DNA from: a virus
Lineage: Duplodnaviria; Heunggongvirae; Uroviricota; Caudoviricetes
IMG/VR virus record: IMGVR_UViG_2693429584_000015
DNA length: 4,474 nucleotides
Strand: one strand, 5' to 3'
Shown one piece after another: positions 1 through 4,474 of this stretch. Position numbers and translations under genes: made by a program. Below the pieces are notes generated by a model. The model did no database searches. It saw nothing but the letters and a program-made list of their open reading frames with translations, and was not told where the DNA came from. Positions within the stretch are counted from its first letter, which is position 1. The number at the start of each line of letters is the position of its first letter.

Positions 1-31
1 GTCGTATATCGGTGGGGGTAAATCCGGAAAT

Positions 32-430
32 ATGTTTAACCGGTTACTGGTTTCGAAAAAGCTGACGAAAACAGCAGTTAATGAGGTTTTACGCAGCATG
101 AAGAAATCCGGGCTGGAAAAACCGGAACTTGAGGCATTTTTTCGGGATATGACCAGAGGGAAGCAGAAGAGCTGGTTGTCACATTGTACAGACACAGAGG
201 CGTTGATTATTGATCGCGTTATCAGTGAGGTGCTTGGGGAATATCCCGGGCTAATCAATATTCTCCGGCAAAGGTACGAAGGACGGGGAATGAGTAAGAG
301 AAAAATGGCAGAATGTTTAAATCGTACTCACCCGGAATGGTGTTTCAGCACATGTGAGAAACGTATTGCAGGTTGGTTAGCCGTGGCTGAACACATGCTT
401 TATGTACCTATGCACGATTCATTTCGATAA
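32..430 (+). CDS. Q-like late-gene antiterminator (tentative); possibly 5'-truncated by the window edge
   Basis: ORF with ATG at 32 and TAA at 428-430, but the frame is open back to base 2 with no in-frame stop, so the true start may lie upstream. The central and C-terminal regions (CTDTEALIIDRV ... GMSKRKMAECL ... EKRIAGWLAVAEHML) resemble, from memory, the Cys-rich core of QuuD-type Q proteins. Position fits: directly upstream of a hairpin/terminator interval and of cargo plus nanS-p-like gene. Family assignment not search-verified. Confidence 0.55.
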   Translation: MFNRLLVSKKLTKTAVNEVLRSMKKSGLEKPELEAFFRDMTRGKQKSWLSHCTDTEALIIDRVISEVLGEYPGLINILRQRYEGRGMSKRKMAECLNRTHPEWCFSTCEKRIAGWLAVAEHMLYVPMHDSFR

Positions 431-526
431 AAAAAGCTTGCTTTTTTACGCAGAAACAGCTTGAATTCCTGTAAGCTTCGCAAAGCTGTATCGCGAGGCG
501 AAATGCAAGTTTTTTCGCACAAGGAA
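431..526 (+). promoter_or_regulatory. Candidate late-promoter / qut-like leader between Q-like gene and first terminator
   Basis: AT-rich interval with four AGCT(T/G) repeats (435-439, 458-462, 474-478, 484-488), an AT hairpin (431-448) and a 6-bp stem gcgaaa/tttcgc (498-518). No clean sigma70 -35/-10 pair could be fixed by eye. Role inferred by analogy to lambda PR'-qut-tR' organisation. Confidence 0.3.
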
Positions 527-548
527 GCCACCGGAAGGTGGTTTTTTT
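527..548 (+). terminator. Rho-independent terminator (tR'-like candidate)
   Basis: Stem gccacc (527-532) / ggtgg(t) (537-542) with a GGAA tetraloop, followed by a 7-T run (542-548). Confidence 0.6.
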
Positions 549-671
549 GTGTCCGTAATATACAGCAGCGCAATAAATTCGCTGGTGGTTATTAATACCG
601 TTCTTTCAGCTTGCTGGCTTTTTCGACAAGAGTTATTGGTGTGTCACGTTAACCGGAAAAGGGAAAAAGGC

Positions 672-869
672 ATGCTAAAACAGCAGGATATGACCGAAAC
701 CGCCAGAGTGGTGTTTAATGAATTAAGCGTCACCGAACCGGCGACCGTCGAGGAAATTGCGCAGAACACTTATCTTTCACGCGAACGCTGCCAGTTAATA
801 CTGACCCAGCTTGTTATGGCGGGTCTGGCAGATTATCAGTTCGGTTGTTACAGACGCCTTCCTCAGTGA
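672..869 (+). CDS. Small (65 aa) hypothetical protein, winged-helix-like (FaeA/PapI-like pattern, tentative)
   Basis: ATG at 672 preceded by a purine-rich stretch (aaaagggaaaaagg). Sequence MLKQQDMTETARVVFNELSVTEPATVEEIAQNTYLSRERCQLILTQLVMAGLA... shows a helix-turn-helix-like 'T..EIA ... S..R...L..L...G' pattern. The longer GTG-initiated form from 549 was rejected because it starts inside the upstream terminator T-tract. Stop codon sits inside the downstream terminator hairpin. Confidence 0.45.
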   Translation: MLKQQDMTETARVVFNELSVTEPATVEEIAQNTYLSRERCQLILTQLVMAGLADYQFGCYRRLPQ

Positions 870-879
870 AGGCTTTTTT
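856..879 (+). terminator. Rho-independent terminator
   Basis: Perfect 6-bp stem gccttc (856-861) / gaaggc (868-873), 6-nt loop, then a 6-T run (874-879). Confidence 0.55.
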
Positions 880-1019
880 ATTTGTGGTAATGGGCGGCTG
901 GTGGGTGTTAGCGGCACCTGCCAGCCATCTGCTCATGCGTTGGGGTCACAAGCAAACCTCAGGCCCATCTGCTTTGCGCAAAAGCGGTATGAGCCTATCA
1001 GAGAAGTGCTTATTGATCT

Positions 1020-2081
1020 ATGGCTAATACTGTAAAAATATCCAGTTGTAAGTTAATCAACGCTGATTGCCTGGAATTTATCCAGACCTTACCGGAAAAC
1101 TCTGTCGATCTGATAGTCACAGACCCGCCATACTTTAAAGTGAAGCCCGAGGGCTGGGATAACCAGTGGAAGGGCGACGATGATTACCTGAAGTGGCTGG
1201 ACCAGTGTCTGGCGCAGTTCTGGCGGGTGCTGAAACCTGCCGGAAGTCTTTACCTGTTCTGTGGTCATCGCCTGGCATCTGATATCGAAATCATGATGCG
1301 TGAACGCTTCAGTGTGCTGAACCATATTATCTGGGCGAAGCCGTCCGGACGCTGGAACGGATGCAACAAGGAAAGCCTGCGGGCGTATTTCCCCGCCACA
1401 GAGCGCATTCTGTTCGCGGAACATTATCAGGGGCCGTATCGTCCGAAAGATGCCGGGTATGCGGCGAAGGGCAGTGCACTGAAACAGCATGTGATGGCCC
1501 CGCTGATTTCTTACTTTCGTGATGCGCGTGCTGCTCTGGGGATAACGGCAAAACAGATTGCAGATGCCACAGGAAAGAAAAACATGGTGTCGCACTGGTT
1601 CAGTGCCAGTCAGTGGCAGCTGCCGAACGAAAGCGATTATCTGAAATTACAGGCCCTGTTTGCCCGGGTGGCAGAAGAGAAGCATCAGCGCGGTGAACTG
1701 GAATGGCCACACCACCAGCTGGTCAGCACATACAGTGAACTTAACCGGCAATATGCCAGCCTGCTGGAGGAGTACAAATCTTTGCGGCGTTATTTTTCTG
1801 TATCGGCTGCTGTTCCGTATACGGATGTCTGGATGTATAAGCCTGTACAGTATTATCCGGGCAAACACCCCTGTGAAAAACCGGCAGATATGTTGCGTCA
1901 GATAATAGAGGCCAGCAGTCGTCCGGGTGATTTGGTTGCCGACTTTTTTATGGGGTCAGGTTCCACGATAAAAGCCGCGCTTTCGCTTGGTCGTCGGGCA
2001 ATAGTTGAGCTTGAGGCTGAACGGTTTGAGCAGACGGTGAGCGAGATAAGAGAAATTCTGACGTGTAAAGCTGTTGACTGA
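1020..2081 (+). CDS. DNA methyltransferase, beta-class (N6-adenine or N4-cytosine), orphan (no adjacent restriction endonuclease)
   Basis: 353-aa ORF with an in-frame TGA at 1014-1016 fixing ATG 1020 as the first start. Catalytic motif IV 'DPPY' near the N-terminus (LIVTDPPYF) and AdoMet-binding motif I near the C-terminus (DLVADFFMGSGST); this IV-before-I order defines beta-class amino-MTases. 'HPCEKP' is typical of the class. Weak SD. Confidence 0.9.
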   Translation: MANTVKISSCKLINADCLEFIQTLPENSVDLIVTDPPYFKVKPEGWDNQWKGDDDYLKWLDQCLAQFWRVLKPAGSLYLFCGHRLASDIEIMMRERFSVLNHIIWAKPSGRWNGCNKESLRAYFPATERILFAEHYQGPYRPKDAGYAAKGSALKQHVMAPLISYFRDARAALGITAKQIADATGKKNMVSHWFSASQWQLPNESDYLKLQALFARVAEEKHQRGELEWPHHQLVSTYSELNRQYASLLEEYKSLRRYFSVSAAVPYTDVWMYKPVQYYPGKHPCEKPADMLRQIIEASSRPGDLVADFFMGSGSTIKAALSLGRRAIVELEAERFEQTVSEIREILTCKAVD

Positions 2082-2187
2082 TTAATCAATGCTTATTTTT
2101 TCATAAGTCTTGTTGCAATATATAAGTATGGGGTGTAAAGTTGTTCTCGAAAATAATCATGTTTTCTCACGAATCAGAGGGGGGATA

Positions 2188-2448
2188 ATGATTGAGGTTC
2201 GATGGACAAGGACAGCCCTGAAGCAGTTACTTCGTGTGGATACGCGGTATCGGCAGGCGATAAAGGATAAGGTCGGTGCGCTAAAGGATTTTCCTCTGGT
2301 AGCCATGGATTTTAAAAAGCTATCAGGGAGTGACAATCGATTCCGTTTGAGGGTCGGCGTGTACAGGGTTATTTTTGATGTTGAGGATGGTGATCCTGTT
2401 GTCCTGGATATTAAGGAAATTAAGCGCAGAAGCACAACCACATACTAA
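2188..2448 (+). CDS. Type II toxin, RelE/ParE superfamily (HigB-like gene order)
   Basis: 86-aa ORF; ATG 2188 preceded by a strong SD (gaGGGGGGataATG). N-terminus MIEVRWTRTALKQL and the core FRLRVGVYRVIFDVEDGDPVVLDIKEIKRR match the RelE/ParE fold signature. The upstream TTG extension in the ORF track (2110) was rejected. Followed 60 nt later by an HTH protein. Confidence 0.8.
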   Translation: MIEVRWTRTALKQLLRVDTRYRQAIKDKVGALKDFPLVAMDFKKLSGSDNRFRLRVGVYRVIFDVEDGDPVVLDIKEIKRRSTTTY

Positions 2449-2454
2449 GGGAGG

Positions 2455-2472
2455 CTGGCGGGAGACCGCCAG
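2455..2472 (+). promoter_or_regulatory. Intercistronic hairpin between toxin and antitoxin genes
   Basis: Perfect 7-bp inverted repeat ctggcgg (2455-2461) / ccgccag (2466-2472) with a GAGA loop; only 3 T's follow, so not a classic terminator. Could be an operator palindrome or an mRNA structure tuning antitoxin translation. Confidence 0.4.
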
Positions 2473-2508
2473 TTTGCTGAACGACATTCAATCGCGAAAG
2501 GCAATGAT

Positions 2509-2883
2509 ATGAAAAACAGTGTCCAGTTTATTACTGATAATGCCGGTGTTAGAACCGGGGTCATTATGTCAGTTGCTGAATATGAACGGCTGTTAAGTCT
2601 GGCAGATCCTGATGATGATTTTGAAAGCATCCAGTATGAAGCCGGAGAGCATGACAATGAAACAATACCTCATGAAGTAGTATCCATCATGATTGATGAT
2701 GATGTGTCATTGTTGGCAGCATGGCGGATTTACAGGCGAATGACTCAACAGGAAGTGGCGGAGCGCCTGGGGGTTAAACAGTCAGCCGTATCTCAGTTTG
2801 AGAGAGCAGGAGCTCCGCGAAAATCAACACTGGAAAAACTGGCTGAGATTTACAACTGCCGACCAAATCAGTTGGCTGATTAA
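2509..2883 (+). CDS. Type II antitoxin, two-domain: N-terminal antitoxin-like segment plus C-terminal HTH (XRE-family)
   Basis: 124-aa ORF; ATG 2509 with an upstream aaagg. C-terminal MTQQEVAERLGVKQSAVSQFERAG...STLEKLAEIY is a canonical XRE/Cro-type helix-turn-helix; the N-terminal part (VQFITDNAGVRTGVIMSVAEYERLL) resembles antitoxin N-domains. Acidic linker in between. Toxin-first order as in HigBA-type modules. Confidence 0.75.
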   Translation: MKNSVQFITDNAGVRTGVIMSVAEYERLLSLADPDDDFESIQYEAGEHDNETIPHEVVSIMIDDDVSLLAAWRIYRRMTQQEVAERLGVKQSAVSQFERAGAPRKSTLEKLAEIYNCRPNQLAD

Positions 2884-3028
2884 TCCTGAGTTTGGTTTTC
2901 GTAGCGATTGCATTTTTCTTATCTGCTTGCCGTTGTAGGTAGCGTGTATTTGCATGTTGTTTTGTAGTTAACCTTATGATTGGCTGAATTTTGTTCATCA
3001 ATAAAAAATATCCCTCTCTGATCTTTAA

Positions 3029-3054
3029 GGTTCGCTTTGGCGGACCTTTTTTTT
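3029..3054 (+). terminator. Rho-independent terminator (end of the TA transcript, candidate)
   Basis: Stem ggttcgc (3029-3035) / gcggacc (3040-3046) with one G-U wobble, loop tttg, then an 8-T run (3047-3054). Confidence 0.6.
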
Positions 3055-3190
3055 ATTTCCGCGCCACGCCCGGCGTACATCAAAAACCACAGAGCCTTTC
3101 AGGGGTGAGCTTACGGGATGGTCAGTGTGACTTTCTCTGTGGGCTGGTCACCCCCGGGCGCAGGCTCACCCACTAAAAGGAAAAGTCACG

Positions 3191-3622
3191 ATGTTTGGTA
3201 TTTTCAAAAAGAAAACCCGCAGAGCAGCAACTGAAATTAAAAAGTTTGAGAAACGCGATCTGGCACAGGCGGTTATTAATGCTGCCTACCTGGTGGCCTA
3301 TGCAGATGGTGAATGTGAGACTTCAGAGAAAGCGAAGATCGAACAGGTATTACGTAACCAGCCAGCATTGTCCGCATTTACGTCAGAAATTAATGCCATC
3401 AGTGCCACGATCACAGGTCAGCTTGACACCAATTTTAAAATTGGTCGTCGTGCAGCGTTGCGTGAAATTGAAGATGTGAAACACGATACGCGTGAAGCGG
3501 AAGATGTGCTGGATGTGGCGGTGGCCATTGCTGAAGCAGATGGTGAAATTGAGCCGGAAGAGCGTAAGGTTCTGGAAGAGATTGCTGGTGTTCTTGGCCT
3601 GCGACTGGAGAACCACCTGTGA
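3191..3622 (+). CDS. TerB-like (tellurite-resistance TerB domain family) protein
   Basis: 143-aa ORF; ATG 3191 with SD AGGA 9 nt upstream. Two helical repeats each carrying the 'A.ADG' signature (AAYLVAYADGECETSEKAKIEQVL and VAVAIAEADGEIEPEERKVLEEIAGVLGL) typical of TerB-domain proteins. Assigned by motif pattern, not by search. Confidence 0.7.
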   Translation: MFGIFKKKTRRAATEIKKFEKRDLAQAVINAAYLVAYADGECETSEKAKIEQVLRNQPALSAFTSEINAISATITGQLDTNFKIGRRAALREIEDVKHDTREAEDVLDVAVAIAEADGEIEPEERKVLEEIAGVLGLRLENHL

Positions 3623-3786
3623 CGGTAAAACTGCGTCTGGCCGCTGTGGCACTCCTGCTGTTTCTGGTGGTGATGGTGGATTTCACCAGCAGGATCATGT
3701 CGGTGCTGGCGGATGGAGTGCTGGTGGTCGGTATTGTGGTATTGCTGTGGCCGGTGATAAAAAGAAACAGCCTGCATAATGCTTGA
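3619..3786 (+). CDS. Small hydrophobic protein (55 aa, two predicted TM helices), translationally coupled to the TerB-like gene
   Basis: Absent from the supplied ORF track (under its size cut-off); found by manual translation. GTG 3619 overlaps the TerB TGA stop (3620-3622) in a GTGA arrangement, with GGAG (3607-3610) 8 nt upstream. Translation VTVKLRLAAVALLLFLVVMVDFTSRIMSVLADGVLVVGIVVLLWPVIKRNSLHNA has two hydrophobic segments and a basic C-terminus. CTG/GTG-rich codon use matches neighbouring genes. An internal ATG 3673 start would remove the first helix. Confidence 0.45.
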   Translation: MTVKLRLAAVALLLFLVVMVDFTSRIMSVLADGVLVVGIVVLLWPVIKRNSLHNA

Positions 3787-3951
3787 TTTTTTTGTTTACT
3801 GTTTATTAAAAATACTACTGCATGGTGAATCCCCCTGTGCGGAGGGGCAATCAGCAACCAGGTATATGTGATAATCGCGGATTCAGGTGCTGATACTGAA
3901 TTCACCGGGAGGCACCCGGCACCATGCAAGAAAAAGAATGTGCATGCAAAC

Positions 3952-3978
3952 ATGCCCCTCTCCGGAGGGGCATTTTTT
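3952..3978 (+). terminator. Rho-independent terminator (strong)
   Basis: Perfect 7-bp GC-rich stem gcccctc (3954-3960) / gaggggc (3965-3971), extendable by 2 bp, loop tccg, then a 6-T run (3973-3978). Confidence 0.65.
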
Positions 3979-3983
3979 ATGGG

Positions 3984-4010
3984 TAAAAAATGCCCGAATG
4001 GGTTCGGGCA
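3984..4010 (-). terminator. Rho-independent terminator on the minus strand (convergent with the 3952-3978 terminator)
   Basis: Perfect 8-bp stem tgcccgaa (3991-3998) / ttcgggca (4003-4010), 4-nt loop. The A6 run at 3985-3990 becomes a U-tract only for a minus-strand transcript. No minus-strand gene to the right is visible in the window. Confidence 0.45.
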
Positions 4011-4071
4011 ATAGCATGAGATACTGATATTGTTGTGTTGTTATCGTGTGGATTTTAACCAGGGTTTATCA

Positions 4072-4097
4072 GGCTGCGCAACTGCGTGGCCTTTTTT
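4072..4097 (+). terminator. Terminator-like hairpin plus T-run (weak)
   Basis: Stem ggctgcg (4072-4078) / cgtggcc (4085-4091) with two G-U wobbles, 6-nt loop, then a 6-T run (4092-4097). Confidence 0.35.
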
Positions 4098-4105
4098 CAT
4101 TTCTT

Positions 4106-4150
4106 GGGCTGTAGTCCCCGTGTGTCATTCAGGCTTCCGGACTACAGCCC
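4106..4150. repeat. 12-bp perfect inverted repeat with a 21-nt spacer
   Basis: gggctgtagtcc (4106-4117) and its exact reverse complement ggactacagccc (4139-4150), about 45 bp upstream of the esterase start codon. Confidence 0.6.
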
Positions 4151-4193
4151 ACTCCATATCTGATTTAATACACTATCCCGGCCGGGAGGAATA

Positions 4194-4474
4194 ATGACAT
4201 TTAAACATTATGATGTTGTCAGGGCGGCGTCGCCGTCAGACCTTGCGGAAAAGCTGACACACAAACTGAAAGAGGGCTGGCAGCCGTTTGGTAGTCCGGT
4301 GGCCATAACCCCTTATACCCTGATGCAGGCGATTACAGCAGAAGGTGATGTGGTGGTCAGTGGTGCAACTGAGCCGGAGTGGTACTACGTCATCGTACTG
4401 GCCGGGCAGTCCAATGCCATGGCTTACGGTGAAGGGCTTCCGCTGCCGGATTCATACGATGCTCCGGATCCGCG
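4194..4474 (+). CDS. Prophage esterase, nanS-p-like (sialate O-acetylesterase / SGNH-type); 3'-partial, continues beyond the window
   Basis: ATG 4194 with a strong SD GGGAGG (4184-4189). The N-terminal ~50 aa (MTFKHYDVVRAASPSDLAEKLTHKLKEGWQPFGSP...) resemble the small DUF1737-type domain recalled at the N-terminus of prophage NanS-p esterases, followed by the esterase motif YVIVLAGQSNAMAYGEG. No stop before the window end. Confidence 0.7.
   Translation, partial: MTFKHYDVVRAASPSDLAEKLTHKLKEGWQPFGSPVAITPYTLMQAITAEGDVVVSGATEPEWYYVIVLAGQSNAMAYGEGLPLPDSYDAPDP

Follow-up and report, generated by a model that had tools for sequence, protein, structure and literature searches.

The stretch of DNA analysed here (4,474 nucleotides, hereafter the window) very likely belongs to a non-Stx lambdoid prophage of E. 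coli that resembles Stx phages, and covers the promoter-proximal part of its late operon; this reading takes in both the order of the genes and the mechanism proposed below. Between a Q-type antiterminator and the start of a nanS-p esterase gene lie six + strand coding sequences (672-869, 1020-2081, 2188-2448, 2509-2883, 3191-3622 and 3619-3786), none of them for morphogenesis, whose products are in order a small winged-helix (wHTH) protein, an M.EcoGII-like adenine methylase, a RelE/ParE toxin, an HTH antitoxin, the TerB-like TciA, and TciB. An earlier note on this DNA had counted five to six such genes, a number that holds, and had overlooked the small RNAs STnc100 and AgvB in the apparent spacer at 3787-4193. 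The presence of a cargo slot is supported but already known, since it follows from the model of Tree et al. 2014 (PMC4104026), in which a 'moron insertion site' lies 3' of PR' and convergent sRNAs precede a conserved phage ORF, and from the deposited prophage PPyecE_EH1910. The part that looks novel is a conserved folded RNA leader before tciA, of which we could not find an earlier description.

Comparison with Stx and non-Stx lambdoid prophages confirms both flanks by homology and places the region within lambdoid prophages, whose members carry DUF968 and RusA genes on the upstream side and holin, lysozyme, Rz, terminase and capsid genes on the downstream side. The first frame of the window, open from base 2 to a stop at 430 (+) and with its first ~34 codons upstream of the window edge, is Q-like, as the earlier note had proposed: it matches Pfam DUF1133 with 259 bits and Phage_antitermQ (PF06530) with 31.3 bits (cut-off 26), belongs to PHROG 753 ('anti-termination protein Q-like'), and has a full-length homologue similar to the phage 21 Q structures 6p18/6jnx (E=7e-6). 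DUF1133 is listed as a Q by HHpred (Pinto 2021), and in four relatives (L001, L004, L005, L007) RusA is followed by the Q homologue, so that by homology the DUF1133 protein would act as the Q antiterminator. Next to it, a candidate PR'/qut region (438-503, +) holds a possible -35 (TTGCTT, 438-443), a -10-like TTGAAT (461-466) and a block at 472-502, TAAGCTTCGCAAAGCTGTATCGCGAGGCGAA, which is invariant across diverged DUF1133-Q loci including Sakai Sp10, with variable flanks, and is a candidate qut. At position 2, the best -10 candidate does not have the conserved A, and a consensus promoter scan of 438-503 gave no match that would pinpoint PR'. A tR'-like intrinsic terminator follows at 517-552 (+; 16-bp stem and U run, dG -23.9 kcal/mol, z -6.2). 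Homology to phages with other Q types, each of which has a private 85-110 nt downstream closing in its own terminator, starts at 540; judged from this breakpoint, Q, its cognate PR'/qut and tR' appear to be swapped as one module.

The first late gene (672-869, +) encodes a 65-aa winged-helix protein of PHROG 331 (E=3e-37), with weak TrmB/wHTH Pfam matches under the cut-off, and is also present in Stx2_EH1910, phiP27 and 1720a-02. After it comes an orphan beta-class N6-adenine DNA methyltransferase of the M.EcoGII family (1020-2081, +; PF01555, 141.7 bits), with DPPY ahead of FxGxG and 89% identity to the methylase of phage 1720a-02; neither the ORFs of the window nor the PADLOC models revealed a restriction-enzyme gene next to it. 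The phage 1720a-02 enzyme has been called 'very similar' to M.EcoGII, and methylases of this type are reported to be silent in lysogens and toxic if constitutive (PMC5778455). The window methylase could be impaired, because a deletion after the FxGxG region removes one residue, the G of RAIGVELE, kept in four relatives. Its last ~12 codons come from the toxin-antitoxin (TA) module.

This module (2045-3027, +; 983 bp, with breakpoints at 2035-2044 and 3028) stands where relatives carry an ileZ/argO tRNA array, and it is rare, being present in 11 of 5426 E. coli genomes and in one phage record, always after the methylase. It encodes an 86-aa RelE/ParE-family toxin (2188-2448, +; PF05016, 33.2 bits, cut-off 23) of PHROG 1213 ('RelE-like toxin'), which matches the RelE3 structure 3bpq (E=0.002), and, after a gap of 60 nt, a 124-aa antitoxin candidate (2509-2883, +) with an N-terminal ~60-aa region and a C-terminal Xre-type HTH (HTH_3, 46.5 bits, residues 72-120), which matches PHROG 7241 over its full length (E=2e-50). 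A weak promoter candidate, TTGCAA-17-TAAAGT, was read by eye before the toxin gene, at 2112-2140. TA operons as a rule autoregulate from their own promoter, and this pair probably does so from a weak one.

Homology to relatives breaks at 540, 2035-2044, 3028 and ~3800. Aligned on these points, the wHTH gene and the methylase form a backbone common to Stx2 phages and not alternative cargo, and the segment that alternates with stx and tRNAs is 2045-3800. The equivalence of the slot is real because Stx2_EH1910 has the same wHTH-methylase block, then three tRNAs, stx2AB, STnc100 and nanS-p; relative to the last two, tciA stands at the stx2A/B position, and tciAB has exactly the place of stx2AB. 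The proposal of the earlier note that this is where Stx phages carry stx is therefore upheld, with an extent of 2045-3800 instead of 431-4193, and its description of the intervening genes as cargo survives for the TA pair and tciAB and falls for the wHTH gene and the methylase. Terminator-like sites number nine over both strands, compared with 4.5 +/- 1.8 in shuffles. A weak one, T2 (856-879, +; dG -8.9 kcal/mol, z -1.6), overlaps the wHTH stop codon, and T3 (3027-3056, +, or 3027-3048 in a narrower delimitation; dG -13.4 kcal/mol, z -3.6), which lies directly 3' of the tRNA array in relatives, marks the 5' side of the tciAB cassette and is not the terminator of the TA pair, given the homology breakpoint at 3028. 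The idea that each unit ends in its own terminator holds for some of them only: the methylase is not followed by one, and the toxin-antitoxin and tciB-STnc100 intervals have none.

Downstream of tciB, the STnc100 sRNA gene (3794-3984, +; Rfam RF02076, 144.7 bits, gathering score 47) is a relative of PasD with its own terminator at 3952-3973. It is known as EcOnc27 in Sakai Sp5, for which Table S2 of Tree 2014 gives a northern blot (PMC4104026), and its homologue in Stx2_EH1910 lies 75 nt past stx2B (PMC12370729). On the opposite strand and convergent with STnc100, the GcvB-sponging anti-sRNA AgvB (4046-3985, -; Rfam RF02702, 96.5 bits, gathering score 56) is identical to the family consensus, with the CACAACA seed mimic, a terminator at 4010-3991 and a putative -10 (TAAAAT) at 4057-4052. 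Its function was established in Sakai (Tree 2014), and lysogens express it from a promoter of its own, with an effect on fitness (PMC4104026). Terminator T5 (4071-4098, +; dG -14.9 kcal/mol, z -3.2) overlaps the presumed AgvB promoter, and is followed in the nanS-p 5' leader by a 12-bp perfect hairpin (4105-4150, +; leader fold dG -34.2 kcal/mol, z -3.1); among the homologues of the Hfq-bound RNA EcOnc06, Table S2 of Tree 2014 (PMC4104026) names '5' ECs1961'. The 5' part of nanS-p itself (4194-4474, +, running off the window; PF08410, 61.8 bits) comprises a DUF1737 domain and the start of a SASA/SGNH esterase domain with the motif GQSN. At 95-99.6% nucleotide identity to annotated yjhS/SASA esterase genes, which in relatives are followed by holin and lysozyme, it agrees with what had been noted about an esterase just upstream of the lysis genes; those of the present prophage are placed past nanS-p, beyond the window, from these relatives. 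The junction 'terminator + TTTTTCAT(A/T)TTC', as read from the sequence, occurs before nanS-p as well as before tciA.

The tciA gene (3191-3622, +) encodes a 143-aa TerB-domain protein (PF05099, 60.9 bits; PHROG 632), and tciB (3619-3786, +) a 55-aa hydrophobic DUF3927 protein, taken as a membrane peptide (PF13064, 59.3 bits; PHROG 1470), whose GTG start shares bases with the tciA stop (GTGA), an arrangement that suggests coupled translation. In the RNAalifold consensus, the 130 nt before tciA (3061-3190, +) fold into a P1 hairpin (3061-3076), whose loop (3067-3071) pairs with 3156-3160 in the pseudoknot helix A, followed by helix B (3087-3094 with 3135-3142), helix S (3095-3102 with 3173-3180), which pairs the Shine-Dalgarno GG, and helix C (3103-3111 with 3163-3171). 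As modelled, this leader is one of a covarying pseudoknotted RNA family that pairs with the ribosome-binding site. The tciA leader is kept across genera even with TciA identity down to 41-44%, and its family is widespread before varied phage accessory genes, some of them homing-endonuclease-like (HNH_3/AP2), with a hairpin and T run like T3 ahead of 93 of 111 copies. Whichever gene is next in line, its Shine-Dalgarno is in every case the partner of the 3' end of the fold. Paired cells amount to 94.8%, where shuffles give 85.9%. Of 34 pairs, 23 have changed on both sides in a compensatory way; shuffling yields 7.6 +/- 1.8, and 0 of 500 shuffles reach the observed level. Moreover, sliding the partners by 1-3 columns lowers pairing from 95% to 34-48%, and the partner segments of each leader pair better with each other than with exchanged ones. 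The tciA leader has no matching family in Rfam 15, and Stx2_EH1910 carries no member of the family ahead of stx2A.

The mechanism that we propose was partly shown in relatives and partly inferred here for the lysogen, and is inferred for induction. In the lysogen, PR' transcripts would end at tR', in line with a report on Stx phage lysogens, which describes PR' as constitutive and terminated (PMC7547250). Four more + strand terminators (T2, T3, that of STnc100, and T5) would shield nanS-p and the lysis genes from stray transcription, with AgvB transcribed from the opposite strand under its own promoter and the TA pair probably autoregulated. Upon induction, Q-modified RNA polymerase would pass all the terminators and transcribe the whole block, the methylase produced would modify progeny DNA, and translation of tciA would be further gated by its leader.

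Classical autonomous morons, in which every cargo unit has its own promoter and terminator and serves lysogenic conversion, late read-through only boosting expression, are a possible but unlikely description of the same genes. They would fit the lysogen promoter and fitness effect of AgvB, the usual self-promotion of TA operons together with the weak candidate at 2112-2140, and the PHROGs class of the toxin, TciA and TciB ('moron, auxiliary metabolic gene and host takeover'). Against them, no sigma-70-like promoter came out of a consensus scan of the + strand of the window, TA and tciAB cassettes included, the methylase is of a type silent in lysogens and toxic when constitutive, and terminators are absent after it and after tciB; moreover, the tciA cassette opens with T3, just 5 nt from the leader that pairs its Shine-Dalgarno, which leaves no room for a promoter. 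The own promoters that the earlier note had assigned to the cargo in the lysogen thus stay unproven, AgvB being the one known to be expressed. Abortive infection and the inhibition of phages have been associated with RelE-type TA systems and with proteins that carry a TerB domain, and the ter operon has a 'Phi' phenotype. These links, and the high variability of the slot among relatives (tRNAs, TA, stx, tciAB, other small ORFs), could suggest an anti-phage defence hotspot in which methylase, TA pair and TerB/TciB guard the lysogen by defence or superinfection exclusion, much as immune systems are housed in other prophage hotspots. We consider this doubtful, since the PADLOC models match the methylase only (MTase_II, with no nuclease partner), the toxin and TciB not at all and TerB weakly (E=0.003), and most units have no lysogen promoter detectable by the scan.

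The conserved leader might act at the level of DNA, for instance by binding a protein or by serving as a 'boundary sequence' in recombination, and not as a functional RNA. It lies exactly at mosaic breakpoints (3028), shortened copies are joined to unrelated sequence (L242, L168, L170, L179), and its junction is shared with nanS-p. That reading is nonetheless improbable, as nested and crossing long-range inverted repeats stay paired through many compensatory versions, and the two-sided changes, the slide and swap results and the constant pairing with the Shine-Dalgarno of the following gene all stand against it. That the region is a plasmid or a chromosomal island with no relation to a prophage late operon has a negligible likelihood: nothing was found in its support, 31 of the 10,045 matching places in E. 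coli records being on plasmids and 10,014 chromosomal, with phage genes on both sides (replication genes, RusA and Q upstream; holin, lysozyme, Rz and terminase downstream) in every relative inspected. The promoter-proximal late operon of a lambdoid prophage remains the preferred reading.

Among named relatives, PPyecE_EH1910 (LC567835.1), a non-Stx lambdoid prophage of STEC O145:H28, is 99.6-100% identical to 2045-4474 and 96.5% to 541-2044 of the window, and has the same order of wHTH, methylase, 'plasmid stabilization protein' (the toxin), regulator, TciA/TerB, tciB, yjhS and holin. It differs in its Q gene (381 bp) and PR'/tR' region, homology beginning at 540, and its record leaves the sRNAs and the leader without annotation. 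Sp10 of E. coli O157:H7 Sakai, the AgvB1 locus of Tree et al. 2014 (PMC4104026), runs Q, tRNAs, terminator, leader, tciA, tciB (unannotated), convergent sRNAs including AgvB, nanS-p (ECs_1961) and holin; its tciAB module is 89% identical to that of the window, but it still has the ileZ/argO tRNAs, and contains neither the wHTH-methylase block nor the TA pair. The Stx2a phage Stx2_EH1910 (LC567834.1) and other Stx2 phages have the wHTH-methylase block in common with the window (88.6% identity); Stx2_EH1910 also has STnc100 and nanS-p (94.7%) in the same order, whereas it carries another Q type, and three tRNAs plus stx2AB in place of the TA pair and the terminator-leader-tciAB cassette. M.EcoGII from a prophage of E. 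coli O104:H4 (PMC5778455) is, like the window methylase, prophage-borne and orphan, with the same beta-class order of DPPY, target-recognition domain and FxGxG and a length of ~350 aa. The likeness is drawn through the 1720a-02 enzyme, and the window methylase differs in the one-residue deletion and in its C-terminal 12 aa. In T4, inserted selfish genes such as homing endonucleases have their ribosome-binding site hidden in read-through transcripts, a phenomenon called translational occlusion. As with the tciA leader, an accessory gene within an operon sits behind an RNA structure that pairs its Shine-Dalgarno; the tciA leader, unlike the T4 case, is a conserved, covarying, multi-helix pseudoknotted motif common to unrelated genes, and is preceded by a terminator where T4 has an overlapping late promoter.

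Eight coding regions, all on the + strand, were found in the window. The first (2-430, open from base 2) encodes a Q antiterminator of the DUF1133 subtype (DUF1133, 259 bits) that also scores above the cut-off of Phage_antitermQ (PF06530; 31.3 bits versus 26) and matches PHROG 753, 'anti-termination protein Q-like'. A full-length homologue of this ORF matched the structure of phage 21 Q (E=7e-6), with both N- and C-terminal stretches aligned, and the DUF1133 proteins of 13 Stx phages have been recognised as Q by HHpred (Pinto et al. 2021, PMC8136144). The last region begins at 4194 and runs off the window; it is the start of a nanS-p type SASA esterase with a DUF1737 N-terminus. The earlier note was thus right in placing a Q-like gene and a nanS-p-like esterase at the two ends, with five to six + strand genes between them, for which six were found: a 65-aa winged-helix (wHTH) protein (672-869, PHROG 331), a 353-aa beta-class N6-adenine methylase (1020-2081), an 86-aa RelE/ParE toxin (2188-2448), a 124-aa Xre-HTH protein (2509-2883), the 143-aa TerB-domain protein TciA (3191-3622) and the 55-aa DUF3927 membrane peptide TciB (3619-3786), which begins with a GTG codon overlapping the stop of tciA. 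None of the window proteins reached the NCBIfam cut-offs. Two small ORFs were discarded as genes: 3868-4014, inside the STnc100/AgvB region, with no meaningful family, and 4030-4194, in the AgvB promoter/nanS-p leader region, with only a sub-threshold DUF3054 match (E=0.049).

Partial matches to the window occur in 3287 of 5426 complete E. coli genomes, almost always on the chromosome, and cover at least 80% of its length in 9 of the 5426. The whole window could be aligned at 95.6% identity to E. coli O39:NM F8704-2, where the locus is flanked by DUF968-RusA on one side and by holin-lysozyme-Rz-terminase-capsid genes on the other. From 2045 to its end, the window is 99.6-100% identical to the deposited non-Stx prophage PPyecE_EH1910, which differs in having another Q gene; positions 1-540 match E. 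coli 2013C-3342 at 99.8% identity, and the intervening 541-2044 are only 92-96.5% identical to either of them. Such segmental identities to different strains make the window a typical lambdoid mosaic. The lysis and morphogenesis genes lie beyond the window edge and were read from relatives, all of which, when inspected, carried them 3′ of nanS-p (3′ end 95-99.6% identical); holin, lysozyme, Rz and terminase genes follow the esterase there, which agrees with its predicted position upstream of the lysis genes.

Five + strand terminators were backed by folding (dG, z-score): a tR′-like terminator at 517-552 (-23.9 kcal/mol, z -6.2), the weak T2 at 856-879 (-8.9 kcal/mol, z -1.6), T3 at 3027-3056 (-13.4 kcal/mol, z -3.6), the STnc100 terminator at 3952-3973 (-21.4 kcal/mol) and T5 at 4071-4098 (-14.9 kcal/mol, z -3.2). 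These five sites uphold part of the idea that each unit is bounded by its own terminator, but fold and terminator analysis of the window found none after the methylase gene or after tciB. The suggestion that the cargo has its own promoters was only partly borne out, as the consensus promoter scan returned zero sites on the + strand and only three on the − strand. Candidates picked by eye for PR′, the toxin-antitoxin pair and AgvB were weak only, so that no promoter is claimed for any of them.

Immediately after Q lies a candidate PR′-tR′ unit made of the strong 517-552 terminator plus a conserved block, with promoter hexamers that are not convincing. The 31-nt block (472-502) is invariant across diverged DUF1133-Q loci with variable flanks, and by this pattern it is a candidate for qut or the initial-transcribed region, the PR′ hexamers being uncertain. 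The surrounding region 431-552, in which AAGCTT/AGCTTG motifs recur and 431-441 forms an 11-bp inverted repeat with 505-515, is a candidate source of a ~75-nt StxS-like PR′ RNA. For Stx phages, a passage in PMC7547250 describes PR′ as constitutive and terminated just downstream in lysogens. In a lysogen of the present prophage, transcription would likewise halt at tR′, and the later terminators would insulate the cassettes and the lysis genes; upon induction, Q-modified polymerase would pass all five terminators. Methylases of the M.EcoGII type are reported to be silent in lysogens and to do harm if constitutive (PMC5778455), and the methylase of the window may have a late role in anti-restriction and not one in lysogenic conversion. 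A weak promoter under autoregulation is probable for the toxin-antitoxin pair.

In the 400-nt stretch that separates tciB from nanS-p, and that had been read as terminators, Rfam search revealed two sRNA genes placed back to back at 3794-4046. On the + strand, STnc100 (3794-3984; RF02076, 144.7 bits against a gathering score of 47) covers the full model length and corresponds to EcOnc27 of prophage Sp5, for which an entry in Table S2 of Tree et al. (2014, PMC4104026) gives northern bands of ~235/247 nt; STnc100 is also related to PasD (bioRxiv 10.64898/2026.05.13.724894). On the − strand, AgvB (4046-3985; RF02702, 96.5 bits against 56) equals the family consensus exactly, including the CACAACA mimic of the GcvB seed, ACAACACAACAA, and keeps its 3′ terminator. 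The sRNAs' own terminators are at 3952-3973 (+) and 4010-3991 (−). AgvB has been characterised as an anti-sRNA that lifts repression by GcvB, and it is expressed in lysogens (Tree et al. 2014, PMC4104026). Next to this pair, T5, with its 'TTTTTTCATTTCT' tail, resembles the terminators that precede copies of the leader family discussed below, and the structure 3′ of it is a different one, a perfect hairpin of 12 bp within the leader of nanS-p (4105-4150, z -3.1); Table S2 of Tree et al. (2014, PMC4104026) relates '5′ ECs1961' by homology to EcOnc06, an RNA bound by Hfq.

Judged from sequence, Q, the convergent sRNAs and the downstream lysis genes support the lambdoid late-operon moron-site layout of Tree et al. 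(2014), who described the region 3′ of the Q-antiterminated PR′ as tolerating 'moron' insertions (PMC4104026). Given this model and the near-identical annotated deposits, the finding of a cargo island at 431-4193 is correct but already known: the observation is confirmed with corrections, and its interpretation is supported and already published. As stated, the island adds little, the stx position with convergent sRNAs being a known moron hot-spot and the element itself being deposited.

With regard to the cargo proteins, the methylase has its motifs in beta-class order, DPPY occupying residues 35-38 and FMGSGS residues 309-314, and shares 89% identity with the enzyme of phage 1720a-02, which has been named 'very similar' to M.EcoGII (PMC5778455). 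The likeness to M.EcoGII runs through phage 1720a-02, and motif order together with this close similarity point to a methylase of M.EcoGII-type. The window enzyme lacks the G of 'RAIGVELE' (window ~2003-2008, residues 328-329), just past the FxGxG AdoMet motif, a residue kept in all four relatives compared, including the 98%-identical enzyme of PPyecE_EH1910, and this one-residue deletion may affect activity. Its leader (880-1019), whose folding is unusually stable (-63.1 kcal/mol, z -3.5), contains a 14-bp hairpin at ~894-926 and, like other cassettes, is preceded by a terminator and a 'TTTTTTATTT' junction. The toxin matched PF05016 (33.2 bits, cut-off 23) and PHROG 1213, and the gene of the 124-aa HTH_3 protein starts 60 nt 3′ of it in the same orientation; both travel as one 983-bp module and are predicted to be a type II toxin-antitoxin system (RelE/ParE plus Xre-HTH) with the toxin gene first. 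A GC hairpin between them (2452-2475; -20.6 kcal/mol, z -4.2), which lacks a proper U run, might set the toxin:antitoxin ratio by attenuation or through mRNA stability. No complete defence system was detected in the window with PADLOC-DB 2.0, whose matches were MTase_II and generic HTH models only, with no nuclease; neither the toxin nor TciB matched any of its models.

The element that would matter more than the island if it holds up, and that raises its interest somewhat, is the 130-nt leader RNA of tciA (3061-3190, + strand), located between T3 and the tciA start codon. It comprises the P1 hairpin (3061-3076), whose loop forms a pseudoknot through helix A (3067-3071 with 3156-3160), followed by helix B (3087-3094 with 3135-3142), helix S (3095-3102 with 3173-3180), in which the Shine-Dalgarno GG is paired, and helix C (3103-3111 with 3163-3171). 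Helices A and B are mutually nested and both cross S and C, so that the leader would be either doubly pseudoknotted or a two-state switch. Nested-fold energies of the window leader were -49.1 kcal/mol for the Shine-Dalgarno-paired form versus -38.2 kcal/mol with B enforced and -40.9 kcal/mol with A and B.

The leader was rejected as a thermodynamic outlier (single-sequence z of only -1.6 to -1.8), and the case for its structure therefore rests on covariation, not on energy. Its conservation extends to Franconibacter, Pantoea, Pseudescherichia, Enterobacter and Citrobacter even where TciA identity is only 41-44%, and is stronger than that of the protein. RNAalifold of 14 seed leaders recovered P1, S and C plus an extension. 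For pair counts, a MAFFT alignment of diverse leaders (A4) was discarded as it mis-registers helix C in several rows, and a covariance-model alignment of 41 matches (A5) and a swap test were used instead. In the 41-match alignment, where helices A and B lie outside the covariance model and are thus unfitted, 94.8% of cells paired versus 85.9 ± 0.4% in shuffles (0 of 500), and 23 of 34 pairs changed on both sides versus 7.6 ± 1.8 in shuffles (0 of 500); sliding the partners by 1-3 columns lowered pairing to 34-48%. The alignment-free swap test, which compares each leader's own partner segment with partners from other family members, favoured the own partner for helix A (-10.95 versus -6.99 kcal/mol), B (-12.78 versus -8.92 kcal/mol), C (-19.74 versus -15.07 kcal/mol) and P1 (-10.21 versus -8.20 kcal/mol), with permutation p ≤ 2e-4 each, values that ignore sequence relatedness and are therefore optimistic. 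Helix A itself occurs as CGCCC/GGGCG, TCTCAC/GTGAGA, TCGTAC/GTACGA and GTGCC/GGCAC.

An HMM built from 14 leaders detected 138 copies in 248 fetched loci (2.1 Mb), among them diverged full-length ones upstream of genes other than tciA. The genes located 3′ of the copies encode TerB/TciA, the 'antirepressors' P22_AR_N, ANT/KilAC, KilA-N, Rha and Bro-N, HNH_3(+AP2) endonuclease-like, NMT1-like lipoprotein and tail-tip-like proteins, and proteins of no family. An ant subtype sits before ant, between the endolysin gene (R) and Rz, in PPyecE_EH1910, in the Stx2a-converting phage Stx2_EH1910 and in Sakai prophage Sp10. Diverged copies were mapped at 14897-15046 of locus L002, 13510-13653 of L003 and 8945-9088 of Sp10 (L010), and they are also present in many IMG/VR loci. 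Among GenBank phage records, the ant subtype is found in 308, including Stx1 and Stx2 phages Min27 and 86, and the tciA subtype in 34. A hairpin plus T run lies upstream of the leader in 93 of 111 contexts; most end 8-23 nt before P1, and a few are 31-48 nt from it. The layout of the class is a terminator-like hairpin, P1 with its loop pseudoknot, and helix B crossing the S/C stem on the Shine-Dalgarno; this fold recurs, with many compensatory sequence variants, before unrelated accessory genes of temperate enterobacterial phages.

Some further occurrences deserve mention on their own. Truncated copies (L242 3002-3107, L168 2237-2343, L170 9211-9312, L179 653-748) break off at model position ~104-112, beyond which the sequence is unrelated, and this suggests recombination inside the leader. 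In PPompW-type phages such as LC567834.1 (15665-15709), the leader's initial ~48 nt, from P1 to the 5′ strand of helix B, are matched at 83% and adjoin an annotated IS110-family ISEc20, and the leader may be interrupted or targeted by IS in these phages. A 2.9-kb contig assigned to a 'Proteobacteria bacterium' MAG (JAFAFL010000075.1) carries a 99%-identical TciA and an E. coli-type leader, and probably represents a piece of an Escherichia prophage that was binned with the MAG.

Rfam 15 gave no match to the tciA leader at E≤1 in the window and no relevant match to an ant-type copy at E≤10. None of the Sakai Hfq-bound sRNAs EcOnc01-33, as entered in Table S2, falls at the Sp10 tciA leader, and the literature searched, whose limited coverage makes it weak evidence of novelty, held nothing relevant on a moron leader or pseudoknot; the word 'undescribed' is therefore provisional. 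We tentatively propose, at slightly less than even confidence, that the leader at 3061-3190 belongs to an undescribed class of structured RNAs acting as a portable 'cassette lock' on accessory genes. As such a portable cis-regulatory element, it would block translation of the inserted cassette genes until opened by a signal; candidates for this signal are a ligand, a protein (CsrA, for example) or co-transcriptional folding in the wake of Q-modified polymerase. If the family holds, phage accessory genes, including ant of Stx phages, would share a cis-regulatory device, and this would open a testable route to understanding how prophages silence risky cargo in lysogens and switch it on in lytic growth.

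Joints between modules, located by BLAST of the window against the fetched loci, fall at 540, within the terminator after Q, at 2035-2044, close to the methylase gene end, at 3028, at the start of T3, and at ~3770-3800, before STnc100. In phages with any of three other Q types, a private stretch of 85-110 nt closes with its own strong terminator and is followed by common sequence. The toxin-antitoxin module is rare (11 of 5426 genomes plus a single phage record, always 3′ of this methylase), and a plasmid search with it gave one irrelevant 89-nt match only; the tciAB module is common (1242 genomes, 3582 places). The tRNA scan of the window was empty, so the tRNA array of its relatives is truly absent here, and stxA and stxB are absent too, the toxin-antitoxin pair and tciAB filling the slot instead. 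The proposal of cargo in the stx slot hence holds for these two modules, but not for the wHTH and methylase genes, which are backbone by comparison of gene orders. The window is an example of modules swapping at precise joints (after tR′, at the methylase gene end, at T3 and before STnc100), in which a toxin-antitoxin pair can replace a tRNA array. In Stx2_EH1910, the order is wHTH, methylase, three tRNAs, stx2A, stx2B, STnc100 and nanS-p; relatives with the same DUF1133 Q have the methylase, ileZ/argO tRNAs, T3, tciA, tciB, the sRNAs and nanS-p, an order shared by Sakai Sp10, the locus of the AgvB1 study, without the methylase block. Set against these systems, tciAB occupies the position of stx2AB, and the toxin-antitoxin module (2045-3027) takes the place of the tRNA array.

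Follow-up and report, generated by a model that had tools for sequence, protein, structure and literature searches.

An M.EcoGII-like DNA methyltransferase gene in a lambdoid prophage and a conserved leader, a candidate cis-regulatory RNA, in front of it

The stretch of DNA analysed here (4,474 nucleotides, hereafter the window) carries a DNA methyltransferase (MTase) gene that is part of a lambdoid prophage, where it lies between the Q antiterminator gene and the stx site of Stx phages (Table 1). Its neighbours in the window are a Q-like antiterminator gene, a small winged-helix (wHTH) ORF, a RelE/ParE toxin gene, an HTH antitoxin gene, TciA/TerB, TciB, and the start of nanS-p. An earlier note, made from the sequence of the window, had described the MTase as prophage cargo, and this proved right: positions 581-4474 share 98.6% nucleotide identity with prophage PPyecE_EH1910, and contig L003 adds replication, RusA, and Q genes upstream. 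The Q-like gene, which is supported by gene calls on contigs L003 and L004, matches Pfam DUF1133 (1.7e-77), Phage_antitermQ (2.1e-07), and PHROG 753 (anti-termination protein Q-like). The position of the MTase gene downstream of Q, i.e., in the late region, recurs across three different Q families.

Table 1. Positions of the genes, motifs, and upstream elements discussed in the text, numbered from the first nucleotide of the window.
Feature	Position	Strand	Remarks
Q-like late antiterminator gene, 3' part	32..430	+	runs off contig start; 176 aa, complete on L003
Terminator-like hairpin, 15-bp stem and U-run	518..552	+	downstream of Q
65-aa ORF (PHROG 331, weak winged-helix signal)	672..869	+	accompanies MTase
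Hairpin with U-run, overlaps the small-ORF stop codon	856..880	+	terminator scan
Non-coding MTase leader, candidate structured RNA	888..1019	+	~135 nt
M.EcoGII-family beta-class N6-adenine DNA methyltransferase gene	1020..2081	+	353 aa, WP_053894618.1
Motif IV DPPY (catalytic)	1122..1133	+	aa 35-38
HPCEKP	1866..1883	+	aa 283-288; motif X region, precedes motif I
Motif I FMGSG (FxGxG, AdoMet binding)	1947..1961	+	aa 310-314
Motif II region RRAIVELE	1992..2015	+	GGC (Gly) codon absent between nt 2003 and 2004

The MTase ORF fills its interval exactly, from an ATG start to a TGA stop. The earlier note had assigned the protein to the beta-class amino-MTases from its DPPY before FxGxG and its HPCEKP element; both were found in place, and the assignment is confirmed by a match to the Pfam family N6_N4_Mtase (PF01555; E 4.4e-41, 141.7 bits against a cut-off of 26.7). 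With DPPY upstream of FxGxG the linear order is that of the beta class: IV (DPPY), TRD, X, I (FxGxG), and II, the last with VELE at residues 329-332. Among 99 diverse relatives D35 and K287 are invariant, and P36, P37, and Y38 as well as H283 and P288 are each at least 90% conserved; in the alignment to solved structures HPCEKP falls on the HPTQKP of CcrM, RsrI, and M.BceJIV. Because residues 29-338 span positions 1-218 of the 221 positions of the Pfam profile, an insertion of approximately 90 residues must lie in the middle of the protein, where a helical insert is located at about residues 145-255. The protein has the class I Rossmann methyltransferase fold and is superposable on solved beta-class members; its AlphaFold model was made from an alignment of the 99 diverse sequences, an input of 27 close relatives having given a pLDDT of only 62. 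Other matches are to PHROGs 6025, 67, and 6952, all annotated as DNA methyltransferase (1e-95 to 1e-107). Motif IV is DPPY and not the SPPY or SPPF of m4C enzymes such as M.PvuII, the top matches, by sequence as well as by family, are to adenine enzymes, and of the sequence matches in the PDB that to PvuII is the weakest (2.4e-06).

No match to an endonuclease family was obtained for the ORFs of the window, of contigs L001 and L003, or for the ORFs adjacent to the MTase gene in Klebsiella, Salmonella, and Pantoea. The gene thus lacks the adjacent endonuclease gene of a Type II restriction-modification system and resides in a prophage late region without a cognate endonuclease, and its description as an orphan holds not only for the window but also beside its orthologues in four other genera.

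Comparison with characterised enzymes indicates that the gene probably encodes an orthologue of M.EcoGII, i.e., a sequence-non-specific N6-adenine methyltransferase of lambdoid prophages. The two proteins are identical at 309 of 355 positions (87%), at 74 of 78 in the TRD, and at 43 of 44 in the dimer interface, figures that are slight underestimates since the M.EcoGII sequence was taken from a machine-read PDF with a few OCR slips (HH for HI, RRR for RR). Orthology extends over the full length, including the HTH four-helix-bundle TRD (160-237; nt 1497-1730) and the dimer interface (97-110 and 116-140), and the helical, Cro/C1-like TRD and the dimer interface are almost unchanged relative to M.EcoGII. 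Identities to Anc291 (299 of 355) and SUPREM (250 of 357) are lower, and all three enzymes are non-site-specific by experiment (PMC5778455, PMC11551740). Bracketed by these non-specific enzymes, the MTase of the window is predicted to methylate adenine to m6A non-specifically in both double- and single-stranded DNA. The enzyme of phage 1720a-02, named as very similar by Murray et al., shares 87% identity with that of the window, and its gene stands in the same order (Q, small ORF, MTase). The earlier note had held that specificity cannot be read from this sequence, which is correct for the motifs alone but not for homology, which predicts it strongly; its passing remark that some prophage adenine MTases in E. 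coli are reported to be sequence-non-specific applies directly, since the gene belongs to that family, and the central segment (roughly residues 170-260) that it considered a possible target-recognition insert is indeed the TRD. About one in three complete E. coli genomes contains a member of this family, and the MTase is a further member of a known family, the gene itself being ordinary.

The allele of the window, however, departs from its relatives at motif II. The DNA alignment shows GRRAI-VELE where relatives have GRRAIGVELE (RRAIGVELE in all close relatives), the column in question being Gly in 118 out of 120 close relatives. Counted from the second Gly of motif I to the acidic residue at the end of beta-2, the spacing is 17 in 117 out of 118 close and 87 out of 88 diverse relatives (204 out of 206 together) and 16 in the window, so that E330 is present but is preceded at -2 by Ile instead of Gly. 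In solved structures this position reads IGIE, IGCD, or ICTD. Since a spacing kept in nearly all relatives is broken, the activity of this allele is uncertain: Ile two residues before the acidic residue could impair AdoMet binding, and an enzyme lacking the motif II Gly may be weakened or inactive. This bears on activity and not on homology. The allele, WP_053894618.1, was seen on two contigs (UniRef n=4), and among 5,426 complete E. coli genomes no match to it exceeded 97.7%.

Two other readings of the enzyme have to be weighed against an active, non-specific M.EcoGII orthologue. The RefSeq label "site-specific DNA-methyltransferase" implies a defined motif, and for M.PflMI (CCANNNNNTGG), the nearest site-specific relative, the predicted fold has been reported to be similar, also in the TRD (PMC11551740), which might suggest a conventional sequence-specific orphan MTase whose marks at such a motif would serve to regulate phage or host genes. 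This is very improbable given the overall and TRD identities to M.EcoGII, to which the window MTase is closer than are Anc291 and SUPREM, both still non-specific (PMC11551740). The RefSeq label is a generic family name and no tested property, and it is probably wrong across the whole M.EcoGII family. A second possibility is that the allele is decaying: the in-frame loss of the motif II Gly would disable AdoMet binding and leave a stable but catalytically dead protein, an outcome that selection could tolerate or even favour, given the toxicity of the active enzyme to the lysogen. The near-invariance of both the Gly and the spacing, the IG-x-E/D of solved CcrM, MboIIA, and DpnA, the rarity of the allele, and the decay visible elsewhere in the family (an internal deletion in L106 and many truncated representatives) all point this way. 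On the other hand, the frame is otherwise intact without other unusual substitutions (345 of 354 positions identical to the PPyecE_EH1910 orthologue), diverse relatives allow L, A, C, V, or M two residues before the acidic residue, and the loop before beta-2 could absorb the loss of one residue. AlphaFold retains a normal beta-strand at 326-330, although it is insensitive to such changes. We regard a dead enzyme as somewhat unlikely. Whatever its activity, this natural deletion allele offers a simple test of motif I-II geometry in beta-class enzymes.

Upstream of the MTase gene lies a conserved three-part module that consists of the 65-aa winged-helix ORF, a non-coding leader, and the MTase gene itself. 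The 65-aa ORF matches PHROG 331 (1.4e-44) and, weakly, Pfam TrmB (0.002) and DprA_WH; it is 78-95% identical in prophages of Klebsiella, Salmonella, and Pantoea and precedes the MTase gene in 65 out of 87 genome loci and 108 out of 118 viral contigs. Two hairpins followed by U-runs flank this ORF. The one downstream of Q (-21.9 kcal/mol, z -7.5; 0 out of 200 shuffles as stable) is a candidate tR'-type terminator that would be read through by Q-modified polymerase. The hairpin at the stop codon of the small ORF is weaker (-8.9 kcal/mol, z -2.8), and its equivalent is present in the other genera with different stem sequences. A consensus scan found no sigma-70 promoter on the + strand between Q and the MTase gene and pR' was not located; TTGCTT-N17-TTGAAT at 438-466, seen by eye, is weak and not convincing as a promoter.

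The leader ends at the MTase start codon in 116 out of 117 viral contigs. In an alignment of 52 loci its mean column identity is 82%, and its nucleotide identity exceeds that of the 5' coding DNA of the MTase gene (0.83 vs. 0.75). The proposed helices comprise a long hairpin (P1a/P1b, ~890-940), P2/P3 (~967-1003), and, as alternatives, P0 or P4, the latter pairing GGUCAcAAGC with GCUUauUGAUC at -14 to -4 before the AUG in a start region that is SD-less. Of the aligned cells, 94% are paired, against 26-45% with partners slid, and compensatory changes occur in 10-16 pairs as opposed to 3-5 in shuffles (0 out of 500). This covariation is confined to the long hairpin and to some pairs of P2 and of P3; P4, the alternative P0, and P1a are too conserved in the sample to give a signal either way. 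Pairing is better on the + strand, and the covariance model of the leader finds its match in the window at 871-1025. The leaders of Xenorhabdus and Photorhabdus have only the first hairpin in common with it and are, therefore, no test of the start-occluding helix P4. A permissive cmscan of 400-1150 against Rfam 15 gave only unrelated sub-threshold matches (best E 0.13), while the same library detects STnc100 and AgvB elsewhere in the window. Two further interpretations were discarded. A hidden small ORF from the invariant ATG of the leader is interrupted by stops or frameshifts in 49 out of 52 sequences and lacks clear codon periodicity, and the known prophage sRNAs (AsxR/AgvB, Pas, STnc100, StxS-type) map downstream of the cargo genes or elsewhere in the window. 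The leader is thus a candidate new, apparently undescribed, cis-regulatory RNA controlling a toxic enzyme.

M.EcoGII is not expressed in the lysogen and its constitutive expression is deleterious (PMC12707154); what the window shows of this trait is the position of the gene behind terminators and a structured, SD-less leader. By analogy, the MTase gene would be silent in the lysogen, and upon induction Q-modified RNA polymerase would pass the two terminator-like hairpins so that the MTase is made. With AdoMet it would then methylate the majority of adenines in the phage DNA as this replicates, and also those of host DNA, and the packaged genomes would in the next host be protected against the many restriction systems of Types I, II, and III that are blocked by m6A. 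M.EcoGII methylates >85% of adenines in vivo, and every one of the 18 adenine-sensitive restriction enzymes that were tested is blocked by it. We found no paper reporting hypermethylated virion DNA of these phages and the anti-restriction role is, therefore, one that we infer. As mistimed expression of the MTase does harm, the gene is likely to be subject to a further level of control. It is possible, if somewhat short of an even chance, that the leader provides it as an undescribed cis-regulatory RNA, in which P4 would block the MTase start, keeping translation off, until a signal of lytic growth brings about release through the alternative fold P0. The signal may be a ligand such as SAM or SAH, the 65-aa protein, or transcription by Q-modified polymerase, and the RNA may act jointly with the co-conserved 65-aa winged-helix protein.

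Both parts of this scheme have competitors. The leader might act as DNA, i.e., as a promoter and operator bound by the winged-helix protein or another repressor, rather than as a folded RNA: the near-perfect palindrome of P3 (GCTTTAGCGCTAAAGC) shows equally good pairing on either strand and could just as well be a DNA operator, the small wHTH ORF usually adjoins the leader, and many invariant blocks fall outside the proposed helices. However, for P0, P1a, P1b, P2, and P4 the sense strand gives the better pairing, because their G.U wobbles would become C.A mismatches on the opposite one, and compensatory changes affect 9 of the 12 pairs of the long hairpin. The leader is, moreover, retained in loci in which no small ORF was detected, and the promoter scan between Q and the MTase gene returned no consensus match. 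We consider a DNA element in place of an RNA unlikely, although the two readings are compatible with each other. As for the enzyme, M.EcoGII also acts on RNA and on DNA:RNA hybrids, and cells suffer from its expression (PMC5778455, PMC11551740), so that its main role could be other than protection of phage DNA, namely RNA methylation or the takeover or killing of the host through hypermethylation of its chromosome during lytic growth. This seems improbable: the rate of M.EcoGII on RNA is ~100-fold below that on DNA (0.12 vs. 11.12; PMC11551740 Table S3), the MTase of the window has Q179 like M.EcoGII rather than E179, which has been linked to higher RNA activity, and M.EcoGII blocks many restriction enzymes.

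The MTase itself adds little to what is known, since M.EcoGII has been characterised and is a commercial product in wide use for chromatin footprinting. How a non-specific and harmful MTase is silenced and switched on, and how it benefits the phage, is not worked out in the literature that we found, and the module of small ORF and leader provides a concrete, testable handle on its control. Should the leader prove to be a structured regulatory RNA, it would represent a new RNA family that is widespread in enterobacterial prophages, including Stx phages.

M.EcoGII (EGT69837.1; from E. coli O104:H4 C227-11, with paralogue M.EcoGI) shares with the window MTase the beta-class order, the prophage setting without an endonuclease, and Q at position 179. 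The window protein differs in being one residue shorter through the missing motif II Gly, in a C-terminal tail that diverges after approximately residue 340 (mosaic junction near nt 2038), and in 13% substitutions, mostly at residues 240-330. The order of Q, small ORF, leader, MTase, and a variable cargo slot is also that of 1720a-02 (AGR48369.1), phiP27, Stx2a_WGPS2, and PPyecE_EH1910 (BCI50126.1, 97.5% identical to the window MTase), although their MTases keep the motif II Gly that the window allele lacks. In the slot, Stx phages have tRNAs and stx next, whereas the window and PPyecE_EH1910 carry the RelE/ParE-HTH pair and TciA/TciB. M.MboIIA (1g60), M.BceJIV (8urk), CcrM (6pbd), and M.RsrI (1eg2) are ~30% identical to the window MTase but are sequence-specific, use other recognition modules, and have no counterpart of the HTH-bundle TRD (PMC11551740). 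The controller (C) proteins of restriction-modification systems are likewise encoded by a small HTH gene directly upstream of the modification gene, with a palindrome between them; the 65-aa ORF, however, has no sequence match to C proteins, its matches being those to PHROG 331 and, weakly, TrmB/DprA_WH, and there is here no endonuclease to be timed. Expression of the mom gene of phage Mu is under the control of Dam, OxyR, and Com. Mom and similar toxic modification enzymes are silent in the lysogen, harmful if mis-expressed, made late, protective of progeny, and subject to multilayer control (PMC12707154), a likeness to the window MTase that is one of logic only, as protein and chemistry are unrelated.

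The 353-aa methyltransferase (MTase) reading frame lies exactly where the earlier note had placed it, and the beta-class motif order on which that note relied is present in the protein, with DPPY at aa 35-38, HPCEKP at 283-288 and FMGSG at 310-314. The Pfam N6_N4_Mtase profile matches with an E value of 4.4e-41, and since residues 29-338 cover 218 profile positions, the protein has a central insertion of approximately 90 residues. All features of the M.EcoGII family and of beta-class N6_N4 methyltransferases that were checked were found, except for the spacing of motif II (see below). As judged from its sequence, the MTase (WP_053894618.1) belongs, within this class, to the M.EcoGII family; it is neither part of a restriction-modification system nor an m4C enzyme. 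Its description as an orphan holds, as no endonuclease gene was found in the window, in the compared loci L001 and L003 or adjoining the orthologues in Klebsiella, Salmonella, and Pantoea. Of 5,426 complete E. coli genomes, 1,928 contain a homologue of the MTase, and single genomes have as many as six copies.

All genes of the window are on the same strand (Table). The E. coli contig CYAT01000105.1 is identical to the window, and a second, longer contig (L003) carries the same DNA. The top phage record, the non-Stx prophage PPyecE_EH1910, is 98.6% identical across 581-4474, which bears out the earlier assignment to a prophage, and its next genes encode holin and endolysin. The Stx2a phage of the strain that harbours PPyecE_EH1910 has the same block of Q, small ORF and MTase; three tRNAs and stx2AB come next there, and after them the esterase gene also present in the window. 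These gene orders place the MTase at the start of the late region, immediately ahead of a variable cargo slot. Stx phages hold tRNAs and stx in the slot that is taken here by a toxin/antitoxin-like pair in toxin-first, HigBA-like order. Further downstream, a terminator-like hairpin lies ahead of the TciA and TciB genes, the stop and start codons of which overlap, and STnc100 and AgvB are convergent between the cargo genes and nanS-p, an arrangement previously reported at the pR' moron site (Tree et al., 2014).

Table. Coordinates of features in the window.
Feature	Position	Strand	Remarks
Q-like antiterminator	32..430	+	
Terminator-like hairpin 1, between Q and MTase	518-552		-21.9 kcal/mol, z -7.5
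Small ORF, 65 aa	672..869	+	PHROG 331; weak TrmB/DprA winged-helix matches
Terminator-like hairpin 2, between Q and MTase	856-880		
Leader, covariance-model match	871-1025	+	
MTase	1020..2081	+	353 aa
RelE/ParE-family toxin gene	2188..2448	+	
HTH (Xre-type) antitoxin-like gene	2509..2883	+	
Terminator-like hairpin	3027-3048		
TciA/TerB-like moron gene	3191..3622	+	PHROG 632
TciB/DUF3927 moron gene	3619..3786	+	PHROG 1470
STnc100 sRNA	3794-3984	+	144.7 bits, gathering score 47
AgvB, anti-GcvB sponge sRNA	3985-4046	-	96.5 bits, gathering score 56
nanS-p esterase gene	from 4194	+	start only

Window 1-580, i.e., Q and the region just after it, has no match to PPyecE_EH1910 or Stx phages, its sole phage matches being ~76% identical (vB_EcoS-666R9 group), so the MTase module is paired with a different Q allele here. 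Likeness to most Stx-phage copies stops at ~2038-2044, within the 3' end of the MTase gene (~2038-2081); hence the last ~13 residues vary by phage lineage (EILTCKAVD, DLVSQNG or DLIV), which indicates a mosaic junction inside the coding sequence. In the viral contig L106 (2126-2443) an intact leader is followed only by MTase residues 283-347, most of the gene being internally deleted. In a Klebsiella prophage (L006/L007, 7143-8808, - strand), genes with Pfam matches to AcrVA2-like (PF26125) and Cas1 (PF01867) proteins adjoin the MTase/TerB/TciB block on the opposite strand, before the lysis genes. In the prophages of Salmonella (L008, 1-776) and Pantoea (L009/L010, 1-1594), a gene for a large C5-cytosine DNA methylase (PF00145) lies a few genes upstream, so they carry two methyltransferases.

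M.EcoGII is not expressed in the lysogen and its constitutive clones are deleterious (PMC5778455; review PMC12707154). A consensus scan of the + strand from Q to the MTase located no promoter, and two terminator-like hairpins lie in this interval. We suggest that the MTase would be expressed solely from the Q-antiterminated late transcript, that it would hypermethylate replicating phage DNA, and that progeny genomes would be shielded from m6A-sensitive restriction in the next host. M.EcoGII converts >85% of adenines in vivo and blocks 18 out of 18 adenine-sensitive restriction enzymes tested; we found no paper in which m6A was measured in virion DNA of these phages.

The non-coding leader of ~135 nt directly upstream of the MTase (888-1019, +) is highly conserved in Escherichia, Klebsiella, Salmonella, Citrobacter, Enterobacter, Kosakonia, Pantoea, Erwinia, Mixta, Rosenbergiella, and Lonsdalea. 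An alignment of 52 loci has many invariant blocks and a mean column identity of 82%. The leader has a mean pairwise nucleotide identity of 0.83, vs. 0.75 and 0.69 for the first and next 450 nt of the MTase gene (0.50 at third codon positions of the first 450 nt). In each locus the covariance model of the leader matches once, invariably on the + strand, and the match stops at the start codon; a second, partial match (32.5 bits) was noted in a Trabulsiella locus (L017, 515-601, +), upstream of the main copy by ~800 nt. A pattern of three invariant blocks was matched by at least 120 viral contigs, and the MTase starts 51-52 nt after it in 116 of the 117 with room downstream, the sole exception being an internally deleted gene.

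RNAalifold predicts nested helices for the leader. We tested P0 (UGUGR/UCACA), P1a (AUGGGC/GCUCAU), P1b (a 12-pair hairpin), P2, P3 and an alternative helix P4, in which GGUCAcAAGC pairs with GCUUacUGAUC (-14 to -4 relative to the AUG). In this explicit model 94% of cells pair, vs. 26-45% when the partners are slid by 1-3 columns, and both sides changed in 10-11 pairs vs. 3.1 +/- 1.1 in shuffles (0/500). With 60 distinct sequences aligned to the covariance model, 16 pairs had changed on both sides (5.0 +/- 1.3 when shuffled), i.e., 9 of the 12 of P1b and three each of P2 and P3. P0, P1a and P4 are near-invariant, which is consistent with the model, yet they are candidate helices only; P0 and P4 contest the UCACA bases. 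No Shine-Dalgarno sequence is recognisable for the MTase gene. In the Xenorhabdus/Photorhabdus versions, a P1b-like hairpin is all that is left of the fold, and a normal Shine-Dalgarno sequence is present in some of them.

We read the leader as a cis-acting control of translation, or of stability, for a dangerous enzyme. P0, P1a, P1b, P2 and P4 pair better in the sense orientation than in the antisense one, as expected of RNA because of G.U wobbles. P3 is a symmetric palindrome of which both strands pair equally well, and it is possibly a DNA operator, perhaps for the small winged-helix protein encoded by the 65-aa ORF. A coding function was rejected, since a reading frame opened at the invariant ATG runs into stops or frameshifts in 49 of the 52 sequences, as was identity with the published EHEC prophage sRNAs, which map downstream of cargo genes. 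Rfam 15 gave no match to the leader, though STnc100 and AgvB were found elsewhere in the window. That this cis-acting leader represents a novel family of regulatory RNAs by which a non-specific methyltransferase is gated is, in our estimate, a serious possibility that falls somewhat short of even.

An ORF of 63-69 aa lies ~150 nt upstream of the MTase in each of the orthologous loci inspected in other genera. The small ORF of the window is 78-95% identical to its counterparts in Klebsiella, Salmonella, and Pantoea and is detectable down to ~37% in Xenorhabdus and Rosenbergiella; it is detected upstream of 65 of 87 genomic MTase copies and of 108 of 118 viral ones. The module follows Q genes of three different kinds and is thus not tied to a particular antiterminator. 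The product of the small ORF could regulate the MTase or bind the P3 palindrome. As far as Rfam and the literature were checked, the module of small ORF and leader is undescribed, and novelty would lie only there; the MTase gene itself belongs to an already known kind.

The window allele lacks one codon present in every relative examined (GCAATA---GTTGAG vs. GCAATAGGCGTTGAG; GRRAI-VELE vs. GRRAIGVELE). This in-frame loss of GGC at the 2003|2004 junction (2001-2006) removes the motif II glycine, the equivalent motifs being GRKFIGIE in CcrM, GRNFIGCD in MboIIA, ERNFIGIE in DpnA and GRNSICTD in RsrI. Glycine occupies this column in 118 of 120 close representatives. Between the second glycine of motif I and the acidic residue of motif II, the spacing is 17 in 117/118 close and 87/88 diverse relatives vs. 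16 here. The allele occurs in two contigs (UniRef n=4) and the glycine is retained by the rest of its 90% cluster, so it is a real but rare variant. In class I methyltransferases the acidic residue ending beta-2 binds the AdoMet ribose. The shorter loop, with Ile in the usual place of Gly, could weaken cofactor binding; in distant relatives other hydrophobic residues do occur at this place, and the AlphaFold model still builds the strand. We consider substantial impairment a real possibility, though less likely than not, and the deletion a minor curiosity.

M.EcoGII, a beta-class enzyme of 349 aa encoded by a prophage, methylates adenine whatever the sequence context, and an enzyme of phage 1720a-02 has been named as very similar to it (Murray et al., PMC5778455). 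The M.EcoGII sequence is given in the SUPREM paper (PMC11551740, Supplementary Table S1). Aligned with it over 355 positions, the window protein has 309 identical residues; 74 of the 78 positions of the published target-recognition domain (160-237) and 43 of the 44 of the published dimer interface are the same. The central segment that the earlier note could not recognise, and suspected to be a target-recognition insert, is therefore the HTH-bundle recognition domain of this family. The evidence bears out that note's interpretation, yet homology reveals more than the note allowed for: its caution that specificity cannot be read stands for the motifs alone, whereas likeness to M.EcoGII allows a prediction, namely, with reasonable confidence, no specificity beyond the target adenine. 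In view of 75-92% identity to M.EcoGII, the name "site-specific DNA-methyltransferase" that RefSeq and PGAP give to WP_053894618.1 and its relatives probably misleads throughout the family. The reconstructed ancestor Anc291 (299/355 identical to the window protein) and SUPREM (250/357) are also non-site-specific, which places the window protein inside an experimentally non-specific clade; M.PflMI, the nearest site-specific enzyme named in PMC11551740, falls outside it.

Follow-up and report, generated by a model that had tools for sequence, protein, structure and literature searches.

The two adjacent genes analysed here quite probably constitute a type II toxin-antitoxin (TA) module of higBA-type layout, in which a RelE-type toxin is followed by an HTH antitoxin-repressor and which is carried as self-contained cargo by a lambdoid prophage. 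They lie in a window of 4,474 nucleotides, which is the whole stretch of viral DNA that was analysed. The predicted folds of the two proteins, their conserved residues, the pairing of the genes and their genomic context are established. The pair is a real but ordinary TA module, whose layout is known and which is already annotated in public genomes. No experimental study of this toxin-antitoxin family was found in the searchable literature.

Locus organisation and prophage context

Both ORFs were found exactly where a sequence-only reading of this DNA had placed them, the toxin gene first and the antitoxin gene after a gap of exactly 60 nt (2449-2508), on the + strand and in the same frame (Table 1). 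The antitoxin is the larger of the two proteins (124 vs. 86 aa), as that reading had stated. A mechanical ORF call extended the toxin upstream to TTG 2110, giving 112 aa; this start was ruled out in favour of ATG 2188 because the homologues share a Met start aligned to 2188. Judged by sequence comparison, neither ORF arises by chance. The assignment to a prophage cargo slot also agrees with the gene neighbourhood, which runs in the order antiterminator Q, a hypothetical gene, DNA methyltransferase, toxin, antitoxin, TerB, DUF3927, SASA esterase, holin, lysozyme and terminase. The pair is thus late-region cargo of a lambda-like (lambdoid) prophage of E. coli, lying after Q and ahead of the lysis genes.

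Table 1. Features of the toxin-antitoxin pair and its surroundings in the window
Feature	Position	Strand	Details and basis
Putative own promoter of the pair	2090..2141	+	-35 TTGCAA 2113-2118, -10 TAAAGT 2136-2141; sequence reading
Putative operator boxes	GCTTAT 2090-2095; CATAAG 2102-2107; TATAAG 2122-2127	+	last box in the promoter spacer; sequence reading
Shine-Dalgarno sequence of the toxin gene	2176..2183	+	GAGGGGGG; strong; read from sequence
Toxin gene	2188..2448	+	ATG 2188 to TAA 2448, 86 aa
Predicted toxin active-site residues	R53 2344-2346; R55; Y59; R60 2365-2367; R80 2425-2427; R81; Y86 2443-2445	+	alignment, conservation
GC-rich intercistronic hairpin	2455..2472	+	CTGGCGG-gaga-CCGCCAG, perfect 7-bp inverted repeat, then TTTGCT
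Antitoxin gene	2509..2883	+	ATG 2509 to TAA 2883, 124 aa
Antitoxin residues 1-31, RelB-like/Phd-like	2509..2601	+	β-hairpin (6-9, 15-19) and helix (22-31); AF2 pLDDT 72-88
Antitoxin residues 32-54, strongly acidic linker	2602..2670	+	ADPDDDFESIQYEAGEHDNETIP; alignment; AF2 without secondary structure, pLDDT ~65-72
Antitoxin residues 55-124, extra helix (55-63) and XRE/Cro-type HTH	2671..2883	+	HTH_3; AF2 pLDDT 91-97
Intrinsic terminator-like site	3027..3058	+	9-bp stem, then TTTTTTATTT; terminator scan; downstream of the antitoxin

The toxin

The first ORF had been described as RelE/ParE-like, and family, profile and structure comparisons all bear this out. Its residues 4-77 match Pfam PF05016 above the cutoff (33.2 bits vs. 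23, E 8e-8), and the protein matches PHROG 1213 'RelE-like toxin' with an E value of 7e-21. The identical toxin sequence is recorded on 901 contigs, and its RefSeq label is 'type II toxin-antitoxin system RelE family toxin'. In the AF2 model (pLDDT 87.7), a strand and two helices (8-16 and 19-34) precede a four-stranded sheet (42-44, 51-56, 59-66 and 69-77), which fits the N-terminal strand, helical hairpin and antiparallel sheet of the RelE/ParE fold. When this model was compared with the PDB by Foldseek, ranks 1-9 were all RelE chains with TM scores of 0.71-0.77. A toxin profile gave E values from 2.4e-9 to 1e-4 for RelE structures, with RelE3 (3bpq_B) at 2.4e-9, aRelE (1wmi) at 2e-6 and E. 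coli RelE at 8e-6.

The predicted active site was located by alignment with E. coli RelE. R53 (and R51/R55), R60, R80 and Y86 of the toxin align to K52/K54, R61, R81 and Y87 of RelE. Hhalign, with 94.8% probability, pairs R53, R55, Y59, R60, R80 and Y86 with K52, R56, Y60, R61, R81 and Y87, respectively. Phmmer instead pairs R53 with K54, and at K52/K54 the methods disagree by a gap. Arg81 and Lys54 are the acid-base pair of RelE (PMC5416850). Across 44 toxin-family sequences there is no variation at R53, R55, Y59, R60, R80 or R81, and at least 90% share Y86; the window toxin retains every family-invariant residue.

The antitoxin

An XRE-type HTH, which the sequence-only reading had assigned to the second ORF, is present in its C-terminal half. 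Residues 72-120 (2722-2868) match Pfam HTH_3 with 46.5 bits, and the profile matches include the ICEBs1 Xre regulator, the 434 repressor/Cro, HipB and P22 C2. Foldseek superimposed the HTH on 434 Cro, P22 c2 and SinR with an rmsd of ~1.7 Å over ~57 residues. Structure prediction, which had been proposed as a check on both proteins, gave a RelE-like model for the toxin and an XRE-type HTH for the antitoxin. Against PDB and BFVD, the antitoxin model found HTH-domain matches only and no full-length analogue. The full-length protein matches PHROG 7241 (E 1.6e-50), while its database labels are only 'HTH domain-containing protein' or 'transcriptional regulator'. The family is small, with only 10 cluster representatives at E<=1e-3 among 1.84 billion proteins.

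The N-terminal part had been thought to be an antitoxin-like domain joined to the HTH through an acidic linker, and both ideas gained support from the family. The RelB-like family PF18506 matches all 23 of 23 antitoxin-family N-segments (best E 8.5e-9), and Phd/YefM (PhdYeFM, PF02604) matches 12 of the 23. The window antitoxin itself is sub-threshold for both (14.5 bits vs. a cutoff of 27 for PF18506; 13.6 vs. 29.8 for PF02604), and a profile of the N-segments searched against all PDB sequences gave nothing significant (best E 0.79). We propose that this module is the toxin-binding part of the antitoxin. Residues 32-54 are acidic and poorly structured in the AF2 model; the linker closes with a conserved DxETIP motif, of which D49 and P54 are invariant in the family alignment.

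Distribution of the pair

Of 41 species loci, 27 have a toxin homologue directly in front of the antitoxin gene and in the same orientation; the pair is intact in 24, and the toxin of the other three is truncated or frameshifted. The spacing between the two genes ranges over gaps of 11-112 nt and overlaps of 20-26 nt. Records that contain the pair include 16 from phages and 27 from plasmids. Pseudomonas phage LESphi2 again has it in the interval from Q to the lysis genes, and Pasteurella phage Pmp14 has it between the lysis genes and terminase. One genome has three copies of the module.

The antitoxin can persist without its partner, because intact toxin-less homologues exist in H. influenzae, Superficieibacter, several Photorhabdus/Xenorhabdus, Buttiauxella and Pantoea. 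Possible toxin remnants upstream of such solo antitoxins, 15 aa in Superficieibacter and 11 aa in H. influenzae, are weak matches with E values of ~3-4.

Promoter, operator and hairpin

The pair has a putative promoter of its own with three ATAAG/CTTAT boxes (Table 1). A consensus promoter scan called no + strand promoter for the pair, the putative promoter having 8/12 matches and falling below the threshold. An antisense promoter match inside the toxin gene (2336-2309) was dismissed because the scan gave fewer matches in total than shuffled sequences (3 vs. 5.7). The arrangement of a box, the -35 element, a box in the spacer and the -10 element is kept in position in the Photorhabdus, Xenorhabdus, Serratia and Actinobacillus loci. 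Across 12 lineages, the regions in front of the toxin gene contain ATAAG/CTTAT 29 times vs. 6.3 expected; in the window it occurs three times vs. 0.39 expected, a number reached by 2 of 300 shuffles. The boxes are candidate operator sites in a likely promoter of the pair.

The intercistronic hairpin begins 6 nt past the toxin stop codon and has an MFE of -20.6 kcal/mol (z = -4.7 vs. dinucleotide shuffles). Analogous hairpins of other sequence occupy the corresponding position in Xenorhabdus, Serratia, Actinobacillus and an Enterobacteriaceae MAG, and more weakly in Neisseria; they are absent in the remaining lineages compared. The hairpin was ruled out as an operator because its sequence varies by lineage while the HTH recognition helix stays nearly invariant. 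With the putative promoter upstream and the terminator-like site downstream, the pair would be a self-contained cassette.

Proposed mechanism and alternatives

We infer that the free toxin, a minimal RelE-type protein, would be toxic in a ribosome-dependent manner. Most likely it would bind the ribosomal A site and cut translating mRNA through its basic/tyrosine site (R53/R55, R60, R80, Y86), leading to translation arrest. The antitoxin would most likely act as a dimeric repressor, its C-terminal XRE HTH binding the ATAAG/CTTAT boxes, which overlap the putative promoter. The RelB/Phd-like β-hairpin-helix of the antitoxin, together with the acidic linker, would wrap around the toxin on its basic face and thereby block it.

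Were the toxin a ParE-type DNA gyrase poison, the pair would instead block replication and induce SOS. The name of its sole Pfam family, ParE_toxin, agrees with this, as do the label 'plasmid stabilization protein' in UniRef and in a phage record and the ParE structures in the Foldseek list (6xrw, the first, at rank 10 and 6x0a at rank 21). However, the Pfam name does not decide the function, because PF05016 includes E. coli RelE itself (PMC11980606). ParE structures gave only non-significant E values with the toxin profile (1.2 for 6x0a and 1.6 for 6xrw), far from the best RelE value; the catalytic Arg/Tyr positions of RelE are kept, and the protein has no C-terminal extension beyond the Tyr that matches RelE Y87. 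A gyrase poison is thus very improbable, and the comparisons of sequence and model point to a RelE-like rather than a ParE-like toxin, predicted to be an mRNA-cutting enzyme. It is also quite unlikely that the antitoxin is mainly a phage or host transcription regulator accompanied by an inactive or dispensable passenger toxin, so that the pair is not a working TA system. Such a role would explain the database labels of the antitoxin and would fit the toxin-less homologues, which retain the conserved N-domain; the Buttiauxella copy directly follows the same methyltransferase. The weak toxin remnants upstream of two solo copies and the broken toxins in three loci, however, indicate the usual decay path of TA modules and are not evidence of an independent origin of the antitoxin. 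The window toxin, with all its family-invariant residues intact and an identical protein on so many contigs, also argues for a working RelE-type TA module.

Such a module may help to retain the prophage, exclude other phages or do both. The sequence-only reading had raised defence rather than simple addiction as a possible function. Abortive infection against phages or superinfection exclusion as the chief function, with an infecting phage depleting or displacing the antitoxin and so freeing the toxin, is less likely than not; this claim concerns the role and is therefore compatible with the RelE-type mechanism. The module adjoins accessory genes in the cargo slot (the orphan methyltransferase, TerB and the TciB-like DUF3927 protein), and the same family is found in late-region accessory slots of unrelated Pasteurella and Pseudomonas phages. 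Two related toxin-first HigB/HTH-antitoxin systems, PD-lambda-2 (PMC9519451) and HigBAC (PMC11980606), have been shown to defend. On the other hand, in PADLOC-DB 2.0 the toxin falls in no family and the antitoxin matches only generic HTH models, e.g. HTH_VI, RmrA and capH, and the module lacks a third sensor component. The family is found equally on plasmids and chromosomes, like ordinary addiction-type modules, and the three copies in one genome fit hitch-hiking on related prophages. A further idea is that the antitoxin family neutralises a minimal RelE by a structurally uncharacterised mode, with a short RelB/Phd-like β-hairpin-helix and an acidic segment carrying the invariant DxETIP motif on an XRE HTH; the solo copies, frequent in prophages and chromosomes, could act in trans as counter-defence, and the recurrent intercistronic hairpin could set the toxin-to-antitoxin ratio. 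We regard this as rather doubtful.

The pair changes little for the field, being a further example of a RelE-type module whose antitoxin has an HTH, in a very large, well-studied superfamily. The Pfam label 'ParE' is misleading for this toxin, as the evidence favours the mRNA-cutting RelE type, and its partner can now be annotated as an antitoxin whose N-terminal module is RelB-like. The position that the module takes up, after Q and ahead of the lysis genes, is where Stx phages carry their Shiga toxin genes. The family as a whole occupies late-region accessory slots in phages of three host genera. These locations make the pair a convenient candidate for asking whether simple prophage RelE modules stabilise the prophage or exclude competitors.

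Comparison with known systems

In higBA-type modules, by definition, the toxin gene comes first and an HTH antitoxin follows (PMC5416850, PMC11980606). The sequence-only reading had called this order reversed relative to classical relBE/parDE. The toxin does come first, but this is not unusual and adds no novelty, because higBA-type modules are defined by such a layout. A Pfam scan of the window toxin at E<=1 found PF05016 only, with no HigB or HigB-like family; the resemblance of the pair to higBA is therefore confined to the layout, which is also true of V. cholerae higBA-2 (PMC11980606). The founding higBA module, HigB-HigA of Rts1/Proteus vulgaris, likewise has a toxin-first operon and an HTH antitoxin. 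Its toxin is a ribosome-dependent mRNase and it is autoregulated via promoter repeats (PMC12266136, PMC11980606); both properties are predicted for the pair in the window. However, P. vulgaris HigB belongs to another Pfam family (HigB-like), has another active site and ranks only 45-50 among the Foldseek matches of the toxin.

E. coli K-12 RelE and the archaeal RelE proteins (M. jannaschii RelE3, 3BPQ, and P. horikoshii aRelE, 1WMI) are the best profile and structural matches. The same catalytic positions are conserved in all of them and in the window toxin, which is close in size to archaeal RelE (85-90 aa), although the identity is only 21-24%. The last residue of the window toxin is the Tyr equivalent to RelE Y87, so that the C-terminal residues 88-95 of RelE have no counterpart in it. 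Unlike the window toxin, these RelE proteins are encoded after their antitoxins. The RelB proteins that neutralise them are ribbon-helix-helix (E. coli) or have no DNA-binding HTH, whereas the window antitoxin has one.

In the relE-yiaG modules (PMC11980606), too, a RelE-family toxin precedes the antitoxin. The C-terminal XRE HTH of that antitoxin is similar to HigA2, and its N-part is predicted to contact the toxin, as here. Their toxins belong to PF_RelE and begin with disordered extensions, whereas the window toxin is a minimal PF05016 member. The N-part of YiaG consists of two helices, and that of the window antitoxin of a β-hairpin and a helix.

The closest studied analogue of the pair is HigB2/HigA2 of V. 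cholerae (PMC5416850), although the comparisons detected no direct relationship in sequence: VcHigB2 and VcHigA2 are absent among the listed PDB profile matches and the top 50 Foldseek matches. In both systems the toxin gene comes first and encodes a RelE-like toxin with a RelE-type Arg/Lys/Tyr active site. Both antitoxins are modular, with a C-terminal XRE HTH domain for dimerisation and DNA binding and an N-terminal toxin-neutralising part, the latter probable for the window antitoxin. The N-part of VcHigA2 is disordered and folds on binding as a helix and then a strand, whereas that of the window antitoxin is predicted to form a β-hairpin and then a helix, with RelB-like/Phd-like signals followed by the 23-residue acidic linker. 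In VcHigB2 the C-terminal helix alpha3 is displaced by HigA2, and the window toxin, at 86 aa, is the shorter protein.

The gene pair

Two open reading frames lie exactly where the sequence-only reading had placed them, on the same strand and in the same frame with 60 nt between them. The first is preceded by a strong Shine-Dalgarno sequence (GAGGGGGG), scores 33.2 bits against Pfam PF05016 (curated cutoff 23) and matches PHROG 1213 'RelE-like toxin'. The second contains an HTH_3 match of 46.5 bits (Pfam), and its whole length matches PHROG 7241. Exactly this toxin protein has been recorded on 901 contigs. Both ORFs are real genes. A longer mechanical ORF from TTG 2110 was discarded because the toxin homologues start at the Met of ATG 2188.

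Features of the toxin-antitoxin region and its neighbours
Feature	Position	Strand	Remarks
65-aa ORF	672-869		weak, sub-threshold winged-helix-type Pfam matches
Terminator 3' of 65-aa ORF	856-873		terminator scan
N6/N4 DNA methyltransferase	1020-2081		orphan-looking; PADLOC MTase_II 4.7e-155
GCTTAT box	2090-2095		upstream of toxin
CATAAG box	2102-2107		upstream of toxin
TTGCAA, putative -35	2113-2118		upstream of toxin
TATAAG box	2122-2127		upstream of toxin, in spacer
TAAAGT, putative -10	2136-2141		upstream of toxin
Toxin ORF	2188-2448	+	ATG to TAA; 86 aa
GC-rich hairpin	2455-2472		perfect 7-bp; six bases past toxin stop
Antitoxin ORF	2509-2883	+	ATG to TAA; 124 aa
Terminator-like site 3' of antitoxin	3027-3058	+	terminator scan
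TerB-family protein	3191-3622		overlaps next gene by 4 nt
DUF3927/TciB-like small membrane protein	3619-3786		4-nt overlap with TerB-family gene
STnc100 (prophage small RNA)	3794-3984	+	144.7 bits; gathering score 47
AgvB (anti-GcvB sRNA)	3985-4046	-	96.5 bits; gathering score 56
Terminator-like hairpins around STnc100/AgvB	3952-3973, 4010-3991, 4071-4092		terminator scan

The toxin

The first ORF had been called a RelE/ParE-like toxin, and its Pfam, profile and structural matches agree. The Pfam name 'ParE_toxin' is not decisive for function, since PF05016 brings together mRNases and gyrase poisons and has E. coli RelE among its members (PMC11980606). A family profile of 17 sequences searched against solved structures matched RelE of M. 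jannaschii (RelE3, E 2.4e-9), P. horikoshii (aRelE, E 2e-6) and E. coli (E 8e-6); ParE structures gave E 1.2-1.6 at best. The AlphaFold2 model (44 homologues, mean pLDDT 87.7) has a strand and two helices followed by a four-stranded sheet. A Foldseek search of the PDB with this model ranked RelE chains first to ninth (TM 0.71-0.77), ahead of the first ParE at rank 10.

With E. coli RelE, hhalign gave 94.8% probability and paired R53, R55, Y59, R60, R80 and Y86 of the toxin, all invariant or nearly so across the family, with K52, R56, Y60, R61, R81 and Y87, respectively. The gap is placed differently by phmmer, which sets R53 opposite K54; RelE is proposed to use R81 and K54 as its acid-base pair (PMC5416850). 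Because the chain stops at the Tyr aligned to Y87, it has no counterpart of RelE residues 88-95. We conclude that the toxin is a minimal RelE-type enzyme, which would most likely act as a ribosome-dependent mRNA endonuclease.

In one clade of homologous loci (L040, L041, L044 and L045, from Enterobacter sp., Superficieibacter, Pseudescherichia and Scandinavium), the toxin extends about 11-17 residues past the conserved terminal Tyr (e.g. LHEEPVRYDSTVY) and its gene runs 20-26 nt into the antitoxin start. This overlap suggests translational coupling.

The antitoxin

Three conserved blocks stand out when 34 homologues are aligned: an N-terminal block (residues 5-31, xQFIxDxxGxxxxVVLPIxEYERLL), a variable acidic linker closing with an invariant D49...P54 motif (DDETIPHEVV), and a strongly conserved XRE-type HTH. 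In the AlphaFold2 model (pLDDT 85.3), the N-part consists of a β-hairpin (6-9, 15-19) followed by a helix (22-31). The stretch 32-54 is modelled without regular structure and at lower confidence, and an extra helix (55-63) packs against a five-helix HTH domain with pLDDT >90. The HTH matches 434 Cro and repressor, P22 c2, SinR and HipB. The N-segment of the window protein gave sub-cutoff scores for the Pfam RelB-like family PF18506 and for Phd/YefM; among 23 family N-segments tested, all matched PF18506 (best E 8.5e-9) and 12 matched Phd/YefM. These matches support the proposed architecture, an antitoxin-like N-domain tied to an XRE HTH by an acidic linker. No whole-chain match was found among solved or viral predicted structures, and the N-part with linker belongs to a small family (10 cluster representatives at E<=1e-3 among 1.84 billion proteins).

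Putative expression signals

TTGCAA and TAAAGT, 17 nt apart, may form a sub-consensus promoter, one absent from the promoter-scan list. Loci of Photorhabdus, Xenorhabdus, Serratia and Actinobacillus have upstream regions that align with this order of elements (box, -35, box in spacer, -10), and 12 lineages together contain 29 copies of ATAAG/CTTAT, where 6.3 would be expected. With this enrichment and layout, and with an HTH recognition helix that hardly varies among the antitoxins, the boxes are likely the operator. With the putative promoter, the boxes and the terminator-like site, the pair looks like a self-contained cassette.

Aligned 5' leaders of the toxin genes of Xenorhabdus, Photorhabdus, Serratia and Pantoea share a conserved element, GATGCTCTTTAAAAATAGGGG; the window leader has a diverged copy at 2143-2160 (GTTGTTCTCGAAAATAA), followed by a ~20-nt insertion and the Shine-Dalgarno sequence. 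The best promoter-like match in the window is antisense within the toxin gene (2336-2309, minus strand, TTGTCA-16-TAAAAT, 10/12) and is probably chance, because the scan total is below that of shuffles (3 vs 5.7).

The stability of the intergenic hairpin far exceeds that of shuffled sequence (z = -4.7). Hairpins of other sequence occupy the equivalent spot in Xenorhabdus (with U-tract), Serratia, Actinobacillus and an Enterobacteriaceae MAG (loci L009/L018/L019/L020, L026, L033 and L038); the one in Neisseria is weaker (L027, z = -1.7), and none was seen in the Photorhabdus, Pantoea and Yersinia loci compared. Such hairpins could serve to adjust transcript stability or the balance of toxin and antitoxin.

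Distribution of the pair

We scanned one genome per species and obtained 41 loci with an antitoxin relative. A toxin homologue lies directly upstream on the same strand in 27 (24 intact, 3 truncated or frameshifted), including Photorhabdus, Xenorhabdus, Pantoea, Serratia, Yersinia, Neisseria, Rodentibacter, Actinobacillus and the Enterobacter/Superficieibacter/Scandinavium group, with gaps of 11-112 nt or overlaps of 20-26 nt. In the remaining loci the antitoxin gene is solo. Two solo genes have 11-15-aa toxin remnants upstream (weak matches, E about 3-4), which looks like the usual pattern of toxin decay. The Buttiauxella solo gene (L022) lies directly 3' of a methyltransferase very similar to that of the window.

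At toxin-less loci in H. influenzae (L005/L021), Superficieibacter (L006/L042), Photorhabdus (L011/L013/L014/L016/L017), Xenorhabdus (L010/L025), Buttiauxella (L022) and Pantoea (L043), the homologues are full-length with a conserved N-domain and no adjoining toxin, and may be orphan antitoxins.

The family is also present on 16 phage and 27 plasmid records. It lies again between Q and the lysis genes in Pseudomonas phage LESphi2, and between the lysis genes and terminase in Pasteurella phage Pmp14. In both phages the late genes run on the other strand, an argument that the pair is expressed from a promoter of its own.

Prophage setting and role

The window is 100% identical to the E. coli O39:NM F8704-2 chromosome and to prophage PPyecE_EH1910, and its annotated surroundings are a lambdoid prophage. 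Replication genes, antiterminator Q, a small hypothetical gene and the DNA methyltransferase precede the toxin and HTH genes; TerB, DUF3927, SASA esterase, holin, lysozyme, terminase and capsid follow. The pair thus occupies the accessory-gene slot from Q to the lysis cassette. No nuclease was found among the neighbours of the methyltransferase. Two known prophage small RNAs, STnc100 and AgvB, lie downstream of the pair, and the related AsxR model matches the AgvB spot below threshold.

The pair is real and its earlier reading supported, and it is already largely annotated; RefSeq names the genes 'type II toxin-antitoxin system RelE family toxin' and 'helix-turn-helix domain-containing protein'. 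Of 5426 complete E. coli genomes, just 11 have this DNA at high identity. In one, NZ_CP050998.1 (F8704-2), the toxin-antitoxin DNA is matched at three places, presumably three related prophages. Identical copies would cross-neutralise, weakening an addiction role for any single prophage. A phage-exclusion (defence) role is a reasonable idea because a defensive effect has been demonstrated for related systems with the toxin gene first. PADLOC gave no match for the toxin and only generic HTH matches for the antitoxin. Between prophage retention and phage exclusion the evidence favours neither.

Comparison with known systems

The gene order had been described as reversed. It is indeed toxin-first, but this is expected rather than odd, since higBA modules are defined by just this arrangement, a toxin gene followed by that of an HTH antitoxin (PMC5416850). 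Canonical and archaeal RelE come closest to the window toxin, which falls outside the HigB families in the Pfam scan. Judged by analogy, the closest studied counterpart in mechanism is V. cholerae HigB2/HigA2. HigB2 is a RelE-like toxin, as here; the N-terminal segment of HigA2 neutralises it, and the C-terminal HTH dimerises and binds DNA. The sequence relationship between the two pairs is not detectable in profile and Foldseek matches, and the N-module is predicted as hairpin-then-helix in the window antitoxin, whereas it is helix-then-strand in HigA2.

Follow-up and report, generated by a model that had tools for sequence, protein, structure and literature searches.

The tciA–tciB operon of a lambdoid prophage and the structured leader RNA that precedes it

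The gene pair found in the 4,474-nucleotide stretch of phage DNA analyzed here (the window) is tciA–tciB, an accessory operon carried by enterobacterial phages both temperate and lytic. The pair itself is ordinary and already known, whereas the unexpected part of the locus is a conserved pseudoknotted leader located just 5' of tciA. An earlier note, made from the sequence alone, had not recognized a TerB-like protein paired with a small membrane peptide as a described system. That view does not hold, since the two genes are already named tciA and tciB in phage P1, belong to PHROG 632 and 1470 as well as to Pfam families, and are annotated in RefSeq. The names appear in the records of P1, D6, JLK-2012, and others; for P1 they were taken from GenBank records and later papers (PMC10695390, PMC9603915). 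In the literature on DUF3927, on tciA/tciB, and on TerB in connection with defence or exclusion, no functional study of the pair was found.

The locus and its leader RNA

In sequence, the window and the annotated phage PPyecE_EH1910 are 100% identical. The features discussed below all lie on the + strand.

3027–3056, +: intrinsic terminator, hairpin 3027–3048 followed by a T-run (terminator scan)
3056–3190, +: structured 5' leader RNA of tciA (covariation, covariance model)
3061–3065/3072–3076, +: leader pairing P0 (covariation)
3067–3071 with 3156–3160, +: leader pseudoknot formed by the P0 loop (five loop/target variants seen)
3087–3094/3135–3142, +: leader pairing P2, which crosses P3 and P4
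3095–3099 with 3176–3180, +: leader pairing P5, anti-Shine-Dalgarno with the tciA Shine-Dalgarno (covariation)
3103–3110/3164–3171, +: leader pairing P4 (covariation)
3115–3123/3146–3154, +: leader pairing P3 (covariation)
3191–3622, +: tciA, TerB-family cytoplasmic protein of 143 aa (Pfam, PHROG, and PDB matches)
3607–3610, +: GGAG, Shine-Dalgarno-like, for tciB, within the final tciA codons (sequence read directly)
3619–3786, +: tciB (DUF3927), small membrane protein of 55 aa (Pfam, PHROG, dN/dS, PGAP annotation)
3794–3984, +: STnc100 sRNA, including a terminator at 3952–3980 (Rfam RF02076, terminator scan)

Re-reading of the sequence bore out the coordinates of both reading frames given in the earlier note, as well as their overlap, in which the TGA stop of tciA (3620–3622) and the GTG start of tciB (3619–3621) are merged as GTGA. 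The well-spaced GGAG that it had described is also present, 8 nt 5' of the GTG. Profile matches agree with the toxin-antitoxin module and methyltransferase proposed as neighbors, showing the toxin to be ParE/RelE-like, its antitoxin to be of the HTH type, and the methyltransferase to be an N6/N4 DNA enzyme. The suggested prophage cargo slot is likewise recognizable, with tciAB forming accessory cargo of a lambdoid prophage in the interval from the Q antiterminator to the lysis cassette. In PPyecE_EH1910, only sRNAs and nanS-p lie between tciAB and the separate annotated holin downstream.

The terminator at 3027–3056 marks the end of the toxin-antitoxin unit upstream and is immediately followed by the leader. 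No sigma-70-like promoter was recognized before the tciA ATG in a simple consensus scan, in which a weak or non-sigma-70 promoter could be missed. Taken together, the upstream terminator and the absence of a recognizable promoter suggest Q-dependent late expression; judged from the sequence, the late lytic phase, rather than lysogeny, is probably when tciAB is expressed. STnc100, matched by Rfam RF02076 with 144.7 bits (gathering score 47), starts 8 nt past the tciB stop and probably forms the 3' end of the tciAB transcription unit. This sRNA is abundant in uninduced cultures (PMC5331693), and some transcription of the region therefore takes place in lysogens.

The leader, ~130 nt long and directly 5' of tciA, is conserved along with tciA in lambdoid as well as jumbo phages. 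Single-sequence folding of the copy in the window was not significant (z = −1.66), and the nested consensus of RNAalifold missed the pseudoknots; the structure thus rests on covariation instead. Among 68 distinct sequences, 95.8% of the cells of the leader pairs are paired, compared to 37–49% when the partners are slid. Compensatory changes occur in 25 of the 40 pairs, as against 9.2±1.7 in shuffles, with none of 500 shuffles scoring as high. The strand is set by the G-U pairs, and the covariance model matches positions 3056–3193 with 151 bits. By these comparative criteria, the leader is a conserved cis-acting structured RNA, in which two pseudoknots are predicted and the Shine-Dalgarno of tciA is paired.

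All 102 matches of the leader pattern precede tciA, and diverged copies of the leader precede antirepressor genes; a terminator-type hairpin with a T-run stands before every copy of the family that was examined. The covariance model found no leader 5' of tciA in P1, D6, the Klebsiella phage-plasmid, or the high-GC versions. Rfam 15 gave no match to the leader in the window at E values up to 1, and none to either copy in the phage locus at E values up to 5. Pas sRNAs were considered as its identity and rejected, with PasA and PasC adjoining the holin and PasD resembling STnc100. A riboswitch is one possible function of the leader; alternatively, it might be a translational switch that responds to a protein or to temperature and serves accessory genes of the late operon.

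The two proteins and their pairing

TciA is a soluble, acidic, all-helical protein with the TerB fold. It matches Pfam TerB (PF05099) over residues 26–138 with 60.9 bits (cut-off 24.4, E 1.8e-16), is a member of PHROG 632 (E 1.7e-69), and gives a full-length alignment, over residues 14–137, with the Klebsiella TerB structure (2JXU, E 9.1e-8). Its AF2 model consists of seven helices (pLDDT 87.9), and hydropathy reveals no hydrophobic segment. The best Foldseek match of this model is 2H5N (PG1108; TM 0.55, probability 1.00, E 1.3e-2), an entry deposited as function unknown; 2OU3, a COG3793 tellurite-resistance protein, is also among the best matches (probability 0.89), with nothing found at E below 0.001. 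Weak similarity extends to DUF533 (E 1.6e-5) and, below the cut-off, to DjlA (E 6.4e-7). Residues Ala38, Asp39, and Gly40, as well as Asp117 and Gly118, are invariant or nearly so in two family alignments. The paired acidic A-D-G-E motifs of the TerB family are thought to bind a cation. The median dN/dS of tciA in 13 diverse loci is 0.22.

TciB, in turn, is a hydrophobic inner-membrane protein of 55 residues (GRAVY 1.46). It matches Pfam DUF3927 (PF13064) over its full length with 59.3 bits (cut-off 25, E 3.7e-16) and belongs to PHROG 1470 (E 3.3e-28, residues 1–54). Two hydrophobic stretches, approximately residues 7–20 and 26–47, are separated by DFTSR (Asp21–Arg25), and positive charges are found at both ends. 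AF2 predicts for the monomer a single unbroken helix comprising residues 2–54 (pLDDT 91.6) and no hairpin; a putative two-helix hairpin is suggested by hydropathy and charge. As regards the basic tail mentioned in the earlier note, it comprises only Lys48 and Arg49, and within the family variation is greatest in the C-terminal tail, with some alleles reading through into the next region.

The small reading frame had been proposed as a genuine gene, and this proposal stands. That it is a chance or untranslated frame next to a TerB gene functioning alone is extremely improbable. The GTG start, the mere 55 codons, and the variable, occasionally read-through tail would fit such an explanation; however, tciB is a member of Pfam and PHROG families, is annotated by PGAP/RefSeq, and is under purifying selection, with a median dN/dS of 0.36 at saturated synonymous change in the same 13 loci. 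Additionally, Asp21, Phe22, Asp32, Gly33, Pro45, and Lys48 are invariant in the P1, lambdoid, and Klebsiella versions, and the start/stop overlap is kept though the start codons differ between lineages.

The co-occurrence with a conserved overlap that the earlier note named among its checks is clearly seen. The TerB gene lies directly 5' of the DUF3927 gene in 91 of 93 DUF3927-anchored loci, and of the 93 distinct pairs anchored on TerB, 88 share an overlap of 1, 4, or 8 nt and four more lie within 0 to +4 nt. The overlap of the tciA stop with the tciB start implies coupled translation, and the comparison of loci supports tciA–tciB as a true two-gene module in which co-occurrence and presumed translational coupling are conserved. 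The membrane partner of TciA, as judged from these loci, is nevertheless interchangeable: TciA proteins that share 85% identity are paired either with DUF3927 or with an unrelated 67-residue single-helix protein, phrog_27356 (the type-2 partner), which has almost no cytoplasmic residues. In phage 2B8, tciB is found without tciA, placed after an unrelated gene. Such easy swapping of partners argues against a tight, co-evolved interface between TciA and TciB. No genuine TerB–DUF3927 fusion was found among the family proteins examined; three long proteins considered as evidence of contact (P0131, P0179, and P0240) proved to be chimeras created by frameshifts or gene calling.

Distribution and possible function

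Of the 5,426 complete genomes of E. coli, about 760–800 (~15%) have both genes annotated by PGAP, and many pathogenic E. coli carry several copies of tciAB. The pair is also present in strictly lytic jumbo phages of Erwinia and Salmonella. In P1, D6, and the jumbo phages it is placed among tRNA genes, distant from the lysis genes, and in CharmingMan, Klebsiella phage 5, and an 'Actinobacillus' phage immediately 5' of the holin–endolysin genes in the late operon. In lambdoid prophages, tciAB occupies the slot taken by stx2 in Stx phages, followed by STnc100; in Stx2 phages this sRNA is found 75 nt 3' of stx2B (PMC12370729). The operon has been lost in roughly half of one P1 subgroup (PMC9603915), and the knock-down of tciA in a CRISPRi screen of P1 had no phenotype, marking the gene as non-essential (PMC10695390).

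The explanation that we favor, although we would put it at somewhat less than an even chance, is that tciAB, under Q-driven lytic transcription and gating by the leader, yields a membrane-placed TciA and that the infected cell has its membrane protected or conditioned by the complex. A role in the lytic phase is proposed because the pair is present in lytic jumbo phages, the terminator at 3027–3056 precedes it, and no sigma-70-like site was recognized. The Q-modified polymerase would transcribe tciAB mainly during lytic growth, with the leader gating translation of the unit. TciB, or an unrelated small membrane protein elsewhere, would place or partner TciA on the cytoplasmic side of the inner membrane, by analogy with the TerB–TerC complex and with the membrane-anchored DjlA and YebE. 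We can speculate that the resulting complex might exclude superinfecting phages or colicin-type insults, or might maintain ion and membrane homeostasis until lysis, while being dispensable for plaque formation. Counted against this explanation are the swapping of partners, the near lack of cytoplasmic residues in the type-2 partner, and the lack of a TerB–DUF3927 fusion, as well as the AF2 model of TciB with no hairpin and the abundance of STnc100 in uninduced cells.

Three other functions have to be weighed against the favored one. A depolarizing or holin-like toxin, TciB, might be restrained by TciA, or released by it when infection is sensed, as in toxin-antitoxin or abortive-infection systems. 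The small, very hydrophobic peptide, which is similar in size to type I toxins and holins, a gene order with coupled translation reminiscent of antitoxin–toxin operons, the toxin-antitoxin pair and methyltransferase in the same cargo region, and the historical connection of ter operons with phage inhibition (PMC9603915, PMC12054061) all point in this direction. The idea of a toxin held by a TerB-like protein is, however, weakened by the swappable partner, the presence of the pair in strictly lytic jumbo phages, the stx2-type slot, and the probable late expression, rather than expression in the lysogen. In phage 2B8, tciB is alone, with an unrelated gene before it; TciA remains almost unchanged when its partner is replaced by a protein of another topology, no significant PADLOC match or holin-family match was obtained, and tciA is non-essential, its knock-down in P1 being without phenotype (PMC10695390). 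We regard a toxin as unlikely. An accessory role in lysis timing, with the pair modulating holin triggering or membrane energization, appears improbable to us as well. It agrees with the position immediately 5' of holin–endolysin genes in CharmingMan, Klebsiella phage 5, and the 'Actinobacillus' phage, with the fact that nothing but sRNAs and nanS-p stands before the holin in PPyecE_EH1910, and with a small membrane protein that is probably expressed late. The remoteness from lysis genes in P1, D6, and the jumbo phages, the loss from about half of a P1 subgroup (PMC9603915), and the dispensability in P1 (PMC10695390) speak against it, and the interval from Q to the holin is a generic moron insertion site that also accepts stx2.

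A ter-like role in metal, oxyanion, or ion homeostasis, in which TciA would bind a cation and tolerance to tellurite, Zn, Mn, or related stress would be altered, is rather less probable still. Membership in the TerB family with its conserved acidic A-D-G-E motifs, the conserved Asp21 and Asp32 of TciB, a structured leader that could be an ion-sensing switch, and the induction of ter genes by Zn, Mn, and Te (PMC12054061) are consistent with it. Yet neither TerC, TerD, TerZ nor other ter genes are found nearby, and TerC–TerD, not TerB, is the reported minimal tellurite unit (PMC12054061). The leader, moreover, matches no known metal riboswitch family and is found as well before antirepressor genes, which are unconnected with metals.

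Beyond the favored explanation, two further possibilities, together still doubtful, are that tciAB is controlled by a class of leader RNA for which no description was found, and that phages have a general membrane module for the lytic phase, made up of a TerB-like protein and an interchangeable, translationally coupled mini membrane protein. The RNA class would form a terminator–leader–gene cassette, which in lambdoid phages also stands before antirepressor genes and in lytic jumbo phages before tciA. If the leader is a real switch, it would show how lambdoid phages silence accessory late genes translationally until they are needed, including antirepressors able to induce other prophages. The operon is of interest for its occupation of the Shiga-toxin slot of the late operon and its presence in ~15% of the complete genomes of E. 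coli, and the comparative rules described here (obligatory coupling, a swappable membrane partner, presence in lytic phages, and probable late expression) open the way to cheap experiments.

Comparison with known systems

The closest counterpart is the tciA–tciB–tciC operon of P1, present also in D6, P7, and JLK-2012. TciA and TciB are 52% and 48% identical to the respective P1 proteins, the PHROG families are common to both, and the gene order and stop/start overlap in P1 and D6 are alike, with TAATG there and GTGA here. The P1 operon includes a third gene, tciC (phrog_23152), that has no equivalent in the window; a reading frame at 3779–3871, considered as tciC, has no PHROG match and lies in the region of the STnc100 sRNA. 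The P1 operon adjoins tRNAs and ban, whereas the one described here is part of the late operon of a lambdoid prophage, and P1 and D6 do not have the structured leader.

The terZABCDEF operons share with TciA the TerB fold, evident in the full-length alignment to 2JXU, and a gene for a membrane protein likewise follows the TerB gene. A TerC–TerB complex has been reported, and phage resistance in Klebsiella requires terC (PMC11003894, PMC12054061). TerC is nevertheless a multi-pass protein of ~350 residues, and the 55-residue TciB has no similarity to it, DUF3927 being the sole family found. Neither the window nor 12.6 kb of PPyecE_EH1910 contains terC, terD, terZ, terA, terE, or terF. With the N-terminal region of DjlA and with YebE/DUF533, to which TciA is weakly matched, the shared concept is that of an inner-membrane TerB-like domain; there the helix is fused, whereas in tciAB the membrane segment is encoded by a separate coupled gene and no J domain is present.

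SngA of the Shango anti-phage system carries a TerB domain. This domain is the feature in common with TciA, which is accompanied neither by helicase or ATPase partner genes nor by a PADLOC match to Shango. In PADLOC-DB 2.0, TciB has no match and TciA only a sub-threshold one, to the candidate PDC-S48 (E 0.0028, 14.8 bits).

Compared to known regulatory RNAs of phages and prophages (STnc100, AgvB/AsxR, c4, sar, and the lambda thermometer) and to riboswitches, the leader is likewise structured and located in a prophage, and it resembles thermometers and translational riboswitches in the predicted sequestration of the Shine-Dalgarno. Unlike those RNAs, it has no Rfam match and its fold includes two putative pseudoknots.

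HK97 gp15, which acts in superinfection exclusion, holins, and the type I toxins TisB and Hok are similar to TciB in size, hydrophobicity, and position as prophage 'morons'. None of these groups of proteins matches TciB in sequence, and neither TciA nor TciB matches the holin families of Pfam and PHROG. The conserved acidic residues Asp21 and Asp32 and the obligatory TerB partner are features of TciB that set it apart from the holin, exclusion, and type I toxin families.

The overlapping genes and their products

Features of the pair and its flanks in the window
3027–3056 (+), intrinsic terminator that closes the upstream toxin–antitoxin unit
3191–3622 (+), tciA, ATG start, 143 aa
3607–3610 (+), Shine–Dalgarno-like GGAG of tciB, 8 nt before the GTG
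3619–3786 (+), tciB, GTG start, 55 aa
3794–3984 (+), STnc100 sRNA (Rfam, 144.7 bits), starting 8 nt past the tciB stop
3985–4046 (−), anti-sRNA AgvB (96.5 bits), convergent to STnc100

The TGA stop of tciA overlaps the GTG start of tciB in a GTGA junction preceded by a well-placed GGAG, just as the earlier note had described. Its TerB-like assignment also holds, with TciA scoring 60.9 bits against the Pfam TerB profile (cut-off 24.4), and TciB scores 59.3 bits against the DUF3927 profile (cut-off 25). TciA is acidic, has the TerB fold, aligns full-length with 2JXU, and carries no hydrophobic segment in its sequence. Among the structures that Foldseek matched to its AlphaFold2 model (pLDDT 87.9), 2H5N (PG1108, a deposit of unknown function; probability 1.00) and the COG3793 tellurite-resistance protein 2OU3 (probability 0.89) rank best, with no Foldseek match at E below 0.001. 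In 17 of 102 viral-contig copies, tciA is truncated after about eight codons (MFGIFGKKSPQSGNGN) or shifted (MVFLVKK...) at an A-rich run near its start (window 3191–3225; homologous copies in viral contigs L182, L185, L191 and others), which could be either true frameshift variation or sequencing error.

TciB is a small, strongly hydrophobic membrane protein (GRAVY 1.46). Its ORF is a real gene, judging from dN/dS (median 0.36 for tciB and 0.22 for tciA over 13 diverse loci, with synonymous change nearly saturated) and from residues D21, F22, D32, G33, P45, and K48, which are invariant from P1 through the lambdoid versions. Two hydrophobic helices and a basic tail had been proposed for this peptide. 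Hydropathy recovers two hydrophobic stretches, split by D21-F-T-S-R25, but the AlphaFold2 monomer model (mc513001c4167, window 3619–3783) is one unbroken 53-residue helix (residues 2–54, pLDDT 91.6) and not a hairpin, so that we can only infer the hairpin topology. Such a helix exceeds a single membrane span, in conflict with the hydropathy-based hairpin, and the continuity seen in the model may mean that the peptide forms an oligomer or lies partly at an interface. The basic tail is present but amounts to K48 and R49 only, in the region where the family varies most; high variability of the C-terminal tail is evident at window 3779–3871 (+) and in proteins P0003, P0043, P0058, and P0083. In some E. 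coli alleles of tciB the frame continues into a 30-codon ORF inside STnc100, giving products of 81–84 aa. This ORF (window 3779–3871, +) has no family match and was rejected as a candidate TciC.

Naming, partners, and genomic settings

The 596 bases of the pair are 100% identical to lambdoid phage PPyecE_EH1910, where they are annotated as 'TciA/TerB-like protein' and 'hypothetical protein'. The claim that the pair is undescribed has to be given up, since tciA and tciB are gene names in the GenBank records of P1, D6, and JLK-2012, PHROGs lists them as phrog_632 ('tellurite resistance') and phrog_1470 ('TciB-like inhibition of cell division or resistance to colicin'), and RefSeq labels them 'tellurite resistance TerB family protein' and 'DUF3927 family protein'. 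The P1 naming is based on homology; P1 carries an additional 35-aa tciC, and all three genes were non-essential in a P1 CRISPRi screen (PMC10695390). According to a survey of P1-like elements, a part in phage inhibition 'remains unclear' (PMC9603915). No functional study of tciA/tciB was found in the literature and PADLOC has no model for the pair, which is thus known by name and annotation, not by function. In complete E. coli genomes at ≥80% coverage, tciA occurs in 803 of 5,426 (3,099 places, median two and maximum eight per genome) and tciB in 760 of 5,426 (3,035 places, median four, maximum eight), with the top copy numbers in O157:H7 and other STEC/EPEC strains.

The co-occurrence and overlap of the two genes, singled out earlier as a check, are conserved. 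A TerB gene lies directly upstream in 91 of 93 loci anchored on the DUF3927 peptide; the exceptions are one E. albertii contig and phage 2B8, where a different sequence stands in for TciB residues 1–10 and the gene upstream encodes a multi-pass membrane protein of 238 aa. In 2B8 (L004 1690–2650) the orphan tciB has a TTG start 85 nt after the membrane-protein gene, and its N-terminal variant (MFYKLCLL...) recurs in E. coli proteins P0106 and P0120. The TciA-anchored set, comprising 80 viral contigs (56–100% identity to P1 TciA) and other loci, yielded 93 distinct pairs. The partner is of the DUF3927 type in 67 of these, among them a divergent high-GC version retaining the D..S.R...S..D pattern, and other or degenerate in four. 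In the remaining 22 it is a different 67-aa protein (phrog_27356, with no Pfam family) that has a single hydrophobic helix at its N-terminus as well as a conserved C.[WY]YG[YF]QT[DE]R...VGCMV...W.PR.E.R domain. The tciA stop and partner start overlap by 1, 4, or 8 nt in 88 of 93 pairs, are 0 to +4 nt apart in four, and +64 nt apart in one; the partner start codon is ATG, GTG, or TTG depending on the lineage. TciA proteins with differing partners are up to 85–86% identical, and no second partner gene follows. Partner types, junction spacing, and TciA identity together point to a rule, a TerB-like protein with a translationally coupled, swappable small membrane protein.

Two cysteines are conserved in the C-terminal domain of the 67-aa partner. 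Several higher-GC viral contigs (L134, L141, L145, L152, L164, L167, and L176, at about 1935–2150 in each) have a tciA-like gene in a 4-nt overlap with this partner, and a CsrA-like gene (MLILTRR.GE...) lies just 3' of the pair in several such contigs with either partner type (L134 2191–2508, L141 2184–2495, L145 2216–2416, L153 2161–2343). At 50% identity, the small DUF3927 family forms 57 clusters in a set of 1.84 billion representatives. Its few long members were rejected as natural fusions because they are frameshift chimeras.

The neighbours named in the earlier note (toxin–antitoxin module and methyltransferase) are found both in the PPyecE_EH1910 map and in the upstream part of the window. 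The former runs Q antiterminator, small ORF, DNA methylase, ParE/RelE-like toxin, HTH regulator, the pair, nanS-p esterase, holin, endolysin, antirepressor, Rz. The latter holds the C-terminal part of a DUF1133/Q-type antiterminator (32–430), a 65-aa winged-helix-like ORF (672–869, phrog_331), an N6/N4 DNA methyltransferase (1020–2081), and a ParE/RelE-like toxin followed by an HTH protein (2188–2883, toxin gene first). In lambdoid prophages of Escherichia, Klebsiella, Pantoea, and Franconibacter the pair lies between Q and the lysis genes. It adjoins tRNA genes in the P1/D6 phage-plasmids, is present in Klebsiella phage-plasmids too, and sits directly 3' of tRNA-Cys in lytic Erwinia and Salmonella jumbo phages (about 240 kb). 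Its presence in strictly lytic phages speaks for a function not confined to lysogenic conversion. tRNA genes are immediately beside the pair in three unrelated phage types (P1, L002; D6, L003; jumbo, L093 and L298–L303), and the equivalent slot of Stx phages holds tRNA genes too.

The sRNA STnc100, possibly the 3' UTR of a tciAB transcript, lies 75 nt after stx2B in Stx2 phages (PMC12370729). Since STnc100 follows both, tciAB holds the position that stx2 has in Stx phages. This position, the interchangeable partner, and the distribution in lytic phages are new around the pair, as is, foremost, an unreported pseudoknotted leader.

The leader RNA

Paired elements of the leader (window coordinates)
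3061–3065 / 3072–3076, P0, 5' hairpin
3067–3071 / 3156–3160, pseudoknot, P0 loop with downstream strand
3087–3094 / 3135–3142, P2
3115–3123 / 3146–3154, P3
3103–3110 / 3164–3171, P4
3095–3099 / 3176–3180, P5, CCUUU with the Shine–Dalgarno AAAGG

The 135 nt from the terminator to the tciA ATG, at 3056–3190 (+), are conserved with tciA in all lambdoid versions, and their core is also kept in jumbo phages. Substitutions among the copies agree with the pairings listed above, for which covariation support is strong. The long hairpin made of P3 and P4 crosses P2, creating a second pseudoknot. In a MAFFT alignment of 25 distinct sequences, 93.6% of cells are paired, against 37–50% with slid partners, and covariation scores 0.196 against 0.112 shuffled (reached in 0 of 500 shuffles). 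In a covariance-model alignment of 68 distinct sequences, biased towards the model's own helices, pairing reaches 95.8% of cells, and compensatory changes occur in 25 of 40 pairs against 9.2±1.7 shuffled (0 of 500); as the sequences are related, independent events are modest in number. The model was built from nested helices only, and P2 and the pseudoknot covary although left out of it, the latter in five matched variants (CGCCC/GGGCG, CGCUC/GAGCG, GGCUC/GAGCC, CGCAC/GUGCG, CUCAC/GUGAG). The support for P5, which is invariant, is conservation only.

All 102 pattern matches in viral contigs precede tciA, and the covariance model has no match upstream of the P1, D6, Klebsiella phage-plasmid, or high-GC tciA genes. 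Diverged copies (L001 10291–10429, L096 3780–3917, L005 4571–4689) precede other genes, each following an intrinsic terminator and ending at the ATG of that gene. One (51 bits, E 8e-11) stands in the window's own phage, ahead of the antirepressor gene that endolysin and Rz flank; further ones stand before a second antirepressor-like gene, before a KilA-N gene, and before a gene of unknown kind. The copies have no match in Rfam 15, and no paper describing the leader was found. We take it to be a family of putative Shine–Dalgarno-sequestering leaders for late-operon accessory genes.

Possible role of the pair

A consensus scan between the 3027–3056 terminator and the tciA start found no sigma-70-like promoter, and tciAB is probably read mainly by Q-modified, terminator-resistant polymerase in lytic growth. 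The pair would then be expressed late, with the leader gating translation; the small membrane protein would partner TciA at the inner membrane, and the complex would condition or protect the membrane of the infected cell. We advance this whole account tentatively, as a plausible one that we would not yet call probable. The earlier interpretation, in which TciB is a membrane toxin held by TerB, is doubtful, weakened by the copies in lytic phages, the orphan tciB, and partner swapping; that note's observation is confirmed and its interpretation supported in part.

A lysis-timing accessory, which suits those phages where the pair precedes the holin but does not fit its position in P1 and jumbo phages, appears similarly unlikely. 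Less likely still is a ter-like metal or ion role, given that other ter genes are absent and that the leader serves antirepressors as well. The membrane partnering within our preferred account draws on two analogies, from which we infer it. A TerC–TerB complex and terC-dependent phage resistance have been reported for the ter system, and in this comparison the small membrane protein would pair with TciA as TerC does with TerB. The other analogy is with membrane-anchored TerB-like proteins, TciA matching DUF533 and DjlA weakly.

Follow-up and report, generated by a model that had tools for sequence, protein, structure and literature searches.

What fills the gap of about 400 bp between the DUF3927 gene and the esterase gene, where terminators on the two strands face each other? 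In the window, by which we mean the whole 4,474-nucleotide stretch analysed here, the gap very probably holds two published Hfq-binding sRNAs of EHEC lambdoid prophages that converge on each other, with a back-up terminator and a long stem-loop beyond them. We are equally confident that the locus is an "sRNA dyad" of a lambdoid (Stx-phage-like) prophage of E. coli O157:H7. The dyad arrangement is already known from the literature. Positions 3780-4200 are 100% identical to prophage Sp17 of E. coli O157:H7 Sakai, in which AgvB2 and its convergent partner EcOnc06 were mapped (Tree et al. 2014, PMC4104026), and the window is collinear with prophage PPyecE_EH1910. In at least 8 Sakai prophages, dyads were described that sit between the lysis genes and the late promoter, AgvB antisense to EcOnc06 being one of them, and the reason for their existence was called open (Sy & Tree 2021).

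A Q-like gene is located at 32-430, and esterase, holin and lysis genes follow downstream in the collinear phage record. The dyad would occupy a moron slot, with the late promoter PR' and the Q gene on one side and the esterase and lysis genes on the other. Its two Hfq-binding sRNAs, each independently transcribed, would meet at back-to-back intrinsic terminators.

Convergent sRNAs of the dyad

3783..3812, + strand: putative sigma-70 promoter (-35 TTGATT 3783-3788, 18-nt spacer, -10 TAAAAA 3807-3812)
3820..3979, + strand: STnc100-family sRNA, EcOnc06 of Sakai Sp17 (Rfam match 3794-3984)
3952..3979, + strand: intrinsic terminator of STnc100/EcOnc06 (stem 3952-3960/3965-3973, 9 bp, 6 GC; U-run 3974-3979)
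4046-3985, - strand: AgvB (EcOnc01b/agvB2), GcvB-sponging anti-sRNA of 62 nt (RF02702)
4010-4003/3998-3991, - strand: stem (8 bp) of the AgvB terminator, with U-run 3990-3985
4052..4081, - strand: AgvB promoter read from sequence (-10 TAAAAT 4057-4052, -35 TTGCGC 4081-4076, 18-nt spacer)

The + strand RNA matches the full Rfam covariance model of STnc100 (RF02076, positions 1-206) with 144.7 bits against a GA of 47 (E 3.6e-33). The reverse complement of the EcOnc06 Northern probe corresponds to window 3862-3896 with 1 mismatch, and the EcOnc27 and EcOnc05 probes fall within STnc100 homologues. EcOnc06 was matched by probe sequence because its Table S2 coordinates, based on an earlier Sakai assembly, are shifted relative to NC_002695.2. 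In Table S2 and the probe list of Tree et al. 2014, EcOnc06 lies in Sp17, is Hfq-crosslinked (Hfq-CRAC peak) and runs at ~177 nt on the Northern blot. The RNA folds with an energy of -65.9 kcal/mol (z -4.0). The original prediction of a structured + strand RNA of ~130-160 nt, ending at a strong terminator at 3952-3978, corresponds to this sRNA, with a predicted length of 160 nt and a published one of ~177 nt. The terminator itself is present at that place as a 9-bp stem followed by a U-run (z -2.9 against dinucleotide shuffles).

By analogy with related loci, we infer the promoter of the + strand sRNA at 3783..3812, where it overlaps the stop codon of the DUF3927 ORF. A TTGACT-N18-TAAAAA-N7-G block lies upstream of PasD1 and PasD2 in EPEC E2348/69, and for PasD2 the 5' end published from RNA-seq (NC_011601:741157) is the G of GCAUGGUG, equivalent to G3820 of the window. 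Homology to this mapped 5' end predicts an RNA spanning 3820-3979 (160 nt). As this is shorter than the ~177 nt of the Northern blot, an upstream start or processing from an upstream mRNA is possible; such a start might use, for example, the -10-like CATAAT at 3775-3780. A generic sigma-70 scan reported no promoter for either RNA, so that both promoters were assigned by homology and sequence reading.

On the - strand, the AgvB model (RF02702) scores 96.5 bits against a GA of 56 (E 1.3e-18), with 62/62 positions equal to the consensus, and the copy is identical to that of Sakai Sp17. The GcvB-target consensus CACAACA is found at 4037-4031 in the 5' part, and the fold of the whole 62-nt RNA has a z of -3.75 against dinucleotide shuffles. 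The 5' end at 4046 is that of the Rfam model, which reflects the primary 5' end mapped by RLM-RACE. The literal AgvB sequence was not found in the supplements of Tree et al., and the identity rests on Rfam and on the match to Sp17. Since Rfam places AgvB at 4046-3985, the minus-strand terminator predicted at 3984-4010, which is present with its 8-bp stem and U-run, is AgvB's own; the earlier view that it has no gene in the window was wrong.

Anti-sRNAs of this family are 51-60 nt long, with a constant 3' part of ~42 nt that includes a Rho-independent terminator and a variable 5' part of 14-18 nt. AgvB of the window follows the family layout: it is encoded on the - strand 3' of PR' and is convergent with STnc100. 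Its 3' part also matches AsxR (RF02703) at the same place with a sub-threshold 43 bits. The -35 element of AgvB falls inside hairpin 3 (see below), and the + strand block ATTTTAACCAG is kept upstream of class-1 anti-sRNAs (AgvB, AsxR and variants) in other prophages.

AgvB (EcOnc01a/b) was described as a 60-nt, Hfq-dependent RNA with a mapped primary 5' end that sponges GcvB and gives fitness in bovine rectal mucus; agvB1 and agvB2 of Sakai bind Hfq, pair with GcvB R1 and de-repress dppA (Tree et al. 2014, PMC4104026). The single-stranded 5' end of AgvB (…AACAACACAAC…) would imitate GcvB target sites and pair with the R1 seed, blocking GcvB and de-repressing dppA and other amino-acid/peptide transporters. 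This action was shown by others for the exact sequence of the window and would carry over to it, as would the expression of both RNAs, which we take from the literature on identical sequence.

In a family-wide analysis, a convergent - strand terminator lies 14-21 nt from the + strand stem in 43 of 77 distinct STnc100 loci. The transcript ends of the two strands, as given by the predicted terminators, are ~5 nt apart in the window, which contains 9 terminator-like sites compared to 4.5 +/- 1.8 in shuffles. The proposal of a regulatory hub with convergent terminators is borne out, the convergent one belonging to the anti-sRNA AgvB. Neither RNA is annotated in most genome records, the examined RefSeq and phage records among them, and in some records spurious ORFs are annotated over them.

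Architecture of the STnc100 family

Members of the STnc100 family are tripartite, with a conserved 5' domain of ~108 nt, a hypervariable linker of ~24 nt and a terminator. All parts listed here are on the + strand of the window:

3820..3927, + strand: conserved structured 5' domain (55 distinct homologues)
3820-3827/3920-3927, + strand: P1, paired and nearly invariant
3832-3836/3843-3847, + strand: P2, paired and nearly invariant
3850-3856/3888-3894, + strand: helix a-a', covarying, absent from the Rfam structure
3879-3886/3896-3903, + strand: hairpin b-b', covarying, with a' within its 9-nt loop
3905-3909/3915-3919, + strand: P5, paired and nearly invariant
3928..3951, + strand: single-stranded linker AAGAAAAAGAAUGUGCAUGCAAAC, unpaired in the centroid fold

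Covariation in b-b' is seen at one pair as GC:26/AT:24 and at another as AT:37/GC:9/TA:3. Column-based counting for a-a' on the MAFFT alignment was dropped because indels shift the register, and the helix was assessed by a register-free comparison of cognate and non-cognate duplexes. The mean duplex energy is -9.2 kcal/mol for cognate and -4.6 kcal/mol for non-cognate pairs, and 0/20000 permutations reach the observed mean. P1, b-b' and a-a' are supported as conserved structure in the homologues, while P2 and P5 are invariant and so uninformative on covariation. Helix a-a' interleaves with b-b' and is new relative to the Rfam structure.

The linker contains four ARN triplets, which are likely an Hfq distal-face site. 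It is also the presumed seed site: the RIL-seq seed of PasD, adjacent to its terminator, occupies the equivalent place. This assignment comes from PasD and from the pattern of variability. The 77 distinct loci show 30 different tail sequences, which represent at least 10 linker types unrelated to each other, and the type of the window is present in ~14/117 copies. The terminator stem CCCCTCTCCGGAGGGG is kept in most family members. The ~160-177-nt RNA (~3820-3979) would consist of a folded 5' domain (multi-helix junction), an A-rich single-stranded linker and a U-tailed terminator. It would act as an Hfq-dependent base-pairing sRNA, with a 5' domain that serves as a stabilising scaffold and a linker that provides both the seed and the distal-face (ARN) site.

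Hairpins upstream of the esterase gene

4071..4098, + strand: hairpin 3, intrinsic terminator GGCTGCGCAACTGCGTGGCC + T6 (stem 4071-4079/4084-4092, 9 bp; T-run 4093-4098)
4105-4117/4139-4151, + strand: hairpin 4, perfect 13-bp stem with a 21-nt loop, in the esterase 5' leader
4184..4196, + strand: start of the NanS-p-type esterase gene (SD GGGAGG at 4184-4189, start codon at 4194-4196), bounding the region downstream

The terminator-like element noticed earlier at 4072-4097 is hairpin 3, with a fold energy of -14.9 kcal/mol (z -4.4, dinucleotide shuffles). It recurs upstream of the esterase in 34 distinct regions. One U.G pair is invariant (21/21) and would be C.A if read on the - strand, and there is a double-sided change at one pair. 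Hairpin 4 folds with -28 kcal/mol (z -5.8) and shows double-sided changes at seven pairs as well as many + strand G.U pairs. Jointly, the two hairpins contain 8 covarying pairs; shuffles give 2.2 +/- 1.0 (0/500), and slid controls 0-1. Both structures are conserved and covary as + strand RNA. The original prediction had proposed to look for conservation and covariation of the stems in related prophages; the stems are conserved there and covary.

Hairpin 3 is nearly identical to the terminator of PasD1/PasD2, the site of a published RNA 3' end. Placed ahead of the esterase and lysis genes, it probably serves as a back-up or insulator terminator. In the lysogen it would halt read-through from the sRNA promoter, leaving the lysis cassette silent, and the Q-modified polymerase would pass it during lytic growth. 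Candidate roles for hairpin 4, judging from its sequence, are mRNA stabilisation, processing or translational control. Pairing of its loop with the esterase RBS/start (72% complementary) is not claimed, as the cross-prophage association is weak (TGTCAT/ATGACA vs TGCCAT/ATGGCA, 3:1 against 7:15).

A search of 4047-4200 against Rfam at permissive filters gave nothing with E < 0.01 and no riboswitch or cis-regulatory leader family. Two weak matches were rejected: one to GcvB (+ strand, 20 bits), due to complementarity with AgvB, and one to OmrA-B, due to a generic terminator. The esterase carries Pfam DUF1737 on residues 3-50, and its gene is annotated as yjhS / 9-O-acetyl-N-acetylneuraminic acid deacetylase in LC567835. 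Searching species-representative genomes with the esterase N-terminus gave 13 loci, mostly in Escherichia, and little added diversity.

Alternative readings and comparison with known systems

The excess of the Northern length over the 160 nt predicted from G3820 would also be expected if the + strand RNA were a 3'-UTR fragment and not an independent gene, cut from the TerB-like/DUF3927 moron mRNA or the PR' late transcript, e.g. by RNase E in the AU-rich UUUAUUAAAAAU. The usual upstream block of the family (TCACAATTCAG…TTGACn…) is replaced in the window by the 3' end of the DUF3927 ORF, homology begins only at ~3801, and the candidate promoter TTGATT/TAAAAA is weak and was missed by the scan. 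However, the ORF-proximal block recurs at the PasD loci, where its -35 is better (TTGACT), PasD is abundant and discrete with its 5' end at the homologous G, and a perfect TTGACA or TTGACT lies upstream in other members of the family. We consider such processing unlikely. It is far less plausible that the hairpins are merely insulating or bidirectional terminators between the morons and the lysis operon, with short RNAs as functionless by-products. Three terminators do lie within 150 bp ahead of the lysis genes, and no RNA is assigned to hairpin 3 itself, but AgvB has a demonstrated target and fitness phenotype and both RNAs are Hfq-crosslinked (Tree et al. 2014), while the ~110 nt of covarying structure in the STnc100 5' domain far exceed what a terminator needs. 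Least credible of all is a coding role for small proteins, whether those of older annotations (ECs_3499 and ECs_1960, which are antisense to the sRNA, and BP-4795 ORF42) or the ORFs of 44-54 aa. The ORFs exist, and hypothetical proteins are annotated there in some records. However, neither the five ORFs of 44-54 aa nor a 172-aa antisense ORF has a Pfam match, PGAP places no CDS between the DUF3927 and esterase genes in its RefSeq annotation of the identical sequence, in line with the earlier statement that no credible ORF lies here, and substitutions in homologues keep the RNA helices and not the frames, with frequent indels in the central part. ARAGORN and Rfam detected no tRNA or tRNA-like gene in the window; no tRNA, protein family or other Rfam family accounts for the region. 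In related prophages the slot is filled by ileZ-argN-argO tRNAs, and tRNAs are located upstream in Sp10 and other loci.

Two further readings take the dyad of sRNAs as given. It is possible, if somewhat unlikely, that a-a' and b-b' are mutually exclusive conformers of an RNA switch and not a static pseudoknot, in which case the conformer formed would set whether part of the STnc100 RNA is exposed. Both helices covary, a' is joined to b and b' by 1-3 nt only, the MFE fold takes an extended a-a' that uses part of b while the Rfam consensus has b-b', and variants D6, D19 and D27 have the two helices nested instead of interleaved. Against this, pairing of 6-7 bp between a 9-10-nt hairpin loop and another strand is sterically possible, as in kissing loops, and no ligand or partner is known. 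A more doubtful proposal treats the dyad as a recombining modular RNA platform made of an exchangeable-seed STnc100 scaffold, a PasD-type hairpin 3 and hairpin 4 as a cis-element. The scaffold may be a pseudoknotted or switching 5' domain with a-a', into which at least 10 unrelated seed cassettes have been swapped, and this exchange may mirror the variable 5' ends of the convergent anti-sRNAs. Hairpin 3 may be an ancestral PasD-type terminator, and hairpin 4 may be an undescribed cis-element controlling the nanS-p esterase mRNA. A ~280-nt read-through RNA from STnc100 to hairpin 3 may be fully antisense to AgvB, with a GcvB-R1-like stretch; if true, it would be the phage's built-in titration of its own sponge, or a silencing of it under Q-antiterminated late transcription.

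Once both RNAs are named, a stretch of 400 bp that seemed empty holds annotated regulators associated with virulence and fitness. The GcvB regulon of amino-acid uptake is rewired by AgvB, which also aids growth of O157:H7 in bovine rectal mucus. For EcOnc27, the STnc100 homologue of the Stx2 phage, SNPs recently ranked with the top genomic predictors of HUS (PMC12711010). Handles on why dyads exist come from the modular linker, from the additional helix that covaries, and from two conserved hairpins, 3 and 4, of which the former is PasD-terminator-like. Our observations on the linker, a-a' and hairpins 3 and 4 are new but incremental.

The window shares with AgvB of Sp10/Sp17 (RF02702; Tree et al. 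2014) the sequence, the convergent place opposite an STnc100-type RNA, the CACAACA motif, the 3' ~42 nt and the terminator. There is no detectable difference from the Sp17 copy (agvB2-type allele), whereas the upstream morons (methylase, TA pair) match PPyecE_EH1910 and not Sp17. With the STnc100 relatives of EHEC, EcOnc06, EcOnc27 (sRNA103) and EcOnc05, the window shares the full-length CM match, the 5' domain, the terminator and the location between an upstream moron and a downstream esterase; the homologues are Hfq-crosslinked. The linker of EcOnc27/sRNA103 (GUAUACAGAGAUUAGGCAUAUACC…) differs from that of the window, the presumed seed, so that the published effects of sRNA103 on fimZ and espA are not transferable. 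The central insert is shorter in the window, which accounts for 144.7 bits compared to 207.7 for the Stx2-phage copy.

PasD1/PasD2 of EPEC E2348/69 occupy the same slot (DUF3927 ORF, sRNA, SASA esterase), and their promoter-proximal block and first ~50 nt are nearly identical to the window. PasD is a 172-nt, Hfq-dependent RNA (Pearl Mizrahi et al. 2021; Zhu, Shabalina & Storz 2026 preprint). In contrast to the window, it has a different centre and lacks P5, a convergent anti-sRNA and hairpin 4; it scores 41 bits, below the STnc100 gathering threshold, and carries the seed UGUGAG, absent from the window linker. We rejected an assignment of the window sRNA as PasD, given the absence of UGUGAG, the intact P5 and a terminator unlike the GGCUGCGCA…GCGC(A/G)GCC of PasD. 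The PasD-type terminator occurs in the window separately, as hairpin 3.

AsxR (RF02703) and EcOnc27 downstream of stx2AB have the same dyad architecture and a homologous anti-sRNA 3' module, but the AsxR 5' variable region targets FnrS, while that of AgvB in the window targets GcvB, and the upstream moron is stx2AB instead of TerB-like/DUF3927. Lambdoid morons are late-operon insertions that bring their own promoter and terminator (Juhala et al. 2000, cited by Tree et al.). Like them, the window has autonomous units downstream of PR'/Q, closed by Q-overridable intrinsic terminators; unlike them, its cargo is two non-coding RNAs and no protein gene.

Two convergent sRNAs between the DUF3927 ORF and the esterase gene

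Scanned against Rfam at permissive settings, the window yields STnc100 (RF02076) on the + strand at 3794-3984, with 144.7 bits for the full model against a gathering score of 47, and AgvB (RF02702) on the - strand at 4046-3985, with 96.5 bits against 56. AgvB follows its family consensus at 62/62 positions. These matches uphold the original prediction of a structured sRNA or regulatory hub with convergent terminators. The minus-strand terminator, which had been regarded as an orphan, is AgvB's own, and its gene lies inside the window. The three predicted terminator-like hairpins are present at the expected coordinates, all more stable than dinucleotide shuffles (z -2.9 to -4.4), and a fourth hairpin has the highest stability of the region's four.

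Features of the region
3952-3973, U-run to 3979, + strand: terminator hairpin of STnc100/EcOnc06
4010-3991, U-run to 3985, - strand: terminator hairpin of AgvB
4071-4092, T-run to 4098, + strand: second + strand terminator hairpin (hairpin 3)
4105-4117/4139-4151: hairpin 4, perfect 13-bp stem, -28 kcal/mol, z -5.8
4057-4052 (TAAAAT) and 4081-4076 (TTGCGC), 18 nt apart, - strand: putative AgvB promoter, upstream of the 5' end at 4046

Both RNAs were detected by Hfq UV-crosslinking in Sakai (Tree et al. 2014, PMC4104026). AgvB1/2 (Sp10/Sp17), renamed from EcOnc01a/b, has an Hfq-dependent primary transcript of 60 nt. Its 5' end matches CACAACA, the GcvB target consensus. AgvB pairs with the R1 seed of GcvB and thereby lifts the repression of dppA; deleting both agvB copies costs competitiveness in bovine terminal rectal mucus (PMC4104026). 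Table S2 of that study lists EcOnc06 in Sp17 (~177 nt by Northern), with the Sp10 homologue "5' ECs1961". Reverse-complemented, the EcOnc06 probe matches window 3862-3896 with 1 mismatch and Sp10 exactly. Probes of EcOnc27 (Sp5, 3' of stx2B, ~235/247 nt) and EcOnc05 (Sp4) (PMC4104026) map within homologous STnc100 copies. The locus is therefore the already described AgvB/EcOnc06 (STnc100) dyad: working on identical sequence of this region, others found both RNAs, showed that they bind Hfq and established AgvB as a GcvB sponge. Our evidence on identity, conservation, covariation, modular architecture and helix a-a', on hairpins 3 and 4 being conserved and on hairpin 3 resembling the PasD terminator is computational.

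No credible ORF had been expected here, and Pfam matches none of the possible ORFs, which measure 44-54 aa apart from an antisense one of 172 aa. In the NCBI PGAP annotation of identical DNA, the esterase gene is the next gene after the DUF3927 ORF, and a tRNA search of the window found none. Older records place hypothetical proteins on top of the sRNA and TerB/DUF3927 genes, or antisense to them (window 3435-3953, - strand; Sakai ECs_1960 and ECs_3499; BP-4795 ORF42, L016 1546-1773). Lacking Pfam matches and missing from PGAP annotations, these ORFs are probably spurious. AgvB and STnc100 are annotated in none of the records examined.

Genomic copies and neighbouring genes

Copies 100% identical to the 421 bp of 3780-4200 are found in hundreds of O157:H7 genomes, and a single genome can have up to 11 related places. 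The 421 bp are identical to Sakai prophage Sp17 and differ by 1-2% from Sp10. The whole window is collinear with phage PPyecE_EH1910, sharing the order Q antiterminator, methylase, toxin-antitoxin pair, TerB-like protein, DUF3927 ORF, the sRNA region, yjhS/nanS-type esterase, holin and endolysin. The moron region contains an N6/N4 DNA methylase gene (1020-2081) and, adjoining it, a toxin-antitoxin-like pair, toxin first (2187-2448 and 2509-2883, + strand), named 'plasmid stabilization protein' and HTH 'transcriptional regulator' in LC567835.

Two further structured segments lie on the + strand. Directly 3' of the Q-like antiterminator gene (32-430), ~120 strongly structured nt (431-552) end in a 16-bp hairpin and U7 (-49.1 kcal/mol, z -4.6), with no Rfam match; in Stx phages, this place is occupied by PR'/tR' and a short leader RNA of the StxS type. 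A GC-rich leader (3052-3192, -51.5 kcal/mol), preceded by a terminator (3027-3048) and followed by the TerB-like gene, shows long-range pairing and beats shuffles only weakly (z -2.2).

Modular architecture and promoters

An exact-match IMG/VR scan for the core 3903-3928 returned at least 120 loci; the matches listed, together with other loci, gave 77 distinct 425-nt regions. Among these matches, conservation is sharply modular. Segment 3820-3928 is ~90-100% conserved, the 26-nt pattern 3903-3928 itself being fixed by the search. Hypervariability sets in with the following ~24 nt (3929-3951), where at least 10 unrelated cassettes occur, the window linker AAGAAAAAGAAUGUGCAUGCAAAC being a minority type; the terminator stem CCCCUCUCCGGAGGGG is conserved again. 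The linker is single-stranded in the centroid fold of 3820-3979 and holds four consecutive ARN triplets, which Tree et al. tied to the Hfq distal face (PMC4104026). We infer that the linker is the seed of STnc100/EcOnc06 and the 5' domain a scaffold. In some prophage contigs, 2-4 STnc100-like 5' domains stand in tandem, centre and linker differing per copy (L024 ~9188-10083, reverse strand; L003 1222-1879; L061 1392-1790; L107 2015-2600; L026); the modules appear to be duplicated locally and to diverge there.

Covariation of stems in related prophages, set in advance as a test, is found in helices b-b' and a-a' and in hairpins 3 and 4. Among 55 distinct 5' domains from the matches listed, helices P1 (3820-3827/3920-3927), P2 and P5 are near-invariant and always paired. 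Hairpin b-b' (3879-3886/3896-3903) covaries, one pair being GC in 26 and AT in 24, another AT in 37, GC in 9 and TA in 3. Helix a-a', missing from the Rfam consensus structure, pairs 3850-3856, just 3' of P2, with 3888-3894 inside the 9-nt loop of b-b'. Its sequences are swapped wholesale among variants (ATCAGC/GCTGAT, CTGGTG/CACCRG, AATGAC/GTCATT, ACTGAT/ATCAGT, CCAGTC/GRCTGG, CTGGC/GCCAG). Because indels made column counting unreliable, we compared RNAduplex energies across 17 loop classes: cognate partners average -9.2 and non-cognate ones -4.6 kcal/mol, the observed mean being reached in 0/20,000 permutations. The order a…b…a'…b' implies either a kissing-loop-type pseudoknot or a pair of alternative conformers; three variants have the two helices nested instead.

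In most family members among the matches listed, a conserved block containing a perfect TTGACA or TTGACT lies upstream; in the window, the end of the DUF3927 ORF takes its place. The 5' domain has two upstream contexts: a widespread one, TCACAATTCAG-N4-TTGACn-…-TTTGTTAAAA, and the ORF-proximal one (window 3783-3819) common to the window, Sp10, Sp17 and the PasD loci. Their homology begins only ~20 nt 5' of P1, which suggests promoter swapping by recombination. The ORF-proximal arrangement also precedes PasD1 and PasD2 of EPEC E2348/69, the latter flanked by a DUF3927 ORF and a SASA esterase gene. Window and PasD are near-identical through TTGAyT-N18-TAAAAA-N7-GCAUGGUGAAUCC, and the published PasD2 5' end aligns with G3820. 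By this analogy, the STnc100/EcOnc06 RNA would start at 3820 and measure 160 nt; given the ~177 nt estimated by Northern, it may also start further upstream or be processed.

On the opposite strand, a block reading ATTTTAACCAG on the + strand is conserved before AgvB, AsxR and other class-1 anti-sRNAs. A convergent - strand terminator lies 14-21 nt from the + stem in 43/77 distinct STnc100 loci among the matches listed: 18 are of the AgvB/AsxR type, 22 of a second type (GCCCGCG…CGCGGGC) and 3 of others. The second type corresponds to EcOnc08/21/42 (~271 nt) and an EPEC RIL-seq sRNA. STnc100 and AgvB share their final 12 nt, GGGCAUUUUUUA (3968-3979 and 3984-3995), since their terminators supply the arms of a perfect 12-bp inverted repeat with a 4-nt spacer; each one's U-tract doubles as the other's A-tract.

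Hairpins 3 and 4 and the comparison with PasD

Hairpins 3 and 4 both occur in 34 distinct esterase-upstream regions. In 21 representatives, 86.8% of cells are paired, and double-sided changes affect 8 pairs vs 2.2 +/- 1.0 in shuffles (0/500) and 0-1 for slid partners. Hairpin 3 has one invariant U.G pair (21/21), and hairpin 4 frequently shows G.U pairs. Since such pairs would turn into C.A mismatches on the - strand, both hairpins are RNA structures of the + strand.

Hairpin 4 lacks a U-run on both strands and matches no Rfam family; leader stability, processing and translational control are candidate roles. Its loop and 3' arm (4123-4140) are 72% complementary to the esterase Shine-Dalgarno/start codon (4182-4199). 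The window's UGUCAU/AUGACA is UGCCAU/AUGGCA in many other prophages, with a weak association across loci (3:1 vs 7:15).

Hairpin 3 may act as a back-up or insulator terminator, which in the lysogen would keep read-through from the sRNA promoter out of the esterase and lysis genes. An STnc100 transcript that ran on and ended at this hairpin would cover AgvB in antisense over its full length. Hairpin 3 (GGCUGCGCAACUGCGUGGCC-U6) is almost the PasD terminator (GGCUGCGCA-UU/UG-GCGC(A/G)GCC-U8), and the published PasD2 3' end falls within the U-run of the latter, which by analogy supports hairpin 3 as a working terminator. PasD1 and PasD2 are Hfq-dependent RNAs of 172-173 nt, with a RIL-seq seed, UGUGAG, adjoining the terminator. 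On the STnc100 model they score 38-41 bits, below threshold, in agreement with the proposal of Zhu, Shabalina & Storz (bioRxiv 2026) that PasD and STnc100 have a common origin and different seeds.

What the first reader, a model, noticed from the sequence alone, without database searches (positions are those of the whole stretch)
4106..4150. 12-bp perfect inverted repeat upstream of the esterase gene
A 12-bp perfect palindrome pair with a 21-nt spacer is unlikely by chance in 4.5 kb. It could form a long hairpin in read-through late transcripts, act as a dimeric regulator operator, or be a recombination or insertion boundary marking the right edge of the cargo island.
Basis: seen in the sequence. 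Interest (0 to 1): 0.4.

Follow-up and report, generated by a model that had tools for sequence, protein, structure and literature searches.

The report
Conserved RNA hairpin before phage esterase
The inverted repeat is real. It is a conserved stem-loop in the untranslated leader of the nanS-p esterase gene of Shiga-toxin-type prophages, most likely an ordinary mRNA processing or stability hairpin rather than a protein operator or the edge of the cargo island.

Summary
The repeat exists and is one base longer per arm than reported: 4105-4117 TGGGCTGTAGTCC and 4139-4151 GGACTACAGCCCA, 13 bp perfect with a 21-nt spacer. About 0.005 such repeats are expected per window.

It lies in a lambdoid prophage late region, in this order: Q, cargo genes, STnc100 sRNA (+), AgvB anti-sRNA (-), an intrinsic terminator "T2" (4071-4092), a 12-nt U-rich linker, the hairpin, a small hairpin over the Shine-Dalgarno sequence, then nanS-p (ATG 4194).

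The terminator-hairpin-nanS-p module recurs in Stx1, Stx2 and non-Stx prophages. It is present in 621 of 5426 complete E. coli genomes, with up to 7 copies, and it is unannotated everywhere I looked.

Across 16 distinct variants:
- the arms covary (10 of 14 pairs changed on both sides, 91% paired, 0 of 500 shuffles as high);
- the loop differs completely in sequence and length (about 8-28 nt);
- G.U pairs lie on the nanS-p sense strand.

This supports a sense-strand RNA stem and argues against a fixed-spacing operator. The cargo boundary lies about 300 bp to the left, at about 3800.

Best guess, inferred and not shown: a 5'-protective or processing hairpin in the Q-antiterminated late transcript. 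It is a modestly interesting new member of a known kind.

The parts
4105..4117 (+). Left arm of the hairpin (TGGGCTGTAGTCC)
   Evidence: (I19). It covaries with the right arm in relatives.
4118..4138 (+). Loop of 21 nt (CCGTGTGTCATTCAGGCTTCC). It is replaced by unrelated, mostly C/U-rich loops of about 8-28 nt in other variants.
4139..4151 (+). Right arm of the hairpin (GGACTACAGCCCA)
   Evidence: (I19).
4071..4098 (+). Intrinsic-terminator-like hairpin 'T2' (AGGCTGCGCAACTGCGTGGCCT) plus a T6 tract. It is the most conserved piece of the module and overlaps the inferred -35 of the AgvB promoter on the other strand.
   Evidence: The exact motif is found in hundreds of phage and metagenome contigs.
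4093..4104 (+). U-rich single-stranded linker between T2 and the hairpin. In 933W, E and D types it reads GUAUU, GAAUU or GUUUU, which fits the RNase E motif RN|WUU, 1-3 nt before the stem. The window's CAUUUCUU fits less well.
   Evidence: Sequences. The motif is quoted in PMC7547250. That this is a cleavage site is inference only.
4152..4176 (+). Unstructured leader between the hairpin and the ribosome-binding region. It starts with CUCC.
4177..4190 (+). Mini-hairpin UCCC-GGCC-GGGA overlapping the Shine-Dalgarno GGAGG (4186-4190)
   Evidence: The stem is kept with other loops (CCCGGAAAGGGG, CCCGGCAAGGGG) in the D and L262 types.
4194..4474 (+). 5' part of nanS-p (DUF1737 plus SASA esterase). 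It runs off the window.
3985..4046 (-). AgvB anti-sRNA gene. Its inferred promoter has -10 TAAAAT at 4057-4052 and -35 TTGCGC at 4081-4076. The hairpin lies at -59 to -105 from its start.
   Evidence: Rfam RF02702, 96.5 bits against a gathering score of 56. The promoter is read from the sequence (inference).
3794..3984 (+). STnc100-family sRNA with its terminator (3952-3973). It marks the left end of the segment shared with Stx phages.
   Evidence: Rfam RF02076, 144.7 bits.

Best explanation
The repeat encodes a stem-loop in the sense-strand RNA. It sits in the roughly 100-nt untranslated leader that precedes nanS-p in the Q-antiterminated late transcript of Stx-type lambdoid prophages.

In a lysogen, transcripts from the cargo genes and STnc100 stop at the STnc100 terminator and at T2, so the hairpin is hardly transcribed. 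After induction, Q-modified RNA polymerase reads through both terminators and the hairpin becomes part of the long late mRNA.

I propose that it acts after transcription as a segment-boundary element. Endonucleolytic cleavage, by RNase E, in the U-rich linker between T2 and the hairpin would leave T2 as a 3' cap on the cargo/stx segment. It would leave the 13-14-bp hairpin, preceded by only about 3 unpaired nucleotides, as a 5' cap on the nanS-p and lysis segment. That cap would protect the downstream segment from 5'-end-dependent decay and would shield the nanS-p translation start region from pairing with whatever cargo lies upstream.

Shown here: the structure, its conservation and covariation, its fixed place in the module, and (weakly) its strand. 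Taken from the literature: that nanS-p is co-induced with the late genes. Inferred only: cleavage in the linker and a stabilising or insulating effect.
For: The structure is real and improbable by chance.

It always lies in the same order, T2, about 11-13 nt of U-rich linker, hairpin, SD mini-hairpin, nanS-p, in Stx1a, Stx2a/933W and non-Stx prophages. There is one copy per module in the roughly 340 loci searched with the covariance model.

Covariation: among 16 distinct variants, 91% of cells pair and 10 of 14 pairs have changes on both sides. None of 500 shuffles reaches this, and slid registers give 23-41% pairing (11 variants). For example, the window UGUAG/CUACA becomes UGCGG/CCGUG in the D type and UAAGG/CCU[G]UA, with one bulged G, in L262.

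The loop sequence and length are free, which fits a stem that matters as a stem.

Strand: the D-type stem has 3 G.U pairs on the + strand and folds at -30.4 kcal/mol on + against -22.4 on -. By my count across the 25 distinct stems, G.U pairs arise in about 14-16 separate instances, some fixed in whole lineages. A.C mismatches arise in about 5-6 instances, all rare. Fixed G.U pairs also argue against DNA-templated palindrome correction.

Within the 933W/E family, stem positions carry 0.43 variants per site against 0.99 in loop and flanks.

nanS-p is induced 1-2.4 logs by mitomycin C, like stx2 (PMC10462455), and is listed among the most strongly induced late genes (PMC8065619). The hairpin is therefore in an abundant late mRNA.

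RNase E processing of an Stx-phage transcript at GU|AUU is documented for StxS (PMC7547250), and the same pentamer sits 1 nt before the stem in 933W/E-type modules.
Against: No RNA end-mapping data for this site were available, so cleavage and stabilisation are untested.

The window's own linker (CAUUUCUU) fits the RNase E motif poorly.

Other nanS-p leaders (the JLK-2012 type and an AT-rich type) lack a comparable hairpin. It is therefore not required for nanS-p expression as such.

The commonest 933W/E variants carry one or two U.U mismatches in mid-stem, and some rare variants break further pairs.

Within that family alone the G.U versus A.C count is 5 to 4, which is no strand signal. Most G.U pairs arise by C-to-U on the + strand, which a strand-biased mutation process could mimic.
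Confidence: 0.4

Rival explanations
1. RNase III processing site. The stem, with its mid-stem U.U internal loop in 933W-type variants, is cut by RNase III to split the late transcript between the cargo and the nanS-p/lysis genes.
For: [quoted passage not shown] 1988, known to me only by its title as cited in PMC7547250). The stem is a covarying double-stranded segment with free loops. Internal 1x1 or 2x2 mismatches occur in the commonest variants, as they do in single-cut T7 sites (my own knowledge).
Against: The helix is only 13-14 bp, well below the roughly two helical turns of typical E. coli RNase III substrates (my own knowledge). The L385 variant has only about 7-8 bp. There are no cleavage data.
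Confidence: 0.15
2. Translation-context element. The hairpin keeps the downstream 25-nt unstructured leader free as a ribosome standby site for an SD that is partly buried in the mini-hairpin, or it tunes nanS-p translation as the leader structures upstream of lambda S do.
For: The SD is partly paired in a conserved mini-hairpin. Lambda has a non-homologous but similarly arranged pair upstream of S: a 13-nt inverted repeat with a 26-nt spacer, then CCCCUUAUUGGGGG, then the S start codon. A CUCC motif directly 3' of the stem can pair with GGAG in the window's minimum-energy fold.
Against: The hairpin is 30 nt from the SD. The CUCC motif is absent from the D and L262 types. Leaders without the hairpin exist. 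The lambda fold is not statistically unusual (z = -1.15).
Confidence: 0.12
3. A DNA quasi-palindrome with no function of its own. It hitch-hikes next to the conserved terminator and sRNA promoter, and its symmetry is renewed by template-switch (hairpin-templated) mutation rather than by selection.
For: Palindromes are prone to templated correction and rearrangement (my own knowledge). Small duplications, insertions, deletions and junctions are seen inside this one: L032, L003, L241, L139/L147, L299. Many mid-stem mismatches are tolerated. Modules without it exist.
Against: Templated correction would give perfect Watson-Crick symmetry. Instead, lineages keep G.U pairs that are mismatches in DNA and on the other strand (D type, L139, L357). 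The stem is about 2.3 times less variable than loop and flanks. The stem persists while the loop is entirely replaced.
Confidence: 0.15
4. A DNA-level control element of the divergent anti-sRNA promoter (AgvB, AsxR and relatives), or an operator for a dimeric regulator of nanS-p.
For: It lies at -59 to -105 from the AgvB start. Every hairpin-bearing module inspected has a minus-strand sRNA-like gene next to T2, while the JLK-2012 type has neither. Dyad symmetry is typical of operators.
Against: Arm spacing varies from about 8 to 28 nt and arm sequences change. No regulator gene co-varies with it; the cargo differs between stx1, stx2 and methylase/TA/TerB. The asymmetric G.U pattern breaks the dyad in DNA. 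A 21-28-nt spacer disfavours cruciform extrusion (my own knowledge).
Confidence: 0.06
5. A recombination or insertion signal that bounds exchangeable cargo modules.
For: Independent junctions fall inside it. In L139, L140, L147, L390 and L407, the left arm plus half the loop is fused to a methylase gene fragment. L299 is cut at the right arm. IS629 sits 16 nt downstream in L006. The Stx1a type combines a 933W-like left flank with the window-type hairpin.
Against: The cargo edge in this window is at about 3800, not at the repeat. The junctions are few, at different positions, and partly in decayed prophages. No recombinase is associated with it, no attC-like core sites are present, and arm sequences are not conserved as a recombinase site would require.
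Confidence: 0.05

Closest known systems
5'-terminal or intercistronic mRNA stabiliser hairpins (ompA 5' stem-loop; REP-type hairpins between cistrons such as malE-malF)
   Same: A stable, sequence-free stem in an untranslated part of a polycistronic mRNA, flanked by A/U-rich single strand. Only pairing is conserved.
   Different: No mapped RNA end shows that it is terminal. It is a single-locus element, not a dispersed repeat like REP, and it has an unusually large loop (21-28 nt).
RNase III processing sites in the phage lambda late transcript (Daniels et al. 1988) and in T7 early/late RNAs
   Same: A phage late-operon leader hairpin between the antitermination region and the first conserved late genes. 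Some variants have an internal mismatch.
   Different: The helix is only 13-14 bp. There is no sequence similarity to lambda (best covariance-model score 6 bits), and cleavage is untested.
Lambda S-gene leader (13-nt inverted repeat with a 26-nt spacer, followed by the small stem-loop at the S ribosome-binding site)
   Same: The same layout: a long-loop hairpin, then a CCC(C)...GGG(G) mini-hairpin overlapping the SD of the first gene after the late leader.
   Different: It is not homologous in sequence. Here the gene is an esterase, not a holin, with no dual start. The lambda fold is not significant against shuffles.
Intrinsic (Rho-independent) terminators such as the neighbouring T2
   Same: A G+C-rich perfect stem on the sense strand, next to a genuine terminator.
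   Different: The loop is 21-28 nt instead of 3-8, and no U-tract follows the stem (CUCCAUAUC). The terminator scan does not call it.
The convergent sRNA pair at the PR' moron site (AgvB/AsxR and STnc100; Tree et al. 2014)
   Same: The same intergenic region between the moron and the conserved ORF, and part of the same exchangeable module.
   Different: The hairpin lies outside both sRNAs, is not matched by any Rfam family, and shows no complementarity to the neighbouring sRNA beyond shuffles.

Membership tests
Intrinsic terminator | G+C-rich stem of 5-14 bp | tested here: met
   13 bp, 8 of them G-C pairs.
Intrinsic terminator | Short loop (3-8 nt) | tested here: not met
   The loop is 21 nt here and up to 28 nt in relatives.
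Intrinsic terminator | U-tract within 0-2 nt after the stem | tested here: not met
   The stem is followed by CTCCATATCTGA. It is not called by the scan, which does call T2 at 4071-4092.
Palindromic operator of a dimeric regulator | Fixed centre-to-centre spacing of the half-sites | tested here: not met
   Spacers are about 8, 11, 16, 20, 21, 25 and 27-28 nt in different variants.
Palindromic operator of a dimeric regulator | Conserved half-site sequence and a co-occurring regulator gene | tested here: not met
   10 of 14 stem positions change on both sides. The element occurs with stx1, stx2 or methylase/TA/TerB cargo.
Palindromic operator of a dimeric regulator | Specific protein binding | not testable with these tools
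   Needs EMSA or pull-down.
Structured cis-acting RNA element (selected stem-loop in an mRNA leader) | Base pairing kept by compensatory changes beyond controls | tested here: met
   91% of cells paired, 10 of 14 covarying pairs, 0 of 500 shuffles as high, slid registers 23-41%.
Structured cis-acting RNA element (selected stem-loop in an mRNA leader) | Strand-specific pairing (G.U on the transcribed sense strand) | tested here: inconclusive
   Overall, about 14-16 G.U events against 5-6 A.C events, by my count across the 25 stems listed. The D type folds at -30.4 (+) against -22.4 (-) kcal/mol. Within the 933W/E family the count is 5 to 4.
Structured cis-acting RNA element (selected stem-loop in an mRNA leader) | The element is transcribed | not tested
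   Inferred from its position between stx/cargo and nanS-p, both late-induced. No read-level data were examined.
RNase III site | About 20 bp of (quasi-)continuous dsRNA | tested here: inconclusive
   13-14 bp, with weak extra pairs in the loop.
RNase III site | rnc-dependent cleavage | not testable with these tools
   Needs an experiment.
5' stabiliser hairpin | The stem begins within about 4 nt of an mRNA 5' end | not testable with these tools
   There is only a motif-level hint: GUAUU, GAAUU or GUUUU lies 1-3 nt upstream in most types.
REP/BIME or MITE-type dispersed palindrome | Many copies at unrelated loci | tested here: not met
   There is one hit per nanS-p module, and the complete hairpin lies between T2 and nanS-p; the only other hits are a truncated copy in one decayed prophage (L299) and weak ones. 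In E. coli genomes the copies track prophage number, median 2; the gene context of those copies was not inspected.
Hairpin recombination site (integron attC, IS200/IS605 ends) | Located at cassette or cargo boundaries, with conserved core sites and an associated recombinase | tested here: not met
   The cargo edge is at about 3800. Arm sequences are not conserved. No integrase or TnpA lies in the window.
Any described RNA family (Rfam 15) | A match to a covariance model | tested here: not met
   No hit overlaps 4105-4151 even at E <= 1. The neighbours match STnc100 and AgvB.

The most novel reading that the evidence does not exclude
The hairpin, together with terminator T2, is a dedicated 'segment divider' of the Stx-phage late mRNA. 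By setting where the transcript is cut and how long each half survives, it would fix the ratio of cargo (Shiga toxin) expression to nanS-p and lysis expression after induction. Natural stem variants (perfect in this prophage and in Stx1a phages, mismatched in 933W-type Stx2a phages) would then contribute to differences in toxin yield or lysis timing.
Probability: 0.12. Interest if true: 0.55.

Novelty: new member of a known kind. Interest (0 to 1): 0.3.

Why it matters
The element sits in the late transcript of Shiga-toxin phages, between the toxin or other cargo and the nanS-p and lysis genes. It is present in about 11% of complete E. coli genomes, in several copies, and is unannotated. If it controls processing or stability of that transcript, it would be a cis-acting determinant of how much toxin, esterase and lysis protein an induced lysogen makes. 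Its natural variants would be worth correlating with Stx output. If it is only a generic stabiliser hairpin, it remains a useful landmark for annotating the conserved right-hand end of the PR' moron site: sRNA pair, terminator, hairpin, nanS-p.

Tried and rejected
- **Rfam scan** at E <= 1. Nothing overlaps the hairpin.
- **tRNA scan.** None in the window.
- **Promoter scan of 3600-4474.** No sigma-70-like site. A hand-read extended -10 (TGATTTAAT) downstream of the stem is not conserved in other types, so a nanS-p promoter or operator reading was dropped.
- **Coding potential.** The 54-aa ORF at 4030-4194 that spans the hairpin is broken by the 7-nt loop length difference in relatives.
- **Pairing between the hairpin or loop and the neighbouring minus-strand sRNA** (AgvB, AsxR and others). 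Duplex energies are no better than shuffled sRNAs in 7 module types.
- **Homology to the lambda late leader.** The covariance model scores at most 6 bits.
- **An equivalent hairpin in the alternative nanS-p leaders** (JLK-2012 type and the AT-rich type). Their folds are no better than shuffles.
- **Antiterminator logic with T2.** The hairpin lies downstream of the terminator, so it cannot pre-empt it (reasoning only).
- **A strand test by mutation spectrum within the 933W/E family.** Inconclusive.
- **Literature searches** for a described hairpin, terminator or promoter upstream of nanS-p. Nothing found. Daniels et al. 1988 could not be read.

Full report
**Observation.** The window holds a perfect inverted repeat at 4105-4117 (TGGGCTGTAGTCC) and 4139-4151 (GGACTACAGCCCA), with 13-bp arms and a 21-nt spacer. 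As RNA the segment folds to -28 kcal/mol, z = -7.4, and none of 200 dinucleotide shuffles folds as well. A perfect 13-bp repeat with a 3-60 nt spacer is expected 0.004-0.006 times in a sequence of this size and composition.

**Surroundings.** The window is the late-regulatory and moron region of a lambdoid prophage. It is 98.6% identical over 581-4474 to 'Enterobacteria phage PPyecE_EH1910' (LC567835). From left to right it contains:
- the 3' part of an antiterminator Q gene (32-430);
- a small winged-helix ORF (672-869);
- an N6/N4 DNA methylase (1020-2081);
- a ParE/RelE-like toxin (2188-2448) and an HTH antitoxin (2509-2883);
- a TerB/TciA protein (3191-3622) and a DUF3927 membrane peptide (3619-3786);
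- an STnc100-family sRNA (3794-3984, + strand, 144.7 bits);
- the anti-sRNA AgvB (4046-3985, - strand, 96.5 bits, identical to the Rfam consensus);
- a + strand terminator-like hairpin with a T6 tract, which I call T2 (4071-4092);
- a 12-nt U-rich linker, then the inverted repeat;
- a 25-nt unstructured stretch;
- a mini-hairpin UCCC-GGCC-GGGA (4177-4188) overlapping the Shine-Dalgarno GGAGG;
- the start of nanS-p (ATG 4194; DUF1737, E = 5.7e-17).

AgvB's inferred promoter (-10 TAAAAT at 4057-4052, -35 TTGCGC at 4081-4076, minus strand) overlaps T2. The repeat therefore lies at -59 to -105 from the AgvB start and 43 nt before the nanS-p start codon. This layout matches the 'convergent sRNAs between the moron and a conserved phage ORF' described by Tree et al. 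2014 (PMC4104026). That paper does not mention the hairpin.

**Distribution.** The 147-bp spacer between AgvB and nanS-p has homologues in 275 phage records. One is identical, the Stx1a phages are about 93% identical, and the Stx2a phages including 933W are about 78% identical. In complete E. coli genomes the hairpin segment is found in 621 of 5426 genomes. The median is 2 copies and the maximum 7. All but two of the 1679 copies are on chromosomes, and none of the listed hits carries an annotation. The 933W genome record annotates nothing there either.

I collected about 410 loci from IMG/VR, GTDB genomes and metagenomes, using the NanS-p N-terminus and the T2 motif as probes. A covariance model built from 11 variants finds one strong hit per module in the roughly 340 loci it was run on. 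The hit is always on the nanS-p sense strand, at 31-78 bits for complete copies, against about 14-18 bits for the reverse strand. The element is thus a fixed part of a module: minus-strand sRNA, T2, linker, hairpin, SD mini-hairpin, nanS-p. It is not a dispersed repeat.

**What varies and what does not.** The arms pair in nearly every variant, while the loop is unrelated in sequence and length:
- 21 nt in this window and in Stx1a phages;
- 27-28 nt in 933W-type modules;
- about 25 nt in the D type;
- about 11 nt in L234;
- about 8 nt in L385.

In 16 distinct representatives, 91% of cells form standard pairs and 10 of 14 pairs show changes on both sides. None of 500 column shuffles reaches any of the five measures, and registers slid by 1-3 columns give only 23-41% pairing (11 sequences). 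Examples relative to the window:
- the outermost U-A becomes C-G in 933W;
- the D type changes U-A to C-G and A-U to G-C;
- L262 changes four pairs (G-C to A-U, U-A to A-U, A-U to G-C, C-G to U-A) and adds one bulge;
- L234 changes two outer pairs.

In the 933W/E family, stem positions carry 0.43 variants per site against 0.99 in loop and flanks. The commonest Stx2a variants do have one or two U.U mismatches in mid-stem, and a few rare variants break further pairs. The constraint is on a stable stem, not on perfection.

**Which strand, and RNA or DNA.** Non-Watson-Crick pairs are mostly G.U on the + strand:
- three in the D type, which is present in about 20 loci;
- three or four in L139 and L357;
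- the innermost pair (stem position 14) in all 933W/E variants.

By my count across the 25 distinct stems listed, G.U pairs arise in about 14-16 separate instances. A.C mismatches arise in about 5-6, and all of those are rare. The D-type stem folds at -30.4 kcal/mol on the + strand against -22.4 on the - strand.

Fixed G.U pairs are mismatches in duplex DNA and on the other strand. This argues for a sense-strand RNA stem and against symmetry being maintained by hairpin-templated DNA repair. The signal is not decisive. Within the 933W/E family the count is 5 to 4, and most G.U pairs arise by C-to-U on the + strand.

- A hairpin in read-through late transcripts is the reading the evidence supports.
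- A dimeric operator is not supported. The spacing is not fixed, the half-site sequences change, and the element occurs with stx1, stx2 or methylase/TA/TerB cargo, so no cargo regulator can be its partner.
- The 'right edge of the cargo island' is not supported. Similarity to 933W, Stx1a, D-type and other phages resumes at about 3800, the start of STnc100, about 300 bp to the left.

In JLK-2012-type and AT-rich-type prophages, the whole stretch 3928-4193 (the STnc100 3' end, AgvB, T2 and the hairpin) is replaced by other sequence without a comparable hairpin. The repeat is therefore inside an exchangeable module, not at its border.

Sporadic junctions do fall within it:
- in L139, L140, L147, L390 and L407, T2 plus the left arm plus half the loop is fused to a 3' fragment of a methylase gene;
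- L299 is cut at the start of the right arm, in a decayed prophage;
- L241 has lost the right arm;
- L032 has a small duplication;
- IS629 sits 16 nt downstream in L006.

These are documented. They look like the usual fragility of palindromes rather than a recombination signal.

**Mechanism proposed.** nanS-p is a late gene. It is induced 1-2.4 logs by mitomycin C, as stx2a is (PMC10462455), and is listed among the most strongly induced genes after norfloxacin (PMC8065619). In a lysogen, + strand transcripts from the cargo and STnc100 end at the STnc100 terminator and at T2, so the hairpin is transcribed mainly after Q antitermination.

It is not a terminator itself: the loop is too large, no U-tract follows, and the scan does not call it. 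It also cannot act as an antiterminator of T2, because it lies downstream of T2.

The simplest role for a sequence-free, stable stem between two cistron blocks of a long mRNA is a processing or stability element. The linker before it is U-rich. In most types it reads GUAUU, GAAUU or GUUUU, 1-3 nt before the stem, which fits the RNase E motif RN|WUU. The Stx-phage StxS RNA is cut at GU|AUU (PMC7547250).

Cleavage there would leave T2 as a 3' cap on the cargo/stx segment. It would leave the hairpin, preceded by about 3 unpaired nt, as a 5' cap on the nanS-p and lysis segment. I commit to this as the most likely function, with confidence about 0.4. My confidence that a sense-strand RNA stem is what is conserved is about 0.7. 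Every step after 'the stem is conserved' is inference.

**Rivals.**
- **RNase III site.** Lambda late RNA is said to have such sites (Daniels et al. 1988, known to me by title only), but the helix here is short.
- **Translation-context element.** Lambda shows a similar layout upstream of S: a 13-nt repeat with a 26-nt spacer, followed by a CCCC...GGGGG mini-hairpin at the ribosome-binding site. It has no sequence similarity to this element.
- **Functionless quasi-palindrome.**
- **Upstream element of the sRNA promoter.**
- **Recombination signal.**

**Comparison with known elements and novelty.** No Rfam family matches, and I found no paper that describes the element. It fails the defining features of intrinsic terminators, fixed-spacing operators, dispersed REP or MITE palindromes and attC-like sites. 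It meets the covariation criterion of a structured cis-acting RNA. It works most like intercistronic or 5' stabiliser hairpins. I rate it a new member of a known kind. It is of modest interest unless it turns out to set the balance between toxin and lysis-gene expression.

Noticed in passing
window 3794-4046: STnc100 (+) and AgvB (-) are convergent sRNA genes whose terminators interlock. A second perfect 12-bp inverted repeat (3968-3979 / 3984-3995, GGGCATTTTTTA / TAAAAAATGCCC) is formed by the tail of one terminator and the stem of the other.
   Followed up: partly
window 4071-4098: The + strand terminator T2 is the most conserved piece of the whole spacer. It overlaps the inferred -35 (TTGCGC) of the minus-strand AgvB promoter, so one sequence may serve both strands.
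   Followed up: partly
window 4177-4190: The mini-hairpin UCCC-GGCC-GGGA buries the 5' half of the nanS-p Shine-Dalgarno sequence. The CCC/GGG stem is kept with different loops (GGAAA, GGCAA, GACC) in other module types.
   Followed up: partly
L344 1317-1400 (phage lambda 45116-45199): Lambda has a non-homologous 13-nt inverted repeat with a 26-nt spacer, followed by a CCCCUUAUUGGGGG stem-loop, right before the S start codons. This is the same layout as here, although its fold is not significant against shuffles.
   Followed up: partly
L139 4984-7937; also L147: Five STnc100-family copies lie in one late region, four of them in tandem just upstream of nanS-p.
   Followed up: partly
L139 5293-5420; also L140, L147, L390, L407: T2 plus the hairpin's left arm and half its loop is joined to the 3' fragment of a second DNA methylase gene, so a rearrangement junction lies inside the loop. 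The same phages carry a further complete hairpin variant before nanS-p (L139 8070-8131) with three or four G.U pairs.
   Followed up: partly
L006 1630-2939: An IS629/IS1203 element is inserted 16 nt downstream of the hairpin in an O157:H7 Stx2 phage. A paper reports an IS629 downstream of stx2 in Sakai Sp5 (PMC7430833).
   Followed up: no
window 2188-2883: A ParE/RelE-like toxin gene precedes an HTH (Xre-type) antitoxin-like gene, which is the HigBA-like reversed order. Together with the methylase and TerB/DUF3927 genes, they take the place that stx occupies in Stx phages.
   Followed up: no
L095 (JAIITD010000172.1): A contig labelled as a Veillonella MAG carries an E. coli-type prophage nanS-p gene and leader. 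This is probably a binning contaminant.
   Followed up: no
window 815-827 and 1120-1132: There is another perfect 13-bp inverted repeat (TATGGCGGGTCTG / CAGACCCGCCATA), but its arms are 292 nt apart, one in the small ORF and one in the methylase gene. With no distance limit about 0.15 such pairs are expected, so it is probably chance.
   Followed up: no
L385, L398, L357 (metagenome contigs): Further hairpin variants occupy the same position: a short one (about 7-8 bp stem, 8-nt loop), one with an internal loop, and one with three G.U pairs. The position is conserved more than any sequence.
   Followed up: partly
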